A stretch of 64,000 nucleotides of DNA from Podarcis pityusensis. Lineage: Eukaryota. This document shows, piece by piece, positions 1-64,000 of the stretch (the first letter of the stretch is position 1; the number at the start of each line of letters is the position of its first letter). Location: assembly GCA_964106645.2 (NCBI GenBank), contig OZ067050.1. One strand, written 5' to 3'. A model generated the notes under the pieces. It saw only the letters and a program-made list of their open reading frames with translations. It had not been told where the DNA came from and searched no databases. A program made the position numbers and the translations under genes.

Positions 1-251
1 AGAGAATTGGCCATTGATTTGGGAATAATGGCAGAAACAGAGCCCAGATCCTGGATGGCCAAGATCATTAGGAAGAAGTACATTGGAGTATGTAAGTGAT
101 GGTCAAAAACTACTGCAGAGATGATAAGAAGATTCCCTGATGCAATTGCTAAGTATAATATCAGGAACAAAAGGAATTGTAGAATCTGCAGTTCCCGGAT
201 TTCTGAGAATTCAAGGAGCAGAAATTCAGAAATGGAGGATTGATTATCCAT
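1..251 (-). CDS. Olfactory receptor (OR14-like), 5' part; runs off the window edge
   Basis: Manual translation of the minus strand from ATG at 251: MDNQSSISEFLLLEFSEIRELQILQFLLFLILYLAIASGNLLIISAVVFDHHLHTPMYFFLMILAIQDLGSVSAIIPKSMANS. Has the GN and LHTPMYFFL motifs. Acceptor-like TTTCTTCCAG ends at 287. Not in the ORF track. Confidence 0.92.
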   Translation of the reverse strand, partial: MDNQSSISEFLLLEFSEIRELQILQFLLFLILYLAIASGNLLIISAVVFDHHLHTPMYFFLMILAIQDLGSVSAIIPKSMANS

Positions 252-1595
252 TAAAAATAAACAAATTACTATAATGCTTGCCACCCCTGGAAGAAAGCAG
301 AAATGTAACACAGTTACAAACAAATGCCTACTTTATTTTGTAGATATTTGTGGGAGGGGGGAAAGACAGAAAGACAAGGGGAATAAATTATATGTCTTAG
401 AAGTGAACCTTTTGATGGCTATAGGATAAACCCTAACGCTCTTGGCCATCCTTACTGCTTTTGGGCTTAGGGGATGATGAGGTTAAAATATTACTTAGAG
501 GGCAGAGGACTCCCCATATCATTTCCATATTTAGAATACACAATGCTTAGAAACTGCACTAAGACATCAGAACCGAAATAACATTCTATTTCAGCCTAAC
601 TTTCTACTTCTTTTTATGGACAACAACACTGAAAAACTTCAACACATGTGCTGGATAAGGTGCACTTAGTTAATTGCTTGATTAGAACAGGAACATTGAA
701 CTCCCAAAACTTTAGGGCACCCAGCAGATTTGTAATGAAGAAAAATCTTACATTATTGTTGATTATATTTTGAGTGAGTACAGTAATGGAACCGAGTACA
801 GGAATCTTGTTGCTGCTTACTAGGAGGTAGTGGTGAGGTCAACATATATGAACCATATATATTACAAACCATATATTTTAAACTACTTTTCCACAACTAT
901 TCTTAGAATAGTCTGAAGTTTCATTAGTTTACATTCCTCACCAGATAGAATATCTACAAACTACCATGGTTTATCATGAATAGAAATATTAGACCATTTT
1001 TTTAAAAAAGCTAGCTGCTTTAACTGTTCAGCAATAAATCACTTTCAGGATGATGATGATTTTAGTGGGAGGTATACATTTAGTAAACCCAAACCTGCAT
1101 CTAACCTGCTTCTATATAACCCCTCAGCACTGCTGTGCTACCTAAGCTGTATCCAAATAGTCAGAAAAGCAATTTATATTTTTGCAAGTTTAAGAAAGTG
1201 TGAAATGTATCTATCTTTTTCTAAAGTATTAAGTAGATCAGTTACGTAGATAAATGACTTACATTTCCCCTCATAGATTTATTGTATCTCCTCTTGCACT
1301 TTCTGCTCCCAGCACTGTTACTCAGTGATCCATAACATCTTACAAATGTTATCCTGCTCCTTTTGAAGCATAGAAAGCCCATCTATACTGGCAGAAGAAG
1401 TCTATTAAAAGCATAATTTCCCTGGAGCCTTGTTCTCTGCAGTCTGCTGTACCACAGGATTACAGGTGTCCAGGTGAAGGATTACCGGTAAATCTCTTAT
1501 CTGTGTTTTGCTAATAAAATTAGCAGAGGGTGTGGAAGAGTTTGTGAGAGTGACAGACCATTCACAACCAAAACCCACTCTGTCTGCTGTTAGAG

Positions 1596-1897
1596 CATGG
1601 GTAGGCAAACTAAGGCCCGGGGGCCAGATCCGGCCCAATCGCCTTCTAAATCTGGCCTGAAGATGGTCCGGGAATCAGTGTGTTTTTACATGAGCAGAAT
1701 GTGTCCTTTTATTTAAAATGCATCTCTGGGTTATTTGTGGGGCCTGCCTGGGGCTTTTACATGAGTAGAATGTGTGCTTTTATTTAAAATGCATCTCTGG
1801 GTTATTAAAAAAAAACAAAAAACAACATAGTCCGTCCCCCCACAAGGACTGAGGGACAGTGGACCAGCCCCCTGCTGAAAAAGTTTGCTGACCCCTG
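1596..1897. mobile_element. hAT-type non-autonomous DNA transposon (MITE)
   Basis: Imperfect terminal inverted repeats CATGGGTAGGCAAACT / AGTTTGCTGACCCCTG; perfect 8-bp TSD TGTTAGAG (1588-1595, 1898-1905). Internal ~50-bp duplication. A second copy lies at 10952-11198. Confidence 0.85.
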
Positions 1898-2096
1898 TGT
1901 TAGAGTCTCCAGTATTAGAAATGGAAGAAGCTGAATCAGACCATTGATCCATCTATCTCTGCATTGCCTACAGTGGCTCACATTGGGGAATCTGATTGCA
2001 AACTATTAATATAACCACGCAACTGGACCTTAGCCAGAGGCACCAACTCATGTTAGGTATCTCTGTGTTGTCACTGTGCAATGCTTGGAGTCACAA

Positions 2097-2704
2097 TGTG
2101 CTGGACCCGGGGGGGGGGGTTACCGAGAGGCGTGGTCAGAGTCCGGTCCTGGGTCGAGAGTCTGGAGACTGTCCACCAAGGGCGAAGTGGGGTCCAAAGC
2201 AGGAAGTCGGGCATGGTCAGGAACTCCGGAAGAACAGGTCTGGGTGCTGGCAGAAACAGGTTTCCAACGACGTTGCTCCCGCAACCTGGGACCGGGCTGA
2301 CTGGCCTTTATCTTCTCTGAGGCCAGGGGTGGTCCCGGCCCACAGGTGACCTGCCTCTCCTGGCCTTAAGGCGAGCACTCCTCCTGAGAGAACCCAGTTC
2401 CCTCCGCCTCTCTGCCCTGAGCCTCTGCAGCTCAGGAGAGGCTGGAGGGTTACTGGACCCAGGGGGAGGCTCACCTTCCCCTGACAGGGCTGGGGGGAGA
2501 GGCGCACCTGTAGGCAATGGGTCCTCAATCACCTCCGGAGCCAGAGTGGATTCATCTGGTGTCTGCTCCTGAGGATCCAGCACAGGTGCAGGCGCTTCAG
2601 ATTCAAGGCCCTGCCCTGGCTCAGCCGGCCCTGGAGGCGGGGACTTCTTTGCAGGATGGGATTCCTCTGGTTCAGCCTCTGAATCAGACTCCCAGGCCAT
2701 CACA
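2097..2704 (-). mobile_element. Solo LTR (Gypsy-like)
   Basis: TGTG...CACA termini, perfect 5-bp TSD CACAA (2092-2096, 2705-2709), 608 bp, GC-rich. Orientation and family are inferred. Confidence 0.75.
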
Positions 2705-5700
2705 CACAAGACTCTGTTTTGCATTCCAGACATTCCAGACTGTTGGAAGTCTCACAGAAGACGGGAGGCGGATGTGATGTTACTGGTTTCCTGTTCCTTT
2801 GTTTTCCGGTTGCTCTCTGCTTTCACAGAGAGAGGATGAATTTACTGTCTGCGTAGTTAGAAATAAAACTCTTAGCAATGTAGCTCATATTTCTCGTCCT
2901 TCTGCTGTTTTGTATGCTCTGTGTAATGAAGGAACGTGCCTGGAGCCTTATCAAAGGCTCAGGTCGTTAATCATTGTAGGAGGCAATTTTGGAGGACTCG
3001 ACCGGAGGATGAGCTTTTCCAGCTCGGTCGTAGCGAAGGCTCCAACATTGTTGGTTATCAGGCCCAGAAGACGGAATGCAGCTTGTCTGCTCTGGTGTCA
3101 AGAAGAGTTATGGGAGGTATGTGCTCATTGCCCCAGGAAGCCTGCCAGTCCCTAATTAATTGGCAATAAGGGTGGATGTTGAACTTCTAGCCAAAGCAAG
3201 ATGCCCAGCTCTTTGGGGGCGCGCAATATGTTTTTGGGTGAGTGCCCCCCTCCACCCTTGTTCAAAAAAATCAGGGGGTAGAGGAGGCCAAGCACAGAGC
3301 TGAGCATAGTGCAACTTCAGTGGACAGCTCCTTCTTCTTCTCCTACTCCTGCCACAGAGGGGAAGAGGTGGAAGCAGCCTCTAGCTGGTGGCAGCAGCAG
3401 GAGGAGGAGCTGCCAGTCACTGAAGCCACACTACTGCTATGTTTGCCTCCCCACCCCTCCCCAGCTCCTCCTAACATCGCATGTGCAACATCACACACAC
3501 AATGTTGCCCCCCCACAATGTCCCTTGCAAGTTGGTACCTCTGTCCTCAGCTATTGCCTTTGAGCAAATTCTTGAAAGACAGAGGGCACCATTACTACAG
3601 ACAACAAGAGAGTATGGGATGATATTGACAACATGTAGAAGGCACACATTTTGAATCCCTGACTTTGTGCTCTGCTTGCTCTAATATCAGGTATATCTCT
3701 CCTCTCCCTTATTTTTCTTTCCTTTAGTATGAGTATTGTGGTACATTGCTATGCTCATTTTCTCTAGCCTTTTAGGAAGTTTGGGACTCTCTCACTCTGT
3801 AAGACTAAGAGGTGTGTATGTACTGAATGGTGGTTTTCTGCCATATTTGTAGCCTTCTGTCTAAACCATATACTCTGTCTCTTTTGTTTCTATTTAATAA
3901 ACAAGTGTTTTTCTACTTCCTGGTGTGACAAATTATTTACTGGTCAAATGTATGCATGCATTTTTAACAGATGGGGTTGTTGATTCCATGCAAAAGGATC
4001 CATTCCTCTCATGAGTGTGTGTTGGGTCTGTACACACAGTGGAACACTGTCACCTAAATTGTTGTCAAAATTGCTCAGTGGGCACAGGAGATTTAGAAGT
4101 ATGCCACCATCACCCGCTGGCAGAGGAAGAGGAGTGCAGGGGGAGCGCAGCGCAATCCTGGCAGGGTGCCATCGTGGCTCTCCCCCCGCCCGTGCTTGGT
4201 GCCAAGCCCCCGCAGGCGGCGTGCTCCACCCTCAGGATGCGCGCCAGCCCTGCCCTACCTGCTCTCCCCCAGTGCCAGAGCATGAAGCTCCGCCACTGCC
4301 ATCACCCCTGCCCCAGTGTCCTCCTTTAAAATGTATTAAGAGCAATAGATACCATTTGGCCACTTTGTATGTAGGTCACAATGGAGACTTGCTTCCACTT
4401 CCTCCTATGTGTGTTCACTATAGACATACATTACCTGGTAACTGCCTTATAGTAAATCAGACCATTGGTCCATCTAGCCCAATATGATCTGTTCTCATTG
4501 ACAGTGTCCCCATATGGTGCCCCTCCCAGTAATCACTGGAATACTGCTTGAATGGTGGCTTGAATAGGTCTTATAAAATCACAAAAATCGACATTAAATA
4601 AATCATTACTTTGTAGAGTTTATTCTTCCGGTTTGTGTGTGAGAGAGATTTATTTTGCTATTTTAAAAAAATGAGCAAGCAACAATAATCAACATTTTGA
4701 AAATAATTCTTTTTGAAATACTGATAACTGTCTATAAACTGTTTTAACTCATCTCCAGGGAAATTAGAGGAGGAACACGTGAGGTTTTTTTCTGCTTCAT
4801 TTACTTCTATGTTTTCTAAGATGGAATTATTTCACCATAGTTCAGTTCTTCATTCTTAATTGACCTTCTCATCTGTTGAAGATGGTTGTCATTAATTAAC
4901 CAAAAGCACATTACCTTTAAAAAGAAGCTTTAACCCTTTTTTATTTTCCAAAAAGAAGACAAAGAGCAATATGCCCTATAAATTAGCATTCTTGGGATTA
5001 TTGTGCTTTCCAAATAATATAATGAAGCCTAATTAGCCTGACTTTTTGGAGGAGGTTGTAAGCTCAGCTTTAAAAAATAATGATCTCTCTAGAGATAATC
5101 TTGTATCTGTACAACTATTTAAACTAATTAAGCTAGACTGTGAAATGTAAAATAATGAGAAGCATGTTTTGTCTTTAAATTAGTTTAATTCCTACAATAA
5201 AGAGGAATAAATATTTCAAACAGTATTCCAGTTAAATTAATATGTTGTATCTCTTACAGCATTAATTGTGGTCTTTACAAACTGAAGGGAAGAAGAAAAA
5301 ATGTTTGGTAGATGCCACAGTAATTCTAAGTGAAGTGATTTTAGAATTATACAGTCAACACACTTTGCAAATCAAATTAATTCAGCATGCATGTTGGCAC
5401 GGAAACTTGAATTGCTCCTCCTCATTCCCTGACATAAGGTGCTGATTAAAAACAAACAATTATACAAACTAGACGAATAACACACTGGAACATAAGATGG
5501 CACTCACATCCCACTATACAGTAAGGAAGAAACTACTTACTGTAAAGTTTGATTTTCCTCTCTGTACACTTTGCCAGTTGGGAAATAAGGAATTGAACCC
5601 ATCTTTACCATGTCTCCTTCCATTCACCATTTTAAAATCAAAGGCCAAACCAAACATATGCCATGTGGTCTGTGTAAAAAGTTGCAATTATTGGAAATAA

Positions 5701-6200
5701 TCATAATTGAGGAATGGATGATTGCATAAATAAAAACCCAGTGTTCTGACCCTATGGTGTACCTTGTTGTGGAAGCAAAAAATTGAATCAAAGGGTCCAA
5801 GTCCTGGGAGAAGGGAGAAGTGTAGGTTTGACCCAGATCTACACTCTATGTTAGACTTTGTACAGCTCCTGATAGCTGCCAGCTGTTGGCCATTTCAGAC
5901 AATACAATCACACTGAAAGACTGAATGCATATATTGGGGCAGGGATCATATCCAATGGTCCTGCCCTGACTGAATGTGTTTTCCAGTTCTGCAGCACTTC
6001 ACCCATATTAGAATCTCATGGAATAAATAGCCTGCCTAGGTGTGAAAAACCTGAGACTACCTTAAATTTATGTGAACTTAGAGTCTTCTTGTAAGTTAAC
6101 ATATCATCAAAGTAGAACTCTGTGGAAAGAGTGGACTGTGTTGACTTCTCTGGCAGTTGAGGAACAGTTCTATAAATGCTGAGTCTTGTTTTCAGCCTTT

Positions 6201-6968
6201 TTGCGCTTAGAGGCCCCCAAGCCCTTCCTCTGTAAATAACTTCACACTGACACATAAATTTTAGTTTAAGCTATTGGGCAAAATTTTAGGCCACAGATTT
6301 ATTAATTACAGCAAAGTGAGTGGTATTGGCTTAGGCATTGGCAACAGACTATAACTGACTCCTGCCTCTCTGGCTGAAAGGGTAAACACCAAACGAGGGA
6401 GCCACATCAATGAAGATCAACCGAAGCTCACCCGGGGTTCCTGTGGTCCTGGCATGGCCCTAGCCCCTCAAGCGGACTTTGGATGAGATCCAGGACCCCC
6501 AGATACCTTTGCCAGAATACCTATTTCTGGAGGGGCAGGTGATGGCCTCACCTGCCCTCCCACACACTTCAATAAGCCAATGCCTGACTGCCAAACCTTA
6601 CAAAGTTGTGACGATTGTGAAGGGGGTAGGGGAAAACCAAGTGGCTACAGCCAATCTGCCAAATGGAAAAAAATCCTACCCAGCCCTTGTTCCAAAACAG
6701 GTGACCCAATCCAAAGCAAGGCCAGAGCAGCATGATGTAAAATTAGGGAGGGAGGGTGTTCAGCAGCGCAAAGCAAGTGCCCCCAATCACATCGCGCTGC
6801 CGCTTTTATAGGCCCCGGGAATCACACCGCCCGCCCTGATTGGCCAAAACAGCCTGGCGCGATCCCAGGGCCTAACGGTTAAGGCTTGGGACACACTTAG
6901 CTACAACCCACCCTGCGGGGGTGTCCTGGGAGCCCAAGCGCAACCAGGACCTTCATTAAGGAGGATCC
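6201..6968 (-). mobile_element. DIRS-like non-autonomous element, related to 26811-27604
   Basis: Short inverted repeats TTGCGCTT (6201-6208) / AAGCGCAA (6936-6943). The reverse complement shares CAATGCCTAAGCCAATAC...GCTGTAAT.AATAAA.TGTGG with the array element. CCAAT and GC boxes near the 5' end; no TSD seen. Confidence 0.5.
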
Positions 6969-7836
6969 CATTTATTGCACAATTTCACATTGTGTAATCT
7001 TATATACAAGTAATTGTATGTGATACACACACATTTTAAAAAGCTGGACATGATGGCTTCCATTTTTAGTTTTAAAATATATTTTCCATAAGAAAGCTTC
7101 CCATAAAAATGAAAGTAGTAGGTTTTTAAAAATGAATAATCTGTTCAACATTCTAAAACCCACAATTCCTGCCAGAATTCAAATGATGTGGAAGCTAATG
7201 GATACTGAAACACTAAGGGCTCATCCACAGTTCTGTTTGTGTTGCAATTTCTAGGCACAGGCTGGAGTGTTGTTGGGTTTTTTTGTCCTGCCACTTTCCC
7301 TGGGAAAACCTGCTGTTTACTGCTGAATCAGAACAGGCATCAATCAGGTTTTCCCCTTGATTGACATTTGCTCTGATTCAGCGGTAAAAGAAGCAAACTG
7401 CAACTCCTAGATTTCATAATAAAAAATATTACATTTTTAATTCTGTTTGTGAAGAGAGTCTTGAAATTGCAATGGCCATATCTGGTGAAATCTTGGGGAT
7501 CCCAGATAATATGTCCAGCAGTAAAGTCTTTAGTGCCATGCATAACTTCTTGTCCAATCCATGACTAGAAAACCAAGACAAATTAATTCAATAATAAAAG
7601 ACAAATATCACACACACTTTGCAAAATACACATCATGTATGTAGAATACTGGCCACTTCAAGATGACCTGTTTATTGAACATTCATCCTGAATTGTTTGC
7701 AGAAAGTTTGTTGGGAGATCAGGTAATGTTGCCTACTGAGCATGTACTTTGGGGGGTGGGGTTATTGGAAGGTTATAGGGTATTGCACCAAGCAAGTTGT
7801 ATCCCATATTTTACAGAGTATTTGTAAGTGCATCAT

Positions 7837-8754
7837 TTATTTTCTATTTATAAGCCTCCAAAGTGCTCTCTTGATATCTTTATTCCTGATGCTATAAATA
7901 ATGGGATTCATGAAAGGTGGAATGATTGAATATATCACTGCAAGCATCAGCCCCATGTCTGAGGAGAACCTAGATGCTCGTCCCAAGTAAGCAATGCTTC
8001 CAGTGAAGAAAAATAAGAAAAGGACAATGAGATGGGGAAGGCAAGTGGAGATGGCTTTTTCTCTTCCTTGTACAGAGGGGATCCTCAGCACTGCTTTTAA
8101 AATCTGCAGATAGGAAATAATTATGAATCCAAAACATCCTATACCCAACACTGAACAAAATATGACAGCTCCTCCTTCAAAAATGTATGAGTTGGAGCAT
8201 GAGAGCTGGAGAAGCTGTGGGATTTCACAGAAAAACTGGTTTATGACATTAGAGCAAAAAATGATTCCAAATGTGCAGCTAGTGTGCAAAACAGCATAGA
8301 AAAGGCCAATGAGCCACACACTAACTACCATTTGAATGCAGGATACTTTGTTCATAAGTAGCTCATATTGCAGTGGGTTGCAGATGGCAATGTATCGATC
8401 ATAGGCCATGACTGTCAGGAGGAAGAACTCGGAGGATGCAAAAAAAACAAAGAAGAAGACCTGAGCCACGCATTCAGAATACGAAATGTGCCTGGTGCCC
8501 AGTATGGTGTTAGCTATAGCTTTGGGAATGGTGACTGAGATGTAACCAAGGTCGACAGCAGATAAATTCACCAGGAAAAAGTACATTGGAGTATGAAGAT
8601 ATTGGTTGAGTGCTACAACATTGATCACCAGCAGATTTCCAGTCAGAGCTGTCAGGTAGATTATGAAAAATGTCACAAAGCATACAATCTGCAGTTCTCG
8701 AATTTCAGAGAATTCCAAGAGAAGAAAACCTTTCACAATGCTTTGGTTGAACAT
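7837..8754 (-). CDS. Olfactory receptor, OR14-like (305 aa)
   Basis: 7TM ORF with LHTPMYFFL, MAYDRYIAIC, KAISTC and PFMNPIIYS. First ATG is at 8754 (MFNQS, N-glycosylation site); the track start at 8772 is a non-ATG codon. The most divergent OR in the window. Confidence 0.96.
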   Translation of the reverse strand: MFNQSIVKGFLLLEFSEIRELQIVCFVTFFIIYLTALTGNLLVINVVALNQYLHTPMYFFLVNLSAVDLGYISVTIPKAIANTILGTRHISYSECVAQVFFFVFFASSEFFLLTVMAYDRYIAICNPLQYELLMNKVSCIQMVVSVWLIGLFYAVLHTSCTFGIIFCSNVINQFFCEIPQLLQLSCSNSYIFEGGAVIFCSVLGIGCFGFIIISYLQILKAVLRIPSVQGREKAISTCLPHLIVLFLFFFTGSIAYLGRASRFSSDMGLMLAVIYSIIPPFMNPIIYSIRNKDIKRALWRLINRK

Positions 8755-9261
8755 TTCCTTACTGTTATTCAATAATGCACCCCTGTCAGAGAAGGGAAGA
8801 CATAAATGGGATGGTGGTGTCCTGAAATGTATCTCAATAGAGGTTCTACATGCATGTTTTAAAAATTGAACATTGATTAATTCTGCCTAAATGCAATATT
8901 TGACCATGCTTATGAGGACAGTAAATGAGTCAGATGGGTCGTGTTGACTTTATGAAGATACACATAATAACTGCAGTAACCCAAAAAAGGAATATATATT
9001 TAGGAACTGGTGACATGTAAACACATTTATAGTCACTGTTTGACTTACCAAAAAGCAGAACATTAATAATCAAATTATGTGGTTGACATCTTTAAAGTAT
9101 TTTGAAAAACAAAAATTAGCAAGGCAAGGGGTAATATCCGACAGAAGATGTAATGCTGATTAGATTGTGTTTGTGCAAAAACTGCTGCAGTGGCAACCCA
9201 ACACCCAGAATGGACTGTTCATTTACGTTTCATTTAATTGCATATGACAATAGAGCTTACA

Positions 9262-9403
9262 CCAGGGACAGACAATGTGGTGCTCTCCAACTATTTCTTG
9301 GACTCCAGGTCTCAACATTGCTACCCATTGGCTATGCTGGCTAAGTCTGATGAAAAATAGAGTCCAACAACATAAGGAGGAAACCATACTGGTGATTCCT
9401 GCT
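9262..9403. mobile_element. Degenerate palindromic MITE (hAT-like)
   Basis: Inverted arms (TGTGGTGCTCTCCA...TTGGACTC / GAGTCCAACAACATAAGGAGG); a related copy lies at ~59423-59550. Boundaries approximate. Confidence 0.5.
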
Positions 9404-10951
9404 CTACACGGTTATGATCACAAGTAACGTTACAAATGTTCTAATCAGTATTGCCAACCTGGAGGGCAAGACTTGCCGTCTTCTCTACAGACAAGTTCTT
9501 AGTACTTTTACAAAAAACAACAACAACAACAACAACCATTAAGGCTGCAACCCTATACCCGCTTACCTGGGAGTAAGTCCTGTTGAAATCCATGGGATGA
9601 ACTTCTGAGCAGAAGTGCACAGGATTGAACAGTAACTAAATCCATGCTAGGCTTCTTATGTTTGACTTTATCCATACAAAGCATACTTTAACACAGAACT
9701 GAGACTCATCTTTAAAAAACACAAAAAACCAGCAGCAAACAAGGATGTAGATAAACATTTGAGGAAAAGATGGTGGTGTGGGACAATAAAAGCAGAATAT
9801 TTAATACCAATTACCCAGTCATTAGATGTCATCCCTAACAGGAGATTGTTTATAAAGATTCAAGAAGGCATTTAGGCCAGTATTGTTATATTCCTTTTAA
9901 GGAAGGGACTTCCATCCAAAGTCATAGACAGATGTCTGCATAATTCCACTGGAAGAAATTTAAGTCCAACACCTGACAAAAAAAATAACATGATGATGGA
10001 TGAAAGAATGATTTTAAGGAAAAGAACAACAACATTGTCTATACAATTATAAACAATCCCCAGTGTTCTTTGGCTGTATCTGTTTCTTTATACATTTCTC
10101 TATGAGCTAGCTATGTTATTCCAAAACAGGCATTTCCCAGGCCTAATCCCAAAATATCAGTTTTTTGTGCACACCTTTGTCTCACATTGTCAGATGATTT
10201 GTCAGTCATCACCATAGTAAATCTGTCCACCAATCACTCTTTCTCACAGTCTGTTGAAGGTCTACCGCTCACATGTTGTCTTTTTCCTGTGACCTTCCAG
10301 CTGTCTGTGTCTGTATAATCTGCAAAATCCTAGTTATTTACCTATTCAATCCTCTAGTTCCTCTGAAATGAAAATCTGCAATTATTTGCCAGAAGAGCAT
10401 GTATCTGGCTCAGTGGTAAAATGACATCCGAAGGACGCTTTTGTAGAAAGCTTTATATGTAGCTTTCCTAAGTTGGCGTCTGGGGATAGGCTGACATGAG
10501 TCCAATCAAATATAACAGCAGTTTCTTTGAGGGAAATATAAATATATTTAAATGGCTAGAGAATTAAAGTTAGGGATAGAATTATTGATCTCAAAAAATA
10601 AAAATAAAATTGTGTAGGGATTACAGACCTGGCTCCCATTTTTAGTCTTATGGTTCCACCCCTCAAACTAGAACTAAATGCAAATGTTCCTGAGAAAGTA
10701 AAGAGTACATTCCCCTCCCTCACTGAACAGCTAGCAAGAGCCCCCTATTTCCAGAGACTTTGTGCAGGGCTTCTAGATCACAGGGTGGTATTTCTACACA
10801 TATTTGAGACCTGACAACTTCTTCTTCCTCCTTATTAGAAATTAAACATTGACAATAATATCTAACTCAGATGGGAGAAATTACAAGGCAACTGCTACTA
10901 AATAGATTAGGGCAGGGAAGGAAATAGTGGGCCAGGTGAGTTATATTAAGT

Positions 10952-11198
10952 CATGGGTAGGCAAACTAAGGCCGGGGGCCGGATCCGGCCCAATCGCCTT
11001 CCAAATCCGGCCCATGGACGGTCTAGGAATTAGCGTGTTCTTACGTGAGTAGAATGTGTCCTTTTATTTAAAATGCATCTCTGGGTTATTTGTGGGGCAT
11101 AGGAATTCATTCATCCCCCTCCAAAATATAGTCCGGCCCCCCACAAGGTCTGAGGGACTGTGGACCGGCCCCCTGCTGAAAAAGTTTGCTGACCCCAG
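10952..11198. mobile_element. hAT-type MITE, same family as 1596-1897
   Basis: Same terminal inverted repeats; 8-bp TSD TATTAAGT / TGTTAAGT (one mismatch). Confidence 0.85.
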
Positions 11199-12532
11199 TG
11201 TTAAGTCATTTGTTTTTTAATGTAATTTAAAAAAAAAAAAATTTTTTTAACCTCATAATCTTGTCAAGGTGAGATACTGTTAGTTGCTGGTTGCTCTGCA
11301 GCGCCTTCTGGTGTCACATTTTAATAATGCATCACGAACATTAAAAGGGAAACGTCATGTGGCCATATGATTATCAAACCATTCCTTAACCCTTCCTTAA
11401 CGTTAACAGCCATGAGTGTAGATCTGTCCTAGATCTGCTTGGTTGAGTGAGTTATGATACAGCGGATTTTTGGCTCAGACAGATGTTTCTCCACTCAGCC
11501 AGGCCACACCAGAGTAAGTCCAGCATAATTTACACTGGTTTATTTCACCAACACAAGTGACTGTAAGTGATGGAAGATAATGCAACTACTGTGTGGGTTT
11601 TTGCATAGTCATTGTGACCTTGACTTAATCTTGCATCAGTCACTTGGAGCGGGTAGTAAGATGAACCACATCAATACAGTGGCGGAGGAACCCTCCCCGG
11701 CACCCGGGGCAATACACTGAGGGGCGGGGCAAGCCACCCGATGGCGTACATGCAACATCCGTACGGATCCCCATATGGACGGCATGCGAGAGCGGCAGCC
11801 TGTATGGTCGCCATGCAAAAGGCAGCCTGTATGAATGCCCATATGGATGGTGAACGCAAGTGGCACCCATACTGACTGCACATGCCCTCGGCTGCTCTAC
11901 AGCTGGGGGGAGGCAGGGGCCATCTTGTCACACACACCCCAGAGTGGTACCCGGGGTGGACCGCCCTCTCCACCCCCAACTTCATACATCAATAGAATAT
12001 TTCTTTCTCAGGAACATTGCACCCAGAATCCTAAGTAAAATGCAATTTTAAAATGAGCGGTAGAAATGGGAATTTGGGAGAAAGTTTAAGAAACAGCTCA
12101 CAACATTAGTCTCATTTTGTTTTTTATTTGCTATAGATTTTATAAATTGTTACTGATAGTTTTAAATGTTATGGTTCAATTTTAAGGGGATACAATGTGG
12201 TTTCAATTGGATTAATATTAGTCATATTTTTATCTCCATTGCTGTATTTTCTTAAATGTTCTACTCAGCCATAAATGAACAATCACATCCTTAAAGGATG
12301 GTCTAAAAATCAGTCAATCATTAAAAGTATTCTTGGGCTTATGGTACTTGGTCAAGTGGGTGGTACTAAATAAACACTTCAATAATATGAATTGTTCACC
12401 TTGTGTGAAAAAGGTCCACAGCGCAGGCCAGCCCATTGCAGTATTCCAACTTATACTGCCACTCTGTAGAATAATTGAGGTTGTAGTCCACGACATTTTC
12501 TCTGCATAGACAGGATGACATACCACCCACAT

Positions 12533-13504
12533 TTACACAAGAAAACTAAAGAATGAGTTCTTAGAGTGTCTCAAACCCAATAGTTTTAACAGGGAAAGTT
12601 TTATCTCCTTGTTTCTCATGCTGTAGATTACTGGATTCATCAGTGGCGGAAACATGGAATACATAATGGTAAGTGCCAAGTCCAGATGTGAGGGGGTATT
12701 AGAGGTTGGCTTGAGATAAGCAAAGCAGCCAGTGAACACAAATATGGAGAAAACAATGAGGTGTGGAAGGCATGTTGAGAAGGCCTTTTGCCTCCCTTCA
12801 ATAGAAGGGATTTTCAACACTGCAGAGAAGATGTGCACATAGGTGATGATGATGAAGATAAAACAACCTAACCCAATGACAGCACTTACCACAACAATTC
12901 CAATTTCAAGAAGGTACAAATCAGAGCAGGTGAGTTTAAGTAACTGTGGGATTTCACAGAAAAACTGATTGACAATATTGGAGCAAAAGGTGGGTGCAAA
13001 GGTGCCTCCCGTGTGTAACACTCCATAGAAAAAACTGCTGATCCATACACTAGTAACCATTTGGATGCAGGCCTGCTTATTCATCAACACTTCATATTGC
13101 AATGGGTTGCAGATGGCAATGTACCTATCATATGCCATGACTGTGAGAAGGGAGAAATCAGATGCTAAGAAAAAGAGAAAGAAGAGGACTTGAGCAACAC
13201 ACCCAGAATAGGAAATGTGCCTGGTGTTCATGAGGGAATTGGACATGAATTTAGGGATGATGACTGAAACTTGTCCCAGGTCCTGCATAGCCAAGTTCAT
13301 GAGGAAGAAGTACATGGGGGTGTGCAGGTGGTGGTCAAAGGCTACTGCAGAGATGATGAGAAGATTTCCTGTGACAGTTGCCAAGTATAATACTAGGAAC
13401 AGAAGGAAGTGTAGAATCTGTAGTTCCCGAACCTCAGAGAATTCCAAAAGGAGAAATTCTGAGATAGATGTTTGATTAATTCTGCTTTGCTCTTTAAGAT
13501 GCAT
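12533..13504 (-). CDS. Olfactory receptor, OR14-like (323 aa)
   Basis: LHTPMYFFL, MAYDRYIAIC, KAFSTC and PLMNPVIYS motifs. ATG at 13504 follows the acceptor CTTCCTTCAACAG|TCAAC; the track start at 13525 lies in the intron. Confidence 0.97.
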   Translation of the reverse strand: MHLKEQSRINQTSISEFLLLEFSEVRELQILHFLLFLVLYLATVTGNLLIISAVAFDHHLHTPMYFFLMNLAMQDLGQVSVIIPKFMSNSLMNTRHISYSGCVAQVLFFLFFLASDFSLLTVMAYDRYIAICNPLQYEVLMNKQACIQMVTSVWISSFFYGVLHTGGTFAPTFCSNIVNQFFCEIPQLLKLTCSDLYLLEIGIVVVSAVIGLGCFIFIIITYVHIFSAVLKIPSIEGRQKAFSTCLPHLIVFSIFVFTGCFAYLKPTSNTPSHLDLALTIMYSMFPPLMNPVIYSMRNKEIKLSLLKLLGLRHSKNSFFSFLV

Positions 13505-13793
13505 GTTGACTGTTGAAGGAAGCACAAGGAGAGTTGTTAAAATGAGAGCCTAATGTAACTATCGAAGCTACAGTACTTGGACTTAATTTCAAATTACTAC
13601 TACTACCACTGCTTCATCATCATCATTATTTCAGAATATAGCACTTTCCAAAGAACAACTATGCTAGTTCTAGTGTACGATCTAAAATATACACAGGGAA
13701 GCAAGAGAAAAATGTGACTTTTGAATCATGGGTAGGCAGGGGAAGAATACAACATTGTTTCAATTAATTATATTTGTATTAGGTAATTCAATA

Positions 13794-13794
<1 letters not shown>

Positions 13795-13832
<38 letters not shown>

Positions 13833-14048
13833 ATTTATATATCACCTTTATCTTCCAAGGAGGTCAAGGTGAGGTACATAGTCCTCCTCCTCTTCATTTG
13901 ATCCTCACAACAACCATGTGAGGTAGGGTAGGCTGAGAGATGGTGACTGGCCCATAGTCACCCAGTGAGCTTCATGGCTGTGTGGGGATTCATCCTTACT
14001 CTCCCAGGTAATGGTCCAGCTCTCTAACCATTATGCCACACTGGCTCT
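13795..14048 (-). mobile_element. tRNA-derived SINE (Squam3/MIR-like) with (TAA)n tail
   Basis: The reverse complement starts AGAGCCAGTGTGGCATAATGGTTAGAG (A-box-like), has a CORE-like body and ends in the (ATT)n tract at 13795-13830. Confidence 0.7.
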
Positions 14049-14548
14049 CAATTATTGAGCATTCGTCCTGATATGTTTCCTCAATTTTGCAGGGAGGCTT
14101 TATAATATCCCTTGTTTATTTAATATTCATTCTGATTTTCTTGTTCAGAGGTTACTCAACACCATGACAGGCAATTGTTATTTCAAACTTTCCAATGCAT
14201 TTCCTCATTACATTATTTACTACAGAAGTATTGTTGTGCATGTTTGAACTTAGAAGTGGCTTTTGTTTTGCCACAGCCCGAAATCTAATTTAATTGTGCC
14301 ACCTGAATTTCTGGCATGTGCCAAAAACCAAAAGAACAGCCCAGATGGATAAAGTCAAAGCAAATCTAGTCTAGCACCATATTCTCACAGTGGCCAACCA
14401 GAAACCTATGGGAATCCTACACTAGGACCTGAATGGAGCTGCACTCTTCTCACTTGTGATTCCCAGCAAATGGTATTTTTGAGGCATACTGACTCCGACA
14501 GTCAGAGGGTATATGTCTATGTATGGTGCAAAGAAAATGAATAGCCCT

Positions 14549-15105
14549 GGAAAGGAAATAACATCCCAACAAAAAGGGAATGGTTAAGTAAACTATGTGA
14601 GTATCTGGAGTTAGCAAAATTGACGGATATAATAAGGCATAAATCTAAAACTATGGTACAGAAACAATGGGAATGCTTAAATGAATATTTACACAAACAG
14701 GGATCAAACACGAAAGTTTGGTTGTGCTTAGACTAACCTTGTGAAGAATACAGAGAATACAGGAAGTGACTGAAGAACAGATGTAAAAGTTAACTAGATA
14801 ACCAAGAGACGTGTGGTGAATGCGGTGGGAGTCTTTTATATTATTTTAACTAGGATTTAAATATTGTAATGTTTGAAGTATGAATTTGGAATAATTGATT
14901 ATGAAAAATATTTTTTCTTTTCATTTTTTTTCTTGTTTCTTTCTTTTATCTTTTGTCTTTCTTCTTTTCTAGTTTGCATTCTGGAAAATTGTGTAGATAA
15001 AATGTTTTTATGTATGGTTATGTATTGTTTCTATTTCTTCTTTTCCATTCATTTTTTTGTAACATTTAATAAAATTTAAAAAAAATAATTAAAAAAGAAA
15101 GAAAG
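14549..15105 (+). mobile_element. 5'-truncated L1 LINE
   Basis: 19-bp TSD AAAGAAAATGAATAGCCCT (14530-14548, 15106-15124). Encodes an ORF2 C-terminus (WKGNNIPTKREWLSKLCEYLELAKLT...QWECLNEYL), followed by a T-rich 3' UTR, AATAAA and an A-rich tail. Confidence 0.85.
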
Positions 15106-16098
15106 AAAGAAAATGAATAGCCCTAGAAAAAACCTAGCCCTATGCCCTGTGAATTTAGAATTTATCCAAGGTGGCCATAACATTGTATGGGAGTGGAAGA
15201 CATTTCAAAGGAGAGTGAGAGATGAAAGGAGAGAGGGTTAAACATTCTAAGGCTCAAAGACTCAGTTATTCAACAATATCAAAACACCAAGTAACATTTA
15301 ACATACACTTTCTTCACTAAGTTAGTCTATAATTTCAGAGAACGATATTCTCTGTGTGATTAACACTCACTGTTATGCATCCACTAGAAATTTGAGAAAT
15401 CTTACCAATGTCTGTAGGCTTCCTTTAAAATCATGTCCCTTAAAATTCCTCAAGTGTCTTTGTTAAGGTGATTTTTACAGATTATGACCAAATTTAATTT
15501 TAATACAGCTCTTGTTGTTTGTGGATCTATATTACAGTTTAGGGAGGGGGGATGTTCATACCTAATAGACACTACCTGAACCGATATAGAAAATGAAATG
15601 TGACCATACAAAACAAATTTAGGGTACATTTCTATGAATTTTGCAACACTGTTCTCTAGCCAGCCAAAAACAAGCCATAAAAATTATGTATAGTATGGTA
15701 AAGGGCAACCAAAAATACATCAGTGATTAATGGAAATGTACAAAAATACATTATATTTGGGAAAATTTCTTGTAAAAGGCATGTAAGGCATAATTGTGTT
15801 AAAATGCATATTTTAGGAGGAAGGTGCCTGGAAATATGTATGGATTTTCATCTAGGCTGTTTATTGGGGGAGAGAAACTGATGTGAAACTCCTGCAAACT
15901 GAATTTAAGATTTCAGGGAGGGGGAATTAAAATTGAGAGCTCCACCATCTTTACTAGAGATTACACAACAGATTGTGTTGCCCTGTGATGGGATTATGTC
16001 TTTATGTGAAAACAATTTACAGTACTCTGCTTTGTGTGAGATTCATGGGCATAGAGAGTGTTGAGAAAAAGAGTCATTGTAAGTGGAAGGAGGGGGGG

Positions 16099-16101
<3 letters not shown>

Positions 16102-16140
<39 letters not shown>
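16102..16140. repeat. (GA)n microsatellite
   Basis: Read directly from the sequence. Confidence 0.95.
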
Positions 16141-16144
<4 letters not shown>

Positions 16145-16167
16145 CGTGGAAGAAACAAATGAATGTA

Positions 16168-16409
16168 CAGTGGTACCTTGGGTTACAGACACTTCAGGTT
16201 ACAGACACTTCAGGTTACAGACCCCGCTAACCCAGAAATAGTACCTCAGGTTAAGAACTTTGCTTCAGGATGAGAACAGAAATTGTGTGGTGGCAGCGCA
16301 GAGGCAGTAGGAGGCCCCATTAGCTAAAGTGGTACCTCAGGTTAAGAACAGTTTCAGGTTAAGAACAGACCTCCAGAACGAATTAAGTTCTTAATCCGAG
16401 GTACCACTG
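16168..16409. mobile_element. Tc1/mariner (Tigger-like) MITE
   Basis: Terminal inverted repeats CAGTGGTACCTTGGGTT / AATCCGAGGTACCACTG, flanked by TA on both sides; internal CAGGTTA subrepeats. Confidence 0.85.
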
Positions 16410-16512
16410 TAAGACGAAGGGCAAGGGTATATATTTAAAGTGAGTGAGTGTTCATAGTGAGAGCAACTAAGCAACTCTAAGATGACAAGGGGAAAAAATT
16501 AAGGATATAGCA

Positions 16513-16740
16513 GCTTACTATTTTTTCTTTCCAGATTTCTCTCAGCTTCAAATGGTTGTTCTCCTCCAACTAAGTCAGATGACAGTGTATTTCTCCAGCC
16601 ATACAGTACATGCCATTTTATAAAAGCCATTCTATACACAGCTCTATGGTGATAATAAGAAGATGTCAATTATGATGTAATAATTTATGTTTTGTGTTGC
16701 AGGAGATTTACTGTCATGGGAATCCAGCACTTCTCAGTAG
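16513..16740 (-). promoter_or_regulatory. Putative promoter and 5' non-coding exon of the OR at 12533-13504
   Basis: Donor GTAAGC (16518-16513), TATAAAA (16622-16616), O/E-like ATTCCCATGAC (~16713-16723). Homologous to the blocks at 22005, 25770 and 60573. Confidence 0.65.
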
Positions 16741-17146
16741 TTGGAGTTTACGGAAACAAAAATAGCTTGTTCTTTTTGATAATATACTTTTTACAGACTG
16801 TGGAAAATTGGGTTCCTGAGATTTTTATTTATTTATTTATTGATAAAATTTCTGTACTACCCTTTATCCAAGATTCACAGGGTGGTTTACAATATAAAGA
16901 AACAAAAATGCACATAATTGACCACATGGCGTGGCACACACACACCATTTGAATGGCAATGCCCATTAACTTGGGGTTGGTGAGTCCCTCAAATATTTTT
17001 TGGGGGGGGCGGCAAAGACCCCTTGGTCCCTATATGTTGGCTCCTATGGTAGAATCAGTCCCTATTTTCATCTGAGGAATGTTGGAGGGTACACCACACA
17101 GTTTACAATTGGTTTCAGAGTAAGTATTATAACATGGGATCAGGAA

Positions 17147-17197
17147 AGGAAGGAAGGAAGGAAGGAAGGAAGGAAGGAAGGAAGGAAGGAAGGAAGG
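17147..17197. repeat. (GGAA)n microsatellite
   Basis: Read directly from the sequence. Confidence 0.95.
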
Positions 17198-17697
17198 TCC
17201 AGCATGCTGGCACTTCTTTCAAACTTTTAGAAGTCAGGATCTGGTCTTTGTTCCCATGGAACTTGCACAATGGCAATATGCATGACCTGCTTTGTGCCAC
17301 ACAATGTTTGGGGACTTTGGAGGAGAACCTTTACCACAAAACCTTGATATTTTTTTCTCATAAAGAAGTCACAGATAGCAAATCTTTCCTGCCCTGCACC
17401 CCTCATCCTTAGAGGTTTTCCCTATCATAACCACAATCTAGACCATTAGGGCTTTGTAGGAGATCAAAACTAGCACTTTAAATTCAGTCTGGGAGTTGTT
17501 GGTTTTTTTTAGCAAATAAAGCCTCTTCAGGATATGTGAAGTAGTGATGAATGGATTGCTGCTCTTCAGAAGGTAAGGCACCACATTCTGTACTTGAAGT
17601 TTCTCAAAGCACCGTATAAAATGTAATGCCATTCTCCTCTCTTTGGATCTGTCCCAGAAGGCCATTAGGATAACTCCTATCTCACCTCCCCCTTTCT

Positions 17698-18066
17698 TTC
17701 TTTCTTTTTAATATAATTTTTATTAAATTTTTTCATTATATCAATTCCAACATCAAACAAATTTTCACAAATTTCAGGTTTTTTTGGACTTCCATCAGCT
17801 TCTCTGTCAATCATCCATATTTTCCCATTTTTACACATTTTCTAAGTTTAGTATTGCATTTTAATATTACTTTATCAATCCTCTTTCTGTTTAACAAATA
17901 TTACTCTACCTTTCACAAAGCCTCTTTAAATCCCACTAGCGTTGTTTGTTCATCACATGTACTTTTCAGATATTCAGTAAATTTTTCCCAGTCCTTGATG
18001 AACTTGTGTTCCCGTTGATATCTAATCTTCCCAGTTAATTTGTCCAGTTCAGCATAGTCCATAAGT
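17698..18066 (-). mobile_element. 5'-truncated L1 LINE
   Basis: 16-bp TSD TCACCTCCCCCTTTCT (17682-17697, 18067-18082). The minus strand encodes LMDYAELDKLTGKIRYQREHKFIKDWEKFTEYLK (ORF2 C-terminus), then a 3' UTR and A-rich tail. Confidence 0.85.
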
Positions 18067-18199
18067 TCACCTCCCCCTTTCTATTTTATTCCAAAGAAGT
18101 AGGAAGTGACAAGACTGTCCGATGCAACAGGCTGTTGTGGAGAATGGGTTTGTATCATCGCACATACTAGTGACATCTTCCTTCACCATTTTAATACTG

Positions 18200-18600
18200 A
18201 TGATGAGGAAGAGTTATTTGAAATGGGGTTGTACTCCCTTGGAGGAGTGCACCTGGATCCATTTTGGTCATTGAAAGACCAATGACTTCCATGGCTAGGA
18301 GTGCCCTTATACCAACTTTAGGTGTTAAGTCAGCTGTGGTAACTTCTGGACTGGGATAGCTTGACCACTGGTGTCCATGCCTTCATATTGGATTACTGCA
18401 ATGTGCTCTATGTGAGGTTGCCCATGAGGTTGACTCAGAAGCTTCAGCATAATTTCTGAACTTGACGGCTCACTGAAGCAGAAATGTACAGCTGCTAAAA
18501 GAATTGTGCTTACTGCAAATTATCTACCAGGCTAAGGTCCTGCTACAGATAAGGAGAGACAAAGCCTATTCAGCTGTGGGACACAATGTCTTATTTCCTG
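18200..18600 (+). mobile_element. Degenerate L2-clade LINE fragment
   Basis: TTGGATTACTGCAATGTGCTCTATGTG (LDYCNVLYV) matches the L2 copy at 62116; frameshifted. Boundaries approximate. Confidence 0.6.
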
Positions 18601-20155
18601 ATGGGTCACTGTGCTCTTTAGAAGAGGGTATCCTGAAGATAGCAGCTCATTAGGATATCCATTTCCTATACAATATAGGAAATGGGTCTCTACTGTGAAG
18701 ACACCTACCTTTTGGAAGTTCTTTTTTATATATATTAGGTGTCACTTCTATTGTTCTTCAGGACCTGTTCATCCTTCAACAAGCCTTTGGAATTATTATT
18801 ATTATTTATGAAATTTGTATACCGGTCTTCATTCAAAGCTCTCAGGGTGGTTCACAGGATAAAAATACAAGATAGAAACACAAAATACGTAATAAAAACA
18901 AGAAGGAAAACAAAACACACCAATACCCTCCCACAAACACATATAAAAGTATATAGGATGTTAATCAGCCAAAGACTTGGTTGAAGAGGAACGTGTTCCT
19001 GCATTGCATTTCAAATTGTTTTTATATATGGAATCATTTTGTCAATGGAGTGGCTGGTTATGCTAAGCCTGTCCGTTCCCAGATAGGGAGCTTCTTGAAT
19101 GAAAACGCAACTAAGGAATATTCAAAGCAAGCCAAGCCAAAATTGGCTCTGTTCTTTATTTCTGCTGCACATCAGGTGACAACCTAAAGGTACTGCCCCA
19201 AACAAGGAAAGTACAAAGTATTTTATACATTTCTGTAATTAGCATATAATTAACAAATTATGCCAAAGCCTGGTACATCCTAACACATGGATACATAGTA
19301 TTTGTTATAACTGTTTAGCCATTGCCAACTTTACACAAACACAAGGTTCATATTTGCATACAAGGCAAGTTGACAGGGCAAGTCAGCAACCATCAGCCAA
19401 TACAGTAAACAGAGCTGGCAAACTTTGGTACATTTAAAATCAATCAATCAATCAATCAATCAACAGCAAAACTTCCCATCATTCTATTGCAGGCTTTGGT
19501 CCCAAAATTTTGCAGTGCAAAGGCATTTCCTTCACAAGTCTGTGATGCACTTTATTCCTGCATTTTATATATGTGTTTTGTTGTATGGTGAAGTAGATTT
19601 GAAATCCTTTTAGGAAACAATTTTTAAAATAATAAATAAATAAATGCATACAGACTTACATACAAATGTGATGCTTTTTTGCTTTGCAATCAGTTTATTT
19701 TAAACTTCAATTTTCATACATAATTCAATGTCTATGTAAAGATTGATTGGCGCAGCTGAGCTAGTGTAACAGAATGAGCCTGTTTTCATGTAACAAAGGG
19801 AATTTTGATTCTGCATTGGTGTGCGTCAAGGAATCAGAGCAGGGAGTGACTTGAAAGGTTATCTTGCTCAATATCTTGCTGTAGCAGGAAACCAGTTACT
19901 ACACATCCCTGATGGATGAACATTTAGTCTATACATAAAAACGTCTAAGACTCTTGTTCATCACCTTCTGAAAAACATCTGTATGACTTTTGAACAGTTG
20001 ATACTATTAGGAACATTCATAATGCTTAATAATAAAAAGTGCTCTTCTAATTTGACTATGTTAGTTCAGTTTTATCTTGTAAAGCAGCCCTGAGCTGAAT
20101 ATATGTAACTCATGCAAACTTTCCTCATCAGACTTACAGTTTCCAATCATTAGAG

Positions 20156-21148
20156 TTATATACAGAATTTACATTTACAAAATTGGCTGGGAAAGGTATT
20201 CATAGAGGAGTGCCTTAAACCCAACAGCTTTGACAGAGCATTTTTAATTTCTTTATTTCTCATGCTGTAGATTACTGGATTCATCAGAGGTGGAACCATG
20301 GAATATATCACTGTAAATGCCAAATCCAGGTGTGGTGGGCTATTAAATATGGGCTTAAGGTAAGCAAAGTATCCAGTGAATACAAATAGGGAGCAAACAA
20401 TGAGATGCGGAAGGCAAGTTGAAAAGGCCTTTTGCCTCCCTGCACCAGAGGGGATTTTCAACACTGAGCTGAATATGTACACATAAGTTACAACGATGAA
20501 GATGAAGCAGCCTAACGCAATGACTAAACTGAATGCAAGAACTCCAATTTCAAGTAGGTACAAATCAGAGCAAGTCAGTTTAAGTAACTCTGGGACTTCA
20601 CAGAAAAACTGATTGACCAGATTGGAACAAAAAGGGGGTGCAAACGTGCCCCCAGTATGTAACACTCCGTAGAAAAAGCTGATGATCCATACACTAATGA
20701 TCATTTGGGTACAGGCCTGCCTATTCATCAACATCTCATACTGTAACGGTTTGCAAATTGCAATATACCGATCATATGCCATGACTGTAAGAAGAAAGAA
20801 ATCTGATGCTATGAAGAAGAGAAAAAAGAGTACTTGAGCAACACATCCCAGATTTGAAATGTACCTTGTATTTAAGATGGTATTGGCCATGGATTTCGGC
20901 ATAATGACTGAAACTGAGCCAAGGTCTTGTAAGGCCAAGTTCATCAGAAAGAAGTACATGGGGGTGTGCAGGTGGTGGTCAAAGGCTACTGCAGAGATGA
21001 TGAGAAGATTTCCTGTAAGTGCTGCCAGGTAAAAAGCAAGGAACACAACAAAGTATAAAATCTGTAGCTCTCGAAGCTCTGAGAATTCTAGAAGAAGAAA
21101 TCCTGACAGAGAGGACTGATTAACTATGATTTGCTCCATCACAATCAT
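20156..21148 (-). CDS. Olfactory receptor, OR14-like (330 aa)
   Basis: All canonical OR motifs; acceptor CTTTCTTCCACAG|CAAC-ATG. Confidence 0.97.
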   Translation of the reverse strand: MIVMEQIIVNQSSLSGFLLLEFSELRELQILYFVVFLAFYLAALTGNLLIISAVAFDHHLHTPMYFFLMNLALQDLGSVSVIMPKSMANTILNTRYISNLGCVAQVLFFLFFIASDFFLLTVMAYDRYIAICKPLQYEMLMNRQACTQMIISVWIISFFYGVLHTGGTFAPPFCSNLVNQFFCEVPELLKLTCSDLYLLEIGVLAFSLVIALGCFIFIVVTYVYIFSSVLKIPSGAGRQKAFSTCLPHLIVCSLFVFTGYFAYLKPIFNSPPHLDLAFTVIYSMVPPLMNPVIYSMRNKEIKNALSKLLGLRHSSMNTFPSQFCKCKFCI

Positions 21149-22004
21149 GTTGCTGTGGAAGAAAGCGGAACAAAGTGATTAAAGGGAATTTGAAAAAAGA
21201 AAAGTATGTCAAGAAAGAGTCCTGCACTGTCTGCAAAAGAAGATGGTATTGTTCCTGACTTGATTTGCAGTGTCCCTTCTAACTAGTCAACCTATTGCAG
21301 CGATAATTTGTGACAACATAGATCAGAACAGATTGTATCATATGATTTTCCTAAAGACTAAAATAATAAAAAAAATCCAAGAATTTCTCTTATGCACTGC
21401 ATGAGCAGTGAATACCTGTGCTGTCTGTAAGTTTTTCAGCAATAGATAGATGATAGATAGATAGATAGATATAGATAGATGGTGCACCAACCCTGCAAGA
21501 AGCGGGTTTAAAAGACTGGAAGAACAATGGAGCAATTCACATTAGAGGAATCCCAACCATGCCAACAATATTAACAAGCAACAAAAATTAGGCTTTGGTC
21601 AGAGTTATTGGCATTTTGTGGTACACTGCTATCAAATGATTTTTTTGTGTGTGTGTGTGAAATTTGTAGAGTATCTAGAATAAAAATACAAAATGAGAAC
21701 ATAAAATTATATGAACATAGGGAAGTTTGGACTTGTGACCAGCACAAAGAAAAAAAGTAGCTTGGGACTGGCATGAATGAAAAGTACAGAAACACAAAAA
21801 CAGACAAAACACATGTTGATGTACTTTGTGTTGTACTAGTCATGAAAAGAGAAAGAGGGTTGCACAAAGAGAGAGTTACAAAGTGACTATATGTGGAAGA
21901 GAGAATATGGCAGAGAAATAGAGAGGAGGAGAGCAGGCAGAGAATTGAAGGGATTTATTATTTTCATTGCAAGTCAAGTGCAATTGAGAAAATGAGTATA
22001 AGCA

Positions 22005-22230
22005 GCTTACTATTATTCTTCATAGATTTCTCTCCACTTCAGATTCTGTTTCATTCCACTGAAATGAAATGACTGCATATCTATGCAGCCATACATGCAA
22101 TTTTTATAAGATTCTTCCTACGCTTGGATCTACTGTGACAATAAACATTTGTCAACATGGGGAGGAGATTTCTTAATAACTCTTCTGTCTTTCTGGAGAT
22201 TTGCTCCCACAGGAATTAAACACATATTAG
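22005..22230 (-). promoter_or_regulatory. Putative promoter and 5' non-coding exon of the OR at 20156-21148
   Basis: Donor GTAAGC (22010-22005), TATAAAAA (22108-22101), O/E-like ATTCCTGTGGGAG (~22204-22216). Confidence 0.7.
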
Positions 22231-22309
22231 AAATAAAGCTTGTTTGCAAAATGCATGTATTAGGCATAATTGTGGGAAAATACAATTTTTAGGAGAAATA
22301 TTCATATAT

Positions 22310-22950
22310 CAATCATGTACCAGCTCCATCTGCTACACAGGCTTAGACTCTAGCTGCCTATAGACTGTTTCACCAGAGCAGTGCATGCTATAGTTATCTC
22401 CCGCTTGAGCTACTGCAATGTGCTCTACATGGGGTTACCTTTGAAGGTGACCTGGAAAAATGCAATTAATGTAGAATGCAGCAGCTAGACTGGTGATTGG
22501 GAATGGCCACTGAAACCATATAAAACTGGTCCTGAAAGACCTACATTAGCTCCCAGTACAAAATGCAAAGTGTTGGTGCTGACCTTTAAAGCCCCAAATG
22601 GCCTCGGCCCAGTATACCTGAAGGAACGTCTTCACTCCCATCATTCAGCCTGGATACTGAGGTCCAGCACCAAGGGCCTTCTGGCAGTTCCCTCACTGCG
22701 AGAACTGGGGTTGCAGGGAACCAGGCAGAGGGCCTTCTCGGTAGTGGCACCTGCCCTGTGGAATGCCCTCCCATCAGATGTCAAGGAAATAAACAATTAT
22801 CTGACCTTTAGAAGACATCTGAAGGCAGCCCTGTTTAGGGAAGTTTTTAATGTTTGATGTTTTTTCGTGTTGTTAATATTCTGTTGGGAGCTACCCAGAA
22901 TGGTTGGGGCAACCCAGTCAGATGGCCAGGGTATAAATAATTAATTATTG
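22310..22950 (+). mobile_element. L2-clade LINE 3' fragment (decayed)
   Basis: Clearly homologous to 62116-62853 (...VLVLTFK...FRRHLKAALFREVFNV) with the same 3' UTR. Confidence 0.85.
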
Positions 22951-23349
22951 TTATTTCTGTTTGTCTGGAAGTTCCTGATGCTTTTGCAATGCACCTAGAT
23001 GGATTTTCTTCACATTTTATAATCTTTTTTGTAAAAAGAACTTTGTGTGCCTATAATGGTTAAAGTGAGAATGAAACTATCAAAGCAAGTCTCACCTGCA
23101 TGTCAACTCCACACGAGTAGTTCTGCAAGGAATTTTGAGTAGAGACATAAATGTGCCTTGTTTTTAGGTGTATATTGTAAGCCCTTGTATAAAATAAAGA
23201 ACTCACACCTAGAAAGATTTGTTTATTCAAGGATGATATACATAACTTTAGACAGTACATTGCAAAGTCAGCAGGTGCAGGCTGCAACCAATCACTGATA
23301 CATCCATTCTCTCTCTTTTAGAGATGAAAGTGATTCTAACCCTCTAGAA

Positions 23350-23386
<37 letters not shown>

Positions 23387-23402
23387 ATTATTATTATTAT
23401 TA
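23350..23402. repeat. (GTT)n(ATT)n compound microsatellite
   Basis: Read directly from the sequence. Confidence 0.95.
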
Positions 23403-24429
23403 TTTAGATTGGAACCATTTCTAGTCTATATAAAAAGTTATTTTCCCATATGTGAAGATCACAGCAGGGTTTGAAGTGTAAGAAAACAGCAGAATATATG
23501 TACAAACATGTTAGAGAGAATTAAATTAGATAAGACAGAACCTTAAAATGCAATCGTATGTAATCTGAATCATAAACATCGATGTTGGGTAAGCAGGAAG
23601 TCACTAGTTTTGTTGAATTAGAATATAATTGCTGAGCAACAAATGTAACTTTGGATATGGAAAAAAGAACAAAATACTGTTACAAAAAAGAGGCAGACTG
23701 TTGCTTTCCATTCCAATGGAAAAGAAAGATGTTATATCAAGAGCTATACATAGTTCACCAGGGGCTGATTCTTGTATCAAAGGTGCAAGCAGGACAAACA
23801 CACTGAACCATTAACATGAGCCAGGCAAAAGTCAAGGAAAACACATACACCCCAACATTCCTCTGATGAAAATAGGGACTTTTTATCTGAGGACTTTTGG
23901 AGGGTATGCAACGACTGTCAGGTACAGTGGTGTAAGTGTGGGTTAAAATGTTTCCCATTGCTTTACCTTTCTATGGAAAATTCATTGATTCAACTTACGT
24001 ATTATTGTCAATGTACCATAACTGAAATACAATAAAATTCAGATTAAGCAGAACAACAACCATAACAATTCTATACCACCCTTCATCCACGGATCACAGG
24101 GCAGTTTGCAATATAAAAACACAAAAATACATAATACAATAACAGACAAAAACAATAACCCCATTCACTTTAAAAGGCCATAAATTGTTTAATTAGCAAA
24201 GCCCAAAGTCACTTATGATGGTAGCCAGAGACCAAAGCATGTGGAGAGCTGCTGAGCAAATAAGGAAATTTTAACCACTACACCAATTCTCACAATTTGC
24301 AATATAAGCAATATAACCCTTCTAGAACAATTCAGAACACTAAGCTAAATCTATTTAGCTGCTTCAAAGTTTCCTCATAGAATTTCCAGTTTCCTATCAT
24401 TAGTATTATACCACATACAGGATTTTCCT

Positions 24430-25395
24430 TCACAAAATAAGACTGGAAATGTTTTTCATAGAGGAGTGACGCAAACGCAATAGCTTAGATAGTGCATTTT
24501 TAATCTCTCTATTTCTCATGCTATAGATTACTGGATTCATCAAGGGTGGAACCATGGAATACATCACTGTAAATGCCAAATCCAGATGTAATGAGGCAGG
24601 CTTGAAGAAAGCAAAGTATGAAGTAAATACAAATAGGCAGTATACAATGAGATGGGGAAGGCAAGTTGAGAAAGCCTTTTGCCTTCCTTCAGTTGAGGGG
24701 ATTTTCAGCACCGCAGTGAAAATGTACACATAGGTTATAATGTTGAAGAAAAAGCAGCCAATCCCAAAGACAGCACTTATAGAAATAGCTCCTATTTCCA
24801 CTAGATACAAATCCGTGCAGGCCAGCTTAAGTACTTGTGGGATTTCACAAAAAAATTGATTGACTACATTGGAACAAAAGGGGGATGCAAAGGTTCCTCC
24901 CGTGTGTAACACTCCATAGAAAAAGCTGCCGATCCATACACTGCTAATCATTTGAATATAGGCTTGCCTATTCATCAGCATCCCATACTGTAATGGTTTG
25001 CAAATGGCAACATACCGATCATATGCCATCACTGTGAGAAGAAAGAAGTCAGATCCCACAAAGAAGACAAAGAAGAATAGTTGTGCAACACACCCAGAGT
25101 AGGAAATGTACCTGGTGTTCATGAGGGAATTGAGCATGGACTTGGGAACAATGACTGAAGTTTGTCCCAGGTCCTGCATGGCCAAGTTCATCAGGAAGAA
25201 GTACATGGGGGTGTGCAGGTGGTGGTCAAAGGCTACTGCAGAGATGATGAGAAGATTCCCTGTGACAGTTGCCAAGTACAATACCAGGAATATAATGAAA
25301 TGTAGAATTTGTAGTTCCCGAACATCTGAGAATTCTAGGAGGAGAAATTCTGAGAAAGATGATTGATTATCCATGCTCTGCTTCTTCACATTCAT
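24430..25395 (-). CDS. Olfactory receptor, OR14-like (321 aa); left flanking gene 'A' of the array
   Basis: Canonical OR motifs; 3-aa shorter extracellular loop 3 (KPASLHL vs KPTSNTSPYL). Confidence 0.97.
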   Translation of the reverse strand: MNVKKQSMDNQSSFSEFLLLEFSDVRELQILHFIIFLVLYLATVTGNLLIISAVAFDHHLHTPMYFFLMNLAMQDLGQTSVIVPKSMLNSLMNTRYISYSGCVAQLFFFVFFVGSDFFLLTVMAYDRYVAICKPLQYGMLMNRQAYIQMISSVWIGSFFYGVLHTGGTFASPFCSNVVNQFFCEIPQVLKLACTDLYLVEIGAISISAVFGIGCFFFNIITYVYIFTAVLKIPSTEGRQKAFSTCLPHLIVYCLFVFTSYFAFFKPASLHLDLAFTVMYSMVPPLMNPVIYSMRNREIKNALSKLLRLRHSSMKNISSLIL

Positions 25396-25769
25396 GTTGC
25401 TATGGAAGGAAGCAAAAACCAGCTGTTAAAAGGGGAGCCCATTTTATTTAGGATTGTTATAATTGTTATTATTTTTCATCCACTTTACTGTTGCCAACTG
25501 TAGACCACTGTGTTAAAAAATTATAGCAAATTCATGTAATCCAAGCTACACTTTGCTTTCTAGTGTGAAAGTATCTGAAAATATCCAGAAAATAGATGCA
25601 ACACATGCTGAGGTACTTTGTGTTATGCAAGATTTGTGAACAAAGGTAGATAGTTGCTGGAGAGAGTGACTATCTGTGTAGGAGAGAATATGACAGGGAG
25701 AAAGAAGAAAGGAAGGATGACCAATACATTACTTTCATTGTAAGTGCAAGTGGAAAATATAGAATGGTA

Positions 25770-26010
25770 TCTTACTTTTTTCTTCTTCATATGGTTCTCT
25801 CCAGTATGCTTCTCCAGTGAAATTAAATGGCTGCATATTTCTCCACCCATACCTGAAATTTTATAGCAATCCTCCAGCAGTTGGATTTATGATGACAATA
25901 AACATGAATCAACATGGGGAAGACACTTATTAATAATTCTCCTGTCTTTCTAGAGATTTACTCTCACAGGAATTCAACACACCTCAGCATTAGGGCTGTA
26001 TAGAAACAAT
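25770..26010 (-). promoter_or_regulatory. Putative OR promoter and 5' non-coding exon, repeated upstream of each array copy
   Basis: Acceptor TTCCTTCCATAG|CAACATG at 25400, donor GTAAGA (25775-25770), TATAAAA (25865-25859), O/E-like ATTCCTGTGAGAG (25961-25973). Predicted intron is 376 bp. Confidence 0.7.
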
Positions 26011-26172
26011 ACTGCATTTTGTTTAGTTTTGCTAATTTATTTGTTTTGGTTATCATAATAATATCAAAACTATGAAGGGAACTAATCATTCCACAACAGC
26101 TATATCAGATATACCCATCTGTATGAAATTCTTCTGACATGGATAGCTCTAACTATCAACGTTAATAATGAG

Positions 26173-26666
26173 TGTAATGAGTCCAGGCAGCTGGCTTGAT
26201 AACACAGGACACCAGAGTAATTAACTTGAAGATTTATTGCAAACAAAGCAATTATCCTCAGGGCCCTCTCGCCGAGCGTCCATTAGTACACCCAAGTTGA
26301 CCCTTCTGAGGAATGCTTCCAGTGTCTGCAGAATATACTGAACCTATGAACCTTGTGTTTCTTGGTTTGTTTTCTGTCTAAAACCCTTCCCATTCATCAG
26401 CTTCTTGGGCTCACTGTGTCAACCAACTCCTCTTCTGGTGAAGAAAAGCTCTTTCTCTTGCTTTTTGTGCCTGCCTGAGAGCTTTGGCTTGTTCCAGCCT
26501 GCTTCTAGCTACTTTCTTATCTGCATTCCTTTTAGTTTCAACAAGAGGAGGGGGAGTCGGCAGGTGCCAGCTCTCCTCTGCCTGAGAGAAATCCGAGCCT
26601 CTCTGCTGCTGGCTGGTGTCTAACCCAGGCTGGAAATTCTGGCTTTGGGCAGGTGTGATCATGACC
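26173..26666 (-). mobile_element. Solo LTR, one per array unit (also ~31944, 37708, 45724, 51485)
   Basis: 5-bp TSD ATGAG (26168-26172, 26667-26671); TGT start and a degenerate ACC end; minus-strand AATAAA at ~26233. The empty site is visible in the paralogous promoter at ~60966-60985. Confidence 0.7.
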
Positions 26667-26810
26667 ATGAGGAATACCACTCATTGGCAAAGAGTGCCTC
26701 TTAAAACCAGCACCTGTGGGATAAGTAGTAACTGTATGTCTGAATGTTCCTGATGCTTTTGCACTGCACCCAGATGGAGTTTCTTCACGTTTTATAAACC
26801 TTTTTGTAAA

Positions 26811-27604
26811 GCCTCTCCTTCTTGCAGAGGGGAGGAGTTGTGAGTGGGAGCCGTTTCCCACATGCAGGGGGCGTTCCGGCCCCTGCCTAGCTGTCCCGGC
26901 TGCCACGCCATGCCCCTTGGCAGCCAACCAATCAGGTGGATGCTTGGGGGCGGGGTTTAGCTGCTCAAATGCCGCCACAGCAGCATTTCCCCTTCATTGC
27001 GTTGCTGGTTTTCGTCGGATCACCCACCCACCCTCCCTTCAGTTCATTCCTTGTTTCTTGACATTGCTATGGACCTTTGGTTGGTCGCCTTGGTTGTCCA
27101 AGGGGCCTGGTAGGAATTTTTATCCAACTGTCAAAATGGCACCGGCCACTTGGTTTTTCTTCTACCTTGTAGCAAATCGTCACAACTTTTTAGGTATTGG
27201 AGGTTAGGCACTGGAATATGTTTGTGTATTCGGAGGGCAGGGTATGGCCACCACCTACCCCTCCACTGTATGGGTATTCCAGTAAAGGAATCTGGTAGTT
27301 GTGGATCCTGTCTGATGCCCCTGCTGGTGGCTAGGGCCATGGCATGACCCCCGGTGACATCAGGGGGAGCTTTCAGTTGTATTTGCATCAACAGGCTCCT
27401 CCCACTGGTGGTTAACCCTGGTTAGACTCACACCTCCCTGAGGGGGGGGGGAGTCACGCTCTGTTGTTTGATGCAATGCCTAAGCCAATACATCTCACAT
27501 GCTGTAATCAATAAAGTTGTGGTCTTTTTTAGCCCATTAACCTAATATACTGTGTCCCTGTGTCTTTCTTATCCTCAAGTGGGTGGTGGGTCCTTGAATC
27601 ACAA
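26811..27604 (+). mobile_element. DIRS-like non-autonomous element, one per array unit
   Basis: Absent from the paralogous flank at ~23035. Short inverted repeats TTGTGA (26838) / TCACAA (27599), CCAAT and GC box, AATAAA near the 3' end, no clear TSD. Related to 6201-6968. Family assignment is inferred. Confidence 0.55.
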
Positions 27605-29064
27605 AAGGAGCTACCTGAGCCTATAATAGGTTAAAGTGAGAATGAAACTATCAAAGCAAGTCCCACCTGCATGTCAACTCCACATGAGTAGTTCTGCAAG
27701 GAACTTCGAGTAGAGACATAAATGTGCCTTATTTTGTTTATTGTAAACCCTTGTATCCACTAAAGAACTCAAACCTAGAAATAACCAAAGATTTGTTTAT
27801 TCAAGAAAGATATGTTTAACTTTAGACAGTCTGTTGCAAAGTCAGCAAGTGCAGGCCACAACCAATCACTGATACATCCATCCTCTCTAATATAGAGATG
27901 AAAGTGATCCTAGCTCCCTGGAATGTTAAGGGATGAACATAACCAGAAGATGGTAGAGGAAAGGTTATGCCTTATTCTGCAGACAGGCAAGATTCAGAGG
28001 ATGAAGATTGTATACTGATAGTGTATTTATCACTGCCCTTCTGTTTCTCCTTCGAGCTGTCAGCCAATAAACAAAACTAAAGAGAAAAGGGTTTTTTGAA
28101 ATATGCAATTTATTCTGCTGCTTCTATGGTATAAAGCTGGGATGAAGATGAGAACTTCTGAAATGCTGGGCATAGGGAGTCTTATCTTCCTGGTTTCTAA
28201 GTCATAAATTTAAGCAAAATGCAATCCTCAGTGTTCATGTGCAGCAGAGTACCTCTACAGGTTAATGGTGACTCCAATTTTTCCCATCAGTTTGCAATGT
28301 GTTCATCTGATCCTCCCTGCACATTTGGAGTTAGGAAGTCTGTTGCCTTTTCAAAGGCTTTTGGGGACATAATGAAATTAAGGGGGGGCAGGAATCCTTT
28401 CTGTTGGGGATATTAGACAATGAAATCCCAAGCAATCCCTCAATGATATTTATATATGTGACTATAGCAGCAGAAATGAAATGAAGGAAGAATGGTTGAT
28501 GAAAATCTTGGAATATGCAGAGATGGCAGAATTGATGGCACTGAAGTGTAAGATAACAGCAGAATATATGTACAAACATGTTAGAGGGAATTAAATTAGA
28601 TAAGACAAAACCTTAAAATGCAATTGTATGTAATCTGAGTTATAAACATCGATGTTGGGTGAGCGGGAAGTCACTAGTTTTGCTGGATTGGAATATAATT
28701 GTTGAGTAACAAATGTAACTTTGGATGTGGAAAAAAGAACAAAATACTATTACAAAAAAGAGAAAGACTGTTGCCTTCCATTGCAATGGACAAGAAAGAT
28801 GTTATATCAAGAGCTATACATAGTTCACCAGGAGCTGATTCTTGTATCAAAGGTGCAAGCAGGACAAACACTCTGAACCATTAACATGAGCCAGGCAAAA
28901 GTCAGGGAAAACACATACCCTCCAACATTCCTCTGATGAAAATAGGGACATTTTGGAGGGTAAAGGTAAACGTAGCCCTGACCGTTATGTCCAGTCGTGG
29001 ATAGGCAACCACAATTAGGTGTAGTGGTGTAAGTGTGGGTTAAAATGTTTCCCATTGCTTTACT

Positions 29065-29257
29065 CCAAAGACCGACTGGGAGGAAGGTCAGTTGGAGCCC
29101 TTCTTACCTGGCCCTTGCTCCACCCCCCAGCCTGCAGCTGATTGGCTAGCCAGGGAGGGAGTAGAACGATGGCCTGCATGCAGAGGGGCATCACCCTGGC
29201 ACAGGAAGCCTGAGCCGGGTTGCAAACCCCGCCCACTGCTAAAGGTGTGAGCGGTAA
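29065..29257. mobile_element. 193-bp GC-rich insertion with a 16-bp flanking direct repeat, one per array unit
   Basis: TTCCCATTGCTTTACT at 29049-29064 and 29258-29273; a single-copy empty site at ~23952-23966. Confidence 0.75.
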
Positions 29258-29566
29258 TTCCCATTGCTTTACTTTTCCATAGAAAATTCATTCATTCGAC
29301 TTATTACAGTTATTACACCTTAGGTGAAATACAATAAAATTCAGATTAAGCAAAACAACAACCACAGCAATTCTATGCCACCTTTCATCTGCGGATCACA
29401 GGGCAGTTTACAATATAAAAACACAAAAATACACAATAGAGTAACAGACAAAAACAACAACCCCACCCACTTTTAAAGGCCATAGATTATTGAATTAGCC
29501 CAAGGCCTGGGCAGCATAGCCCAAAGTCACTTATGATGGGAGCTAGAGAAAAAGCATGCAGAGGGC

Positions 29567-29988
29567 CTTAAACTTTACTATGAGGCTGCCTGTATAACAT
29601 GGTTGGGTGAATGGATAAAATTGGATAACACCGATTTACTAGTTTTAGAAGGGTTTGGAAATAGACACTCGCGGGACTGAAATAAACCGCATAATGTTTA
29701 TTAAAAATCATTCATTTTGGATTTAAGAACATTGAACAAATATATTACAACAATTGAAGGATGTATATTTAATTAAATTTTGAATAGTATTATTACATAG
29801 TATTAAGTACACAGAATGTAAACATGACAAATGCATAAATATACAGAAAATATAGAGAAACCAGAAGAAGGAAGGAGGGAAGTACAAACTTGTTTAGAGT
29901 TAAAGTATTAAGGTTAAAAGGAATAAGGTATATATTATGTATTATGATGGTGAAATTTGTAAAATCTCTAAAACCAATAAAGATCATA
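29567..29988 (+). mobile_element. Internally deleted L1 fragment, one per array unit
   Basis: 18-bp TSD AAAAAGCATGCAGAGGGC (29549-29566, 29989-30006). Starts with LKLYYEAACITWLGEWIKLDNTDLLVLEGF (resembles post-RT ORF2), then a 3' UTR with AATAAA and an A tail. Empty site at ~24235. Confidence 0.75.
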
Positions 29989-30187
29989 AAAAAGCATGCA
30001 GAGGGCTGCAGGGCAAAGACAGATATTTTAAGCACTACACCAATTTTCACAATTTGCAATATAAGCAATGTACCCCTTCTAGATCAATTGAGAAAACAAA
30101 GCTAAATCTATTTAGCTGCTTCAAAGTTTCCTCATAGAATTTCAGGTTTTCTATAATTAGTTTTATCCTCTATACAGATATTATCCT

Positions 30188-31162
30188 TCACAAAATAAGA
30201 CTGGAAAAGTTTTTCATAGAGGAGTGAGGCAAACACAGTAGCTTTGATAGAGCGTTTTTAATCTCCTTATTTCTCATGCTATAGATTACTGGATTCATCA
30301 AGGGTGGAACCATGGAATACATCACTGTAAATGCCAAATTTAGATATGGTGAGGTATTAGAGGTAGGCTTGAAGTACGCAAAGTATCCAGTAAATACAAA
30401 TAGGGCATAAACTATGAGATGGGGAAGGCAGGTTGAGAAAGCCTTTCGCCTTCCTTCAGTTGAGGGGATTTTCAGCAACGCAGTGAAAATGTACACATAG
30501 GTTATAATGTTGAAGATAAAGCAGCCAATCCCAAAGACAGCACTTATAGCAATAGCTCCTATTTCCACTAGATACAAATCCGTGCAGGCCAGCTTAAGTA
30601 ACTGCGGGATTTCACAAAAAAATTGATTGACTTCATTGGAACAAAAGGGGGATGCAAAGGTACCTCCAGTGTGTAACACTCCATAGAAAAAGCTGCTGAT
30701 CCATACACTGCTAATCATTTGAATATAGGCTTGCCTATTCATCAGCATCCCATACTGCAATGGTTTGCAAATGGCAACATACCGATCATATGCCATGACT
30801 GTGAGAAGAAAGAAATCAGATGCCATAAATGACATGAACAATAGTACTTGTGCAACACACCCAGAGTAGGAAATGTACCTGGTATTCATGAGGGAATTGA
30901 GCATGGATTTGGGATTAATGACTGAAACTTGTCCCAGGTCCTGCATGGCCAAGTTCAGCAGGAAGAAGTACATGGGGGTGTGCAGGTGGTGGTCAAAGGC
31001 TACTGCAGAGATGATGAGAAGATTCCCTGTGACAGTTGCCAAGTACAATACCAGGAATATAACGGAATGTAGAATTTGCAGTTCCCGAACTTCTGAGAAT
31101 TCTAGGAGGAGAAATTCTGAAAAAGATGTTTGATTATCCATGCTCTGCTTCTTCACATTCAT
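30188..31162 (-). CDS. Olfactory receptor, OR14-like (324 aa), array copy 1
   Basis: Canonical OR motifs; protein identical to copies 2 and 3. Confidence 0.97.
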   Translation of the reverse strand: MNVKKQSMDNQTSFSEFLLLEFSEVRELQILHSVIFLVLYLATVTGNLLIISAVAFDHHLHTPMYFFLLNLAMQDLGQVSVINPKSMLNSLMNTRYISYSGCVAQVLLFMSFMASDFFLLTVMAYDRYVAICKPLQYGMLMNRQAYIQMISSVWISSFFYGVLHTGGTFASPFCSNEVNQFFCEIPQLLKLACTDLYLVEIGAIAISAVFGIGCFIFNIITYVYIFTALLKIPSTEGRRKAFSTCLPHLIVYALFVFTGYFAYFKPTSNTSPYLNLAFTVMYSMVPPLMNPVIYSMRNKEIKNALSKLLCLPHSSMKNFSSLIL

Positions 31163-34100
31163 GTTGCTATGGAAGGAAGCAGAAACCAGCTGTTAAAAGG
31201 GGAGCCCATTTTATTTAGGATTGTTATAATTGTTATTATTTTTCATCCACTTTACTGTTGCCAACTGTAGACCACTGTGTTAAAAAATTATAGCAAATTC
31301 ATGTAATCCAAGTTACACTTTGCTTTCTAGTGTGAAAGTATCTGAAAATATCCAGAAAATAGATGCAACACATGCTGAGGTACTTTGTGTTATGCAAGAT
31401 TTGTGAACAAAGGTAGATAGTTGCTGGAGAGAGCGACTATCTGTGTAGGAGAGAATATGACAGTTAGGGAGAAAGAAGGAAGGAAGGATGACCAATACAT
31501 TACTTTCATTGTAAGTGCAAGTGGAAAATATAGAATGGTATCTTACTTTTTTCTTCTTCATATGGTTCTCTCCAGTATGCTTCTCCAGTGAAATTAAATG
31601 GCTGCATATTTCTCCACCCATACCTGAAATTTTATAGCAATCCTCCAGCAGTTGGATTTATGATGACAATAAACATGAATCAACATGGGGAAGACACTTA
31701 TTAATAATTCTCCTGTCTTTCTAGAGATTTACTCTCACAGGAATTCAACACACCTCAGCATTAGGGCTGTATAGAAACAATACTGCATTTTGTTTAGTTT
31801 TGCTAATTTGTTTGTTTTGGTTATCATAATAATATCAAAACTATGAAGGGAACTAATCATTCCACAACAGCTATATCAGATATACCCATCTGTATGAAAT
31901 TCTTCTGACATGGATAGCTCTAACTATCAATGTTAATAATGAGTGTAATGAGTCCAGGCAGCTGGCTTGATAACACAGGACACCAGAGTAATTAACTTGA
32001 AGATTTATTGCAAACAAAGCAATTATCCTCAGGGCCCTCTCGCCGAGCGTCCATTAGTACACCCAAGTTGACCCTTCTGAGGAATGCTTCCAGTGTCTGC
32101 AGAATTTACTGAACCTATGAACCTTGTGTTTCTTGGTTTGTTTTCTGTCTAAAACCCTTCCCATTCATCAGCTTCTTGGGCTCACTGTGTCAACCAACTC
32201 CTCTTCTGGTGAAGAAAAGCTCTTTCTCTTGCTTTTTGTGCCTGCCTGAGAGCTTTGGCTTGTTCCAGCCTGCTTCTAGCTACTTTCTTATCTGCATTCC
32301 TTTTAGTTTCAACAAGAGGAGGGGGAGTCGGCAGGTGCCAGCTCTCCTCTGCCTGAGAGAAATCCGAGCCTCTCTGCTGCTGGCTGGTGTCTAACTCAGG
32401 CTGGAAATTCTGGCTTTGGGCAGGTGTGATCATGACCATGAGGAATACCACTCATTGGCAAAGAGTGCCTCTTAAAACCAGCACCTGTGGGATAAGTAGT
32501 AACTGTATGTCTGAATGTTCCTGATGCTTTTGCACTGCACCCAGATGGAGTTTCTTCACGTTTTATAAACCTTTTTGTAAAGCCTCTCCTTCTTGCAGAG
32601 GGGAGGAGTTGTGAGTGGGAGCCGTTTCCCACATGCAGGGGGCGTTCCGGCCCCTGCCTAGCTGTCCCGGCTGCCACGCCATGCCCCCTGGCAGCCAACC
32701 AATCAGGTCGATGCTTGGGGGCGGGGTTTAGCTGCTCAAATGCCGCCACAGCAGCATTTCCCCTTCATTGCGTTGCTGGTTTTCGTCGGATCACCCACCC
32801 ACCCTCCCTTCAGTTCATTCCTTGTTTCTTGACATTGCTATGGACCTTTGGTTGGTCGCCTTGGTTGTCCAAGGGGCCTGGTAGGAATTTTTATCCAACT
32901 GTCAAAATGGCACCGGCCACTTGGTTTTTCGTCTACCTTGTAACAAATCGTCACAACTTTTTAGGTATTGGAGGTTAGGCACTGGAATATGTTTGTGTAT
33001 TTGCAGGGCAGGGTATGGCCACCGCCTACCTCTCCACTTTATGGGTATTCCAGTAAAGGAATCTGGTAGTCGTGGATCCTGTCTGATGCCCCTGCTGGTG
33101 GCTAGGGCCATGGCATGACCCCCGGTGACATCAGGGGGAGCTTTCAGTTGTATTTGCATCAACAGGCTCCTCCCACTGGTGGTTAACCCTGGTTAGACTC
33201 ACACCTCCCTGAGGGGGGGGGGGGAGTCACGCTCTGTTGTTTGATGCAATGCCTAAGCCAATACATCTCACATGCTGTAATCAATAAAGTTGTGGTCTTT
33301 TTTAGCCCATTAACCTAATATACTGTGTCCCTGTGTCTTTCTTATCCTCAAGTGGGTGGTGGGTCCTTGAATCACAAAAGGAGCTACCTGAGCCTATAAT
33401 AGGTTAAAGTGAGAATGAAACTATCAAAGCAAGTCCCACCTGCATGTCAACTCCACATGAGTAGTTCTGCAAGGAACTTCGAGTAGAGACATAAATGTGC
33501 CTTATTTTGTTTATTGTAAACCCTTGTATCCACTAAAGAACTCACACCTAGAAATAACCAATGATTTATTTATTCAAGAAAGATATGTTTAACTTTAGAC
33601 AGTCTGTTGCAAAGTCAGCAAGTGCAGGCCACAACCAATCACTGATACATCCATCCTCTCTAATATAGAGATGAAAGTGATCCTAGCTCCCTGGAATGTT
33701 AAGGGATGAACATAACCAGTAGATGGTAGAGGAAAGGTTTTGCCTTATTCTGCAGACAGGCAAGATTCAGAGGATGAAGATTGTATACTGATTGTGTGTT
33801 TATCACTGCCCTTCTGTTTCTCCTTCGAGCTGTCAGCCAATAAACAAAACTAAAGAGAAAAGGGTTTTTTGAAATATGCAATTTATTCTGCTGCTTCTAT
33901 GGGATAAAGCTAGGATGAAGATGAGAACTTCTGAAATGCTGGGCATAGGGAGTCTTATCTTCCTGGTTTCTAAGTCATAAATTTAAGCAAAATGCAATCC
34001 TCAGTGTTCATGTGCAGCAGAGTACCTCTACAGGTTAATGGTGACTCCAATTTTTCCCATCAGTTTGCAATGTGTTCATCTGATACTCCCTGCACATTTG

Positions 34101-35951
34101 GAGTTAGGAAGTCTGTTGCCTTTTCAAAGGCTTTTGGGGACATAATGAAATTAAGGGGGGGGGGGTGCAGGAATCCTTTCTGTTTGGGATATTAGACAAT
34201 GAAATCCCAAGGAATCCCTCAATGACTATAGCAGCAGAAATGAAATGAAGGAAGAATGGTTGATGAAAATCTTGGAATATGCAGAGATGGCAGAATTGAT
34301 GGCACTGAAGTGTAAGATAACAGCAGAATATATGTACAAACATGTTAGAGGGAATTAAATTAGATAAGACAAAACCTTAAAATGCAATTGTATGTAATCT
34401 GAGTTATAAACATCGATGTTGGGTGAGTGGGAAGTCACTAGTTTTGCTGGATTGGAATATAATTGTTGAGTAACAAATGTAACTTTGGATATGGAAAAAA
34501 GAACAAAATACTATTACAAAAAAGAGAGAGACTGTTGCCTTCCATTGCAATGGACAAGAAAGATGTTATATCAAGAGCTATACATAGTTCACCAGGAGCT
34601 GATTCTTGTATCAAAGGTGCAAGCAGGACAAACACTCTGAACCATTAACATGAGCCAGGCAAAAGTCAGGGAAAACACATACCCTCCAACATTCCTCTGA
34701 TGAAAATAGGGACATTTTGGAGGGTAAAGGTAAAGGTAGCCCTGGCCGTTATGTTCAGTCGTGGATAGGCAACCACAATTAGGTGTAGTGGTGTAAGTGT
34801 GGGTTAAAATGTTTCCCATTGCTTTACTCCAAAGACCGACTGGGAGGAAGGTCAGTTGGAGCCCTTCTTACCTGGCCCTTGCTCCACCCCCCAGCCTGCA
34901 GCTGATTGGCTAGCCAGGGAGGGAGTAGAACGATGGCCTGCATGCAGAGGGGCATCACCCTGGCACAGGAAGCCTGAGCCGGGTTGCAAACCCCGCCCAC
35001 TGCTAAAGGTGTGAGCGGTAATTCCCATTGCTTTACTTTTCCATAGAAAATTCATTCATTCGACTTATTACAGTTATTACACCTTAGGTGAAATACAATA
35101 AAATTCAGATTAAGCAAAACAACAACCACAGCAATTCTATGCCACCTTTCATCTGCGGATCACAGGGCAGTTTACAATATAAAAACACAAAAATACACAA
35201 TAGAGTAACAGACAAAAACAACAACCCCACCCACTTTTAAAGGCCATAGATTATTGAATTAGCCCAAGGCCTGGGCAGCATAGCCCAAAGTCACTTATGA
35301 TGGGAGCTAGAGAAAAAGCATGCAGAGGGCCTTAAACTTTACTATGAGGCTGCCTGTATAACATGGTTGGGTGATTGGATAAAATTGGATAACACCGATT
35401 TACTAGTTTTAGAAGGGTTTGGAAATAGACACTCGCGGGACTGAAATAAACTGCATAATGTTTATTAAAAATCATTCATTTTGGATTTAAGAACATTGAA
35501 CAAATATATTACAACAATTGAAGGATGTATATTTAATTAAATTTTGAATAGTATTATTACATAGTATTAAGTACACAGAATGTAAACATGACAAATGCAT
35601 AAATATACAGAAAATATAGAGAAACCAGAAGAAGGAAGGAGGGAAGTACAAACTTGTTTAGAGTTAAAGTATTAAGGTTAAAAGGAATAAGGTATATATT
35701 ATGTATTATGATGGTGAAATTTGTAAAATCTCTAAAACCAATAAAGATCATAAAAAAGCATGCAGAGGGCTGCAGGGCAAAGACAGATATTTTAAGCACT
35801 ACACCAATTTTCACAATTTGCAATATAAGCAATGTACCCCTTCTAGATCAATTGAGAAAACAAAGCTAAATCTATTTAGCTGCTTCAAAGTTTCCTCATA
35901 GAATTTCAGGTTTTCTATAATTAGTTTTATCCTCTATACAGATATTATCCT

Positions 35952-36926
35952 TCACAAAATAAGACTGGAAAAGTTTTTCATAGAGGAGTGAGGCAAACAC
36001 AGTAGCTTTGATAGAGCGTTTTTAATCTCCTTATTTCTCATGCTATAGATTACTGGATTCATCAAGGGTGGAACCATGGAATACATCACTGTAAATGCCA
36101 AATTTAGATATGGTGAGGTATTAGAGGTAGGCTTGAAGTACGCAAAGTATCCAGTAAATACAAATAGGGCATAAACTATGAGATGGGGAAGGCAGGTTGA
36201 GAAAGCCTTTCGCCTTCCTTCAGTTGAGGGGATTTTCAGCAACGCAGTGAAAATGTACACATAGGTTATAATGTTGAAGATAAAGCAGCCAATCCCAAAG
36301 ACAGCACTTATAGCAATAGCTCCTATTTCCACTAGATACAAATCCGTGCAGGCCAGCTTAAGTAACTGCGGGATTTCACAAAAAAATTGATTGACTTCAT
36401 TGGAACAAAAGGGGGATGCAAAGGTACCTCCAGTGTGTAACACTCCATAGAAAAAGCTGCTGATCCATACACTGCTAATCATTTGAATATAGGCTTGCCT
36501 ATTCATCAGCATCCCATACTGCAATGGTTTGCAAATGGCAACATACCGATCATATGCCATGACTGTGAGAAGAAAGAAATCAGATGCCATAAATGACATG
36601 AACAATAGTACTTGTGCAACACACCCAGAGTAGGAAATGTACCTGGTATTCATGAGGGAATTGAGCATGGATTTGGGATTAATGACTGAAACTTGTCCCA
36701 GGTCCTGCATGGCCAAGTTCAGCAGGAAGAAGTACATGGGGGTGTGCAGGTGGTGGTCAAAGGCTACTGCAGAGATGATGAGAAGATTCCCTGTGACAGT
36801 TGCCAAGTACAATACCAGGAATATAACGGAATGTAGAATTTGCAGTTCCCGAACTTCTGAGAATTCTAGGAGGAGAAATTCTGAAAAAGATGTTTGATTA
36901 TCCATGCTCTGCTTCTTCACATTCAT
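35952..36926 (-). CDS. Olfactory receptor, OR14-like (324 aa), array copy 2
   Basis: Protein identical to copy 1. Confidence 0.95.
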   Translation of the reverse strand: MNVKKQSMDNQTSFSEFLLLEFSEVRELQILHSVIFLVLYLATVTGNLLIISAVAFDHHLHTPMYFFLLNLAMQDLGQVSVINPKSMLNSLMNTRYISYSGCVAQVLLFMSFMASDFFLLTVMAYDRYVAICKPLQYGMLMNRQAYIQMISSVWISSFFYGVLHTGGTFASPFCSNEVNQFFCEIPQLLKLACTDLYLVEIGAIAISAVFGIGCFIFNIITYVYIFTALLKIPSTEGRRKAFSTCLPHLIVYALFVFTGYFAYFKPTSNTSPYLNLAFTVMYSMVPPLMNPVIYSMRNKEIKNALSKLLCLPHSSMKNFSSLIL

Positions 36927-39900
36927 GTTGCTATGGAAGGAAGCAGAAACCAGCTGTTAAAAGGGGAGCCCATTTTATTTAGGATTGTTATAATTGTTAT
37001 TATTTTTCATCCACTTTACTGTTGCCAACTGTAGACCACTGTGTTAAAAAATTATAGCAAATTCATGTAATCCAAGTTACACTTTGCTTTCTAGTGTGAA
37101 AGTATCTGAAAATATCCAGAAAATAGATGCAACACATGCTGAGGTACTTTGTGTTATGCAAGATTTGTGAACAAAGGTAGATAGTTGCTGGAGAGAGCGA
37201 CTATCTGTGTAGGAGAGAATATGACAGTTAGGGAGAAAGAAGGAAGGAAGGATGACCAATACATTACTTTCATTGTAAGTGCAAGTGGAAAATATAGAAT
37301 GGTATCTTACTTTTTTCTTCTTCATATGGTTCTCTCCAGTATGCTTCTCCAGTGAAATTAAATGGCTGCATATTTCTCCACCCATACCTGAAATTTTATA
37401 GCAATCCTCCAGCAGTTGGATTTATGATGACAATAAACATGAATCAACATGGGGAAGACACTTATTAATAATTCTCCTGTCTTTCTAGAGATTTACTCTC
37501 ACAGGAATTCAACACACCTCAGCATTAGGGCTGTATAGAAACAATACTGCATTTTGTTTAGTTTTGCTAATTTGTTTGTTTTGGTTATCATAATAATATC
37601 AAAACTATGAAGGGAACTAATCATTCCACAACAGCTATATCAGATATACCCATCTGTATGAAATTCTTCTGACATGGATAGCTCTAACTATCAATGTTAA
37701 TAATGAGTGTAATGAGTCCAGGCAGCTGGCTTGATAACACAGGACACCAGAGTAATTAACTTGAAGATTTATTGCAAACAAAGCAATTATCCTCAGGGCC
37801 CTCTCGCTGAGCGTCCATTAGTACACCCAAGTTGACCCTTCTGAGGAATGCTTCCAGTGTCTGCAGAATTTACTGAACCTATGAACCTTGTGTTTCTTGG
37901 TTTGTTTTCTGTCTAAAACCCTTCCCATTCATCAGCTTCTTGGGCTCACTGTGTCAACCAACTCCTCTTCTGGTGAAGAAAAGCTCTTTCTCTTGCTTTT
38001 TGTGCCTGCCTGAGAGCTTTGGCTTGTTCCAGCCTGCTTCTAGCTACTTTCTTATCTGCATTCCTTTTAGTTTCAACAAGAGGAGGGGGAGTCGGCAGGT
38101 GCCAGCTCTCCTCTGCCTGAGAGAAATCCGAGCCTCTCTGCTGCTGGCTGGTGTCTAACTCAGGCTGGAAATTCTGGCTTTGGGCAGGTGTGATCATGAC
38201 CATGAGGAATACCACTCATTGGCAAAGAGTGCCTCTTAAAACCAGCACCTGTGGGATAAGTAGTAACTGTATGTCTGAATGTTCCTGATGCTTTTGCACT
38301 GCACCCAGATGGAGTTTCTTCACGTTTTATAAACCTTTTTGTAAAGCCTCTCCTTCTTGCAGAGGGGAGGAGTTGTGAGTGGGAGCCGTTTCCCACATGC
38401 AGGGGGCGTTCCGGCCCCTGCCTAGCTGTCCCGGCTGCCACGCCATGCCCCCTGGCAGCCAACCAATCAGGTCGATGCTTGGGGGCGGGGTTTAGCTGCT
38501 CAAATGCCGCCACAGCAGCATTTCCCCTTCATTGCGTTGCTGGTTTTCGTCGGATCACCCACCCACCCTCCCTTCAGTTCATTCCTTGTTTCTTGACATT
38601 GCTATGGACCTTTGGTTGGTCGCCTTGGTTGTCCAAGGGGCCTGGTAGGAATTTTTATCCAACTGTCAAAATGGCACCGGCCACTTGGTTTTTCGTCTAC
38701 CTTGTAACAAATCGTCACAACTTTTTAGGTATTGGAGGTTAGGCACTGGAATATGTTTGTGTATTTGCAGGGCAGGGTATGGCCACCGCCTACCTCTCCA
38801 CTTTATGGGTATTCCAGTAAAGGAATCTGGTAGTCGTGGATCCTGTCTGATGCCCCTGCTGGTGGCTAGGGCCATGGCATGACCCCCGGTGACATCAGGG
38901 GGAGCTTTCAGTTGTATTTGCATCAACAGGCTCCTCCCACTGGTGGTTAACCCTGGTTAGACTCACACCTCCCTGAGGGGGGGGGGAGTCACGCTCTGTT
39001 GTTTGATGCAATGCCTAAGCCAATACATCTCACATGCTGTAATCAATAAAGTTGTGGTCTTTTTTAGCCCATTAACCTAATATACTGTGTCCCTGTGTCT
39101 TTCTTATCCTCAAGTGGGTGGTGGGTCCTTGAATCACAAAAGGAGCTACCTGAGCCTATAATAGGTTAAAGTGAGAATGAAACTATCAAAGCAAGTCCCA
39201 CCTGCATGTCAACTCCACATGAGTAGTTCTGCAAGGAACTTCGAGTAGAGACATAAATGTGCCTTATTTTGTTTATTGTAAACCCCTTGTATCCACTAAA
39301 GAACTCACACCTAGAAATAACCAATGATTTATTTATTCAAGAAAGATATGTTTAACTTTAGACAGTCTGTTGCAAAGTCAGCAAGTGCAGGCCACAACCA
39401 ATCACTGATACATCCATCCTCTCTAATATAGAGATGAAAGTGATCCTAGCTCCCTGGAATGTTAAGGGATGAACATAACCAGTAGATGGTAGAGGAAAGG
39501 TTTTGCCTTATCTGCAGACAGGCAAGATTCAGAGGATGAAGATTGTATACTGATTGTGTGTTTATCACTGCCCTTCTGTTTCTCCTTCGAGCTGTCAGCC
39601 AATAAACAAAACTAAAGAGAAAAGGGTTTTTTGAAATATGCAATTTATTCTGCTGCTTCTATGGGATAAAGCTAGGATGAAGATGAGAACTTCTGAAATG
39701 CTGGGCATAGGGAGTCTTATCTTCCTGGTTTCTAAGTCATAAATTTAAGCAAAATGCAATCCTCAGTGTTCATGTGCAGCAGAGTACCTCTACAGGTTAA
39801 TGGTGACTCCAATTTTTCCCATCAGTTTGCAATGTGTTCATCTGATACTCCCTGCACATTTGGAGTTAGGAAGTCTGTTGCCTTTTCAAAGGCTTTTGGG

Positions 39901-40058
39901 GACATAATGAAATTAAGGGGGGGGGGTGCAGGAATCCTTTCTGTTTGGGATATTAGACAATGAAATCCCAAGGAATCCCTCAATGACTATAGCAGCAGAA
40001 ATGAAATGAAGGAAGAATGGTTGATGAAAATCTTGGAATATGCAGAGATGGCAGAATT

Positions 40059-40258
40059 NNNNNNNNNNNNNNNNNNNNNNNNNNNNNNNNNNNNNNNNNN
40101 NNNNNNNNNNNNNNNNNNNNNNNNNNNNNNNNNNNNNNNNNNNNNNNNNNNNNNNNNNNNNNNNNNNNNNNNNNNNNNNNNNNNNNNNNNNNNNNNNNNN
40201 NNNNNNNNNNNNNNNNNNNNNNNNNNNNNNNNNNNNNNNNNNNNNNNNNNNNNNNNNN
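40059..40258. other. Assembly gap (200 N)
   Basis: A run of exactly 200 N, typical of an arbitrary-size scaffold gap. Confidence 0.99.
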
Positions 40259-43200
40259 TGAGAGCTTTGGCTTGTTCCAGCCTGCTTCTAGCTACTTTCT
40301 TATCTGCATTCCCTTTTAGTTTCAACAAGAGGAGGGGGAGTCGGCAGGTGCCAGCTCTCCTCTGCCTGAGAGAAATCCGAGCCTCTCTGCTGCTGGCTGG
40401 TGTCTAACTCAGGCTGGAAATTCTGGCTTTGGGCAGGTGTGATCATGACCATGAGGAATACCACTCATTGGCAAAGAGTGCCTCTTAAAACCAGCACCTG
40501 TGGGATAAGTAGTAACTGTATGTCTGAATGTTTCCTGATGCTTTTGCACTGCACCCAGATGGAGTTTCTTCACGTTTTATAAACCTTTTTGTAAAGCCTC
40601 TCCTTCTTGCAGAGGGGAGGAGTTGTGAGTGGGAGCCGTTTCCCACATGCAGGGGGCGTTCCGGCCCCTGCCTAGCTGTCCCGGCTGCCACGCCATGCCC
40701 CCTGGCAGCCAACCAATCAGGTCGATGCTTGGGGGCGGGGTTTAGCTGCTCAAATGCCGCCACAGCAGCATTTCCCCTTCATTGCGTTGCTGGTTTTCGT
40801 CGGATCACCCACCCACCCTCCCTTCAGTTCATTCCTTGTTTCTTGACATTGCTATGGACCTTTGGTTGGTCGCCTTGGTTGTCCAAGGGGCCTGGTAGGA
40901 ATTTTTATCCAACTGTCAAAATGGCACCGGCCCACTTGGTTTTTCGTCTACCTTGTAACAAATCGTCACAACTTTTTAGGTATTGGAGGTTAGGCACTGG
41001 AATATGTTTGTGTATTTGCAGGGCAGGGTATGGCCACCGCCTACCTCTCCACTTTATGGGTATTCCAGTAAAGGAATCTGGTAGTCGTGGATCCTGTCTG
41101 ATGCCCCTGCTGGTGGCTAGGGCCATGGCATGACCCCCGGTGACATCAGGGGGAGCTTTCAGTTGTATTTGCATCAACAGGCTCCTCCCACTGGTGGTTA
41201 ACCCTGGTTAGACTCACACCTCCCTGAGGGGGGGGGGGGAGTCACGCTCTGTTGTTTGATGCAATGCCTAAGCCAATACATCTCACATGCTGTAATCAAT
41301 AAAGTTGTGGTCTTTTTTAGCCCATTAACCTAATATACTGTGTCCCTGTGTCTTTCTTATCCTCAAGTGGGTGGTGGGTCCTTGAATCACAAAAGGAGCT
41401 ACCTGAGCCTATAATAGGTTAAAGTGAGAATGAAACTATCAAAGCAAGTCCCACCTGCATGTCAACTCCACATGAGTAGTTCTGCAAGGAACTTCGAGTA
41501 GAGACATAAATGTGCCTTATTTTGTTTATTGTAAACCCTTGTATCCACTAAAGAACTCACACCTAGAAATAACCAATGATTTATTTATTCAAGAAAGATA
41601 TGTTTAACTTTAGACAGGTCTGTTGCAAAGTCAGCAAGTGCAGGCCACAACCAATCACTGATACATCCATCCTCTCTAATATAGAGATGAAAGTGATCCT
41701 AGCTCCCTGGAATGTTAAGGGATGAACATAACCAGTAGATGGTAGAGGAAAGGTTTTGCCTTATTCTGCAGACAGGCAAGATTCAGAGGATGAAGATTGT
41801 ATACTGATTGTGTGTTTATCACTGCCCTTCTGTTTCTCCTTCGAGCTGTCAGCCAATAAACAAAACTAAAGAGAAAAGGGTTTTTTGAAATATGCAATTT
41901 ATTCTGCTGCTTCTATGGGATAAAGCTAGGATGAAGATGAGAACTTCTGAAATGCTGGGCATAGGGAGTCTTATCTTCCTGGTTTCTAAGTCATAAATTT
42001 AAGCAAAATGCAATCCTCAGTGTTCATGTGCAGCAGAGTACCTCTACAGGTTAATGGTGACTCCAATTTTTCCCATCAGTTTGCAATGTGTTCATCTGAT
42101 ACTCCCTGCACATTTGGAGTTAGGAAGTCTGTTGCCTTTTCAAAGGCTTTTGGGGACATAATGAAATTAAGGGGGGGGGGGTGCAGGAATCCTTTCTGTT
42201 TGGGATATTAGACAATGAAATCCCAAGGAATCCCTCAATGACTATAGCAGCAGAAATGAAATGAAGGAAGAATGGTTGATGAAAATCTTGGAATATGCAG
42301 AGATGGCAGAATTGATGGCACTGAAGTGTAAGATAACAGCAGAATATATGTACAAACATGTTAGAGGGAATTAAATTAGATAAGACAAAACCTTAAAATG
42401 CAATTGTATGTAATCTGAGTTATAAACATCGATGTTGGGTGAGTGGGAAGTCACTAGTTTTGCTGGATTGGAATATAATTGTTGAGTAACAAATGTAACT
42501 TTGGATATGGAAAAAAGAACAAAATACTATTACAAAAAAGAGAGAGACTGTTGCCTTCCATTGCAATGGACAAGAAAGATGTTATATCAAGAGCTATACA
42601 TAGTTCACCAGGAGCTGATTCTTGTATCAAAGGTGCAAGCAGGACAAACACTCTGAACCATTAACATGAGCCAGGCAAAAGTCAGGGAAAACACATACCC
42701 TCCAACATTCCTCTGATGAAAATAGGGACATTTTGGAGGGTAAAGGTAAAGGTAGCCCTGGCCGTTATGTTCAGTCGTGGATAGGCAACCACAATTAGGT
42801 GTAGTGGTGTAAGTGTGGGTTAAAATGTTTCCCATTGCTTTACTCCAAAGACCGACTGGGAGGAAGGTCAGTTGGAGCCCTTCTTACCTGGCCCTTGCTC
42901 CACCCCCCAGCCTGCAGCTGATTGGCTAGCCAGGGAGGGAGTAGAACGATGGCCTGCATGCAGAGGGGCATCACCCTGGCACAGGAAGCCTGAGCCGGGT
43001 TGCAAACCCCGCCCACTGCTAAAGGTGTGAGCGGTAATTCCCATTGCTTTACTTTTCCATAGAAAATTCATTCATTCGACTTATTACAGTTATTACACCT
43101 TAGGTGAAATACAATAAAATTCAGATTAAGCAAAACAACAACCACAGCAATTCTATGCCACCTTTCATCTGCGGATCACAGGGCAGTTTACAATATAAAA

Positions 43201-43967
43201 ACACAAAAATACACAATAGAGTAACAGACAAAAACAACAACCCCACCCACTTTTAAAGGCCATAGATTATTGAATTAGCCCAAGGCCTGGGCAGCATAGC
43301 CCAAAGTCACTTATGATGGGAGCTAGAGAAAAAGCATGCAGAGGGCCTTAAACTTTACTATGAGGCTGCCTGTATAACATGGTTGGGTGATTGGATAAAA
43401 TTGGATAACACCGATTTACTAGTTTTAGAAGGGTTTGGAAATAGACACTCGCGGGACTGAAATAAACTGCATAATGTTTATTAAAAATCATTCATTTTGG
43501 ATTTAAGAACATTGAACAAATATATTACAACAATTGAAGGATGTATATTTAATTAAATTTTGAATAGTATTATTACATAGTATTAAGTACACAGAATGTA
43601 AACATGACAAATGCATAAATATACAGAAAATATAGAGAAACCAGAAGAAGGAAGGAGGGAAGTACAAACTTGTTTAGAGTTAAAGTATTAAGGTTAAAAG
43701 GAATAAGGTATATATTATGTATTATGATGGTGAAATTTGTAAAATCTCTAAAACCAATAAAGATCATAAAAAAGCATGCAGAGGGCTGCAGGGCAAAGAC
43801 AGATATTTTAAGCACTACACCAATTTTCACAATTTGCAATATAAGCAATGTACCCCTTCTAGATCAATTGAGAAAACAAAGCTAAATCTATTTAGCTGCT
43901 TCAAAGTTTCCTCATAGAATTTCAGGTTTTCTATAATTAGTTTTATCCTCTATACAGATATTATCCT

Positions 43968-44942
43968 TCACAAAATAAGACTGGAAAAGTTTTTCATAGA
44001 GGAGTGAGGCAAACACAGTAGCTTTGATAGAGCGTTTTTAATCTCCTTATTTCTCATGCTATAGATTACTGGATTCATCAAGGGTGGAACCATGGAATAC
44101 ATCACTGTAAATGCCAAATTTAGATATGGTGAGGTATTAGAGGTAGGCTTGAAGTACGCAAAGTATCCAGTAAATACAAATAGGGCATAAACTATGAGAT
44201 GGGGAAGGCAGGTTGAGAAAGCCTTTCGCCTTCCTTCAGTTGAGGGGATTTTCAGCAACGCAGTGAAAATGTACACATAGGTTATAATGTTGAAGATAAA
44301 GCAGCCAATCCCAAAGACAGCACTTATAGCAATAGCTCCTATTTCCACTAGATACAAATCCGTGCAGGCCAGCTTAAGTAACTGCGGGATTTCACAAAAA
44401 AATTGATTGACTTCATTGGAACAAAAGGGGGATGCAAAGGTACCTCCAGTGTGTAACACTCCATAGAAAAAGCTGCTGATCCATACACTGCTAATCATTT
44501 GAATATAGGCTTGCCTATTCATCAGCATCCCATACTGCAATGGTTTGCAAATGGCAACATACCGATCATATGCCATGACTGTGAGAAGAAAGAAATCAGA
44601 TGCCATAAATGACATGAACAATAGTACTTGTGCAACACACCCAGAGTAGGAAATGTACCTGGTATTCATGAGGGAATTGAGCATGGATTTGGGATTAATG
44701 ACTGAAACTTGTCCCAGGTCCTGCATGGCCAAGTTCAGCAGGAAGAAGTACATGGGGGTGTGCAGGTGGTGGTCAAAGGCTACTGCAGAGATGATGAGAA
44801 GATTCCCTGTGACAGTTGCCAAGTACAATACCAGGAATATAACGGAATGTAGAATTTGCAGTTCCCGAACTTCTGAGAATTCTAGGAGGAGAAATTCTGA
44901 AAAAGATGTTTGATTATCCATGCTCTGCTTCTTCACATTCAT
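43968..44942 (-). CDS. Olfactory receptor, OR14-like (324 aa), array copy 3
   Basis: Protein identical to copy 1; could be an assembly duplicate of copy 2. Confidence 0.9.
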   Translation of the reverse strand: MNVKKQSMDNQTSFSEFLLLEFSEVRELQILHSVIFLVLYLATVTGNLLIISAVAFDHHLHTPMYFFLLNLAMQDLGQVSVINPKSMLNSLMNTRYISYSGCVAQVLLFMSFMASDFFLLTVMAYDRYVAICKPLQYGMLMNRQAYIQMISSVWISSFFYGVLHTGGTFASPFCSNEVNQFFCEIPQLLKLACTDLYLVEIGAIAISAVFGIGCFIFNIITYVYIFTALLKIPSTEGRRKAFSTCLPHLIVYALFVFTGYFAYFKPTSNTSPYLNLAFTVMYSMVPPLMNPVIYSMRNKEIKNALSKLLCLPHSSMKNFSSLIL

Positions 44943-47900
44943 GTTGCTATGGAAGGAAGCAGAAACCAGCTGTTAAAAGGGGAGCCCATTTTATTTAGGA
45001 TTGTTATAATTGTTATTATTTTTCATCCACTTTACTGTTGCCAACTGTAGACCACTGTGTTAAAAAATTATAGCAAATTCATGTAATCCAAGTTACACTT
45101 TGCTTTCTAGTGTGAAAGTATCTGAAAATATCCAGAAAATAGATGCAACACATGCTGAGGTACTTTGTGTTATGCAAGATTTGTGAACAAAGGTAGATAG
45201 TTGCTGGAGAGAGCGACTATCTGTGTAGGAGAGAATATGACAGTTAGGGAGAAAGAAGGAAGGAAGGATGACCAATACATTACTTTCATTGTAAGTGCAA
45301 GTGGAAAATATAGAATGGTATCTTACTTTTTTCTTCTTCATATGGTTCTCTCCAGTATGCTTCTCCAGTGAAATTAAATGGCTGCATATTTCTCCACCCA
45401 TACCTGAAATTTTATAGCAATCCTCCAGCAGTTGGATTTATGATGACAATAAACATGAATCAACATGGGGAAGACACTTATTAATAATTCTCCTGTCTTT
45501 CTAGAGATTTACTCTCACAGGAATTCAACACACCTCAGCATTAGGGCTGTATAGAAACAATACTGCATTTTGTTTAGTTTTGCTAATTTGTTTGTTTTGG
45601 TTATCATAATAATATCAAAACTATGAAGGGAACTAATCATTCCACAACAGCTATATCAGATATACCCATCTGTATGAAATTCTTCTGACATGGATAGCTC
45701 TAACTATCAATGTTAATAATGAGTGTAATGAGTCCAGGCAGCTGGCTTGATAACACAGGACACCAGAGTAATTAACTTGAAGATTTATTGCAAACAAAGC
45801 AATTATCCTCAGGGCCCTCTCGCTGAGCGTCCATTAGTACACCCAAGTTGACCCTTCTGAGGAATGCTTCCAGTGTCTGCAGAATTTACTGAACCTATGA
45901 ACCTTGTGTTTCTTGGTTTGTTTTCTGTCTAAAACCCTTCCCATTCATCAGCTTCTTGGGCTCACTGTGTCAACCAACTCCTCTTCTGGTGAAGAAAAGC
46001 TCTTTCTCTTGCTTTTTGTGCCTGCCTGAGAGCTTTGGCTTGTTCCAGCCTGCTTCTAGCTACTTTCTTATCTGCATTCCTTTTAGTTTCAACAAGAGGA
46101 GGGGGAGTCGGCAGGTGCCAGCTCTCCTCTGCCTGAGAGAAATCCGAGCCTCTCTGCTGCTGGCTGGTGTCTAACTCAGGCTGGAAATTCTGGCTTTGGG
46201 CAGGTGTGATCATGACCATGAGGAATACCACTCATTGGCAAAGAGTGCCTCTTAAAACCAGCACCTGTGGGATAAGTAGTAACTGTATGTCTGAATGTTC
46301 CTGATGCTTTTGCACTGCACCCAGATGGAGTTTCTTCACGTTTTATAAACCTTTTTGTAAAGCCTCTCCTTCTTGCAGAGGGGAGGAGTTGTGAGTGGGA
46401 GCCGTTTCCCACATGCAGGGGGCGTTCCGGCCCCTGCCTAGCTGTCCCGGCTGCCACGCCATGCCCCCTGGCAGCCAACCAATCAGGTCGATGCTTGGGG
46501 GCGGGGTTTAGCTGCTCAAATGCCGCCACAGCAGCATTTCCCCTTCATTGCGTTGCTGGTTTTCGTCGGATCACCCACCCACCCTCCCTTCAGTTCATTC
46601 CTTGTTTCTTGACATTGCTATGGACCTTTGGTTGGTCGCCTTGGTTGTCCAAGGGGCCTGGTAGGAATTTTTATCCAACTGTCAAAATGGCACCGGCCAC
46701 TTGGTTTTTCGTCTACCTTGTAACAAATCGTCACAACTTTTTAGGTATTGGAGGTTAGGCACTGGAATATGTTTGTGTATTTGCAGGGCAGGGTATGGCC
46801 ACCGCCTACCTCTCCACTTTATGGGTATTCCAGTAAAGGAATCTGGTAGTCGTGGATCCTGTCTGATGCCCCTGCTGGTGGCTAGGGCCATGGCATGACC
46901 CCCGGTGACATCAGGGGGAGCTTTCAGTTGTATTTGCATCAACAGGCTCCTCCCACTGGTGGTTAACCCTGGTTAGACTCACACCTCCCTGAGGGGGGGG
47001 GGAGTCACGCTCTGTTGTTTGATGCAATGCCTAAGCCAATACATCTCACATGCTGTAATCAATAAAGTTGTGGTCTTTTTTAGCCCATTAACCTAATATA
47101 CTGTGTCCCTGTGTCTTTCTTATCCTCAAGTGGGTGGTGGGTCCTTGAATCACAAAAGGAGCTACCTGAGCCTATAATAGGTTAAAGTGAGAATGAAACT
47201 ATCAAAGCAAGTCCCACCTGCATGTCAACTCCACATGAGTAGTTCTGCAAGGAACTTCGAGTAGAGACATAAATGTGCCTTATTTTGTTTATTGTAAACC
47301 CTTGTATCCACTAAAGAACTCACACCTAGAAATAACCAATGATTTATTTATTCAAGAAAGATATGTTTAACTTTAGACAGTCTGTTGCAAAGTCAGCAAG
47401 TGCAGGCCACAACCAATCACTGATACATCCATCCTCTCTAATATAGAGATGAAAGTGATCCTAGCTCCCTGGAATGTTAAGGGATGAACATAACCAGTAG
47501 ATGGTAGAGGAAAGGTTTTGCCTTATTCTGCAGACAGGCAAGATTCAGAGGATGAAGATTGTATACTGATTGTGTGTTTATCACTGCCCTTCTGTTTCTC
47601 CTTCGAGCTGTCAGCCAATAAACAAAACTAAAGAGAAAAGGGTTTTTTGAAATATGCAATTTATTCTGCTGCTTCTATGGGATAAAGCTAGGATGAAGAT
47701 GAGAACTTCTGAAATGCTGGGCATAGGGAGTCTTATCTTCCTGGTTTCTAAGTCATAAATTTAAGCAAAATGCAATCCTCAGTGTTCATGTGCAGCAGAG
47801 TACCTCTACAGGTTAATGGTGACTCCAATTTTTCCCATCAGTTTGCAATGTGTTCATCTGATACTCCCTGCACATTTGGAGTTAGGAAGTCTGTTGCCTT

Positions 47901-49728
47901 TTCAAAGGCTTTTGGGGACATAATGAAATTAAGGGGGGGGGGTGCAGGAATCCTTTCTGTTTGGGATATTAGACAATGAAATCCCAAGGAATCCCTCAAT
48001 GACTATAGCAGCAGAAATGAAATGAAGGAAGAATGGTTGATGAAAATCTTGGAATATGCAGAGATGGCAGAATTGATGGCACTGAAGTGTAAGATAACAG
48101 CAGAATATATGTACAAACATGTTAGAGGGAATTAAATTAGATAAGACAAAACCTTAAAATGCAATTGTATGTAATCTGAGTTATAAACATCGATGTTGGG
48201 TGAGCGGGAAGTCACTAGTTTTGCTGGATTGGAATATAATTGTTGAGTAACAAATGTAACTTTGGATATGGAAAAAAGAACAAAATACTATTACAAAAAA
48301 GAGAAAGACTGTTGCCTTCCATTGCAATGGACAAGAAAGATGTTATATCAAGAGCTATACATAGTTCACCAGGAGCTGATTCTTGTATCAAAGGTGCAAG
48401 CAGGACAAACACTCTGAACCATTAACATGAGCCAGGCAAAAGTCAGGGAAAACACATACCCTCCAACATTCCTCTGATGAAAATAGGGACATTTTGGAGG
48501 GTAAAGGTAAACGTAGCCCTGACCGTTATGTCCAGTCGTGGATAGGCAACCACAATTAGGTGTAGTGGTGTAAGTGTGGGTTAAAATGTTTCCCATTGCT
48601 TTACTCCAAAGACCGACTGGGAGGAAGGTCAGTTGGAGCCCTTCTTACCTGGCCCTTGCTCCACCCCCCAGCCTGCAGCTGATTGGCTAGCCAGGGAGGG
48701 AGTAGAACGATGGCCTGCATGCAGAGGGGCATCACCCTGGCACAGGAAGCCTGAGCCGGGTTGCAAACCCCGCCCACTGCTAAAGGTGTGAGCGGTAATT
48801 CCCATTGCTTTACTTTTCCATAGAAAATTCATTCATTCGACTTATTACAGTTATTACACCTTAGGTGAAATACAATAAAATTCAGATTAAGCAAAACAAC
48901 AACCACAGCAATTCTATGCCACCTTTCATCTGCGGATCACAGGGCAGTTTACAATATAAAAACACAAAAATACACAATAGAGTAACAGACAAAAACAACA
49001 ACCCCACCCACTTTTAAAGGCCATAGATTATTGAATTAGCCCAAGGCCTGGGCAGCATAGCCCAAAGTCACTTATGATGGGAGCTAGAGAAAAAGCATGC
49101 AGAGGGCCTTAAACTTTACTATGAGGCTGCCTGTATAACATGGTTGGGTGAATGGATAAAATTGGATAACACCGATTTACTAGTTTTAGAAGGGTTTGGA
49201 AATAGACACTCGCGGGACTGAAATAAACCGCATAATGTTTATTAAAAATCATTCATTTTGGATTTAAGAACATTGAACAAATATATTACAACAATTGAAG
49301 GATGTATATTTAATTAAATTTTGAATAGTATTATTACATAGTATTAAGTACACAGAATGTAAACATGACAAATGCATAAATATACAGAAAATATAGAGAA
49401 ACCAGAAGAAGGAAGGAGGGAAGTACAAACTTGTTTAGAGTTAAAGTATTAAGGTTAAAAGGAATAAGGTATATATTATGTATTATGATGGTGAAATTTG
49501 TAAAATCTCTAAAACCAATAAAGATCATAAAAAAGCATGCAGAGGGCTGCAGGGCAAAGACAGATATTTTAAGCACTACACCAATTTTCACAATTTGCAA
49601 TATAAGCAATGTACCCCTTCTAGATCAATTGAGAAAACAAAGCTAAATCTATTTAGCTGCTTCAAAGTTTCCTCATAGAATTTCAGGTTTTCTATAATTA
49701 GTTTTATCCTCTATACAGATATTATCCT

Positions 49729-50703
49729 TCACAAAATAAGACTGGAAAAGTTTTTCATAGAGGAGTGAGGCAAACACAGTAGCTTTGATAGAGCGTTTTT
49801 AATCTCCTTATTTCTCATGCTATAGATTACTGGATTCATCAAGGGTGGAACCATGGAATACATCACTGTAAATGCCAAATTTAGATATGGTGAGGTATTA
49901 GAGGTAGGCTTGAAGTACGCAAAGTATCCAGTAAATACAAATAGGGCATAAACTATGAGATGGGGAAGGCAGGTTGAGAAAGCCTTTCGCCTTCCTTCAG
50001 TTGAGGGGATTTTCAGCAACGCAGTGAAAATGTACACATAGGTTATAATGTTGAAGATAAAGCAGCCAATCCCAAAGACAGCACTTATAGCAATAGCTCC
50101 TATTTCCACTAGATACAAATCCGTGCAGGCCAGCTTAAGTAACTGCGGGATTTCACAAAAAAATTGATTGACTTCATTGGAACAAAAGGGGGATGCAAAG
50201 GTACCTCCAGTGTGTAACACTCCATAGAAAAAGCTGCTGATCCATACACTGCTAATCATTTGAATATAGGCTTGCCTATTCATCAGCATCCCATACTGCA
50301 ATGGTTTGCAAATGGCAACATACCGATCATATGCCATGACTGTGAGAAGAAAGAAATCAGATGCCATAAATGACATGAACAATAGTACTTGTGCAACACA
50401 CCCAGAGTAGGAAATGTACCTGGTATTCATGAGGGAATTGAGCATGGATTTGGGATTAATGACTGAAACTTGTCCCAGGTCCTGCATGGCCAAGTTCAGC
50501 AGGAAGAAGTACATGGGGGTGTGCAGGTGGTGGTCAAAGGCTACTGCAGAGATGATGAGAAGATTCCCTGTGACAGTTGCCAAGTACAATACCAGGAATA
50601 TAACGGAATGTAGATTTTGCAGTTCCCGAACTTCTGAGAATTCTAGGAGGAGAAATTCTGAAAAAGATGTTTGATTATCCATGCTCTGCTTCTTCACATT
50701 CAT
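49729..50703 (-). CDS. Olfactory receptor, OR14-like (324 aa), array copy 4 (I30N)
   Basis: Differs from copies 1-3 by ELQILH to ELQNLH (base change at 50615). Confidence 0.95.
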   Translation of the reverse strand: MNVKKQSMDNQTSFSEFLLLEFSEVRELQNLHSVIFLVLYLATVTGNLLIISAVAFDHHLHTPMYFFLLNLAMQDLGQVSVINPKSMLNSLMNTRYISYSGCVAQVLLFMSFMASDFFLLTVMAYDRYVAICKPLQYGMLMNRQAYIQMISSVWISSFFYGVLHTGGTFASPFCSNEVNQFFCEIPQLLKLACTDLYLVEIGAIAISAVFGIGCFIFNIITYVYIFTALLKIPSTEGRRKAFSTCLPHLIVYALFVFTGYFAYFKPTSNTSPYLNLAFTVMYSMVPPLMNPVIYSMRNKEIKNALSKLLCLPHSSMKNFSSLIL

Positions 50704-53700
50704 GTTGCTATGGAAGGAAGCAGAAACCAGCTGTTAAAAGGGGAGCCCATTTTATTTAGGATTGTTATAATTGTTATTATTTTTCATCCACTTTACTGTT
50801 GCCAACTGTAGACCACTGTGTTAAAAAATTATAGCAAATTCATGTAATCCAAGTTACACTTTGCTTTCTAGTGTGAAAGTATCTGAAAATATCCAGAAAA
50901 TAGATGCAACACATGCTGAGGTACTTTGTGTTATGCAAGATTTGTGAACAAAGGTAGATAGTTGCTGGAGAGAGCGACTATCTGTGTAGGAGAGAATATG
51001 ACAGTTAGGGAGAAAGAAGGAAGGAAGGATGACCAATACATTACTTTCATTGTAAGTGCAAGTGGAAAATATAGAATGGTATCTTACTTTTTTCTTCTTC
51101 ATATGGTTCTCTCCAGTATGCTTCTCCAGTGAAATTAAATGGCTGCATATTTCTCCACCCATACCTGAAATTTTATAGCAATCCTCCAGCAGTTGGATTT
51201 ATGATGACAATAAACATGAATCAACATGGGGAAGACACTTATTAATAATTCTCCTGTCTTTCTAGAGATTTACTCTCACAGGAATTCAACACACCTCAGC
51301 ATTAGGGCTGTATAGAAACAATACTGCATTTTGTTTAGTTTTGCTAATTTGTTTGTTTTGGTTATCATAATAATATCAAAACTATGAAGGGAACTAATCA
51401 TTCCACAACAGCTATATCAGATATACCCATCTGTATGAAATTCTTCTGACATGGATAGCTCTAACTATCAATGTTAATAATGAGTGTAATGAGTCCAGGC
51501 AGCTGGCTTGATAACACAGGACACCAGAGTAATTAACTTGAAGATTTATTGCAAACAAAGCAATTATCCTCAGGGCCCTCTCGCTGAGCGTCCATTAGTA
51601 CACCCAAGTTGACCCTTCTGAGGAATGCTTCCAGTGTCTGCAGAATTTACTGAACCTATGAACCTTGTGTTTCTTGGTTTGTTTTCTGTCTAAAACCCTT
51701 CCCATTCATCAGCTTCTTGGGCTCACTGTGTCAACCAACTCCTCTTCTGGTGAAGAAAAGCTCTTTCTCTTGCTTTTTGTGCCTGCCTGAGAGCTTTGGC
51801 TTGTTCCAGCCTGCTTCTAGCTACTTTCTTATCTGCATTCCTTTTAGTTTCAACAAGAGGAGGGGGAGTCGGCAGGTGCCAGCTCTCCTCTGCCTGAGAG
51901 AAATCCGAGCCTCTCTGCTGCTGGCTGGTGTCTAACTCAGGCTGGAAATTCTGGCTTTGGGCAGGTGTGATCATGACCATGAGGAATACCACTCATTGGC
52001 AAAGAGTGCCTCTTAAAACCAGCACCTGTGGGATAAGTAGTAACTGTATGTCTGAATGTTCCTGATGCTTTTGCACTGCACCCAGATGGAGTTTCTTCAC
52101 GTTTTATAAACCTTTTTGTAAAGCCTCTCCTTCTTGCAGAGGGGAGGAGTTGTGAGTGGGAGCCGTTTCCCACATGCAGGGGGCGTTCCGGCCCCTGCCT
52201 AGCTGTCCCGGCTGCCACGCCATGCCCCCTGGCAGCCAACCAATCAGGTCGATGCTTGGGGGCGGGGTTTAGCTGCTCAAATGCCGCCACAGCAGCATTT
52301 CCCCTTCATTGCGTTGCTGGTTTTCGTCGGATCACCCACCCACCCTCCCTTCAGTTCATTCCTTGTTTCTTGACATTGCTATGGACCTTTGGTTGGTCGC
52401 CTTGGTTGTCCAAGGGGCCTGGTAGGAATTTTTATCCAACTGTCAAAATGGCACCGGCCACTTGGTTTTTCGTCTACCTTGTAACAAATCGTCACAACTT
52501 TTTAGGTATTGGAGGTTAGGCACTGGAATATGTTTGTGTATTTGCAGGGCAGGGTATGGCCACCGCCTACCTCTCCACTTTATGGGTATTCCAGTAAAGG
52601 AATCTGGTAGTCGTGGATCCTGTCTGATGCCCCTGCTGGTGGCTAGGGCCATGGCATGACCCCCGGTGACATCAGGGGGAGCTTTCAGTTGTATTTGCAT
52701 CAACAGGCTCCTCCCACTGGTGGTTAACCCTGGTTAGACTCACACCTCCCTGAGGGGGGGGGGGGAGTCACGCTCTGTTGTTTGATGCAATGCCTAAGCC
52801 AATACATCTCACATGCTGTAATCAATAAAGTTGTGGTCTTTTTTAGCCCATTAACCTAATATACTGTGTCCCTGTGTCTTTCTTATCCTCAAGTGGGTGG
52901 TGGGTCCTTGAATCACAAAAGGAGCTACCTGAGCCTATAATAGGTTAAAGTGAGAATGAAACTATCAAAGCAAGTCCCACCTGCATGTCAACTCCACATG
53001 AGTAGTTCTGCAAGGAACTTCGAGTAGAGACATAAATGTGCCTTATTTTGTTTATTGTAAACCCTTGTATCCACTAAAGAACTCACACCTAGAAATAACC
53101 AATGATTTATTTATTCAAGAAAGATATGTTTAACTTTAGACAGTCTGTTGCAAAGTCAGCAAGTGCAGGCCACAACCAATCACTGATACATCCATCCTCT
53201 CTAATATAGAGATGAAAGTGATCCTAGCTCCCTGGAATGTTAAGGGATGAACATAACCAGTAGATGGTAGAGGAAAGGTTTTGCCTTATTCTGCAGACAG
53301 GCAAGATTCAGAGGATGAAGATTGTATACTGATTGTGTGTTTATCACTGCCCTTCTGTTTCTCCTTCGAGCTGTCAGCCAATAAACAAAACTAAAGAGAA
53401 AAGGGTTTTTTGAAATATGCAATTTATTCTGCTGCTTCTATGGGATAAAGCTAGGATGAAGATGAGAACTTCTGAAATGCTGGGCATAGGGAGTCTTATC
53501 TTCCTGGTTTCTAAGTCATAAATTTAAGCAAAATGCAATCCTCAGTGTTCATGTGCAGCAGAGTACCTCTACAGGTTAATGGTGACTCCAATTTTTCCCA
53601 TCAGTTTGCAATGTGTTCATCTGATACTCCCTGCACATTTGGAGTTAGGAAGTCTGTTGCCTTTTCAAAGGCTTTTGGGGACATAATGAAATTAAGGGGG

Positions 53701-54920
53701 GGGGGTGCAGGAATCCTTTCTGTTTGGGATATTAGACAATGAAATCCCAAGGAATCCCTCAATGACTATAGCAGCAGAAATGAAATGAAGGAAGAATGGT
53801 TGATGAAAATCTTGGAATATGCAGAGATGGCAGAATTGATGGCACTGAAGTGTAAGATAACAGCAGAATATATGTACAAACATGTTAGAGGGAATTAAAT
53901 TAGATAAGACAAAACCTTAAAATGCAATTGTATGTAATCTGAGTTATAAACATCGATGTTGGGTGAGCGGGAAGTCACTAGTTTTGCTGGATTGGAATAT
54001 AATTGTTGAGTAACAAATGTAACTTTGGATATGGAAAAAAGAACAAAATACTATTACAAAAAAGAGAGAGACTGTTGCCTTCCATTGCAATGGACAAGAA
54101 AGATGTTATATCAAGAGCTATACATAGTTCACCAGGAGCTGATTCTTGTATCAAAGGTGCAAGCAGGACAAACACTCTGAACCATTAACATGAGCCAGGC
54201 AAAAGTCAGGGAAAACACATACCCTCCAACATTCCTCTGATGAAAATAGGGACATTTTGGAGGGTAAAGGTAAACGTAGCCCTGACCGTTATGTCCAGTT
54301 GTGGATAGGCAACCACAATTAGGTGTAGTGGTGTAAGTGTGGGTTAAAATGTTTCCCATTGCTTTACTCCAAAGACCGACTGGGAGGAAGGTCAGTTGGA
54401 GCCCTTCTTACCTGGCCCTTGCTCCACCCCCCCAGCCTGCAGCTGATTGGCTAGCCAGGGAGGGAGTAGAACGATGGCCTGCATGCAGAGGGGCATCACC
54501 CTGGCACAGGAAGCCTGAGCTGGGTTGCAAACCCCGCCCACTGCTAAAGGTGTGAGCGGTAATTCCCATTGCTTTACTTTTCCATAGAAAATTCATTCAT
54601 TCAACTTATTACAGTTATTACACCTTAGGTGAAATACAATAAAATTCAGATTAAGCAAAACAACAACCACAGCAATTCTATGCCACCTTTCATCTGCGGA
54701 TCACAGGGCAGTTTACAATATAAAAACACAAAAATACACAATAGAGTAACAGACAAAAACAACAACCCCACCCACTTTTAAAGGCCATAGATTATTGAAT
54801 TAGCCCAAGGCCTGGGCAGCATAGCCCAAAATCACTTATGATGGGAGCTAGAGAAAAAGCATGCAGAGGGCCTTAAACTTTACTATGAGGCTGCCTGTAT
54901 AACATGGTTGGGTGATTGGA

Positions 54921-57102
54921 CTTCCGGGTTAGCGCCTCTGGCAATGGCGGATTTCCTCTGATTGGGAGGAATCCGCTTCATGAGAATTAGGGTCTGGACC
55001 GCCGTGGCGAGGCGGAGACCCACTAAAAAGCACAGGTGGGAGAAGCCTGTGGACGTGGGATTCGGCTGGCACCTTTCGCGCCTCCCCTAATCACGGGGAA
55101 ACCCGGTTTCGGGGATCTGGAGCGATGTGGGGTGAATGACGCGGTGCTTCGAATCGACTGCTCTTTTCACAGAGTGAAGCCGCATTGCTGTTGCCGGAGA
55201 GCACTGACTTTTTCCTGTGGACAATTGGATTTTAAACAACTGCCCATGAGTAGAACGGAAAATTGGACTATGAAATTTCTTAATTTGTTACTGAAGTGGG
55301 AAGGTCTAAACAGGAAGTCCGCCTTCCACTTTTGTAAATAGATTGAAGCAAAGACATGGCAAGCTAGAGTCTGGAAAGTCGTTTGTAAAGGATTAAATTT
55401 TCATCATTTAAAATTACTGAACCCCCCCCCCCTTAGAAGCAGGAGAAGAGGGGGGAATCTTTTTTAGACTGTCTAAACCTGCAGAAGAGAGAGTAAAGAA
55501 AGGTAAATTTCCACCGTCTTGAACCTGGGAGCAGGGTGTCAGGACAGACGTTTTGGGGAAGTTCATTGACTGTGGACAAACGTTTTTGACAGATAGTCAA
55601 AAAAAGAGAAACCTATTGATTCCATTGTTCCCTTTTGCATTTAAAAGGAACAAAATATCCGAAAAAGGAACTTTGTTGCTAGATCTGCTTTTAAAAAGAC
55701 GGATACAAATAGAAATTGTTTCCCCTAGAGGGAGCTTGTGAAACTGTTATTAGAGTCGAACTGGGGAGCTTTGCAGCTGTAGAGATTAAAGATCGTGGGA
55801 CCAGACTTTGACCTTGAACAAGAATGTGCTTAGAAGAAGCTTTAGTGCTTGCTCTTTGCAAGACAAGTGCTTTATTGGAACAGTTACATGAGAAGATGGA
55901 TTTGATGACTGTTGCAGTCGGATATTTTGGACAAACAGTGAATACCTATATAGAACCCACTCAGGAATTAATCCAGGAATGTGCTTTGACAGATCAGATA
56001 AAGGAGGAGGTTGTTGCTGAACCTCAAGTAGCAGAAATGGAGAGAGCTGCGGCCCAGCAGGAACATGAGTTGTTGGATTTGACGAATGAACCTGGAAAAA
56101 GTCAGATTTGGAGAGATGGAGTTCTGTTTGGCTTGGAGATGGGGGGCTGGATGGATCCCCCTATGCAGGGATGTTTTGACCTTTCAAGTCTGGCTTTGGG
56201 CCGGGGGGAGTTGGGAGTTGTGGGGGCCCTTAACTTTGGAGGGACTTTGAAACATGCCTTTAAATATCACATGGATTTCAGTGTTTACTATGGAGAATGG
56301 GCTGACTTGTCGAGAAGGGACAAAGATATTGTCAAGTTGGAGTCTCCCCGAGAGAAAGGAAGGAAATTAAGAATAAGATCAACAGAAGACAAAGTAAAGT
56401 ACAGGTATAAACATGAAGAAGACCTGCGGAAGGGACATGGAAAAGACTTAAGAGCCTCGGATAGAAGGTCACTAGGTTGATGGACTAGATGGATGGGATA
56501 GAAAGGACTGACAAAACCCGAGACCAGGAAGAAGAAACGATGGATGAAGATTGGAAGAAAGTTTTAAAAATTTATTTAGAAATCATCGTAAAATTAATGA
56601 GTATTAGAAAAATGTTGGAATGAAATTATTTGGCTTTAGCAGAAATGTTAAAAAGAATTATGTAAGAATATGTTATGGTTAAAAGAATTAGGTATAAATA
56701 AGACTTAAGTTTTAAGCTTTAGGGTTTTTATGGTAAGATAAGGTTAAAATAGATTAAGGTAATTTAATGACAGAATATTGTGAAAGATGGAAAAGATTTG
56801 CTGAGATAATTAATAACTAGAATACAAAAAAGGAGGTGTGAGGAGGTTGATGAAATAAGTTAATGAAAGTTAAGGATTTGGGAATATTTGATTTGTTTTT
56901 AATTTTTTTGTTTATTTTTGCTTTTTGATTTTGATGTATTGTGTGTTTTGTTTTTTCTCTTTGACTTTGGTTTTTATTGATTTGTATTGTTTAATTGCTA
57001 TTTTTGTCTACCTTTTTCTTTCTTTTTCTTTTTCTCTTGTTTCTTCCTTCTTTTTTCTCTGTAATTTTAAATTCTCAATAAATATCATTTTTTTATAAAA
57101 AA
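54921..57102 (+). mobile_element. Non-autonomous L1-derived retroposon (HAL1-like or internally deleted L1), ~2.18 kb
   Basis: 20-bp TSD AACATGGTTGGGTGATTGGA (54901-54920, 57103-57122); CpG-rich 5' end (GA)CTTCCGG...AATGGCGG; ORF2 C-terminal remnant at ~56477-56585; T-rich 3' UTR, AATAAA at 57077 and an A tail. Absent from the other four units. Confidence 0.85.
55824..56480 (+). CDS. 218-aa ORF within the L1-derived element (ORF1 position; function unknown)
   Basis: ATG-initiated and uninterrupted, with a heptad-like acidic N-terminal half and a basic C-terminus. No recognisable endonuclease or RT motifs. Confidence 0.45.
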   Translation: MCLEEALVLALCKTSALLEQLHEKMDLMTVAVGYFGQTVNTYIEPTQELIQECALTDQIKEEVVAEPQVAEMERAAAQQEHELLDLTNEPGKSQIWRDGVLFGLEMGGWMDPPMQGCFDLSSLALGRGELGVVGALNFGGTLKHAFKYHMDFSVYYGEWADLSRRDKDIVKLESPREKGRKLRIRSTEDKVKYRYKHEEDLRKGHGKDLRASDRRSLG

Positions 57103-57697
57103 AACATGGTTGGGTGATTGGATAAAATTGGATAACACCGATTTACTAGTTTTAGAAGGGTTTGGAAACAGACACTCGCGGGACTGAAATAAACCGCATA
57201 ATGTTTATTAAAAATCATTCATTTTGGATTTAAGAATATTGAACAAATATATTACAACAATTGAAGGATGTATATTTAATTAAATTTTGAATAGTATTAT
57301 TCCATAGTATTAAGTACACAGAATGTAAACATGACAAATGCGTAAATATACAGAAAATATAGAGAAACCAGAAGAGGGAAGGAGGGAAGTACAAACTTGT
57401 TTAGAGTTAAAGTATTAAGGTTAAAAGGAATAAGGTATTTATTATGTATTATGATGGTGAAATTTGTAAAATCTCTAAAACCAATAAAGATCATTAAAAA
57501 AAAGTTTGCAGAGGGCTGCAGGGCAAAGACGGATATTTTAACCACTACACCAATTTTCACAATTTGCAATATAAGCAATGTACCCCTTCTAGATCAATTG
57601 AGAAAACAAAGCTAAATCTATTCAGCTGCTTCAAAGTTTCCTCATAGAATTTCAGGTTTTCTATAATTAGTGTTATACTCTATACAGATATTATCCT

Positions 57698-58672
57698 TCA
57701 CAAAATAAGACTGGAAAAGTTTTTCATAGAGGAGTGAGGCAAACGCAGTAGCTTTGATAGAGCGTTTTTAATCTCCTTATTTCTCATGCTATAGATTACT
57801 GGATTCATCAAGGGTGGAACCATGGAATACATCACTGTAAATGCCAAATCTAGATATGGTGAGGTATTAGAGGTAGGCTTGAAGTACGCAAAGTATCCAG
57901 TAAATACAAATAGGGCATAAACTATGAGATGGGGAAGGCAGGTTGAGAAAGCCTTTCGCCTTCCTTCAGTTGAGGGGATTTTCAGCACGGCATTGAAGAT
58001 GTACACGTAGGTTATGATGATGAAGATAAAACAGCCAACTCCAATGACACCGCTTAACACAAGAACTCCGATTTCCATTAGATACAAATCAGTGCAGGCC
58101 AGCTTAAGTAACTGCGGGATTTCACAAAAAAATTGATTGACTTCATTGGAACAAAAGGGGGATGCAAAGGTACCTCCAGTGTGTAACACTCCATAGAAAA
58201 AGCTGCTGATCCATACACTGCTAATCATTTGAATATAGGCTTGCCTATTCATCAGCATCCCATACTGCAATGGTTTGCAAATGGCAACATACCGATCATA
58301 TGCCATGACTGTGAGAAGAAAGAAATCAGATGCCATAAATGACATGAACAATAGTACTTGTGCAACACACCCAGAGTAGGAAATGTACCTGGTATTCATG
58401 AGGGAATTGAGCATGGATTTGGGATTAATGACTGAAACTTGTCCCAGGTCCTGCATGGCCAAGTTCAGCAGGAAGAAGTACATGGGGGTGTGCAGGTGGT
58501 GGTCAAAGGCTACTGCAGAGATGATGAGAAGATTCCCTGTGACAGTTGCCAAGTACAATACCAGGAATATAACGGAATGTAGAATTTGCAGTTCCCGAAC
58601 TTCTGAGAATTCTAGGAGGAGAAATTCTGAAAAAGATGATTGATTATCCATGCTCTGCTTCTTCACATTCAT
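57698..58672 (-). CDS. Olfactory receptor, OR14-like (324 aa); right flanking gene 'B' of the array
   Basis: Canonical OR motifs; nearly identical to the array copies except in TM5. Confidence 0.97.
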   Translation of the reverse strand: MNVKKQSMDNQSSFSEFLLLEFSEVRELQILHSVIFLVLYLATVTGNLLIISAVAFDHHLHTPMYFFLLNLAMQDLGQVSVINPKSMLNSLMNTRYISYSGCVAQVLLFMSFMASDFFLLTVMAYDRYVAICKPLQYGMLMNRQAYIQMISSVWISSFFYGVLHTGGTFASPFCSNEVNQFFCEIPQLLKLACTDLYLMEIGVLVLSGVIGVGCFIFIIITYVYIFNAVLKIPSTEGRRKAFSTCLPHLIVYALFVFTGYFAYFKPTSNTSPYLDLAFTVMYSMVPPLMNPVIYSMRNKEIKNALSKLLRLPHSSMKNFSSLIL

Positions 58673-60572
58673 GTTGCTGTGGAAGGAAGCAGAAATACCG
58701 CTGTTGAGACGGTTACCCCTCTCATTTAAGTTTTTGTTGCTGATGATGATGTTTAGTTATTGTAGCAGGCAGCAACGTTCTGAAGGAGTCAGTAATTTTT
58801 TTTTTGGGGGGGGGAGGGGAATGAGCCCGAAAATGATGATGATGGCTGTGGATACTAGTGCTATTATTATTAGCAACGCAATTATGTTTGCAAGGTCATT
58901 ATTGTTTGTTCATACCACTGATTCACTATTTCCCTTAAGAGCTTGACTATTTAAAGGAGTTAGGTGCCAAATATCCCACTTTCTGCTGACGGAATCTTTT
59001 GAATGTGTATCAGATACATGCACAATAACGTTGTCAAATTCCAGTCAATACTAGCCTGATATTCTGGCCCCCCTAATATAATGCCATAGCTCAATTTTAG
59101 AAGGCAAAAGGCCATTTCATAATTTATTAGAAACCATGATGACAGGGTGAATCTGACATGAGCTTACTCATCATAGTCAATAGTCATCATCTTTAACATC
59201 TGGCTAATTACTAAGGAGGGCTTTTACTATTCCTTTGTTTCTCTTGATTTCTCATCAGGGACAGATGCTTGGTAAAACTACAGTAAGCTTCTAATTTAAT
59301 GGGAAAGGTCCCAACTTAGGGAAAGAGCACATGTTTCCACAGGTCAGCATCTGGGATCTCCAAGGAGGACTAAGAAAGACCACTGCCTGACATCCTGTGG
59401 AGCTGCTGCCAATCAGGGTAGCCCACCTTTCCCCAGCCTGGTGCCCTTCAGATATTTTGGACTAGAACTTCGTAAGCACTGGCTGTGCTGCCTGGGTCAA
59501 AGGAATTGTAGTCCGAAACCTAAGGAGGGCAGCAGGTTCAGGGAGGCTGGTGTACATAACAACATAGGTAGCCAGTTTATACTGGGTCAAAACCAGTGGT
59601 CCATGTAGCTCAGTTTTGACTACAATGAAAGACATTCAGACATTATTTCCCACCTGCCCTAGCTGAAGATGCTTGGGATCTTCAGTATACAACATGGATG
59701 CTCCACCACTGGCAATGCTGAGGTAGAGGTATCAGTGGTCTGACTCAGCACGAGGCACTTTCCTATGTGACAATGGTTGCCTCCTTTCCACTGGATGGAA
59801 GATTTTGAAAGAATAGGAAAGAAATTGGCGTCCAAAAAATGGCTGCAGATGAACAGTGGTAGAAATATGACGGGTGATATGGGCAGAGGGAAGTTTGGAC
59901 TTGTAACCAGTCCAAAGAAAAAAATAACGTGACAGTTACAATTCAAAAGTAAGAGAGAGAAAATATAGTAAAATACACATCATATAAACATCAGCTAGGA
60001 CGAAATGAAAATAAAGTCCTAAAGAAAAAAAGGAATTTAGGCTTCACAAAGTATAATGTGAAGCTGCACCACAATTGCCACAAAATCATCCAGACAGTCA
60101 CAGTATTATTTTAGTTAATATTTGCCCAGGATATACAAAACCTTTGCCCTAAGTATTTGACCGGGCTCAACATCACCAGGGTTTTAAGAAATAAAAAAAA
60201 GTAAAAATCCTGTTTTTAAAACTCCTCAGATATTTTCCCAGATGAGAAAAATGGATATTCAATTTAAATGTGAATTTACATTCAATATCAGTGACTAGTC
60301 CCATTGCCGACTGTAGACCTCTGCATTAGAAATCTACAGCAAATTAATTCAATTAAAGTTGCAATTCACTTCCTAGTATGAAAACATCTGAAAATATCCA
60401 GAAAATAGATGCAGCACATGTTGATGTACCTTGTATTATGCCAGATTCGTGAACAGAGGTAGAGAGTTCCAGGAGAGAGTGACTATTGGCGCAGGAGAGA
60501 ATATAACAGATAGAGATGACGAAGGGAGGGTGACCAGTTCATTTCTTTCATTCAGAAAATTCAAAGAAAGTA

Positions 60573-60800
60573 TCTTACTATTTTTCTTCATATTCTTTTA
60601 CTTCTCCAGTGCAATTAAATGACTAAATGCCACTCCAGCCAAACGTGCTATTTTATAAGAATACACTTACATTGGTATCTAATAGGACAATAAACATTTA
60701 TCAACATGGGGAAGAAATTTATTAATATATCTTCTGTCTTCCTAGAGATTAGTTCTCATGGGAATTCAACACATCTCAGCATTAGGGTTGTACAGAAACA
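60573..60800 (-). promoter_or_regulatory. Putative promoter and 5' non-coding exon of the OR at 57698-58672
   Basis: Donor GTAAGA (60578-60573), TATAAAA (60657-60651), O/E-like ATTCCCATGAGAA (~60753-60765); acceptor CCACAG at 58677. Confidence 0.7.
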
Positions 60801-61785
60801 ATAATATATTTTGGTCAGTTTTGCTAATTTGATTAGGAAAGCCTGTTTGTTTAGGGTAGCATGAGAATAACGACACTAAGAGGGGAACTAATCATTCCAC
60901 CACAGTTTTCGCAAATGTATTCATTTGCATGCAATTCTTCTGGCATGGAAACCTCTAATTGCCAGTGTTAATGATGAGCAGCACCACATAAAGCCTTGGG
61001 TCGCAAGGCAAGCTGGTCAATAAATCACACAGTTCAAGCTGGCGTTATCTCTTTATTAGTGAGACAGATCTGAGTTTCATGCCTAATGACCACAGCAGCT
61101 CATGACTGACTCCATGAAATCAGTAGTTCTGACTACATGAAATCTGTTGTCCACACTGAAAGTTCGTGCCTCCCCACAGCTGTCTGTGTCTTCTTCTCTC
61201 CAGGGCTTTTTGAAAACAATTGGAGGCTGCACCTGCATGTGGCCTGCCTTTGCTCCCCCTCTCCTGGTTCTGGGAGTATGTGGGGAGGGGAGCCTGCTGC
61301 CAAGCTGATGTCAGTCATGCATATCACAACTTCTCTTAATTTCTAATCAAGCACAGATACTTGGTAAAATCCCAGCAAGCCTCTATTAATCAGGAAGGGC
61401 CCCTCCCCCATTACACATCAGAGAACTACCATCTCTATAATGTTTCTAATGCCTGTTGAAAACTTTAATATTTCAAAAATCCTTCTGAGTGCAGATTTTT
61501 ATCCCAGTAGGTATTGGATTTGGAATTGTTTTTATATCTGAGTAGTAATTAACATTGTGATATTGTGAATGTCCCATCAGTAAAGAAGCTTACTGATGAA
61601 ACAATTCCCCTTCTCTCCTACATACTATTTGGAGGGTTCTTCTAACCCAACCGAGAGTCAAATTTGGAGGGCTTGAGAGGGGCAGGTGGAAGGAGAAAGA
61701 GCCCAAGTGTGTGTGCTAGCAGGAATCACACAGGATATATATAGTGTATGAGTTATATATATGGTATCTATATGGCATGTATATG

Positions 61786-61786
<1 letters not shown>

Positions 61787-61826
<40 letters not shown>
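61787..61826. repeat. (TG)n microsatellite
   Basis: Read directly from the sequence. Confidence 0.95.
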
Positions 61827-61830
<4 letters not shown>

Positions 61831-62115
61831 ATGATACTCATAGACTACCTTTTTCAATCTCCAGTTTCCCATACATTTTTCTTTAGATCCTCCCTTGAAT
61901 ATTATCTGCATAGCTTTACAAGATCTGGTAAAAGTTGAGAATTCTCATACACCATTTGATATATCACCATCTAAAGGAAAGTTGCTTGCAGCACATCATC
62001 TCCACCCCCAAATTGTCAACTGGTATTTAGCTGGGGGAGCGATGCTTCATAAGCACCTTGAAAACCACTTGTAGATCATCACCCACATCTCAGGATCAAA
62101 CCCTTTGCTCATCAG

Positions 62116-62853
62116 GTGCGCAGCCTGGGAGTCATTTCGGACTCACAGCTGTCCATGGAGGCACAGGTTAAATCCGTGTCCAGGGCAGCTGTGTACCAGC
62201 TCCATCTGGTACGTAGGCTGAGACCCTATCTGCCCGCGGACTGCCTCGCCAGAGTGGTGCATGCTCTGGTTATCTCCCGCTTGGACTACTGCAATGTGCT
62301 CTACGTGGGGCTACCTTTGAAGGTGACCCGGAAACTACAACTAATCCAGAATGCAGCAGCCAGACTGGTGACTGGGAGCGGCCGCCGAGACCATATAACA
62401 CCGGTCTTGAAAGACCTACATTGGCTCCCAGTACATTTCCGAGCACAATTCAAAGTGTTGGTGCTGACCTTTAAAGCCCTAAACGGCCTCGGTCCAGTAT
62501 ACCTGAAGGAGCATCTCCACCTCCATCGTTCTACCCGGACACTGAGGTCCAGCACCGATGGCCTTCTGGCGGTTCCCTCACTGCGAGAAACCAAGTTACA
62601 GGGAACCAGGCAGGGGGCCTTCTCGGTAGTGGCGCCCTCCTTGTGGAACGCCCTCCCACCAGATGTCAAAGAGAACAACAACTACCAGACTTTTAGAAGA
62701 CATCTGAAGGCAGCCCTGTTTAGGGAAGCTTTTAATGTTTGATGTATCACAGTATTTTAATATTCTTTTGGAAGCCGCCCAGAGTGGCTGGGGAAATCCA
62801 GCCAGATGGGCGGGGTATAAATAATAAATTATTATTATTATTATTATTATTAT
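62116..62853 (+). mobile_element. Young 5'-truncated L2-clade LINE
   Basis: Open 208-codon RT C-terminal frame (SRLDYCN..., HITPVLKDLHWLPV..., FSVVAPSLWNALP), a 3' UTR and an (ATT)n tail. Confidence 0.9.
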
Positions 62854-64000
62854 CACCAGTTGAGCTGAATGGCAATCCTGCAGCATGTGGGTGATGCTAT
62901 GCAAATGGCTTTTATCCACACCCACACCACTGCTCAGCTGTTGGGTTAATCCAGAAGGGGGGCTACTTGGTCAATCCTCAGCCTGCCTTACCAATCTTAT
63001 TTCTATTGCTGCACAGACATAAAGATTTTACCTCACCTTGATCGGGATAGCTAATATTTGTTGTGATTTTTTTCCTGTAAGACCGCCAGGTCTAGGGCAG
63101 TATAAAAATTCAATGAAGGAGGAGGAGGGGGGGGGCCTCCAGCCTTCCAAGGATACGTTTTACAGCCAACTTAAGTTTTAGCAAAGGAGACAAATAAAAT
63201 TAATTTAACCTGTTCATTACTACACTGAATGAACACCAATGCTTTAAACAATGACTTAAGCTTTAACTGAGCATTTGCTCTGTTTTATACAGAAGTATGT
63301 GAAATATACACTTCGTTGTGGCTAGGGAGAAGTCCCTGTATGACACAATTACATGCTAAGATTAGGTTGCTAGTGGTAAACAAAGCTTGCTGCATCTATT
63401 CAAAATGTCTTTGTTATATGCCATGGCAGATGAGAAACACACTTGCTACACTATCCATTGAAAACAACATTGTCCTAAACCTTGGTCTCTCAGCCATTGT
63501 GCTACAGTTTGCACAATCCAAAGTTCAAGAAGTCCCATTCTGAGCAGTGACAGTGCACTACGTAACACAATGGAACTATTATTTTGTTTTATTTTGTTGG
63601 GATTCCTATCTTTTGGTTAGCGTTCTTTATTTTAGAATATTCATTATATTTATCTTTGAAAATATAAATAAACATTTATAAATAAAAAAGTACCCAGCTG
63701 AATTATTAAAGCTAACAACTTTAATTTGTTATTATTTATATAATATTTATGGTATTTACCTTTTTTGAAATTCTAAGTGCTTGGTAACATGGCCTCAAAG
63801 TAAAACTGCATTGTATTGATTCTTTTACCTAGCACTGAAACAGAAGCTTACTTTAAAGCTAATTGAAGGAAGACCATTTTTTTTAAGTTAGTGCCCATAC
63901 AATTTACAGAATCTTGAAAAAAAAGGTTATAAATACTTGCTTTTTGCCACCCTAGCTTACTACAGACAGTACATAATATAAAAAAAACCCAGCCAGTGAG

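Follow-up and report, generated by a model that had tools for sequence, protein, structure and literature searches.

The plus strand of the window, that is, of the whole 64-kb stretch of lizard DNA analysed, carries an insert of 2,182 nt bounded by two target site duplications (TSDs) at 54901-54920 and 57103-57122. Repeat comparison, complemented for the left copy by empty sites, showed both to be exact copies of the 20-bp sequence AACATGGTTGGGTGATTGGA, as the preliminary description of this DNA had claimed. It is the longest repeat found on both sides of the insert, and its last three bases are also the first three of the element (5′ microhomology). The element starts with an L1-type 5′ UTR of 906 nt (54918-55823), recognised from the sequence and from the lizard clade-1 L1 consensus reported in PMC5381506, of which the first 300 nt are CpG-rich. 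It opens with GGACTTCCGG at 54918-54927, followed by ATGGCG at 54944; both 5′ motifs of lizard clade-1 L1s (GACTTCCGGTGN8ATGGCG) are present, with a spacer 6 nt longer in the element. Since it begins with this terminus, the copy is full length. The 5′ UTR probably contains an internal Pol II promoter and includes seven upstream ATG frames, all of them short. Its first 143 nt, one of six windows tested for RNA folding, folded better than shuffled sequences (z -2.8, 2/200); no structure beyond that of shuffles was found in the folding windows of the 3′ UTR.

The only ORF of at least 100 aa in the insert encodes 218 aa (55824-56480). It is followed, in another frame, by a putative, decayed remnant of the ORF2 C-terminus of about 35 codons (56477-56581), detected by protein-level comparison; this is the sole trace of ORF2, and neither endonuclease nor reverse transcriptase was found in the 2,182 nt. 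The 3′ UTR (56582-57076) begins A/T-rich and turns strongly T-rich further on, with 62-66% T across 56901-57100. The 3′ end (57077-57102) consists of AATAAA at 57077-57082, a T run, and a tail at 57097-57102 of six A, or eight if the first two bases of the TSD are counted. The CpG-rich start, the open ORF, the lack of endonuclease and reverse transcriptase and the 3′ end noted in the preliminary description are thus all present, the A tail being short. We rejected a SINE identity, given the L1 5′ terminus, the long ORF and an Rfam search of 54800-57200 that returned zero matches up to E 1, as well as that of an autonomous lizard clade-1 L1, given that ORF1 and ORF2 are not intact.

The target of the element was an older L1-type fragment, whose 5′ part lies directly left of 54920 and whose remainder (57123-57505, plus strand) is uninterrupted in all four empty units of the surrounding array. 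The corresponding empty paralogous sites in the 64-kb window, at 29596, 35360, 43376 and 49137, carry the TSD 20-mer exactly in two cases and with one change in the other two. The filled unit had been presented as one of five near-identical ones: four empty sites do exist, but the filled unit stands at the end of the array and is the divergent one. Right of the site, it shows 19 differences in 750 nt, whereas the empty units differ from one another by 0-3 in 1,650 nt. The number of units may be inflated by an N gap (40059-40258) and the surrounding 13.6-kb repeat of 99.5% identity. Because the filled unit is the divergent one, the array gives no very recent date for the insertion; the recency previously ascribed to it was overstated, as private variants also indicate. 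The window copy is at least 0.8%, perhaps about 2.4%, diverged from the majority sequence of its family, and 18 of the 36 variant sites among those listed are private to it, six of these 18 being of the CpG-decay type; the best run contains 47% of the 31-mers of the element. Two empty-site contigs of run X9, which join 54900 to 57103, were rejected as proof of presence/absence polymorphism because they carry the letters of the paralogues at 54831 and 57169 and therefore show nothing of the kind at the orthologous unit.

The open reading frame and its junction with a putative ORF2 remnant

The ORF had been considered unrecognisable as a standard ORF1p, but it can be recognised as a degenerate form. 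A profile of 12 short proteins aligned colinearly with one of 17 intact proteins over 206 columns, with one 40-residue gap (probability 98%, E 1.8e-13). A tblastn search of the window with protein P0021 identified one frame (E 1e-11), and the ten best PDB matches of the model of an intact ORF1p homologue are all human LINE-1 ORF1p (best E 2.7e-10). The ORF1 ancestry is visible only by profile search: the ORF gave zero families in Pfam, no usable match in the ESM Atlas and zero matches in PDB by sequence, and Foldseek with its low-confidence model gave no match at E 0.001. Judging by the ORF list, the profile comparison and the structure model, the ORF is a degenerate L1 ORF1p; we consequently rejected a new protein family, and the earlier comparison with HAL1 is apt because the single ORF descends from L1 ORF1.

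The short protein comprises an N-terminal helix (a coiled-coil remnant), the first half of the RRM, a 40-residue in-frame deletion, a CTD remnant and a conserved 18-residue tail that extends up to the junction; compared with ORF1p, ~55 residues are missing at its start and 40 within the RRM. Among the 54 invariant ORF1p columns, 17 are deleted, and the window protein retains 13 of the remaining 37. The eight short proteins compared all have a pI of 4.7-6.0, against 8.4-9.2 in each of eight intact ones. The predicted model of the window protein has no strands (pLDDT 44.7), whereas that of the intact homologue has a clear RRM (mean 67.9); the helix at residues 1-40 is still predicted (pLDDT 69-85) and is the only confidently modelled part. 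A working chaperone would have coiled coil, RRM and CTD intact; with the RRM deletion, the acidic pI and no predicted strands, the models indicate that the RNA-binding fold is lost in the short protein.

The downstream remnant is probably, although not firmly, the tail of ORF2. Its protein alignment with the minus-strand L1 tail at ~17916-18066 scores 44, a value attained by none of 500 window-shuffled elements, and its score against a three-peptide profile is equalled by 7 of 500 shuffles; however, alignments of the remnant and the 3′ part with the L1 tails of the window are not significant at the DNA level (121/500 and 71-361/500 shuffles). The protein comparison hence agrees with the ORF2-tail identity proposed earlier, whereas the DNA alignments do not add to it. 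The remnant has a stop at codon 4, and its first codons supply the TGA of the 218-aa ORF, which places the ORF1-ORF2 deletion junction in the region of 56477.

Copies, relatives and substitution pattern

In three DNA runs from three organisms, the whole element is covered by 8,388-10,959 contigs per run, a summed contig depth that differs from copy number and that we read only as "many". Depth climbs from about 56353 on through the non-coding 3′ part. Among the matches listed, two contigs bridge the deletion junction; both are diverged, and other copies with the same internal junction therefore exist. The subfamily of the window copy is young and present in many copies. Nine short proteins (30-81% identity) lie on one side of a branch with support 100/99, in a tree that gave long-branch warnings, and all nine share the 40-residue deletion. 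The tree omits P0004, P0008, P0015, P0028 and P0016, the last a long repetitive protein handled as a chance match, as well as P0018-P0020, which are near-copies of P0009. Whole-length cover by many contigs and the clade with its common deletion led us to reject a one-off deletion event. On sequence grounds, the element is best described as a full-length copy of a multi-copy, non-autonomous HAL1-like (half-L1) lizard family, and the preliminary description was right to see a long-lived L1 family that moves in short form. The TSD, the tail and the missing ORF2 suggest that it is mobilised in trans by L1 ORF2p.

Neutrality was assessed by comparing BLOSUM scores with simulations seeded with the window ORF. 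Over the same columns, 6 of 36 short pairs were more conservative than the neutral null, versus 133 of 136 intact pairs, pairs being non-independent and deep alignments uncertain. For changes shared by sisters, z ranged from -1.6 to +1.1 in the short proteins (5/5) and from 3.8 to 5.4 in the intact ones (4/4) under three mutation models. By this measure, amino-acid substitutions in the short proteins look near neutral. On the way to 31% identity, 20-24 stop-making events would be expected; at 40% identity the probability of an open frame is at most 1e-8, even when A>G changes are favoured tenfold and an indel rate is assumed. Stops do occur in the ORF2 remnant and in the sequence preceding the ATG, which serve as an internal control. 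Selection thus appears to act on the openness of the frame and not on the amino-acid sequence. The suggestion that the protein may be under selection stands as far as the frame is concerned, which has stayed open although about 20 stops would be expected, but not for its amino acids, which appear to drift near-neutrally. All homologues come from protein collections or predicted proteins, so that open copies are favoured among them, and no homologous DNA was found in metagenome or viral contigs. Some copies are annotated as host genes, namely as hypothetical proteins in Podarcis lilfordi and as the start of a P. muralis olfactory receptor model.

Comparison with known elements

HAL1 of mammals is a non-autonomous L1 derivative (Bao and Jurka 2010, cited via PMC5753468, PMC3627910, PMC5786205 and PMC4859970). 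Like HAL1, the lizard element has a 5′ UTR, ORF1 only and an L1-type 3′ end: its single ORF derives from ORF1, ORF2 endonuclease and reverse transcriptase are missing, the 5′ end is L1-derived, an A tail and a TSD are present, and copies are many. ORF1 coding capacity has been kept for long in both, and HAL1 is reported to arise independently from different L1s. In contrast, these sources describe HAL1 from mammals and take its ORF1p as needed and working, whereas the lizard protein has half an RRM, is acidic and appears to evolve near-neutrally in an open frame. With lizard clade-1 L1s, as reported in PMC5381506, the element shares the 5′ motif GACTTCCGG...ATGGCG, ORF1 ancestry, a low-GC 3′ UTR, AATAAA, A tail and TSD, and its 906-nt 5′ UTR falls inside the reported 792-1,465 nt. 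It differs from them in length (2.18 kb against about 6.4 kb), in its ORF (657 nt against an ORF1 of about 1,066 nt), in the spacing of the 5′ motif (16 nt against 10 nt) and in lacking endonuclease and reverse transcriptase. HeT-A (Jockey clade) and Ag-Sponge (CR1 clade) likewise have an internal deletion, one ORF1-type frame and the need for an autonomous partner, but they belong to other LINE clades and their proteins are proposed to multimerise with those of the partner (PMC5786205), whereas the lizard protein is predicted to lack an RNA-binding fold. Among the titles and beginnings of abstracts searched, none describes a HAL1-like family in a lizard or other reptile; as far as this literature shows, the family would carry HAL1-like elements beyond mammals.

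Possible roles of the open frame

We consider it somewhat probable (roughly 55%) that the frame of this full-length HAL1-like copy has been kept open for the benefit that translation brings to the RNA, and not for a chaperone protein. The stop would have arisen when one ancient deletion fused the end of ORF1 with the final ORF2 codons, and half of the RRM would have been lost through a 40-codon deletion that predates the divergence of the subfamilies. Transcription is likely to start from the L1 5′ UTR, and copying is likely to proceed by target-primed reverse transcription with proteins borrowed from intact L1s. Ribosome loading would stabilise the intronless poly(A) RNA and hold it close to translating L1 RNAs, where its tail would compete for newly made ORF2p. 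In a published model, Alu gets to ribosomes through SRP9/14 for the same purpose (PMC11760393), and the two may be alike as poly(A) RNAs competing there for L1 ORF2p; Alu, however, is a short non-coding 7SL-derived Pol III RNA with SRP9/14, whereas the element would be a 2.2-kb L1-derived RNA reaching ribosomes by translation. Translation could be limited by the upstream ATG frames, seven in number, and by the modest context of the start codon. None of the runs listed that carry the element is an RNA run; X15, classed as RNA by guess only and possibly DNA, was set aside as evidence of transcription. Long persistence of ORF1 in half-L1s has been taken as proof of the need for a cis-encoded ORF1 protein (PMC3627910). 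The lizard family separates the need for the protein from the need for translation, with an open frame that encodes a broken RNA-binding domain and drifting amino acids. Should this be confirmed, a non-autonomous Pol II retrotransposon could be selected for translation itself, and the family would offer a natural test of how trans-mobilised RNAs obtain ORF2p.

Some protein-level constraint is possible, since the tail is conserved, the helix is predicted and a complex with intact ORF1p passes weakly. It is accordingly conceivable, if rather unlikely, that the short protein retains a residual function, co-assembling with intact ORF1p via its N-terminal helix and thereby either tethering its own RNA, during translation, to L1 particles or serving as a decoy that poisons the ORF1p of the autonomous L1; selection would then act on no more than a loose helical pattern. 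The helix is indeed the sole confidently modelled part, and the predicted complex of residues 1-90 with two P0021 coiled coils scored 0.49, versus 0.00 for the best of three controls, with runs agreeing in at least 83% of contacts and a partner pLDDT of at least 67. The prediction tool grades this as weak support: 51 of 78 solved complexes reached the mark, as did 2 of 108 mismatched pairs, but scores up to 0.60 include only 5 of the 78 solved complexes and yet all four mismatches that passed. Human ORF1p that is truncated but keeps its coiled coil intact represses L1 in trans (PMC5605252), and multimerisation of HAL1-type proteins with the autonomous protein has been proposed (PMC5786205). 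Nevertheless, P0021 is homologous to a solved trimer and the pass may reflect this likeness only; conservation in the helix region (0.38) is no better than in the rest (0.28-0.40), with several indels, and a helix function leaves 150 further open codons unexplained.

The C-terminal tail prompts another reading, which we regard as improbable: the frame would serve to deliver the last ~18 residues to the ribosome tunnel, slowing termination and parking ribosomes. These 18 residues are 70% identical among the short proteins (28 pairs), versus 28-40% elsewhere; in intact ORF1p this region is variable (0.44). They end in Pro-Gly-stop in most short relatives, and the junction has no RNA structure beyond that of shuffles (z 0.09 to 0.75, three windows). 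Arrest peptides with proline before the stop are known, and 2A peptides occur in non-LTR elements. Such a role would cover openness, neutrality and tail conservation at once, but the rise in contig depth from about 56353 means that the tail may be conserved at the nucleotide level or by 3′-end exchange between subfamilies, the motif, compared by eye, differs from the 2A consensus, and in the window copy Leu replaces the tail Pro as a private change. In an extended form that we hold equally doubtful, the whole ORF would be a ghost of ORF1, a ribosome-loading track whose protein is without its fold and drifts neutrally, and whose conserved C-terminal arrest peptide parks ribosomes so that the RNA steals ORF2p; if true, it would be a protein-coding analogue of the way Alu uses SRP9/14, implying that HAL1 ORFs may generally be retained for translation and not for chaperone function.

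That the ORF is a dead relic under no selection, its open frames being chance survivors chosen by gene callers and by the preliminary description, would agree with the neutral substitution spectrum, with 9 of 10 ORF variants among those listed being non-synonymous, and with homologues all drawn from protein collections, of which P0005 terminates early and P0010 lacks a start, but it is very improbable given that the window copy is a member of a young high-copy subfamily and none of those 10 variants is a stop, that among the 12 indels listed out of 78 the only two in the ORF are a -1/+1 pair 4 nt apart, that about 1.7 changes per site separate it from intact ORF1p, with a probability of remaining open below 1e-8, and that both the stop and the C-terminus are shared by eight of the nine deep relatives.

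Insertion site and anatomy of the element

The window covers a cluster of olfactory receptors in tandem units of 5.76 kb, one of which carries a 2,182-nt element inserted within an older L1 fragment and flanked by two exact 20-mer copies of its target-site duplication (TSD; 54901-54920 and 57103-57122). The site is empty in the four other tandem units of the window, so that both the perfect 20-bp TSD and the occurrence in one unit of five noted in the preliminary description hold. The insertion site sequence (GTAT/AACA) fits the L1 endonuclease preference, TT/AAAA, only loosely. The element starts with GGACTTCCGG, followed by ATGGCG, and shares its first three bases with the end of the TSD. 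Both motifs match the lizard clade-1 L1 5' terminus, given as GACTTCCGGTGN8ATGGCG in PMC5381506, although the spacer of the element is 6 nt longer, so the window copy is full length. The terminus is followed by a 906-nt 5' UTR, a 218-aa ORF (55824-56480), a short ORF2-like remnant (from 56477, in another frame), a T-rich 3' UTR, AATAAA, and 6-8 A. The assignment of the remnant to an ORF2 tail, made earlier by eye, is modestly supported: its protein alignment with the L1 tail near 18 kb has a score reached by 0 of 500 shuffles, but that with a three-peptide profile was reached by 7 of 500, and DNA alignments of the remnant region to the L1 tails in the window were not significant.

The insertion is young, but the very recent date previously proposed is not supported. 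From the 40 variants listed out of 527, we dropped three in the flanks and one found only in sequencing run X15; at 18 of the remaining 36 sites, all three DNA runs disagree with the window copy in at least 85% of their depth. These 18 private letters, six of them of the CpG-decay type, imply at least 0.8% divergence from the family majority, and the best run contains 47% of the 31-mers of the element, by arithmetic ~2.4% divergence, both figures applying to runs that need not come from the species of the window. Within 750 nt rightward of the site, 19 positions distinguish the filled unit from the four empty ones, which differ among themselves at 0-3 positions in 1,650 nt.

A multi-copy family with a degenerate L1 ORF1

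The element belongs to a real, multi-copy, HAL1-like family. Parts of it occur in 20 of the 24 listed sequencing runs (six organisms), and in the three DNA runs 10,959, 8,388, and 10,101 contigs match it, covering all bins and mostly 90-99% alike; the bins inside it are tens to thousands of times deeper than the two in the right flank, summed contig depth not being equivalent to copy number. Among the 32 pieces listed, with 29,765 more beyond these, at least two contigs (X5 record 24 and X15 record 15) span the ORF1-ORF2 deletion junction with at least 31 letters on each side, which excludes a one-off event. Protein searches retrieved three relatives at 44-65% identity and a profile search 13 matches, six of them in the short family (proteins with a deletion in the RRM); the named relatives come from Podarcis lizards, which points to a lacertid host. 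Four near-identical 215-aa proteins (P0009, P0018-P0020), ~30% identical to the window protein, form a distant short-ORF subfamily, possibly a young one in another lizard. In the Podarcis muralis OR14A16-like protein P0004, the first ~110 residues of the olfactory receptor gene model derive from a short-ORF family copy, a second insertion beside such a gene that has probably been misread as an exon.

The profile search also reached longer proteins such as P0014, from which a further search recovered 22 proteins. Their best PDB match by sequence is human ORF1p (E 0.0046), also found by profile (E 5e-4) below two coiled-coil adhesin fragments; a coiled coil, an RRM, and a CTD are all present in the structure model of an intact protein, for which the top ten matches by fold are human ORF1p (best E 2.7e-10). 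These matches and modeled domains identify the longer proteins as L1 ORF1p. Two Podarcis muralis TRIM39-like proteins (P0015 and P0022) join a RING and B-box to an intact L1 ORF1p RRM and CTD, and are either gene-model artefacts or TRIM-ORF1 fusions.

The ORF, initially considered unrecognizable as ORF1p, proved recognizable by profile: 12 short and 17 intact proteins align over 206 columns (probability 98%, E 1.8e-13). Short proteins begin at the second methionine, ~55 residues into intact ORF1p, and lack 40 residues corresponding to the second half of the RRM; of the 54 residues invariant in ORF1p, the window protein retains 13, and 17 are deleted. In tests of eight proteins of each kind, all short ones were acidic and all intact ones basic. 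The model of the window protein, based like that of the intact control on a shallow alignment, shows a single N-terminal helix with confidence and is devoid of strands. In an unrooted tree for which the tool flags long branches, nine short proteins lie on one side of a branch (100/99) attached beside the homologue P0011, the distance from the node being ~1.7 changes per site for the window protein, 0.12 for P0011, and 0.45 for the homologue P0021. The RRM deletion is common to all nine, eight have the same tail, and the stop of the window ORF lies in the codons with which the ORF2 remnant begins. The ORF is a gutted L1 ORF1, and we infer that the junction arose once.

HAL1 ORF1p reportedly evolves faster than L1 ORF1p. 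HAL1 elements are non-autonomous L1 derivatives encoding ORF1p only, with several origins in mammals (PMC5753468); the long persistence of their coding capacity is taken to mean that the protein is required in cis (PMC3627910), and they are classed with HeT-A and Ag-Sponge (PMC5786205; also PMC4859970). Across vertebrate L1s, both the RRM and the CTD show high conservation (PMC5381506). The proposed likeness to HAL1 holds for an ORF1-only, non-autonomous L1 that would work alike, but not for an intact ORF1p, given the 40-residue RRM loss; we therefore class the element as a HAL1-like variant outside the named HAL1 families. Literature searches turned up no paper on a lizard HAL1-like family, and the passages of PMC5203782 that were consulted mention none, although Repbase or Dfam may already contain the element.

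An open but drifting reading frame

Selection on the protein had been suggested, and the evidence separates the open frame from the amino acids it encodes. As a protein-level measure, distinct from dN/dS, we set the average BLOSUM62 score at mismatched positions against simulated neutral change in the window ORF; homologous DNA of diverged relatives was sought in metagenome and viral contigs, and none was found there. All ten chosen short pairs fell within the neutral null (p 0.07-0.90), and over the same columns z exceeded 2 in 6 of 36 short pairs versus 133 of 136 intact pairs (pairs not independent). When post-insertion decay was controlled by scoring only differences common to sister sequences, z ranged under three mutation models from -1.6 to +1.1 for short proteins (5/5) and from 3.8 to 5.4 for intact ones (4/4). 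Nine of the ten variants listed in the ORF are non-synonymous and none creates a stop. Nevertheless, 20-24 stop-making events would be expected en route to 31% identity, and the probability of an open frame at 40% identity is at most 1e-8, even when A>G changes are favored tenfold and indels are assumed to occur at a rate of 1 in 20; of the 12 indels listed out of 78, a -1/+1 pair falls within the ORF and the other ten do not. The ORF1 relic is open yet drifting, its substitutions near neutral.

We favor, with a probability of 0.55, selection on translation itself. The element would be transcribed by Pol II from its L1 5' UTR and its single ORF translated; intact L1s would be the source of the captured ORF2p, and probably also of ORF1p, and the TSD would result from target-primed reverse transcription. 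The open frame would keep the RNA stable and on ribosomes, which is where Alu is modeled to compete for ORF2p (PMC11760393); in one study, a Pol II-driven marked Alu depended on ORF1p supplied in trans (PMC2666806). Two points against this reading are that one homologue, P0005, ends early and that the homologues come from protein collections, in which open copies are overrepresented. A third is the weakly supported prediction of a complex between the helix and intact ORF1p (0.49, best control 0.00); passes of that strength are wrong more often than not, and likeness may be enough to let a homologue of a solved trimer through. A tether or decoy acting through the coiled coil, comparable to the truncated human ORF1p that suppresses L1 in trans (PMC5605252), is possible but doubtful. 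Identity among the last 18 residues is 70%, compared with 28-40% in the other parts, which also disfavors selection on translation alone; still, a C-terminal arrest peptide is unlikely. A complete lack of selection on the ORF is very improbable given the stops expected.

Other repeats in the window

The target of the insertion is a ~430-bp older L1-type fragment, seen uninterrupted at ~35331-35765 and in the units at 29596, 43376, and 49137, and split in the filled unit (~54872-54920 plus 57123-57505). Flanked by its own 18-bp TSD, it has ~40 codons of a post-RT ORF2 motif joined directly to a 3' UTR with AATAAA; because this motif lies ~400 residues before the end in intact L1, the fragment may be another internally deleted L1. 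A 5'-truncated L1 3' fragment (~14530-15127), with an imperfect TSD and the ORF2 C-terminus, has a T-rich 3' UTR arranged like that of the element. An N gap (40059-40258) is surrounded by a 13.6-kb repeat of 99.5% identity (26476-53837), which may be a haplotype overlap or an assembly artefact inflating the count of olfactory receptor units. In the final olfactory receptor gene, ~21 differences from the other four units cluster within ~100 nt (57988-58091), beyond which the sequences are nearly identical; this is likely a gene-conversion tract. Finally, a 195-aa ORF (62155-62742), with an 83% copy at 22316-22955, is by eye presumably the C-terminus of an L2/CR1-type LINE.
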